A stretch of 63,598 nt of DNA, the filler included, from Octopus bimaculoides (Eukaryota): assembly GCF_001194135.2 (NCBI RefSeq). It is 7 parts of 7 records of this genome, joined end to end, with 100 filler letters (N's around TTAATTAATTAA, not from the genome) between each part and the next. Parts side by side here need not be neighbours in the genome. Positions count along the whole stretch, not along the records: positions 49,742 to 55,043 come from NC_068992.1; 6 more parts are not named here. One strand, written 5' to 3'. Position 1 is the first letter of the stretch. Every line of letters starts with the position of its first letter. Both the position numbers and the translations under genes were made by a program. The notes below the pieces were generated by a model that did no database searches, was not told the origin of the DNA, and saw only the letters and a program-made list of their open reading frames with translations. Below, piece after piece: positions 1 through 63,598 of the stretch.

Positions 1-26634: not shown

Positions 26635-26989
26635 GGAGAGGGGGAGAGAGATGCCTACGCGAGACCATGTGATTAGGAAGCAAACGTCTTACCAGACAGC
26701 CACGCCCTCACTTATTTTTTTTTTTATAAAATGTATTTACTCAACACCTGCATGTGACTTGCAACATCAATTCATTTGACATCGTGCTTATCATTGATTT
26801 TATTTACATTAGTTCAGCTTGTGAGTTCATATTTCATGAGTAATCACTGAATTGGTTTATTAATAAGTCAATTAATCTATACATTTATTGTGTCTCGGTG
26901 GATGTTTTTTTTTTTCCTTACGTTTCATCCATGCTCTATATTTTTTCGTGTAGCCTCTCTTTTCAGATATATATACCTGATTCTTGCCA

Positions 26990-27040
26990 AACCTTCCAGC
27001 CCATGCCAGTATGGAACATGGACGTTAAAATGTTGATGTA
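26990..27040 (+). repeat. RTE-type 3' tail fragment
   Basis: ccagcccatgccagtatggaacatggacgttaaaatgttgat resembles the end of the 52824-53006 repeat. Confidence 0.55.
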
Positions 27041-27058
27041 ACGAAATCTTCCGCATCC

Positions 27059-27352
27059 TTGTCTGGCGTTTACATAAGGAAAAAAAAAAAGCTAGGAAAC
27101 ACAGTTCTGTCAAAATGCGTAGATATTTTCAGTATGTTCTCAAAGGAGTGGTTGAAAGAAGCCCTGGCTGATATATGGAATATTGTTTCTATCGCTCGAC
27201 TAAGAGTACATAGTACTCTACACTTAGTCTTCAAGATCGAAGACGAAACCAAGCAATGGACTGAGTTGGCGCGACGCACACCAGCACACAGGCTCGTGGC
27301 ACAGTATAAGGGGTCGGCGAAAGAGAAGGTTCACAGGCAGAAAGGGCACTGA
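27059..27352 (+). pseudogene. Truncated Tx1/L1-type ORF1 (RRM-like region) fragment
   Basis: IFSMFSKEWLKEALADIWNIVSIARLRVHSTLHLVFKIEDE...LVAQYKG aligns by eye with IEMVKGEEIEECLGEIVKRIMFIGRGRRFGTVEVRFATKEE...LLPTYRG of the 35749 ORF. Confidence 0.6.
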
Positions 27353-27410
27353 AAAAGAAATATTTCTCTCGTTCCCTCCCTATCTCTCTCGCTCCTCCTC
27401 GTTCCCCATA

Positions 27411-27633
27411 GGGCGGCCAGCTGGCTGAATCGTTAGCATGCCGGGCGAAATGCTTAGCAGTATTTCGGCTGCCGTTACGTTCTGAGTTCAAATTCCGATG
27501 AGGTCGACTTTGCTTTCATCCTTTGGGGTCGATTAAATGAGTACCAGTTACGCACTGGGGTCGATGTAATCGACTTAATCTCTTTGTCTGTTCGTCCCCT
27601 CTATGTTTAGCCTCCAGTTGACAATAAAGAAAT
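27411..27633 (+). mobile_element. SINE family B (tail type 2)
   Basis: Full head, central domain and tail, as at 24309. Confidence 0.92.
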
Positions 27634-29163
27634 TCCCCCTCGCTCCCCTTNNNNNNNNNNNNNNNNNNNNNNNNNNNNNNNNNNNNNNNNNNNNNNNNNN
27701 NNNNNNNNNNNNNNNNNNNNNNNNNNNNNNNNNNNNNNNNNNNNNNNNNNNNNNNNNNNNNNNNNNNNNNNNNNNNNNNNNNNNNNNNNNNNNNNNNNNN
27801 NNNNNNNNNNNNNNNNNNNNNNNNNNNNNNNNNNNNNNNNNNNNNNNNNNNNNNNNNNNNNNNNNNNNNNNNNNNNNNNNNNNNNNNNNNNNNNNNNNNN
27901 NNNNNNNNNNNNNNNNNNNNNNNNNNNNNNNNNNNNNNNNNNNNNNNNNNNNNNNNNNNNNNNNNNNNNNNNNNNNNNNNNNNNNNNNNNNNNNNNNNNN
28001 NNNNNNNNNNNNNNNNNNNNNNNNNNNGTCCCTTCCTGACACCTCTTTTCTACAACTTCCATATGGTAGACCTTCAATCAGCCTAGATTGTACAACAAGC
28101 CAATATGGTTGAAAGTATATATTTACTTCGAAAGTTTGTAATGTGTAACTTAGAATGAGGCCATGATTCTTGGAGAGCAACAAGCAAAACATCCCAATTT
28201 TTTTTTTTATTTTGCATAATCGTATGAATTCCCGAGTGTAGAATACAAATTCGCAAAAAATTTCTGAAAATTGCAAAAAATGCGTAAAGCAGAAATTGAT
28301 TTATTTACTGTTTCATACTAAAATACGTCACGCACAAAATGACAGCTTCCAAATCCTGTTTTTTGACTGGAGGAAAATTATCAAACCTCAATTGCTTTTT
28401 TTAAAACTTTTTTTTTTATTTAGAAAAAGTGAAATATCTCCTGAGATTCAGTTTGGGAAACTACATTAATACACCAAATTTTAACATTTTCAATAAACTT
28501 TGAAATATCCACAGCTGCAGCCAAACAGAAAAAAATTCCTTATCTTTAAGCCTTGTGCATATTCAATCGGTCACTTTTTTGTCTTTCATCCTTTCGGGAT
28601 CGATAAAAGTACTAGCTGAGCACCGGCCTTGTATGAAGATTTGAAACCAATATCTCAAAGAGGATGGAAATAATCATTAACAACATTCTCCAACTCCTTG
28701 AATATTTCCTTTCATCATGACCCCAATCCTGCTAGAGTTTTCGAGTAGCAGGAGAGTTCCATCAGATTTATACAAAACTTTTTTATTACCAATCATTCAC
28801 TCATCGCCTTTTACTCATTATTACACAACTCAATAATTTTCCCTTTCATCACGCAACAATAAGTTCACAGAACTTTATGGCTTAACTCATTCATCTATTA
28901 CCACCTATTTCCTAACCTCAAGAGAGAACAGGATTTTATAAATATTTTACGTCTTTATTTATTTACTTTTATTTCTATTAATCATTGTTTTTATCACCAA
29001 CCACGAAGTTACCATTTTCCTTGTTATAACCTGATTAACCAGTTATAAACAAACGAAACCTATAAATATTTTCTTTTCATGTATCTTTTATTATTCTTGT
29101 TTTGTTTTCAACCTGGACATGATAGATGCATTTTAAAAAATTTAATTCTCTTTTCTTCACCTC

Positions 29164-29164
<1 letters not shown>

Positions 29165-29246
<82 letters not shown>
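29165..29246 (+). repeat. (TTA)n microsatellite
   Basis: Directly visible. Confidence 0.97.
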
Positions 29247-30022
29247 NNNNNNNNNNNNNNNNNNNNNNNNNNNNNNNNNNNNNNNNNNNNNNNNNNNNNN
29301 NNNNNNNNNNNNNNNNNNNNNNNNNNNNNNNNNNNNNNNNNNNNNNNNNNNNNNNNNNNNNNNNNNNNNNNNNNNNNNNNNNNNNNNNNNNNNNNNNNNN
29401 NNNNNNNNNNNNNNNNNNNNNNNNNNNNNNNNNNNNNNNNNNNNNNNNNNNNNNNNNNNNNNNNNNNNNNNNNNNNNNNNNNNNNNNNNNNNNNNNNNNN
29501 NNNNNNNNNNNNNNNNNNNNNNNNNNNNNNNNNNNNNNNNNNNNNNNNNNNNNNNNNNNNNNNNNNNNNNNNNNNNNNNNNNNNNNNNNNNNNNNNNNNN
29601 NNNNNNNNNNNNNNNNNNNNNNNNNNNNNNNNNNNNNNNNNNNNNNNNNNNNNNNNNNNNNNNNNNNNNNNNNNNNNNNNNNNNNNNNNNNNNNNNNNNN
29701 NNNNNNNNNNNNNNNNNNNNNNNNNNNNNNNNNNNNNNNNNNNNNNNNNNNNNNNNNNNNNNNNNNNNNNNNNNNNNNNNNNNNNNNNNNNNNNNNNNNN
29801 NNNNNNNNNNNNNNNNNNNNNNNNNNNNNNNNNNNNNNNNNNNNNNNNNNNNNNNNNNNNNNNNNNNNNNNNNNNNNNNNNNNNNNNNNNNNNNNNNNNN
29901 NNNNNNNNNNNNNNNNNNNNNNNNNNNNNNNNNNNNNNNNNNNNNNNNNNNNNNNNNNNNNNNNNNNNNNNNNNNNNNNNNNNNNNNNNNNNNNNNNNNN
30001 NNNNNNNNNNNNNNNNNNNNNN

Positions 30023-30264
30023 AAAACACCCATGTTTCCGGAGGTGAATTATTCAAACACGAAAGAATTCCTCTCAACACATGGCTATGATGCTCCTCAA
30101 CTATTTCTGCTCGTGATCAGAGATGCACATATTGTCAGCCACCATGGGATATGCTCAACTGGTTAAGGTCAAACAACTGACAAGCAAATCTGTGGTATTG
30201 AGCAGAATATTTGCTGTAGCCCATCTTTTATACCAAGACAAAACAATGTACATGATAACACTCC

Positions 30265-30267
<3 letters not shown>
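30023..30267 (-). repeat. Non-coding interspersed repeat bounded by (TAA)n tracts, partly in gap
   Basis: Complex non-ORF sequence between (TTA)n tracts. Its repeat status is recalled, not shown by a second copy in this window. Confidence 0.4.
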
Positions 30268-30319
<52 letters not shown>

Positions 30320-30346
30320 GATAATAACAATAATGATGATAATAAT

Positions 30347-32690
30347 AAGCAAATCGTAAGCAATTTTAATTTTTCGTAGTATCATAGTGGGCGGTGTCAT
30401 GACCAATCCGAATAGTAATGGAATATTCCGCGTCTGATGTTCACTTTACCAAGTTTCTGTTTTCCTCCGATCAATTCAGTATTCCAATGTCTCATACTTT
30501 CATTATGCATTTTCTCCATATTTTTTTTGCTCTTCCAAACATGCTCATTGCTTTACTTATCCAACTGTGTGGTACCATGTCGTATGCATTTTTGTAATCT
30601 ATCCATGCTATATTCAATCCCGTCAATCTGCGTCTACAATTTCTAATTATTATTTTATCAGCTAATGAGTAATCTTTTTCTGCCTTATTTTGTTTCCTGT
30701 ATCCTTTCTCTTCTTCTGGAAGTAAATTGTTACTTTCCAGATGATTGTATAATTCTTCCGCCAATGCACAGGTTATAAGCTTCCGTTGGCACTCCGTCGC
30801 TTACGACGTCGAGGGTTCCAGTTGATCCGATCAACGGAACAGCCTGCTCGTGAAATTAACGTGCAAGTGGCTGAGCATTCCACAGACACGTGTACCCTTA
30901 ACGTAGTCCTCGCGGATATTCAGTGTGACACAGTGTGACAAGGCTGACCCTTTGAATTACAGGCACAACAGAAACAGGAAGTAAGAGTGAGAGAAAGTTG
31001 TGGTGGAAGAGTACAGCAGGGTTCGCCACCATCTCCTGCCGGAACCTCGTGGAGCTTTAGGTGTTTTCGCTCAATAAACACTCACGATGCCCGGTCTGGG
31101 AATCGAAACCGCGGTCCTATGACCGCGAGTCCGCTGCCCTAACCACTGGGCCATTGCGCCTCCACTATAAGCTTCCACATAAGTGGTAAACAGATTATTG
31201 GTCGATAATTTGATGCCAAGTTCCTCTCAAACGATCCTTAAGGCATAGCAGCGTTCATCTAGGCAAGGATGTGACCTTGCTGCAGGCAGTCATCCAGTTG
31301 TGCTGCGATCCTGTCATGCAACTGTGTAAAGTTCTTCAACCAATAGCCTTGTACTCCATCTGGGCCTGGTTCTTTCCAATTTGCTATTTATTTTTCACTT
31401 CTGTTTCACCCTATATAGATTAATTTTGACGTCTTTTTGTCTTGGCAGAGTCACAAGTTGTCTTTCCACCTTTGTTAGACACCCTGCGCTTTCTTTATGT
31501 CTGGCCAGCCTGTTCCATAGCTCTCTCCAAACTTCTTTACTTTCTTCCACATCTGGGATCAGTTCCTGGTGTTGGTCTCCCTCTATTTCCTCAAATAAAC
31601 GCCTTCAATTTTATTGGAACAATCTATTCTATTCGAAACGTTGCATCTAGCATATCTTTTCAATTTGGCCTTTAATGCTGTCGTTATCTTTTGTGTCAAT
31701 TCTTCATGTACTGTTTGTTTTCCCCTTTCTTCTAATCGGTACTGTCCATTCAAGTTTTTGATTACTACCTTATTCTTGAGCTCTCTTCTCATTATCCTAT
31801 TCAATTGCCTCAGTTCTTTCCGTGTCTTTTTCATCTTCATTCGTATTCTCGTCTTCCAGTTTGGTTCCTTCTTTTCAAATGCTGTTATATCTTTACTTTT
31901 TCGCTTGTAGTCTACTATGTTAGCTACGACATTAGTAGCAGCTATGATTACCTGGTTTGTTTCACTGATGTTTTCTGTTTTAATCATACTTAAAATGTCA
32001 TTTACTTTGCCTGTGGATCTCCTCACATTTTTCTATCCATATATCTTACATTTGGTGGTACTTCATTGTTCCCATCAGGCATTTGACCTCGCAACATTTC
32101 TAAGATCTTCTCTTCATCATTCAAGTCTTGTGCAGTACTTACTGTCACTTGTTTTTTCTAGATCGTCTTCATTAGTTACTTTATCAGTATTTTCTGGTAC
32201 TCTGCGGTTTCCATCTGTTGCATGTTCTTCATCTCTTACCCCTTCATTACCGCTTTCTGCTACTGCTGTTTCACTCTCCTTCTGCTCTATTTTTAAGCTT
32301 CTCTGAATTTCTGCAATCTCTACCGTTCCTACGGATTGCTCTTGCTTGATCTATCAGTCGCTGGGTGGATGTTTCAAAACCTCCCTTTTCCTCCCATATT
32401 CTCATCATTCGATTCATGAAGCCTCTTTTATTTAGCTTACTTCTCAGCCAGCATTCTATCACTATTTTCTTTCCCATTTCATTCTTTTTCGTTTGCACTT
32501 TTGACTGCGATTTTTCTTACTGCTCCGTGAGTTTATGCTTGGTTTTATTTTTTAGAAGTTTCTTTTTGCAGATTCTATTGTTCAGTCTTATTCCTTGGTT
32601 CATCAGAATCATAAGGAATTGATCAATCGTTTTTGTTACTTGTCCTACAGGACAAAATTTTGGAAGAAAGGAATTTTTCTCCGATACATA
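30347..32690 (-). mobile_element. R4/Dong-clade non-LTR retrotransposon relic (N-terminus plus partial RT), 3'-truncated
   Basis: Minus-strand fragments: [134 protein letters not shown]. Many stops and frameshifts. It ends before the YxDD motif. Confidence 0.9.
30785..31165 (-). mobile_element. tRNA-derived SINE family C, full length, 11-bp TSD
   Basis: Head gtggaggcgcaatggcccagtggttaggg (A-box)...ggtttcgattccc (B-box). TSD TATAAGCTTCC at 30774-30784 and 31166-31176. Removing it restores the RT frame MWKLITCAL. Confidence 0.95.
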
Positions 32691-32890
32691 AAAAATAATT
32701 TCAAAATAGTATCATCATCGCTGAACCAAGAAGAGAGGAAAGTGGGAGAAGGTTGTGAACGTGAAATCGTTTTACGCGACCGACTTCCCTCACACAATTC
32801 TTCAGAGTGTAATTAAATAGTAGCAGTAGTATCAAAAGCAACACCAACAATAACAACAACAATAGAAGCAGCAGCAGTAGCAGCAGCAGC

Positions 32891-32936
<46 letters not shown>

Positions 32937-33099
32937 TCAGTAGCAGTGGCATGGACAATGACATGTCCNNNNNNNNNNNNNNNACCACCGCCGCCGCCAC
33001 CACCACTACCTCAATAAAAAGTAATAATAGCGACAACGATGGTTCAAACATTGCCAACAGCATTAAAAGATTCATCAAAAAATATTTCTTTTGCTAAAA

Positions 33100-35395
33100 T
33101 CGCGCAAATGTGTTGGATGTTATCCTACAAGAGAACAAGAGAGAACAAGGAAAAAACACACTAACCGAACAGAACAAAGTTACACTTAATATACAACAAC
33201 ACTTCTTGGCGCAAACAGAAAAGAAAACCATGAAGTATAGATGTTTATCGACGAAAAGATAAAGTTAAAGCGTATACCTTCAGATCGAGCTAAACTATGT
33301 TAAAAGAATATGTGACAGAGCATCAGTTTTGAGGGATATGTCCATAAATTCTGATATATCCAAGTTATTTTCCACCTTGAAACTCTAGTTCAGAAGCACT
33401 TCACCATCATGAGGAGAGAGTGATCCGAATAAAAGTCACAAACATACCACGAGAACTACATTTTTGGTGGGTGAGGAAATATGTAGAAGACCCTAGCTCG
33501 CTTCTAGAAATAAAAAAAATTTCGGAAAGAGAATTGGGTTGGGATACGATAGAAGATTCTGGCTAAAATGAAACTTGAGTCACTCGACAAAATTCCTGAT
33601 CTAATAGAGATCCTAGGAAGGCAGCAAGTGCAGGAAGTTGTGGAAGGCGGAAGATAGCGACGTTACAAATGTGAAACACAACACACCTCAAGGCTTTTAG
33701 TCCCCAACAACACTACTTCAACAACAGCAGAAACTACGACTCACGTACTCGGAACAACAGCATGCAACTGCATCATCAGTGATTGCAGCATCCGCTACAA
33801 GATTGGAAACAACAGTTACAACAACATCAGCAGCAAAATTAATGAAAAGAAGAAAATAAACATCGCCCGCAAGAGTCACTACATCACCAACCTCAGCAAC
33901 TGAAAGTCCCCAAATAATAACACAAAATGACAATGATCCCCAAAACATGCCCCTCCCTGATTGGGACCATTTGGATACGTCATGTGGCGAAGAGGACGGT
34001 AAGGAACCTAAATGACAAATGCAAAGAACAGAAAAAGAAAGACACTAGCAAAAAACTAACAGATCTGAACAAATGGAGATGCCTTTGAGCAACATTGCCC
34101 CAAAACCACCCCAACAACTGTTATACCTGACACCGCCACCATCACTTTATCACAGATACCACCATTATAAGCAATACCTAATTCACACAGCAGCACTCAG
34201 ATCACGCACTCCAACACAGACAAAAAAGATATTAACTACACGGCCATCCGGAGGTACGGAACACCAGTCCTACCATAAGAATAAGGTACGTGATCCTTTC
34301 TCGGTTTCTTCTCTCTTGTTGATCATGTCTGTGCACAGAATAGGAAGTGCAAATGTATGTGGCCTAGAGTCACCTTGAAAGCAAAGTCATCTGCTCAACA
34401 AAATCAAGGCATAAGATATAGAGGTGGTGGCCATCAGCAAGACTAGAGTTTCCGATCCCCGAGCCGTCATGCCCATTTTCAGTGGATACGAGATATAATT
34501 ATCTCCAAGTCGACCGGAATTGGGAGATGAAACTGCCGTGCTGTTTTGTAAAGGTCTGTATCTCACGATACAGACCATTCTCTTGAACCCAGAATGTAAG
34601 TTGGTGGTCCTAGATCTAAACAGTAGCGAAAGTGGCACCTGGTTACGCTTCGATAGAGGCGTAACAGCCAGATTTCTTCAGATGTTTGGAGGTTTTCCAA
34701 AGAATGTCCCACTCTTTAGTGCTAGTGGTTGACTGGAATGTTTTCTTAGGTGCACATTTGGCTTGTGTAGGACTAGTTGATAGGAGAGGGAATGTAAGAG
34801 TCTTGCAAACCCGCTCACACTTTTTCAACTGCTTGACAGACACCGCTTAGATTTTCTGAATGTGTTAATTAAAATGGTCTACTACTTATTGCACATTTTG
34901 TGACCTGTACGGTCACCTAGATAGGTTTCGTAAGCAGAGATCCGGTTACTGGAAGCTGAATGCGTGGTGTGTGTCCCGGCGCGTCAACCTTACAGAAGCC
35001 AGATTAGCGGATTAGTTAAGCCGGCATTGACAGAAAATTGTCAGCAACAAATTGTGGTTTTCCATGAAAAGTATGATTAAATTACAATGAGTTAAGTTTA
35101 GTAAGGTTGTAGTTGCGATAGAAAAGAAGTAGAATAGGGGGAGGGTTAACTAGAAACTTAGAAGGCGTGCTTAGGAAAGGCAACGCAAACGAAGTGCTTG
35201 CGGCGAAATTAGCCCTCATTCAGTTCTTCAACGGGAAGGACAAAAGCTGCATTGTTAGAAGGAAGGAACGTCTTGTATGATACTAAGGAACAAATCGCAA
35301 TGTTATAGTATAGTAGTTTGTCCGTCGATGCGACGAAGACCATCTCGTCATCCTGAATGTTATAAAATCATGAAAATTTCTTTTTAAAAAAAACA
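33100..35395 (+). mobile_element. Decayed Tx1/L1-clade LINE (ORF1 relic plus ORF2 AP endonuclease), 3'-truncated
   Basis: ORF1 relic: RVIRIKVTNIP, SLDKIPDLIEILGRQQVQEVVEGGR*RRYKC. ORF2 relic: IGSANVCGL...IEVVAISKTR...ILLNPECKLVVLDLNSSE, DWNVFL, YLDR, GYWKLNA. Confidence 0.85.
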
Positions 35396-35748
35396 ACAGT
35401 ACAAATACAAGAGCACTCAGAGAGCGCAAACCCTCGCCAAGGAACACCAACGTCCTCTCAACGATTAGCCAGAGATGATTTTTTAAATGAGAATATCTGA
35501 AATAAACTCGACTGCTCTCTCAAACGAGAATACTAAAAAAAACCCGATCGCTCACAAAAATTAAGTAAAAGAACAGGAAAAATAATCCAGAATCTTTATC
35601 CGGTACCGGATCGATCGTAAAATCTAATCAGTGCGAGTCACAGTTTGTGAGTTCGTGAAGAAGGCAAATATTACTGTTGAAGCGTCTCGCGCGTGCTGCT
35701 GTTGTTGTTCTTTTTTCCCCAGTTTGGGTGAAATGAGGTCCCTCCGAT

Positions 35749-36916
35749 ATGGAGAGCTACGCAGGGGCCGCTGCGGCGAGAACATCCGCGTCACTTGAAG
35801 CAAAGCAAAAAGAGGTTAATATGGAGGAGGTTTTAAGAAGTGAGCAATGGATAAGAAAGGAGGGAGATACTATTAAGCTGATCCCTCCAACAGAGACGAA
35901 AAATGATAAGAGTTTGAGAACGGTGATATATAGGACACAAGTGGTTGCCACTAACAAGATAGAGATGGTAAAGGGAGAAGAAATCGAAGAATGTTTGGGA
36001 GAAATTGTGAAGAGAATTATGTTCATTGGCAGAGGAAGAAGATTTGGCACGGTGGAGGTGAGGTTTGCCACAAAGGAAGAGGCGGCCATGCATTCCACTA
36101 CCATCCTGAAGATAGAGAAGGTGGCGCTGCTTCCCACTTACAGGGGAAGGTGCAGTGTTCAGATCAGGATACCGAGAGTTAGTGGCAGCTGTTCTGGCTG
36201 CAACCGAGGATGAACCTGAACTGGGACCAGTTGGAGAGACAAAAATGTTAAACTGGTGGGGATTTGGGGTCGAAATGTGGCTTTTTTCCACAGTCGAAGA
36301 CATAGAACGAATCCCCTACTAGATTGAGGTCGAAGAGGAGAAAACTTTGAATGCGGTAGTGGAAGGAAGGAGACCCAATTGTTACCTATGCGGTGTGAGG
36401 GGTCACATGAGGACCAAGTGCCCCTTATTTGAATTTACGCAGAGCGAAAAGGTTGTGGAGAAGGAGCAAAGGAAAGAGTAGACGGAGGAGCAATTACAAG
36501 TAAAGAACGATAAAGATAAGGAGGATAGTACCCAGGTAGTCAAAGAGAAGAAAAAGAGTGAAGAAACAAAGGAAAAGAATGACAATGAGGTTATCAGCCC
36601 CAAAAGAAGGAAGAAATCAAAGGCAAGCGATCGTTCAGTAGAAAACAAGAAAGGTAAGGGGAAATTTGAAGCTAGAAACAAACAAGAGAGAAAAGAAAAA
36701 GTAGTGGAAGAACTATGTAAATACAAAGGTGTCCTGATAAGATATGAGAAGAGTGAGGACGCGGAAAGAGAAATCACGGAATGGGAGGGACAGATAAGAG
36801 TGAAGATGACTGGAAGAGAGTTTGGAGCAAATGAAGGATGTATTTTAATATCTGAAGAAGAGCATGAGAGATTTATAGATGAAATTAATGTAGAAGCAAG
36901 GAGACGAGAATGTTAG
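35749..36916 (+). pseudogene. Gag-like ORF1p (~389 codons; RRM-like region, CCHC zinc knuckle, K/E-rich linker)
   Basis: ATG at 35749; one frameshift at ~36181; in-frame TAG at 36320 and 36479; CYLCGVRGHMRTKC (CX2CX4HX4C) at 36380-36421; stop at 36914-36916. Confidence 0.85.
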
Positions 36917-36981
36917 TTGCGTGAGATTCCACCTCTTGTAATCGAATATGACGAGTTGAAAAGAATAGAAATAGCATAGGA

Positions 36982-37434
36982 CAGTGGTTCCCAAACTACG
37001 AGTCGCGACCCACTGATGGGTCGCGAACGGAATCCTAGTGGGTCGCAAAAAGTTATAAAATTACGTATTAGCTTTGATTAACTGCTGTCTATCGAGATAG
37101 TTCAAGACTCATGTTTTCAATACCAGACTGGTTGTTTTATCAAGCAGTAGGCTTTTTTCACAAATTTAACAAATCAGAGTCTGTTTTTACCTATTTATAG
37201 AGAACTTTAACTAGGTGCAGTACAACACTGATCGTGCCGATAACAATTACTGCTTCGAGGTTTTGTATTAGAGTTAATACCTGCCCATAAGGTATGGAGA
37301 CGTTGAAACAGTTATAAAACGTTTTGTTTCACATTTAATATAACCCTAACCCTATCCCAGTGGAGTTAAATGGGTCACCATAAACTGGTGTCATAAATAG
37401 TGGGTCTCATCTCTAAAAAGTTTGGGAACCACTA
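36982..37434. mobile_element. hAT (Charlie-like) MITE, 453 bp
   Basis: TIR CAGTGGTTCCCAAACT / AGTTTGGGAACCACTA (15/16). 8-bp TSD GCATAGGA at 36974-36981 and 37435-37442. Confidence 0.95.
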
Positions 37435-38400
37435 GCATAGGACATTTAATTTTAAGAAAAAATCTGGAAAAATGTATATACATAGACTTTTATGTTAAAG
37501 AGAAAAACTGACTAAATGTAACCACTCGACTTCGGGTGTCGAGTGGGCATTACGCCTCATTTTCATTTTTTCATATTATCATTCGTTTATTTTTCTTTTT
37601 TTCTTTTTTGCTGATTCTATCTCCTTTTTGTAATTTTTAGTCCCCCGAGTTTGTGTTTGTTTTGTCTGTTTTGTTTCGATTTCTATGTAGCCTTTCATAG
37701 GTCATAAAAAAATCGATCCCAAAATCTAATCAGTCCGTGCCAGTCACGAGGCCAAACATCCCTGAATGTTTTATCCGAATCCATCCAGCGGTTCTGGAAA
37801 TATTTTTTTCATGAACAAACAAACAAACAAACAAACAAACAAACACGACTGAAAACAATACCTTCACCGTAGCGAAGGCGGAGGTAATAACCCAAGTTCA
37901 ATGAGCTCATAATTAACCCTGAAGAAGCCCTACCCCCATATAGGTAGAATATGATACCGTTCTTAGCATTTAATCAAATGCTTAGAACTGCTGATCAACT
38001 TGGTGATAAAACTGAAACATATATGTAGGTTCCTTTATTTATTTATTTATTTATTTGTTTATTTATTTGTTTATTTATTTATTTATTAGCTTTACAACTT
38101 GCAGTCATTTTATTTGTCTTGTTATGTTTTTAAAAGAAATTTTCATCATTTTAAAATATACAAATAAATTGTTCTCACATCCATTTTTTCTCCATTTTCT
38201 TATGTGTGTGTGTGTGTGTGTGTGTGTACATACATACACACACTCACACATGGCGAGAAAAAGAGAGAGAGGGGGAGAATTGATGTATAAACATCCAAAA
38301 ATAAATCCACGGTAATTAAGAGCTCAATTAATAACCGGTCGTAAAACTCAAACACGTTGTTATATTGCAGTGAGATTAAGTTTTTCTGCTTTTATTATAT

Positions 38401-38460
38401 AGGCGGCGAGCTGGCAGAATCGTTAGCACGCCGGGCAAAATGCTTAGCGGTATTTCGTCT
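38401..38460 (+). mobile_element. SINE family B 5' head, abruptly truncated
   Basis: aggcggcgagctggcagaatcgttagcacgccgggcaaaatgcttagcggtatttcgtct, with CpGs intact. Confidence 0.9.
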
Positions 38461-38757
38461 GTGTGACACCGGTTTAGATGCTTAGCGGTGTAGCGGCTCC
38501 GGGAGTTTGTATCTATTAGTAATTATTTGAGTGCGTTTGTACAGTAAGTGCAAGTTTCTATTGACTGTTCTTGTGTTATTTCCTGTTATAATTATTTGTG
38601 TGATAGTCTTCGTTCGAAGACTATCGTGTGTTCTCCCCTGTGGGGAAGACATTAACCGTTGGCAAGATGCCGAATAGTGTATCTTCGTCTGGCGAAGAGT
38701 CAACCGACGGAAAAAATATTGAAAGTTTATTGCTTGGAGATGTTTCAGATTCTTCTG

Positions 38758-38857
38758 NNNNNNNNNNNNNNNNNNNNNNNNNNNNNNNNNNNNNNNNNNN
38801 NTTAATTAATTAANNNNNNNNNNNNNNNNNNNNNNNNNNNNNNNNNNNNNNNNNNNN
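38758..38857. other. Artificial scaffold-join spacer
   Basis: 44N-TTAATTAATTAA-44N. Confidence 0.95.
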
Positions 38858-38889
<32 letters not shown>

Positions 38890-39828
38890 TATTTATATTA
38901 TTATATGATTGAACGCCACGCATCCTCTTCGAAATAAGTTTTATCTTATATATATATATGGATTATGTAATATAACAAGAATAAAACGTTCTTCATTTAC
39001 ATTATGTTTTGCATGTGCATACACAAATTAAATGTACGAAAAACCCAGACCAAGCCATTTTTTTTTTATATATATAGTAGCCATCTGCGTTATTGCTCAT
39101 AAAGTTTTCAATTCCTTTTGATATTCTTCATTGATCAGTCTGAGCCAGGTTTTCATACACTTTGAATTATGCAATAGTTACAACTAGGAATAATTACGGT
39201 CATACAGATTAAGTAAAATGCAGTTTTGCTAATCAGAAATACACTATATCAAACGACTTTAGCTCTTACGTTTTTGACGAAGGACCACAATCCGAAATGT
39301 TGAATTCTCCTGTTTATCATTACATTACACAAAAGTAATTATTTTGTACCTCTGCTTGTTTTTTGTTGCTTTTGTTCCTAAAATCTTTCTAAATATCACT
39401 ATCACATTAATGCGGCTCTTTCATCCGTAATACCTAGACTAATGTAGTCGATAAACAACAAAACAGCATCTATTCACCGTTTGATTCAAAGCTATCTTTT
39501 CACAGATTTTATCTTCTGTGAATATCTATTTATTGATGTATTTTATTATACAATTAAAGATAAGTAAAAAAAATACACCGGCGTATGAATTTCGATCGTC
39601 TTTAATTCGTGGAAATGGCTAGAATAATTTCGAATATATTCGATTCTTTTGACATCTCTTGTTTATATCATGAAGTACTGACTACTGTCATTTTATCTCA
39701 TCATGAAAGCAGAAGCTTCCAATATGGCTTTTATTTATTCATATCAAAACAAATAAATATTGAATTCTATTCTACATTTCGCTATTTTATTTATTTATTT
39801 ATTTTACTGAATATCCCCAAAATTCTTC

Positions 39829-39934
39829 GGCGCAGACATAGCTATGTGGTAAAGAAGTTCGTTTTACAAGCGCGTGATTTCAGGTTCAGTTCTACTGCGC
39901 AACACCTTAGACAAGCGTCTTCAACTATAGCACC
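39829..39934 (+). mobile_element. Diverged SINE family A head
   Basis: gctatgtggtaaagaag...caggttcagttctactgcgcaacaccttagacaagcgtcttcaactatagc. Confidence 0.7.
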
Positions 39935-40688
39935 AAACTAATGTCTTGTGAGCGAATTAATAGAAGAAAACTGCGTGGAAGCCTGCTATGTATGTATGTG
40001 TGTCCGAGTGCGCATGTATATGTATATTTGTGTATATATGTATGTATGTATGTATATAATATATATGTATATATATATATATATATNNNNNNNNNNNNNN
40101 NNNNNNNNNNNNNNNNNNNTGTGTGTGTGTGTGTGTGTATGTGTGAGGGAGAGAGAGAGAGAGAGAATGTAGTTGTGTAATGACGGATCAATGTGAGAAA
40201 GTACAAAGTAAACTACAAATTGAAAAGAAAACAACAAAGTTGCAGTTTTACCTTGTATTTCTATATTTCGGGGTGGAGACCCCTTTTTCAGGATTTTCGG
40301 CAAAGCGGAGGTTGGAGAAAATTTCTTGCTTAGAAGTGTGGGTCGGGGAAGGGAAGTGTATATACATATAGCGCATTGTTCCGTGATGGTAAGATCAACA
40401 AAAAAAGTACTCCATCTGGTGAGAGATAAATATTATTTAATAAACACAATATATTTTTTATGGGCTACTGTTAGTGTCATGTGCTGAGAGCATGCCATAC
40501 AGTGTTTTTTAACACGTCTGGTGTCCAAGTGGTTGATGTTTGTGGTAGGACATAAGACGTGTTTAAAAACACTGTCTGGCATGCTCTCAGCACATGAAAC
40601 TAATAGTAGTACATAAATCATAGTGTTTATTAAATAATATACATACATACATATTCTTTTATTTTTCTATTCTTTTATTTTTCTATTC

Positions 40689-40839
40689 TTTTACTTGTTT
40701 CAGTCATTTGACTGCGGTCATGCTGGAGCTCCGCCTTAAAGGGTTTTTGGTCGAAGAAATCGACCCCAGAACTTATTCATTGTAAGCCTAGTACTTATTC
40801 TATCAGCCTCTTTTGCTGAACCACTAAATTACGGGACGT

Positions 40840-40850
<11 letters not shown>
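40689..40850 (-). mobile_element. SINE family A, 3' half
   Basis: cttttacttgtttcagtcatttgactgcggtcatgctggag...gaccccagaacttattc...gtacttattctatc is the reverse complement of 62220-62370. Confidence 0.9.
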
Positions 40851-40878
<28 letters not shown>

Positions 40879-40885
<7 letters not shown>

Positions 40886-41872
40886 CGTGTAAAAGTCGAA
40901 TTTTTTAGACTATTTTTTTAAGGTCAAATCTATGGAGTCGACTATTTCATGGATACTACTTTTGAGGAGCTGAAATTCAAGCTAGAATTCGAAGTACCGT
41001 ATTAGCAGCAGCAGAAGCTAAAACACAATGAATTACAGTAATATTACCAAAACACATGTCCTTGTAAATAACAAAACCCATAAACAAAACCGCGTAGCTC
41101 TTATAAATATTTACACTTACACTTTTATTTGTATCCATCAAACTTAACAGACTAGTTGAGTGAAATCAATTTATATCTCGTAATTATGTTATATTACCAC
41201 CAGTAACATATCGACCCGGTACCGGCATGCCACTACCTGCCGTAATACGGTGCATACAGGTGATACCTACTCGGAGTGTTTCACATTATAACTCTTCAAT
41301 AACATATTAAAAGATAATGTAGAAGGATTCCGCGGTAAAAAAAAAATGTTTAGAAACCACTGATCTAGCGATTAACTAAATGTTTTCAGGCATACCGAAG
41401 TCATGCCTCTGTACGAATTCATACAGTGGTGTTTGCTGTTGTTCGCCGATAGTGCTGTATGTGAAATACGTTTCTTGCCATGTAAACAGACGAGCGTATG
41501 ACGCATGTGTTTATTGTGCTTGAAGATGCATGTAGGCTTGCGGCATATCCTGTGCATACATTTTAGTAATGGTCTTGTAGCACCCAGACGTGTAGTGCTC
41601 GCTATTAAATGGTGTTTTACTATAAGCACCGGGCATTCCATTATAAACACCAAACATTCCACCTATAGAGCAGGCTACAGTAAAGTAGCCACACAATTTT
41701 GTATCAGTGTTATTTCTACGAACTGTTGCCTCAACATTTTGTTGTCTTGTTGTCGTCCGTGAAATATTAGGGGCGACTTTTATACGGGGTCTATGGAAAA
41801 TTCCCAATTTTTGGGCCAAAAATAAGGGGTCGATTTTAACATGAGATGGACTATTACTCAAGTATATACAGT
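40879..41872. mobile_element. Old Tc1/mariner (pogo/Tc2-like) DNA-transposon relic with degenerate TIRs
   Basis: Left tatatatcgtgtaaaagtcga versus right reverse complement tatatacttgagtaatagtcca (~17/21). The subterminal gg(g/a)gtcga motif recurs near both ends. Confidence 0.45.
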
Positions 41873-43273
41873 ATATATATATATATATATATATATATAA
41901 TGTGCTGTGTGTGTGTGTATGTGTGTGTACACCGTAGAAACTCGATTTACGAACATTTCGAGTGACGAGCGGCCTTCATGGGTGAATTAAATCTGTAAAC
42001 CGAGGTTTTGCACGTGTGTGCGTGCATGTATATGTGTGTTTCTGTGTTTGTGTTTGTCATCCCACCGTTAGACAACCGATGTTACATTATTTACTTGCCG
42101 GTTACTTAGCGGCTCTCAAAAGAGACTGACAGTATAATATCAGACTTACATAAGCTCGTTTCAATATATTGTTCTTGAGTACACGAGACGCATATGTGAC
42201 GCACTAAAAATCTCCATCCTGATATAGGAAGGAACCCAATGGAAGAATCTAGAATACTCCAAATATACTAGTACTTTGTTTGGCCCAAATTTGAAAAGAG
42301 AGATTAACAGGCACCTTTATTTTTTCTTTTTTTAAACGTGATATTTTTGTGCCAAAAATCAGTTGATATTAAAAGATAAAACATTCAAAAGACAACAAAA
42401 AAAAAAAATGTCAGACGTATAATTAAATAAGAACCGTGATATTGATTCAAATGTCGATAGTCAATTTGTAGCAGTAGCAGAAACAACACCCTCTACTACA
42501 AACGAAACCAGTACCACCGTTGCCACCAAGTCCACCATCACCACCGTCAACACCAACGCCACCACTTACACTAATTTCAGTATTCAGGGAGGAAGATCAG
42601 AAGCTAAAATTTACATGTTCAGCATTGAAGAGAAAATATCAGTAGCGAATAATTGTGTAATGTTTGTGAACTTTTCTTGTTGCATTTGTTTTTGTTGCTG
42701 TTATTGTCAGTTGTGGTGATAATGTTAGCAGTCTTAATGGTGGTGGTTGCGGTGAAAGTTATGATAGAGATGGTACTCTTCGTTGTAGTAATAGACGTAT
42801 TAGTAGGTGTTACAATCGTGGTTTTAGTGTAGTTGTTGTAGATGTTGCAGTAGAAATGACTATATTAATATTGGTTCTAGTAATGGTGATTTTATTGGTG
42901 GTATAGGTCGAAACGGCGATGCTTGTGGTGATGATTGTAGTGATGGTGGCGATGGTGTTGATAGTGGTGGTGGCAATATTATTTGTTGTATTACTAGTTA
43001 TGCTAGTAACGATAACATTGTAGTTGCTGTGGTGACCATTTTTATGGAAGAGTTATTTGCAATTATTAGTTATGGCATTAGGGTCAAAAGAATTTTTGAG
43101 GTAATGAAAAATAATTATCGTGCTTGGTGGATTTTAAGGCCAGACTAAGGTATTATGGGGCTTGTAGTATATGTTATGAGTTCTAAATTTATTAATAAAA
43201 AAATACACATAACTATTTAAAGACGAGACATAAATATTTAAAGACAATGTCTTAAGGCACCGAAAACTACGAT

Positions 43274-44935
43274 TTAAAAGTTACAATTTCTAGGTTTAGT
43301 TGAAGCCAGTCTGTTAATGGTACTAGAAATGTCAACTTCATGCAGAAGTTCGTATACATTACTTATTACAAGGTGATTATTCAATTTGTTATGGCCAATG
43401 GTACTTCTTGGTTCGTTGTTATTCCTTTCATTTTTGTAAATGAATGTTTTCCACAGGAAATGATAATCATGAGTAGATGCGCAAGGCATTTTCTACATTT
43501 GAAAATGAGACTCCAAAGAACTGTCTGTTAATAAACGGTAAAACAGTAACTCTATAAAGTTTTGTTTGGAGAAGCAATAACAGTTTTAAACATTTCTGTA
43601 AACTACGTAAATTCTCCGCCGAGACTTCCTTTCAGATCATCCAGATTTAATGATCTTTTTGCAATTTATTCGGGTATGAAGAACTGTAAGCTGATGAAAA
43701 AAAAAAAAAAAAAATCCAAATTCGCCTTTCGATAAGTTTTCTGGCATTTTGACTGAGCAGAAAGCAGGCCATCAATAATGGCAAGAATTGTTTGGCTTTT
43801 AAATTTCTGAGAAGTTGTTTGAGATTTAACAAGAAGATCAAGTACTGGAAATACTGAAACCATCATACTTGTAATGTCGCTTATTCTCTTCGAGTTTACT
43901 GTTGATAATGTTTACACTCATTCAGATCCTTGACTTTTTGATAAATATCTGAAAATTAAAAAAAAGTAGACTACAAAGTTTGAATATATTCATGCAAGGA
44001 TTCATAGAATGCGTAAACTGTGTTCAAATCTTGGCCAGAAGATCGCAAAGAAACGGCAAATAATTGAAAATGCTACAATACTTGACCTTACAGTATAACC
44101 ATTATTCCTATTTCCAGCTTCAACATTATAGAGAGTAGTCCATGAACCTATCATTATATCTCCCTCCTTCTCTCTCTCTCTCTCTCCTAATCATTGTAAT
44201 CCAAGATTTACTATGTAAAAGTGCTTTTCTTGCTTCCTTAACTAGCTGCCTGATATCTGACTTTATTTTCATAGTGATAGTGGGCAAATGAACATATAAT
44301 AATGCAGCAGAAAGGAGGTCCAACATAGAGGTAAAAACAGGAAAAAAAAAGTGCAGAAATTCAAGGGAATTTAATTACTCTTGACAACATTCAGGATTTT
44401 CCAACTAAACTTCGTGAATGTATAAAACATGAAACCGAATCAGCAAAACTTATTCAAAATTCTTTAATTCGTGTTTGTAAGTCATTACATTCTCCACTCA
44501 GGTTACTGACATTGTCATAACTTTGGCCGTATTGCATTCTTTTATATCAATACCATGTTCATTCAAAAAGCCCAATAAGTTCTGAGCGATCTGTTCAGCA
44601 CTTATAACCTTCTATATCTAGAAACTTCACAAATCTTTCAACTAGCCCAAACGATAAAGCATGACGCACAGTTAAAGTCAACTGAATCAAATAAAATATG
44701 TCTGGAGTAAAATCCAATGAAGCAGAATAATACATGTGCTTCTTTCCTTCACAAATAATGTTGTCCAGTATGTTGTATCCATTCAAATCGATAAAATCTT
44801 CAGATGTTGTTTTTAGGTAGATATAATTTAGGTCTCCTCTGTTTGCACATATATTTGTATATCCCATTGGAAAAGGGTTAACTTTAACTAGTAGTTCTCA
44901 AAAAGCCCTAGTGATTTCCACTGTATGGAGAGGAA
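43274..44935 (-). pseudogene. Decayed hAT transposase (ZMYM1/ZBED-like DDE plus C-terminal dimerisation domain)
   Basis: Frameshifted minus-strand segments: KKHMYYSASLDFTPD...LTLTVRH...VERFVKFLDIEG; AEQIAQNLLGFLNEHGIDIKEC; GQSYDNVSNLSG; CFIHSRSLVG; QKFKSQTILAIIDGLLS; RSTIGHNKLNNHLVISNVYELLHEVDISSTINRLAS. Confidence 0.92.
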
Positions 44936-45465
44936 ACAGTTACCTCTTTAACCACGAAACGAAAGATCTCGTTCTGCTAAAATCTTAACAATAATCAATG
45001 AAGTTTGCAATGACTGCAGGTATGAAATATTTATATTCCTTTCTACTCTAGGCTCAAGCCCAAAACTTTGGGGGAAGGGGCCAGTCGATTAGATTTTTAC
45101 GACCCTTAATTACAAACTTCTACAAAGTTCGGACATCGCGTAAAAATTTACGTCCATTTATTTCGCACGATTATATTTATTTCTAATGCTCTTAAATTCT
45201 TTTAAAATATACTAATCAAAGAGCAGTTTACACTTTTATTTTATGCTTTAATATCTATATACATTTTCATAGTAAATATGGATAAGGCATAGCAATGTCT
45301 GCCCGGTTAAGAAATTCGCTTCGCAACCACAGTCTCATGTCCAGTCCCGCTGCACAGAATTTTGAGCTAGTGTCTTCGGCTGCAACGTTGATTCGACCAC
45401 TGCTTCGTGACTAAATTTGGCACATGGAAACTATGCACACACACACGCGTGCGCAAACACGCACA

Positions 45466-45501
<36 letters not shown>

Positions 45502-46413
45502 TATGTCTGTGTGCTTGCGTCTTTGTGCTGTACTTATCTCTCAGTACTTGACAACAAGTGTTGATTTGTTTACATCCCTGTAGCTTAACCAGTTCTACAA
45601 AAAGGCTTATATAAGATAAGCGCCAGATTAAAAATATTTACGCCGGTTCGGGTTCGGGGCACGGACCGAAGCACCTGCCGAAACGCCGTTCTGTTAGGCC
45701 CTGCTTATTGTAATCCATCACGATAATAACACCTGCAAGGCAAATTTTAATTACTATGTTTCGGTGAAACTTCTCTGTAACAGATTATCCATACATGAAA
45801 GGGGACAGAAAACATTTGTACACTATCAAAACAAATTTAGGTCACCTGGTTTTTTATGACCTTGATGTAATAAAAAAGGGGGAATGTTTAAATAATAGGT
45901 GAAGCAAAAAGAAAATGTAATAAAACGCAGACAAAAACTAGACATAAAATTGTTGTTGCAGAATTAGACACAGGGCCAGTAAATTGAAGGGGATGTGGGT
46001 TAGTCGATATCATCGACCCTAGTGTTTGATTGCTATTTCATTATATTTCCCCCCGGAAAATTAGAAGGCAAGTAGGTCTCGGAGTCATTTAAACTCACAA
46101 AGTAAAAAAAAAAAAAAAGAAAAAACGGAAAAAATCTACAGGCACGGCTGGATAGTTAAGAATCTCGCTTTGCAGCCTCTGATTAAGCTCCAATGAGCAG
46201 CACTACTGGCAAATGTCATCTTGTTTGGTCCCCGGCCGGCCGATGTCTTATAAGTGAATTTGATAGACGGAAATTNNNNNNNNNNNNNNNNNNNNNNNNN
46301 NNNNNNNNNNNNNNNNNNNNNNNNNNNNNNNNNNNNNNNNNNNNNNNNNNNNNNNNNNNNNNNNNNNNNNNNNNNNNNNNNNNNNNNNNNNNNNNNNNNN
46401 NNNNNNNNNNNNN

Positions 46414-46670
46414 TTAACGTGCAAGTGGCTGAGCACTCCACAGACACGTGTACCCTTAACGTAGTTCTCGGGGAGATTCAGCGTGACACAGTGTGACAAG
46501 GCCAGCCCTTTGAATTACAGGCACAACAGAAACAGGAAGTAAGAGTAAGAGAAAGTTGTGGTGAAAGAGTACAGCAGGGTTCGCCACCATCCCCTGCCGG
46601 AGCCTCGTGGAGCTTTTAGGTGTTTTCGCTCAATAAACACTCACGGCGCCTGGTCTGGGAATCGAAACCG
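46414..46670 (-). mobile_element. SINE family C partial copy
   Basis: Near-identical to 30856-31110. Confidence 0.92.
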
Positions 46671-46865
46671 CGTGTCTGTGTGCTTGTGCTTGTGCTCGTG
46701 CACTGTTTGTCCCCCACCACCGCTTGACAACCGGTATTGGTTTGTTTATGCTCCCATAACATAGCAGCTCGGCAAAACTTTGTTCGACTAAATCGTTCGA
46801 GGCTGTACCCCAGCATGGCCGTAATCTAATGACTGGAAAAAGTACACGATAAAAGATAAAAGAAA
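46671..46865 (+). mobile_element. SINE family A, 3' half
   Basis: tttgtcccc...gcttgacaaccg...ggcaaaa...ccagcatggccg...aatgactg...aaaagataaaag. Confidence 0.75.
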
Positions 46866-48890
46866 ATGTATTTATTCTGCCGCTTTAACGATTCTGAAAT
46901 AGCGATTTCTTTATATATAGCCTCATATTTGAGCGATGGATGTAATTGATTATATCGACCTCAGTAATTTTATTATCTTATCAACCCCCGGAAAGACGAA
47001 CGGTGAAGTTGACCATGGTAGAAATTGAAATCAGAAGGCAAAGGGATATAACCAAATACTGCAAGGCAGTTCATCCGATGCCCTTCCTATTCAATGGCTG
47101 GAAACAAGAAATCGATTATGGATTTTACTTCATTTAGATAAACAGTGAAAGAGAAATATAAAAAAGTTAATTGGATCTCCATCGGTTTCGGCGATGAGTA
47201 TTGAGCGGTTCGATCAACTGAAATACATGTTCATTGAATTAGAATATTGAATGTTTGAGTATTCTACAGAGAAGTGTACCCTCAATGTAATTCTCAAGCA
47301 GAATCAGCTTGACAATGTGTGACAGGGCTGTATTAGTGAATCTCATTCACGAGCTACCCGACAGGCATCCATATAGTTTCCGGTGACTCATTTTAAATAA
47401 CAAGGCACAGAGTAATCCGAAGCTTTGGTAAAAAAAAAAAAAACTTGCCGAAGATGCCACATAGTGAGATTGAATCTAGGATCAGGACCAGGGCCTCGTG
47501 ATTGCATGATGAAATTTTTAACCCTTCTACCATGCTTCGTCCAGACGACACTCCAAACACAACAAACGACACGATATACAACAGACGACACGCAATAGAC
47601 ACACACATGCACAACAGAGGACACGTAACAAACATACATGCACAACAAATACAACAGGCAACAGAAGACAGCAATACACACACATACACTTACGTTCGGG
47701 TGAACACACAAAGACAAAAACAAAAAAAATAGGTTAAGTTCTTAAACAGCGCGTCTGCTTAGAAACGGGAAGGTGTGTGTTATAAAGTCACTAAGCAAAC
47801 AAAATACAAGTCTGAACTTTGCAAACCACACCTGTAGCGACACGTAACAACGTTTAAGTTGTTTGTGGGACTCTTACATAGAATTGGTGAAATACCATGG
47901 AAGGGCAAATGCAAAATCATTTTATCTATATCCGGATTGTCTGCTCTATTTGGTTCATAAAGAATTTCAATTTTAGTTAAGGGCTGGTTACATCATGACG
48001 TCATACCAAAAGCAGCTGGGACCCATCATGTCTCTCTATCTCGCTAAGTACCTATACATTATTTTGAAAGCGAGAGACCACGACGGAAAGGACGTGTGAA
48101 ATGGACGAGTTCCTTGTAGGGGTCTCGCTATTAGAATATAGTGTACATATTGGACTTTGTCTATATTTCTGAATGCATACATATGCATACTTTTCACATG
48201 CATAAGTTCATGCATACAGACAGATGCGTGCATATACCCATGTAAGGCCGCTGGTGATGATGCTACACACCATACTAATCATGTCTGTCGGGCATATGGA
48301 AGGGAGTGTGATTCAGCATGAGGACTTAAACGACACGCAAAGGTACGTGGAGCCCAATTACAACAACAGCCAGCTATTGCCAAGATCTTTGGCTGGGCTA
48401 AAAAGTCACATTCGATCACAGCACCGTTAAGTTGAGCTTCGTGCAATGGCCATACTTGATAACGAGGGGGCAGCCATCATGTATGTATGTATGTATGTAT
48501 GTATGCATGCATGTATGTATATGTTTGTATGTATGTATGTATGTATGTATTTATGTATGTACATGTAAATAAAGGATTGTCAGGACACTTTTCTTTTGTC
48601 ATTTCCAAGGTTTTTTTTTTACCAGTGACATCTTGTATCTAGTGACTAAACAATGTCTTTTCAACGCTATAGACTTCTTTTCCACCTAAACCTAGAATGT
48701 GCCTATCTACATCTGAACTATTGTGAACTTTTCACATTTGGGCTCTTCCTGACTTCCTGCTATATATTCCTTCGTGTATATTTGCATTTCTTTTCAATAT
48801 GTTATATAAGTGTAAATATGTTAATAACAAACTTGATACCTGTTGACTGCCTATTTACGCTTTTGTTCTGTTATGCGTGTGTGTGTGTGT

Positions 48891-48921
<31 letters not shown>

Positions 48922-48931
48922 CGTGCGTGTG

Positions 48932-48978
<47 letters not shown>

Positions 48979-49137
48979 GTGTGTGTGTATCTATGTATTT
49001 ATGTATGTATATACGCACGTATGTATACCTGTATGTGTGTATGTATATAGGTAAATATGTGTATATGAATGTATAAACGTGTGTGTGTGCGAGTGTGTGT
49101 ATTTGTGTGTGTGCGAGTGTGCGTGTGCGTGTGTATT

Positions 49138-49168
<31 letters not shown>

Positions 49169-49597
49169 GCGCGTGTGTGCCGTGAGAAGTAGATTGCTAT
49201 AACGTGGCATTGTACATATTTCTATCTCAGTAAGCTGAACTATATACTATAACTTTCATACAATAAGAAATAAGAACCTGCGAACGTTCTCTAATAATAC
49301 TACACTTCAAACCGTTGCTCTCTGTAACACGTTATATAAAAGATAGGTGCTTAGCTATGGTTATAGGGGCGGTGGTTGTTATACTTTTAATTAGTTGTTT
49401 AAGTTCGTATAGGATCACATATCTAGAAATAAATATACCCCAGAATAACAGTGTTTTGTCAGTTTATGTCGGAAGAGCATTGTAGAAAAACAATCGTTTT
49501 TATAAAACAGGGTACCACCTTAAATCACATGTCAGTCTCTTAGTATAAAAACATATAGACACACATACACATTCACGCTTACACATAATGATATACA

Positions 49598-49641
<44 letters not shown>

Positions 49642-49741
49642 NNNNNNNNNNNNNNNNNNNNNNNNNNNNNNNNNNNNNNNNNNNNTTAATTAATTAANNN
49701 NNNNNNNNNNNNNNNNNNNNNNNNNNNNNNNNNNNNNNNNN
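49642..49741. other. Artificial scaffold-join spacer
   Basis: 44N-TTAATTAATTAA-44N. Confidence 0.95.
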
Positions 49742-49806
<65 letters not shown>

Positions 49807-49920
49807 GTGAAAAGTATTAAAGGTTTCTGTACAGGTGTTATATTAAGAGAATTAAGGTAATATTTTATGACAAAATAAAGAATTAAAGAGGTAAAAACAG
49901 GTGTAATATTTAAATCTATC

Positions 49921-50140
49921 AAGGCAGCAAACAGGCAGAAATGTTAGCATGCCAGGCAAAATGCTTAGCAGTATTTCGTCTGTCTTTATGTTCTGAGTTC
50001 AAATTCCACTGAGGTCTACCTTGCCTTTCATCCTTTCGGGGCCGATAAATTAAGTACCAGTTGTGTACTAGGGATGATCTAATCAACTGGCCCCCTTCCC
50101 CCAAAATTTCAGGTCTTCTGTCTAGATTAGAAAAGAATAT
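49921..50140 (+). mobile_element. SINE family B copy with heavy CpG decay
   Basis: Collinear with 38401 and 27411. Six of the first seven CpGs are TpG or CpA. Confidence 0.9.
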
Positions 50141-52823
50141 TTAAATCTATCCTGTGTTTTTTAACTTACATAACTGGTTTTATCTGCTGTAGTTGTGGAT
50201 TTATAAAGTGAAAATAGTTATAGTGTTTGCAATATATAGGGTTAGAGTATTGTAGCTGGACACACAATTAGAGTAACAAGATAAAACACAAAATATGAAA
50301 GGATATGGCCTTTAGACAGTAACTTAAAGAAGGGTGCATTAGAAATTTGAGTGACAAGATAGGATTTTTAAATGAAAGACTGCCCTAGAGAGATTGATGG
50401 GTAGATACATGGAGAGAATCAGCAAGACAGGTTGATAGATTAATAATTATTCTTTCATGTAAGACAAGGAGTGGTTAGTTGAACTTTGGTTTCAGGCTGG
50501 TCAAAAATATTTCTAAGTGCCTGTTTTGGTAATCCATCTAGATTACTAGCAACAACAACCAAATAGCCCTTATGGTAAACAAAAAGACACAAACATACAT
50601 ACACACATTCATATTTACTCATACACACACACATACATATTTTTTCATACACACAAACACACACATATTAACTTGCATCCATGCACACAAGAGTTAATGG
50701 TAGATTGTATACATCCCAAAACTATGTGAATGTGTGCTTGTATGTCCCCATAGGAGTGTATCCTAAGTTGCCTGAAACTGTTTGTCAATCATTCCAGCAA
50801 GGCTGGAATTTCATAAAGAATTTTCTTCCTTTATTTATTCATAGATGTTACATGGTAGAATCTGAGCATTTGTAAAATGGAAACATCTTTAAATTGGGTG
50901 GTTCCATTTCAGTATAAGTTGCTATGTGTTCCTGTTTTTTTTCTTTTTTTTTTCATTATTTGTTGCTTATGCATCATTAAGCGTCTGCAAAGTGATAATC
51001 CCTTCTGTCTGATGCAGTTTCTACAGTATGTTATGGCATAAATTGAGTTTTAGAAGTTGCAAGAGAAATTTTCTTTTATTTTGAAGACATGTCTGTGCTT
51101 AAATTTGAATTCCAAGCTGTCATTTAAGTACAGACATGTACCACAATTCAGGCTACCACATTTAGAAACCATGGGGTTGGGCAATTTGGTGGAGGAGCTT
51201 TGCTGAAGTTAGAATATTCATGTAAGTCTTTGGTTACCTTTTGTTTTCAATGACAAATTGATTTTCTAGTAATTTTTCCATTTTTTGATTTTCAAGCAGA
51301 ATAGGTTTGTTGCTTCATATATAGTTAAATATTTCATAATTTCTTGGTTTAAAAGTAGAGACCTAAAGTAAAACATTTTGTGGGGAGCTTTACTTTTTAC
51401 TTCTCTAAGAAAATGGATATCTAAACATTTTTACTCTTTCTATTCCTTTCACAATAAGATTGAGTGGAAATGCTCTTTCAATTAGTATTTCTTTCAGCTC
51501 TTCCTGTCTGTGTAAATGGCTCATGCTGCTTGACCACATGCCACATGGTCACAGCAGATGAGAAGGTATCTTACGTAAATAGAAACTGATTGGGATTCTG
51601 TTTAGCTGGTCACCCAAGAGGACCCAGAAATATGCTGATAGATGGTAAATAAAGCAACACACTTCAACAGCACTTGCCCTCACATTCAATCTGGCCTTCC
51701 AGACTTTGATCATCTTTTTTTAACATTTGACACAATCGTGCAAATCCTTTCTGCTAAGTTGAAGGGAGTGTTTGTTTTTTTATATGTTTAGAATGAAAGG
51801 ATGTAAAAAGAGGATATTGTTTGGAATTCATGGTTTTTGTAAAATTTTACCATTTTACAAATGTTCAAACTCTACCACAGAACAATGCAAAATGAATAAA
51901 ACAGACAATTTATTACAAAATATAAACACTTCTTGAATGGATGACAAACAATTTCTTGGACTTGGATGTGTGATTTCAGACACACTTCCATAGACTCACA
52001 CACCCATATTCATATAGCATTTAGATATATATACAGTATACCATTAACCTGTGTGTGTGTGTGTATATGCAACTTAATATGTATGTGTGTATGTATAACT
52101 ATGTATGTGTCTGTATTTATTATAAGGACTATTTAGTTTGTTTTTTTTCCGTTTTTTTTAATTTATTTATTTTTTGCTCAGTAATCTTGATGAAATGTCA
52201 AATTAGGCACTTGAATATTTTTGACCAGCCTTAAATCAAAGTTCAACTAACCGATCCTTTTTTTTTTTTTTTTTGTGAAAGAATAATAATTTATCTATCT
52301 ACCTATCTAGCTGATTCCATCCATGAATCTGCCTATCAATCTCTCTAGGCCAGTCTTTTGTTTAAAGTTTCTATTTTTCCTATCTCCACACTGCCTGTCT
52401 TACTGTTTAAAAGCTACATCCTTTCATTGTTTGTCTTATAACCTGATACACTAGTTTTGTGTCCAGTTACAAAACCTCCAAACCTATATATTGCAACCTC
52501 TATAACTATTTTTATTTGATGGATGAATAGATTTAAATGATAAATCCAAATCTTGACTGCCTCCTTTTATCAGAACAAATGCTATGTTATTAAATACCAG
52601 TTTAAGCTTGTTTCTTTCAAAAATACATAAATATATATATCAATATATATACAGATATAGATATATATTGGAGCCTAATGAGCCATGTATGAGGCTAAGC
52701 ACATTACAGATGTGAAACCATTCATCACTCTATGACTGGCCATATAATTAACTTCCTGTAAATATATGTGTGTCTGTGTGCACGTGGGCACACATGCATG
52801 TACAGTGATGTTATTTATATACA

Positions 52824-53006
52824 GTGCACGTAAAAGCACCCACTACACTCTCTGAGTGGTTGGCGTTAGGAAGGGCATCCAGCTGTAGAAACTCTGCTAA
52901 ATCAGATTGGAGCCTGGTGTAGTCATCTGGTTTCACCAGTCCTCAGTCAAATCGTCCAACCCATGCTTGCATGGAAAGCGGATGTTAAACGATGATGATG
53001 ATGATG
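52824..53006 (+). mobile_element. RTE-related retroposon 3' end with (GAT)n tail
   Basis: ggcgttaggaagggcatccagctgtagaa...ccaacccatgcttgcatggaaagcggatgttaaac(gat)n, with a terminal ccatgc/gcatgg stem. The clade assignment is from recalled RTE tails. Confidence 0.65.
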
Positions 53007-53893
53007 AGTGCCATAAACGTTAATAAATGTGAGGAGAAAAGGAAGTTGGCATACTTGACTCCCCTCAAGGCAAAATGCTTTATACCAAAATAATTTTTGT
53101 AAATTAAACAATTTAAAAAAAAAGGAAAGAGAGAAACAAGAAATAGAGGATGATTTACATTTATTTTATTTTATTTATTTATTTATTTATTTAGTGGTGA
53201 ATGCTTTATGATCTTTCATACTACCAAGTTTAGTGTGAGCAAGAGAAGAAATTTATTCTCTGACCAGACACCTGGACCAAAGTCCTTGCAAAAGAAAGCA
53301 CTTTTGTTTTAAAAGTACCCAAGGACCATTTGGTGACATTAACGTGAGAGGAGGATGAAGTCTGTCATAGAAATGCTCCCTCTGATGGATTCCTACTCTG
53401 TGTCTCTCTACCAATTATGATGTTTTAACTGAGATCACTTTCACATTTATGTTACTATATTTATGTTACCTTTGTCTAATTATATTGAAATTAATGAAGA
53501 ATTCAGTAAAAGTATGTAGTTATTTTCAAGCTTATGTTTAAAACTCAAATTAACATGAAATTTAGATGCCAGGTTTTAATTTTAAGTACTTTAAGACAAG
53601 TAGTTACTATCATATAATCAGGTGCAATCTCAGGTGGTTTGGTATTAAGAAGGTTTCAACCAAGTAATAGATGAAGTCCACCACCCAAGAACAGGAACAA
53701 AAATGGACTCTACAAGCAGCTTCTACAAATCTCCCCATATGAAGTTCCACTCAACAGTCTTTAGTCAACATGAGACTATTGTGCAAGACAGTAATCCAAG
53801 GTACCATACAACAGAAACTGTCCTGAAAACAAACTTTTTAATCAAACACAGCCATGATTGCACAAATAAATATAAAAAACAAACAGGACTTAC

Positions 53894-53975
53894 TTGTAAA
53901 ATGGAGTAATATGAAGACTAACATACTTGAAAATGATAGCAGTAACATGGTGGTAGACGGAATGAAGTGAGTAAT
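53894..53975 (-). CDS. Candidate host exon, product unknown
   Basis: Minus-strand donor CAA|GTAAGT at 53893 with a T-rich intron downstream, and acceptor TTGTTAAG|. Two frames are open: CCACCATG-MLLLSFSSMLVFILLHFT or DYSLHSVYHHVTAIIFKYVSLHITPFY. Confidence 0.3.
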
Positions 53976-54164
53976 CTTAACAAATAGTAGTTTTCCTTTT
54001 ATTTCTTTTAAGATCTTTTGTAAACAAAGTTGATTAGAATTTCTATATCAAATGTTCTTAAATATGAGCATTATTAATTTCTTTACTTTCATCTGTGAAC
54101 TGTATTTACAAACTGTAAAGGAGAAAACAGAATAAATTATAGTTTTTTGTCAGTTGATATTTCA

Positions 54165-54390
54165 ATCCTATAATCCTTTCTAATATAGACACATATCCTG
54201 AAATTTTGGTGGAAGGGACTACTTGATTACATCGACCCCTGTGCACTATTGGTAGTTATTGTATTAACCCCAAAAGAATGAAAGGTACAGTTGACCTCGG
54301 CAGAATTTGAACTTGGACTGTAAGGGACTGGAAAAAATGCTTGGTGGTATTTTGTCCAACATGCTAACAATTCTGCCTGCTCACTGCCCT
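54165..54390 (-). mobile_element. SINE family B copy with CpG decay
   Basis: Reverse-complement family B. CpG positions are mostly TpG or CpA. Confidence 0.8.
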
Positions 54391-54493
54391 TCTAAACCTT
54401 ATATTTTATTCTTGGCACTTTAAATTATTCCATGTTCATGTGTGTGTATAATGTATATATATATATATATATATGTATATATGTTTGTATGTA

Positions 54494-54534
<41 letters not shown>

Positions 54535-54602
54535 TGAACCCTGGCGGCCAAGCAGGAAAGCAAAACGAAAAAGGGATTTAACAAGAGTAATCTCCCTCGA
54601 CC

Positions 54603-54635
54603 TTCTAGAAAGTTCTCAAACATTCTAGAAGCTTC
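54603..54635. promoter_or_regulatory. Heat-shock element (HSF site), 7 in-phase nGAAn/nTTCn units
   Basis: TTC-ta-GAA-ag-TTC-tc-aAA-ca-TTC-ta-GAA-gc-TTC: six perfect units and one single-mismatch unit at exact 5-bp phase. Confidence 0.8.
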
Positions 54636-54712
54636 CGGTTGACGTGGAAGTCAGGAACTTTCGGTTCATCCCTTATATGAAGGAACAATTTCTAAATTCG
54701 TGCCATTCATTG
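54632..54712 (+). promoter_or_regulatory. ETS/CRE/TATA-like/Inr core promoter candidate
   Basis: CTTCCGGT 54632; TGACGT 54640; GGAAGT 54646; GAActTTC 54655; TATATGAA 54674; Inr-like CCATTC with A54705 at +31 from the TATA-like motif. Confidence 0.5.
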
Positions 54713-55001
54713 CCGTTGATTCTTTGACATGCATTGAATCACGCCACTTGCTCACACACTCGCATGCACGTTCGTTTACCTTCTCGCTTTGAGACATGTG
54801 ATTGTAAAAGAATATGTTCATGTGATGCTACAAGCTTTCCTTCAATTAACCGTATATGTTAACACATTACCTCCAGTAATAATATATGTTATGACTTATT
54901 ACAAACATCTTGCAAATTCTTATTTCTTGTCATTTACGTACAAGATGGTGATCCCCACTTTCTCTCATGTTTATTAAATTATAGGATGTCACTTAACCAA
55001 C

Positions 55002-55043
<42 letters not shown>

Positions 55044-55143
55044 NNNNNNNNNNNNNNNNNNNNNNNNNNNNNNNNNNNNNNNNNNNNTTAATTAATTAAN
55101 NNNNNNNNNNNNNNNNNNNNNNNNNNNNNNNNNNNNNNNNNNN
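55044..55143. other. Artificial scaffold-join spacer
   Basis: 44N-TTAATTAATTAA-44N. Confidence 0.95.
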
Positions 55144-55164
55144 AAAAAAAAAAAAATCCGTAAG

Positions 55165-55335
55165 AAATAAATGGACGTTATGCAATGGCTTAGTTTTCAG
55201 CAAAGAGACAAGAAAACCGATGTCTGGATTTCGACAGAAAATGAAAATCAATGACATTATATGATCCAGCAAGGAGAACAGATACAGATGGACAATCAGG
55301 GTGACGGAATGGACGCCAAGACAATGGACAATCTC
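55165..55335 (+). pseudogene. RTE-clade LINE ORF C-terminal fragment
   Basis: RDKKTDVWI/RQKMKINDII*...RWTIRVTEWTPRQWTISR matches the RTE C-terminal RWT.R...W.PR...R motif. Confidence 0.8.
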
Positions 55336-55632
55336 AAGAAGCTGACCAAGCTGACCTTGGTGGAATTTGAACTCAGAACAGAATGGCAGACGGAATACTG
55401 CTAAGCATTTCGCCCGGCGTGCTAACAATTCTGCCAGCTCACTACCAAAATTATTTTCTACTCTAGGCACCAGGCCCGAAATTTTTGGGGAGAGCACCAG
55501 TCGATTAGATTGATGCCCAGTACACAACTGGTATTTAATTTATCGACCCTGAAAGGATATTAAGGCAAAGTCGACCTCGGTGGAATTTGAACTCAGAACA
55601 GAATGGCAGACGGAATACTGCTAAGCATTTCG
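55336..55632 (-). mobile_element. Two tandem SINE family B copies
   Basis: Both carry the variant cagaacagaatggcagacggaatactgctaagcatttcg. Confidence 0.85.
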
Positions 55633-56918
55633 NNNNNNNNNNNNNNNNNNNNNNNNNNNNNNNNNNNNNNNNNNNNNNNNNNNNNNNNNNNNNNNNNNNN
55701 NNNNNNNNNNNNNNNNNNNNNNNNNNNNNNNNNNNNNNNNNNNNNNNNNNNNNNNNNNNNNNNNNNNNNNNNNNNNNNNNNNNNNNNNNNNNNNNNNNNN
55801 NNNNNNNNNNNNNNNNNNNNNNNNNNNNNNNNNNNNNNNNNNNNNNNNNNNNNNNNNNNNNNNNNNNNNNNNNNNNNNNNNNNNNNNNNNNNNNNNNNNN
55901 NNNNNNNNNNNNNNNNNNNNNNNNNNNNNNNNNNNNNNNNNNNNNNNNNNNNNNNNNNNNNNNNNNNNNNNNNNNNNNNNNNNNNNNNNNNNNNNNNNNN
56001 NNNNNNNNNNNNNNNNNNNNNNNNNNNNNNNNNNNNNNNNNNNNNNNNNNNNNNNNNNNNNNNNNNNNNNNNNNNNNNNNNNNNNNNNNNNNNNNNNNNN
56101 NNNNNNNNNNNNNNNNNNNNNNNNNNNNNNNNNNNNNNNNNNNNNNNNNNNNNNNNNNNNNNNNNNNNNNNNNNNNNNNNNNNNNNNNNNNNNNNNNNNN
56201 NNNNNNNNNNNNNNNNNNNNNNNNNNNNNNNNNNNNNNNNNNNNNNNNNNNNNNNNNNNNNNNNNNNNNNNNNNNNNNNNNNNNNNNNNNNNNNNNNNNN
56301 NNNNNNNNNNNNNNNNNNNNNNNNNNNNNNNNNNNNNNNNNNNNNNNNNNNNNNNNNNNNNNNNNNNNNNNNNNNNNNNNNNNNNNNNNNNNNNNNNNNN
56401 NNNNNNNNNNNNNNNNNNNNNNNNNNNNNNNNNNNNNNNNNNNNNNNNNNNNNNNNNNNNNNNNNNNNNNNNNNNNNNNNNNNNNNNNNNNNNNNNNNNN
56501 NNNNNNNNNNNNNNNNNNNNNNNNNNNNNNNNNNNNNNNNNNNNNNNNNNNNNNAATTTGCAGGATTTTATAGAATGAAAATTGGAAAGACAAAAGGCAG
56601 TTTGGTGTTGTGTTGTAGCTTCTTGTTGTTAAATTGGTTTGTAATCGACAACATCAACAACAACAACAACAACAACAGCAGCAGCAGCAGCAGCAGCTGT
56701 AGCAGCAAGAATACCAGCGAACTGTTAAACGAAGCTATAATTAATTAATATAAATGAGCATGGTATTGGTTTTCAGTCAATTAAAAGCACTTTTGCTGGT
56801 TTTTAGCTTCGGCTTTTATATCCTTTAAAATAATATTACAAAAAAAAAAAAAAAAATGTGTGTGTATGTAATATTTCACTGATACATACACATATATTTA
56901 TATACATAGACATAATAT

Positions 56919-57263
56919 GAAATGTTAATACACACACACACACACACACACAATTTTAACAACATAGACGTAATTTCAAATGTTAACACAAAATACATAC
57001 ATATATATACATATATACATACATGCACATACGCATCTATAAATACACGCAATCGCAAATGTTAACACACACATGCTTATATACATACATACCTACACAT
57101 ACTGTCTCAAATGTTAACACACACACACATACATACACACCATTCATTAACACAATCTCAAATGTTAACACATATAGATGTACACACATACACATATGTA
57201 TCTACACATACATATACATAAATGCATGTATATGTACATACACACATATAATCTGAAATGTTA

Positions 57264-57295
<32 letters not shown>

Positions 57296-57380
57296 ACACA
57301 CACATACACACCAGATATAAACACAAGCTCAAATGTTAACACATGCATGCAAACATACACATATGTATCTACAAATACAT

Positions 57381-57415
<35 letters not shown>

Positions 57416-57564
57416 ATCTCAAATGTTAATACATACGTACATACACATATGTATCTACACACACACACACACACACACAATATCAAATGTTTATACATAT
57501 GTATCTACACATATACATACACACATACATAAAAACACATATGCATCTACACAAATGTTAACAC
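56919..57564 (+). repeat. Compound minisatellite: 10 copies of (C/G)AAATGTT(A/T)A(C/T)AC separated by variable CA/TA tracts
   Basis: Motif starts at 56919, 56977, 57056, 57108, 57159, 57255, 57330, 57420, 57484 and 57552. Confidence 0.9.
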
Positions 57565-57570
57565 ATACAC

Positions 57571-57670
57571 NNNNNNNNNNNNNNNNNNNNNNNNNNNNNN
57601 NNNNNNNNNNNNNNTTAATTAATTAANNNNNNNNNNNNNNNNNNNNNNNNNNNNNNNNNNNNNNNNNNNN
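57571..57670. other. Artificial scaffold-join spacer
   Basis: 44N-TTAATTAATTAA-44N. Confidence 0.95.
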
Positions 57671-57809
57671 GAATTTTCAATTGGCCGGATAACTGAAGAG
57701 ATGTTGGCGTGGACCTCCCACCCTGGCATCCGAAACTCGGAGGTTTATCACGGCTACTGAACAAGAGTCACATATTTTTACATATATATATATATATATG
57801 TGTGTGTGT

Positions 57810-57852
<43 letters not shown>

Positions 57853-58220
57853 TGTTTCAAAGCTGAAACTTATAAAAGAATAAAAAGATAAAGGAATACA
57901 CACACACGCACACATGTATAACACTATCCTTACATATCTATATATGCATATATATGAAAATGTGTGTATGCTAGCAAGCATGCATGTATGTATGTATGTA
58001 CATGTGTGTGTGTGTGTTTATATGTCCGTGTGCGTGTATTTATATGAGTGTGTATGTGTGCATGTGTATTGGCACACTGAATGGCTCAGTAAATTCCCTA
58101 ACTGCCAATACACATCATTAATTGCTGTTGTTATTGTGAAGGTATTAGTGGCAGTGGTGGTGGTAGTGGTGGTGGTAGTGGTGGTTATCATCGTACTTGT
58201 TGCTACCATTCCAGTTGCTG

Positions 58221-58262
<42 letters not shown>

Positions 58263-59202
58263 AGTTAATGATATTGTTGTTGTTTATGATGTTTTTGTTG
58301 TTGTTGTTGTTGCTGCTGCCGTTACAGTTAATTACATTTCTTCCTACCTTCCAATTCCAGGTTTCTGGCACCGAATGCAAAGACAAAGATGGCAGAATGT
58401 AAGTAAACCAGAACTTTCAACGCTTTGCCTACCACGCCCATCACCTGTGATTCCTGCCATACACAATGAATATAACATTGGTTCTGTAAGGTGGGAATCG
58501 CCAATGAGATCCAAGCTATAAATCAATGGCGAACTTTATATAACAAGCGGAAGCATATCTTTTTCTTTTTTTTTACTGGATTCAGCCATTAGCCTACGGT
58601 CAAGCTGGGGCACTGCCTTGAAGGGTTGTAGCCAAACGAACCGACCCAAAGTTTCGTTTTTATTATATANNNNNNNNNNNNNNNNNNNNNNNNNNNNNNN
58701 NNNNNNNNNNNNNNNNNNNNNNNNNNNNNNNNNNNNNNNNNNNNNNNNNNNNNNNNNNNNNNNNNNNNNNNNNNNNNNNNNNNNNNNNNNNNNNNNNNNN
58801 NNNNNNNNNNNNNNNNNNNNNNNNNNNNNNNNNNNNNNNNNNNNNNNNNNNNNNNNNNNNNNNNNNNNNNNNNNNNNNNNNNNNNNNNNNNNNNNNNNNN
58901 NNNNNNNNNNNNNNNNNNNNNNNNNNNNNNNNNNNNNNNNNNNNNNNNNNNNNNNNNNNNNNNNNNNNNNNNNNNNNNNNNNNNNNNNNNNNNNNNNNNN
59001 NNNNNNNNNNNNNNNNNNNNNNNNNNNNNNNNNNNNNNNNNNNNNNNNNNNNNNNNNNNNNNNNNNNNNNNNNNNNNNNNNNNNNNNNNNNNNNNNNNNN
59101 NNNNNNNNNNNNNNNNNNNNNNNNNNNNNNNNNNNNNNNNNNNNNNNNNNNNNNNNNNNNNNNNNNNNNNNNNNNNNNNNNNNNNNNNNNNNNNNNNNNN
59201 NN

Positions 59203-59243
<41 letters not shown>

Positions 59244-59535
59244 GAAAAAATGTATGTATACAAATATATATATGTTTATATATGTATGTGCGTGAGTCTT
59301 ATAAATATTTTATTAAACATATGTAACGGACGACATCTTCAAATGTTCAAGCACACACACACATACACACTTACTCATTCACTCACACACAAACATACAA
59401 GCACACACACACACAACACACACAAACTCACTAACACCACGAACACACACACAACCACCCAAAAGAGAAAACTACTTCAGTATTGAAATGGATGCCAGAT
59501 ATCACCACAATAGGCCTTTTGCTGTCGTTGCTGCT

Positions 59536-59569
<34 letters not shown>

Positions 59570-59570
59570 C

Positions 59571-59607
<37 letters not shown>

Positions 59608-59634
59608 GCTGCTGTTGCTCTTGTTGCTGTGTTT

Positions 59635-59935
59635 CTGAACAGAAATAAGCCTGACTGGTTGATTATTGATGTTGCTTTTGAAGGAGATCGAAAACTTTGC
59701 CTTGAAAGAAATTGAACACAAAAGATTATAACTTTTTACTCACTTGAAGATCGAAATTGCACAAGTCTGGCCAATAGCATTTCACAACATCGAGATAATC
59801 CCCGTTGTCAGAAGGGATTTGAGACTGATATCGCTGAGACTGGTATCTTGAGCAACGAGGGATCACCAAACGTGAATTTGCTCTCCTTCAAAAGATAGCT
59901 GCGTTGGGTATGGCACATATATGTTAAGGAGAAGG
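59635..59935 (+). pseudogene. R4/Dong-clade restriction-like endonuclease (RLE) C-terminal relic
   Basis: RNKPDWLIIDVAFEGD...KEIEHK / LKIEIAQVWP...IEIIPL...YLEQRGI...FALLQKIAALGMAHI matches the PD..IIDVA.P.D....KE.EK..KY..L..EI..LW and LLQK.ALLGTA.I pattern. Confidence 0.8.
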
Positions 59936-60039
59936 AGAAATGGAAAGAAGAAAATCTCTCAAGTGTTTACACAAAGAGAAGAAACAGAATAACGATAAGA
60001 CGACACAAAACAAGGCGTTAAACTAGATATTATCCATGC

Positions 60040-60200
60040 GTCCATTCATCGTCCCCACTTACCGTTCCTGGTAGGCCCCTAGGAGTAGAGTCCTCAGGCA
60101 TTTCCGTCATAGGGTCTTATCAGAAGCTTCCGTCATTTCACTTTCCAGCTGGATTCCTTAGTCTGATCAGCTGCATCTAACCATCTCATTCTTGCTCTAT
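60040..60200 (-). repeat. Possible RTE-like LINE 3' relic
   Basis: Minus strand GRRLRDRARMRWLDA resembles the G.R.RGRP..RW.D C-terminal motif. It is short and degraded. Confidence 0.4.
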
Positions 60201-61071
60201 CCCTAAGTCTTCTGCCGATTTTTTTTTTTAACCTGTTTTTAACTAAACGTATGTTCACTCCCTCTACTCCTGTTCTGCGGACACTCGAGCTATCCAATGG
60301 ATTAAGCCCCTTTACAAGCTACCTCTGGATTAAGTCCCTTTACCAGCTGCTAACAACAGCCATTATGACTGAAACAGGAAGTCTATCATTCCAGCAACGG
60401 TTACATCTATCTAAATATTTCGGCGACGATGACACGATGCTTCTATGTCATAGACAACTTCAAGATGTTGTACAGATGCACAAATTACAATTACAAGCTC
60501 ATTTACCGCTTAAAATGTTAACCCCCATGCAGCTGTCTGTAAACATTACTGTTTTACAAGTCATTGCAGTTTATACCAGTTATATATCTGTCTATTTCCT
60601 TCGTTTGGTGTGACACAGTAAATTGAACCTTATACAGAATATTCATCTCTGAGTTACTCTCCACCACTAAACCCTTGTTTAGCTGAACCGATCCTGTTTG
60701 GTTCCAATAAATATTTTGTGCTAACATTTATGATAGCGAAACAGTCAAATAAAGATTATATATTGCTACCTTAAATCTACACCGACCAACCACCTACCAT
60801 TGTTAATTTATACGATTTCATTGCTTTATGACTATTATCATCCAGTTTCATTCCAGTCGACATATATACGTATGCGTATGTATGTACGTATGTATGAATG
60901 TATGTATGAATGTAGGTATACATGTATGTATGTATGTATGTATGTATGTATGTACGTATGTATGTATGAATATATGTATGAATGTATGTATACATGTATG
61001 TATGTGTGTATTATGTGTGTTTGTGTACGTGTGTATATATATATACATTATATATTCTTGCATTGAAACAT

Positions 61072-61111
<40 letters not shown>

Positions 61112-61338
61112 TCAGCTATAGATATGCATGTATTTATGTATGTATATTTGTACGCATATATATATGTATATATATGTGTGTATATATATATNNNNNNNNN
61201 NTAACTGTGGTCTGTTCTTCTGCCTTTGCTTACGACCCATCGCCTCCAACATATATCCACACGTTTGTGTTGTGTGTTCGTGCGTGGTGTATAGATAGAT
61301 ATCAACACACACACACACATACACATACACACACACAC

Positions 61339-61372
<34 letters not shown>

Positions 61373-61962
61373 CCACACGCACATATGCATCTATATATTT
61401 GTCTTTTGTATTTGGTTTGTATGACTTTTGATGCGAATTCTTGCATTGAAATAAAATCTTGCGGCTTGGGAGGGTCATTACGCCAATAATAGTGACACAC
61501 ACGCACTGGTTCGATAACACTTCCTTACTGTTGGTCAATTGACTAAATATCCAACCAACTAAGTCATCGACCGTTTGTACGGGGACTCATAAGGCTGTTT
61601 CCAGACTGAATGAGAGAAAGCAGAATATTTGTGCTGGACGCAACGCCGATCCGTTGCGGGGTCCAAGGTCAGCACTTTTTGAGCAGGTGGGGTGGGGTGG
61701 GGGTAAATTCGATTACGTCAACTCCAGTACTTTAATGGGACTTCCTGTTATCGACCCCGGATAGGACGAAAGGCAAATTTGATTCCCCCACCCCCACCCC
61801 AGTGCGAGTTGGATTTTCAACGTAAAGAGCCGGAACAAATGCCACTACACATTTTGTACGATGCACTAAGAATTCTACCGGCTCCCGGTATTTTACACAC
61901 ACAAATACACACACATGCACACACGCATGTATATGTACAATTAGATACATACATATATATAC

Positions 61963-62379
61963 ATGAGTGGCTGTGTGGTAAGTAGCTTGCTTACCAACCA
62001 CATGGTTCCGAGTTCAGGCCCACTGCGTGGCACCTTGGGCAAATGTCTTCTACTATAGCCTCGGGCCGACCGAAGCCTTGTGAATGGATTTGGTAGACGG
62101 AAACTGAAAGAAGCCCGTCGTATATATGTATATACATATATGTGTGTGTGTGTGTGTGTGTGTTTGTGTGTCTGTTTGTCCCCCTAACATCAATTGACAA
62201 CCGATGTTGGTGTGTTTACGTCCCCGTAACTTAGCGGTTCGGCAAAAGAGACCGATAGAATAAGTACTAGGCTTACAAAGAATAAGTCCTGGGGTCGATT
62301 TGCTCGACTAAAGGCGGTGCTCCAGCATGGCAGCAGTCAAATGACTGAAACAAGTAAAAGAGTAAAAGAGTAAAAGAGT
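61963..62379 (+). mobile_element. Near full-length young SINE family A
   Basis: Head, ccttgggcaa core, internal (TA)(TG) tract, 3' part and (GAGTAAAA)n tail are all present. Confidence 0.95.
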
Positions 62380-62421
62380 ATATATATACATATATACATA
62401 TATATATATATATACACAACT

Positions 62422-62521
62422 NNNNNNNNNNNNNNNNNNNNNNNNNNNNNNNNNNNNNNNNNNNNTTAATTAATTAANNNNNNNNNNNNNNNNNNNNNNN
62501 NNNNNNNNNNNNNNNNNNNNN
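62422..62521. other. Artificial scaffold-join spacer
   Basis: 44N-TTAATTAATTAA-44N. Confidence 0.95.
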
Positions 62522-62571
62522 GAATGAACTTCCGGTGGAGGGGTGGGATGACAGAGGAATGAACTTCCGGT
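62522..62571. promoter_or_regulatory. Tandem ETS-type sites
   Basis: GAATGAACTTCCGGT occurs twice, at 62522 and 62557, each containing ACTTCCGG. Confidence 0.35.
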
Positions 62572-63598
62572 TGAGAGGGGGGTGTCACCCACCAGCCATG
62601 AGATAGACTTCTTAATCGTAGATTCTAAATATTTGAGAGACAACAATGCATAAATCGTAATTTTTAAAAGAGCAATGAAACCTAGGTAAATAGAATAGAT
62701 AAGTAGCATGAATTTAGGAAGCCTTTGTGCAAGGAAAGATGGCTAAGCTTAAACTGAGTTCAATTGAATTTCATGGAGAGAAACAGATAAATAATAGAGA
62801 ACAGACTAAAGCGCAAAAAGGTATAAGAGAAAAATGTTGAGGCCGTAAATAAATAAAGATCTCTATCTTATCTGCAGCATAATCTTGGAGACTTCGTCGT
62901 AGTATGTCAGCGGAGAAGAGATTAAGACAATTTAGAAGTGATTTCTTATTTATATACCCGGAACCTGAATCCTTAAGGAAACTACGATAGAGAGGAGTAG
63001 AGAGAGAGAGAGAGAGACTGATTTAGAGAGAGAGAGATAGACGGAGGCATGGCGAGAGAAAGATATATATATAAAGAGAGAGATGGGGGACCAGTCAAGC
63101 AGCACATCATGCTGGAATTCTTGGGCTTAGTCATCAATGCTTAAATCGTAATTTTAAAGGGAGCGATAGAATTTTGCTGGTAAGAATAGATTCTTTTGAA
63201 TGAAAGCATGTTACATTTAAGTTTATTGTTTGTGCCAGTGTCATTATGTACAAGAGATTGTTCTAGATTATTTGTTATTCTGAAGCAAACATCAAGTTTA
63301 TCCTTACAATAACTGGCTGAATGCATAGAAGAATACCCAAGGCATGACTATGTAATATTATGAGTTTTATAGTTATGAATAGTTTAAACATATGCCACAC
63401 ACACATATAGACATTTCTAGTTTAAGGTTATGTATGTAGAATCATTGAGTAAATTTTTGACAAAAGCATTGAAAACTTTGGATACAACAAAGTAATTTTC
63501 CTTTCTTTCTTATCTGCCTCCAGGAATAAAGAAAAGCAACAGGTGTTTTTCTAAAGCAACATTATAACTTATTCATACACACACACATATATATGTAT

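What the first reader, a model, noticed from the sequence alone, without database searches (positions are those of the whole stretch)
54603..54712. Seven-unit heat-shock element with ETS/CRE and TATA/Inr: an unannotated stress-inducible promoter
Seen: TTCtaGAAagTTCtcAAAcaTTCtaGAAgcTTC in perfect 5-bp phase, a further GAActTTC, ETS and CRE half-sites, TATATGAA and an Inr-like site 31 bp downstream, in a CpG-retaining island. Known: three or more contiguous inverted nGAAn units bind HSF trimers, and long arrays mark strongly heat-inducible genes. Inference: a chaperone or other stress gene starts here. It could run rightward, with its body lost in the join at 55044, and/or leftward as a bidirectional promoter.
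Basis: partly seen in the sequence, partly recalled or inferred. Interest (0 to 1): 0.7.

Follow-up and report, generated by a model that had tools for sequence, protein, structure and literature searches.

The report
Heat-shock-type promoter on an octopus contig
A short octopus DNA fragment carries a textbook-looking heat-shock switch (a binding array for heat shock factor, then TATA box and start site) in an unmethylated-looking island, but the gene it would control lies beyond the fragment's edge, so this is a well-formed ordinary promoter, not a new kind of element.

Summary
At 54603-54635 there are seven 5-bp-phased nTTCn/nGAAn units, six perfect and one AAA (20 of 21 core bases). The best of 200 dinucleotide shuffles reached 17, and about 0.26 such arrays are expected by chance in a 2.7-Gb genome. 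CpG observed/expected is 1.0 in 54536-54800 and 0.16 in the rest of the piece. SINE-derived ORFs hit only Octopus bimaculoides proteins, so the DNA is octopod.

The best reading is an HSF-responsive RNA polymerase II promoter firing rightward. The gene cannot be named. The 338 bp to the right are non-coding: 12 ATGs, only weak splice donors, and one ATTAAA. The whole 5.3-kb piece has no recognisable coding exon, and no octopus genomic context could be fetched.

Copy number could not be tested, so a transposon-borne (LTR- or Helitron-like) heat-shock array stays open. Direction is also unsettled, because the CpG-poor 4.8 kb to the left looks like a methylated gene body. This is a known kind of element and of low interest.

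The parts
54603..54635 (.). Seven-unit heat shock element array: six perfect nTTCn/nGAAn units plus one AAA unit, i.e. two perfect three-unit HSF trimer sites joined in phase.
   Evidence: 20 of 21 core bases match; the shuffle maximum is 17. Both perfect TTC-GAA junctions have the pyrimidine-purine dinucleotide 'ta' described in PMC8379338.
54655..54662 (.). Proximal two-unit (head-to-head) partial HSE, GAActTTC. It is not in register with the main array.
54632..54639 (-). ETS-type site: ACCGGAAG on the minus strand, overlapping the last HSE unit.
   Evidence: Motif match only.
54640..54647 (+). TGACGTGG: CRE half-site (TGACG), also identical to the UPRE/ATF6-XBP1 core.
   Evidence: Motif match only; the UPRE identity is from my own knowledge.
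54646..54651 (+). Second ETS core, GGAAGT.
   Evidence: Motif match only.
54674..54681 (+). TATA-like box TATATGAA (7 of 8 to TATAWAWR).
54703..54709 (+). Initiator-like CCATTCA. The A at 54705 is the putative +1, 31 bp after the first T of the TATA.
   Evidence: This is the only TATA+Inr pair on the + strand of the piece that passes both Inr definitions.
54536..54800 (.). CpG-retaining island: 13 CpG, o/e 1.0, GC 44.5%. Scattered CpGs continue to 54937.
   Evidence: The rest of the piece has o/e 0.16; Poisson P 3e-7.
54705..55002 (+). Putative transcribed leader, non-coding. It has 12 ATGs, weak donors at 54798 (CAT|GTGATT) and 54948 (ATG|GTGATC), and ATTAAA at 54973. It ends in an (AT)n run at the edge of the piece.
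   Evidence: Its translations found no homologue.
49742..54535 (.). Strongly CpG-depleted flank (o/e about 0.16) made of SINEs, an inverted repeat and microsatellites. No recognisable exon. Looks like historically methylated gene body or intron.
   Evidence: Methylation pattern of O. bimaculoides from PMC9476566.

Best explanation
The segment 54536-54800 is a heat shock factor (HSF)-responsive RNA polymerase II promoter in an octopus genome.

Proposed mechanism: on proteotoxic stress, HSF trimers bind cooperatively to the two in-phase three-unit sites of the array at 54603-54635, and probably to the two-unit site at 54655. They then activate a TATA/Inr core promoter 40-100 bp downstream, so that transcription starts near 54705 and runs rightward. 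The ETS and CRE/UPRE-like sites between the array and the TATA would give basal or other stress inputs and help keep the region unmethylated.

The first roughly 300 nt of the transcript are non-coding. They are either a short 5'-UTR exon followed by an intron, or a non-coding RNA. The body of the gene lies beyond the (AT)n run that ends the piece.

Shown here: the motifs, their phasing and spacing, their improbability by chance, the CpG island, and the absence of coding sequence. Inferred: HSF binding, heat induction, the start site, the direction, and the nature of the gene.
For: - Array of 20/21 core bases in seven phased units; shuffle maximum 17; about 0.26 expected per 2.7-Gb genome.
- It meets the published HSE definition: at least three alternating inverted nGAAn repeats, with one DNA-binding domain per repeat and one trimer per three repeats (PMC8379338).
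- TATATGAA at 54674 and the Inr A at 54705 are 31 bp apart. This is the only strict TATA+Inr pair on the + strand of the piece.
- CpG o/e is 1.0 in 54536-54800 against 0.16 elsewhere. In O. bimaculoides, methylation is concentrated in gene bodies and scant at promoters (PMC9476566), so a CpG island inside CpG-poor DNA fits a protected promoter.
- The island spans about -160 to +230 around the proposed rightward start site.
- The segment is single-copy within the piece.
- Octopod origin is confirmed by SINE hits only to O. bimaculoides.
Against: - No expression, HSF-binding or conservation data could be obtained.
- No gene was found: zero protein homologues for any ORF segment of 22 aa or more in the unique parts of the piece, and only noise with HSP70/90/60/10, sHSP, DnaJ and ubiquitin probes.
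- Downstream of the proposed start there are 12 ATGs and only weak donors scoring 4.6 and 5.4, a class that occurs about once per 150-200 nt in the piece. No convincing first exon can be drawn.
- Relaxed TATA+Inr pairs are common in this AT-rich DNA.
- Copy number in the genome is unknown.
- In 112 metagenome loci carrying a similar seven-unit pattern, none had a heat shock protein gene nearby. Such an array alone therefore does not prove a chaperone promoter. That sample mixes bacterial and eukaryotic contigs and many 10-bp tandem arrays, so it is a poor proxy.
Confidence: 0.55

Rival explanations
1. The heat-shock array belongs to a transposable element promoter, for example the U3-R-U5 of an LTR retrotransposon or a Helitron-like element. 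It would then be one of many copies, not the promoter of a host stress gene. The contig would break here because the element is repeated.
For: - TE-borne HSE arrays are documented: 61% of C. elegans HSEs lie in Helitrons (PMC6927752).
- In my metagenome scan one family of near-identical HSE arrays (L022/55/56/59/68/83/104) lies about 1.1 kb from a 1610-aa Helitron_like_N + PIF1 ORF in L068.
- The layout 54530-54942 can be read as an LTR. It starts with TGT and ends with ACA. Enhancer and TATA would be U3, and the start site would open R. A TGG-initiated primer-binding-site-like TGGTGATCCCCAC follows 3 nt after the ACA.
- CpG o/e near 1 over 54545-54937 also fits a young insertion.
- The piece is a 5.3-kb fragment ending 60 nt later.
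Against: - The 5' TGT is just part of a (TG)n microsatellite.
- The terminal inverted repeat is poor and no target-site duplication is visible.
- The primer-binding-site resemblance fades after 13 nt, and no octopus tRNA was available for comparison.
- No gag/pol or other TE protein signal exists anywhere in the piece.
- The segment is not repeated within the piece.
- The contig ends in an (AT)n run, which by itself explains an assembly break.
- By my recollection, LTR elements are a minor part of octopus repeats.
Confidence: 0.15
2. The promoter is real and HSF-responsive, but its main product runs leftward on the minus strand, or it is bidirectional. It would serve a broadly expressed, gene-body-methylated gene, for example a constitutive and inducible chaperone such as an HSC70-, HSP90- or HSP60/HSP10-type locus, whose first intron covers the 4.8 kb to the left.
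For: - The 4.8 kb to the left has CpG o/e 0.16.
- In O. bimaculoides methylation is concentrated in the bodies of about 14,000 broadly expressed genes and is low in intergenic DNA, TEs and promoters. One class of 8,972 genes is methylated across the body but unmethylated at the TSS (PMC9476566). CpG-poor DNA abutting a CpG island is what the 5' end of such a gene looks like.
- An HSE array is symmetric and can serve both directions.
- ETS sites are typical of housekeeping promoters.
Against: - There is no TATA or strict Inr on the minus strand downstream of the array.
- Minus-strand donors left of the array are very weak, at most 2.4.
- The island lies mostly to the right of the array.
- No exon was recognised in the 4.8 kb.
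- The CpG-poor flank could equally be the body or 3' flank of a neighbouring gene.
Confidence: 0.15
3. The array is an HSF-bound enhancer or insulator-like site inside a gene, without promoter activity of its own. Alternatively it is a non-functional, microsatellite-like expansion of a TTCTAGAA-type repeat.
For: - Many of the 112 metagenome hits are plain TTCTAGAANN tandem arrays with no heat-shock gene nearby.
- The array here sits 70 bp from (TA)n(TG)n microsatellites.
- No transcript structure can be drawn.
Against: - The spacers between cores differ (ta, ag, tc, ca, ta, gc), so this is not a simple tandem repeat.
- Retention of CpGs over about 265-400 bp implies long-term protection from methylation, which points to bound factors.
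- The TATA/Inr pair is at canonical spacing.
Confidence: 0.1

Closest known systems
Canonical metazoan heat-shock gene promoters (hsp70 / hsp83-hsp90 type)
   Same: Multiple contiguous inverted nGAAn units lie within about 100 bp upstream of a TATA box, with the start site about 30 bp after the TATA. Long arrays allow cooperative binding of two or more HSF trimers (definition in PMC8379338).
   Different: No chaperone coding sequence follows within the 338 bp available. The leader has 12 ATGs and no strong donor, unlike the short, ATG-free leaders of classical inducible hsp70 genes (my own knowledge). Gene identity and induction are unknown.
HSE-containing housekeeping or stress promoters with a non-coding first exon (e.g. 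human polyubiquitin UBC, PMC4552642; HSPA8 and HSP90 from my own knowledge)
   Same: HSEs are combined with constitutive-type sites (ETS, CRE) in an unmethylated CpG-retaining region. A short non-coding first exon followed by an intron is possible.
   Different: The best candidate donors are weak. Nothing links this sequence to any of these genes.
Transposon-borne HSE clusters (Caenorhabditis Helitrons, PMC6927752)
   Same: These are extended, overlapping HSE arrays that recruit HSF and can drive nearby transcription. An HSE-array family next to a Helitron ORF was seen in metagenome locus L068.
   Different: There is one array here, not a dense cluster of tens per kb. No Helitron or LTR protein or clear termini are present in the piece, and copy number is untested.

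Membership tests
Heat shock element (HSF binding site) | At least three contiguous, alternating inverted repeats of nGAAn in 5-bp register | tested here: met
   Seven phased units, six perfect; two perfect three-unit blocks. Definition from PMC8379338.
Heat shock element (HSF binding site) | Conserved G of each GAA; pyrimidine-purine dinucleotide between TTC and the following GAA | tested here: met
   G (or C on the other strand) is present in 6 of 7 units. Both perfect TTC-GAA junctions are 'ta'; the junction to the degenerate AAA unit is 'tc'.
Heat shock element (HSF binding site) | Occupied by HSF trimers on stress | not testable with these tools
   Needs ChIP, CUT&RUN or EMSA with octopus HSF1.
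Heat-shock gene promoter | HSEs lie upstream of a core promoter (TATA about -30, Inr at +1) | tested here: met
   TATATGAA at 54674; A of CCATTCA at 54705; array at -102 to -70. Motif-level evidence only; relaxed pairs are common in this DNA.
Heat-shock gene promoter | A chaperone, co-chaperone or other stress gene lies downstream | tested here: inconclusive
   No coding exon was found in 338 bp to the right or 4.8 kb to the left. The piece ends in (AT)n, and no octopus genomic context could be retrieved.
Heat-shock gene promoter | Transcript induced by heat | not testable with these tools
   Needs RNA-seq or CAGE from heat-shocked tissue.
Unmethylated (CpG-retaining) promoter island | Local CpG o/e near 1 within CpG-depleted surroundings | tested here: met
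   o/e 1.0 (13 CpG in 265 bp) against 0.16 elsewhere; P 3e-7. GC is only 44.5%, so it would fail vertebrate CpG-island GC criteria.
TE-borne HSE (LTR or Helitron) | Multi-copy in the genome, with defined element termini and target-site duplication | not testable with these tools
   No octopus genome was searchable. Within the piece the segment is single-copy. The metagenome scan found no sequence homologous beyond the HSE itself.
TE-borne HSE (LTR or Helitron) | LTR hallmarks: TG..CA ends, a primer-binding site complementary to a tRNA 3' end, adjacent gag/pol | tested here: inconclusive
   TGT at 54530 and ACA at 54940-54942, with TGGTGATCCCCAC 3 nt later. But the TGT lies in a (TG)n run, no TSD is visible, no TE protein is present, and only 60 nt remain before the edge of the piece.

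The most novel reading that the evidence does not exclude
The island is not the promoter of a conventional chaperone gene. It would be either (a) the promoter of a short heat-inducible non-coding RNA of about 290 nt, running from the start near 54705 to the ATTAAA at 54973, or (b) a transposon-derived LTR-like unit that has spread ready-made HSF-responsive promoters through the octopus genome. Case (b) would be a cephalopod counterpart of the Helitron-driven rewiring of the heat shock response in Caenorhabditis.
Probability: 0.15. Interest if true: 0.5.

Novelty: new member of a known kind. Interest (0 to 1): 0.22.

Why it matters
If confirmed, this gives a compact (about 180 bp), strongly predicted heat-inducible promoter from an octopus. 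It could be used as an inducible driver for cephalopod transgenesis and as a marker locus for thermal-stress studies. It would not change the understanding of the heat shock response, because the architecture is the textbook one. The more interesting possibility is that such arrays are carried by mobile elements in cephalopods, and only a genome-wide copy count can address that.

Tried and rejected
- Extending the piece to the right. Exact look-ups of the two ORFs overlapping 54666-54977 found nothing on record. A 3502-aa composite of every stop-to-stop segment of 22 aa or more from the unique parts of the piece, in six frames, gave zero hits at E<=10.
- Reaching octopus genomic DNA through SINE-derived ORFs. 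The hits were O. bimaculoides UniRef proteins, but they have no contig on record. That closed the route to octopus HSP loci as well, so the third protein search was not spent.
- Pfam scan of whole translated frames.
- Rfam. Nothing reached a gathering score. The best match, SCARNA7 at 54413-54551 (29.9 bits against 65), lies on the (TA)n(TG)n microsatellite and is spurious. No tRNA was found.
- Metagenome scan for a degenerate seven-unit pattern. It returned 112 loci, none homologous to this promoter beyond the HSE. The 75 nearest ORFs and direct tblastn found no heat-shock protein gene nearby. Many contigs are bacterial or carry TTCTAGAANN tandem arrays, so this was a poor calibration set. 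Its main use was to show a Helitron-associated array family.
- Local tblastn of remembered HSP70, HSP90, HSP60, HSP10, alpha-crystallin, J-domain and ubiquitin sequences against the piece gave only noise.
- Literature. No paper describes an octopus HSE or promoter, and no paper text contains the array sequence.
- An apparent in-phase tenth GAA unit at 54647 was rejected on re-indexing, because it is one base out of register.
- A coding start at ACAAGATGG (ATG 54945, donor ATG|GTGATC) was considered. It would need a second, unsupported start site downstream of nine earlier ATGs.

Full report
**What was checked.** The piece is window 49742-55043: 5302 bp, 33% GC, beginning and ending in (AT)n runs. 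I read the finding's region directly and re-derived every coordinate by script.

The sequence at 54603-54635 is TTCtaGAAagTTCtcAAAcaTTCtaGAAgcTTC.
- In 5-bp register from 54602 it reads CTTCT AGAAA GTTCT CAAAC ATTCT AGAAG CTTCC. That is seven alternating units, six perfect and one AAA.
- A phased scan of the piece scores this site 20 of 21 core bases. The next unrelated site scores 14. Two hundred dinucleotide-preserving shuffles give a mean best of 13.9 and a maximum of 17.
- From base composition, 5e-7 such arrays are expected in the piece and about 0.26 in a 2.7-Gb genome. It is not a chance match.
- The spacers differ between units, so it is not a simple tandem repeat.
- The published definition of an HSE is at least three alternating inverted nGAAn repeats, one HSF DNA-binding domain per repeat and one trimer per three repeats, usually with a pyrimidine-purine step between TTC and the following GAA (PMC8379338). 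This array has two perfect three-unit blocks in phase, and both perfect TTC-GAA junctions are 'ta'.

- GAActTTC at 54655-54662: two units, out of register with the main array.
- CTTCCGGT at 54632-54639, which is ACCGGAAG on the minus strand.
- TGACGTGG at 54640-54647: a CRE half-site and, from my own knowledge, also the UPRE core.
- GGAAGT at 54646-54651.
- TATATGAA at 54674-54681.
- CCATTCA at 54703-54709, with its A at 54705, 31 bp after the first T of the TATA.

I tested how much the TATA/Inr pairing is worth. Relaxed TATA+Inr pairs occur about once per 700 bp per strand outside microsatellites. Pairs that satisfy both Inr definitions occur only three times in 10.6 kb of both strands, and this is the only one on the + strand. 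The pairing is supportive but weak.

**CpG content is the strongest independent evidence.**
- 54536-54800 holds 13 CpG (o/e 1.0, GC 44.5%). The remaining 5 kb holds 21 CpG (o/e 0.16).
- Poisson P is 3e-7 for the island at background depletion.
- Island CpGs run from 54545 to 54785, with two more at 54851 and 54937.
[quoted passage not shown] Methylation is concentrated in the bodies of about 14,000 broadly expressed genes and is scant at promoters, transposons and intergenic DNA. One class of 8,972 genes is methylated across the body but not at the TSS (PMC9476566).
- A CpG-retaining island abutting strongly depleted DNA therefore looks like a protected promoter next to historically methylated gene body.

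**Organism.** ORFs translated from the SINE-like repeats hit only Octopus bimaculoides UniRef entries, at up to 100% identity. The best example is the minus-strand ORF at 52814-52942, LQSDLAEFLQLDALPNANHSESVVGAFTC. The same peptide recurs several times inside single gene models. The DNA is octopod, and these are exonised or mis-annotated SINE copies, not this locus.

**What gene? It cannot be determined.**
- The longest stop-to-stop frame in the piece is 86 aa.
- A composite of all segments of 22 aa or more from the unique regions, in six frames, found nothing at E<=10 in a database that does contain O. bimaculoides proteins.
- Probes for HSP70, HSP90, HSP60, HSP10, the alpha-crystallin domain, the J domain and ubiquitin gave only noise.
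- Downstream of the proposed start there are 12 ATGs between 54729 and 54986, and only weak donors. CAT|GTGATT at 54798 scores 4.6 and ATG|GTGATC at 54948 scores 5.4. Scores of 4 or more occur 68 times in 10.6 kb. There is a single ATTAAA at 54973.
- The transcript therefore begins with non-coding sequence. It is either a short 5'-UTR exon whose donor I cannot pick with confidence, or a non-coding RNA.
- Attempts to extend the piece failed. Exact ORF look-ups found nothing, and the octopus proteins have no contig on record.

**Direction.**
- Rightward is favoured by the TATA/Inr pair and by the island lying about -160 to +230 around 54705.
- Leftward, or bidirectional, is suggested by the gene-body-like CpG depletion of the whole 4.8 kb to the left.
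- However, the minus strand has no TATA or strict Inr and only very poor donors. The depleted flank could also belong to a neighbouring gene.

**Is it a repeat?**
- Within the piece the segment is single-copy.
- Genome-wide copy number could not be tested.
- A scan of metagenome contigs with a degenerate seven-unit pattern found 112 loci, none homologous to this promoter beyond the HSE.
- None of these loci had a heat-shock protein gene nearby, judged by Pfam on the 75 nearest ORFs or by tblastn.
- Many were TTCTAGAANN tandem arrays or bacterial contigs, so the sample does not calibrate animal promoters.
- It did reveal a family of near-identical arrays, one of which lies about 1.1 kb from a 1610-aa Helitron_like_N/PIF1 ORF in L068.
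- Together with the finding that 61% of C. elegans HSEs lie in Helitrons (PMC6927752), this keeps a TE-borne origin alive.
- 54530-54942 can be read as an LTR: TGT...ACA, enhancer and TATA as U3, then a TGG-initiated primer-binding-site-like TGGTGATCCCCAC 3 nt after the end. But the TGT is part of a (TG)n run, there is no target-site duplication, no gag/pol is present, and only 60 nt remain before the edge. I give this 0.15.

**Verdict.** This is very probably a functional HSF-responsive regulatory unit with the textbook architecture of a heat-shock promoter, most likely firing rightward. The claim that a chaperone gene starts here, the direction, the 'unannotated' status and the single-copy status all remain untested. 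It is a new instance of a well-known kind of element. Interest is low unless the copy-number test shows a mobile, HSE-carrying element.

Noticed in passing
window 50203-50889 and 51841-52520: A large inverted repeat with arms of about 690-720 bp, 69% identical, separated by about 950 bp. CA/TG-rich microsatellite-like tracts sit at the inner ends of both arms. It could be a foldback-type element or two inverted copies of one repeat family. No protein homologue was found for its arms or its centre.
   Followed up: partly
window 49923-50140 (+) and 54170-54388 (-): Two copies of the same SINE-like repeat in inverted orientation, 72.5% identical over about 220 bp. The right-hand copy ends about 150 bp upstream of the CpG island, separated from it by (TA)n(TG)n microsatellites.
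   Followed up: partly
window 52810-53010: A second SINE-like repeat ending in (GAT)n. Its minus-strand translation, LQSDLAEFLQLDALPNANHSESVVGAFTC, occurs at up to 100% identity, often several times per protein, inside unrelated O. bimaculoides UniRef gene models (for example A0A0L8FWQ2, annotated as an RWD-domain protein). This suggests SINE copies were annotated as coding exons in that gene set.
   Followed up: partly
window 49742-54535: The whole left 4.8 kb has CpG o/e of about 0.16. If the roughly 80.7 million CpGs quoted for O. bimaculoides are taken against my rough expectation from genome size and GC content, the genome-wide o/e would be about 0.5-1, so this is far below average. Given gene-body-restricted methylation in octopus, the piece probably lies inside or next to a broadly expressed, methylated gene.
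   Followed up: partly
window 51128-51224 (+) and 51497-51565 (+): Two exon-like open segments with good splice signals. One is ...FRNHGVGQFGGGALLKLEYS followed by the consensus donor CAT|GTAAGT at 51222. The other is tttctttcag|CTCTTCC...GAGAAG|gtatct. Neither has any protein homologue in the database. They lie in the centre of the large inverted repeat.
   Followed up: partly
window 54946-54958: TGGTGATCCCCAC lies 3 nt after an ACA. It resembles a retroviral or LTR primer-binding site (closest to tRNA-Trp as I recall it). Read on the same strand, it also resembles a tRNA T-arm/B-box (GGTTCGATCCCCAC) with 2 nt missing. It overlaps a Kozak-like ACAAGATGG whose ATG is followed directly by GT.
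   Followed up: no
L068:661-5487 (-), with related loci L022, L055, L056, L059, L083, L104: Metagenome contigs of about 30% GC carry near-identical flanks around a seven-unit HSE-like array and further HSE-like copies nearby. In L068 the array lies about 1.1 kb from a 1610-aa ORF with Helitron_like_N and PIF1 helicase domains. This is apparently an HSE-carrying Helitron in an unidentified eukaryote.
   Followed up: partly
window 49742-49810 and 55003-55043: The piece begins and ends in long (AT)n runs. It is probably a short contig whose assembly broke at microsatellites, which alone explains why the gene body is missing.
   Followed up: no
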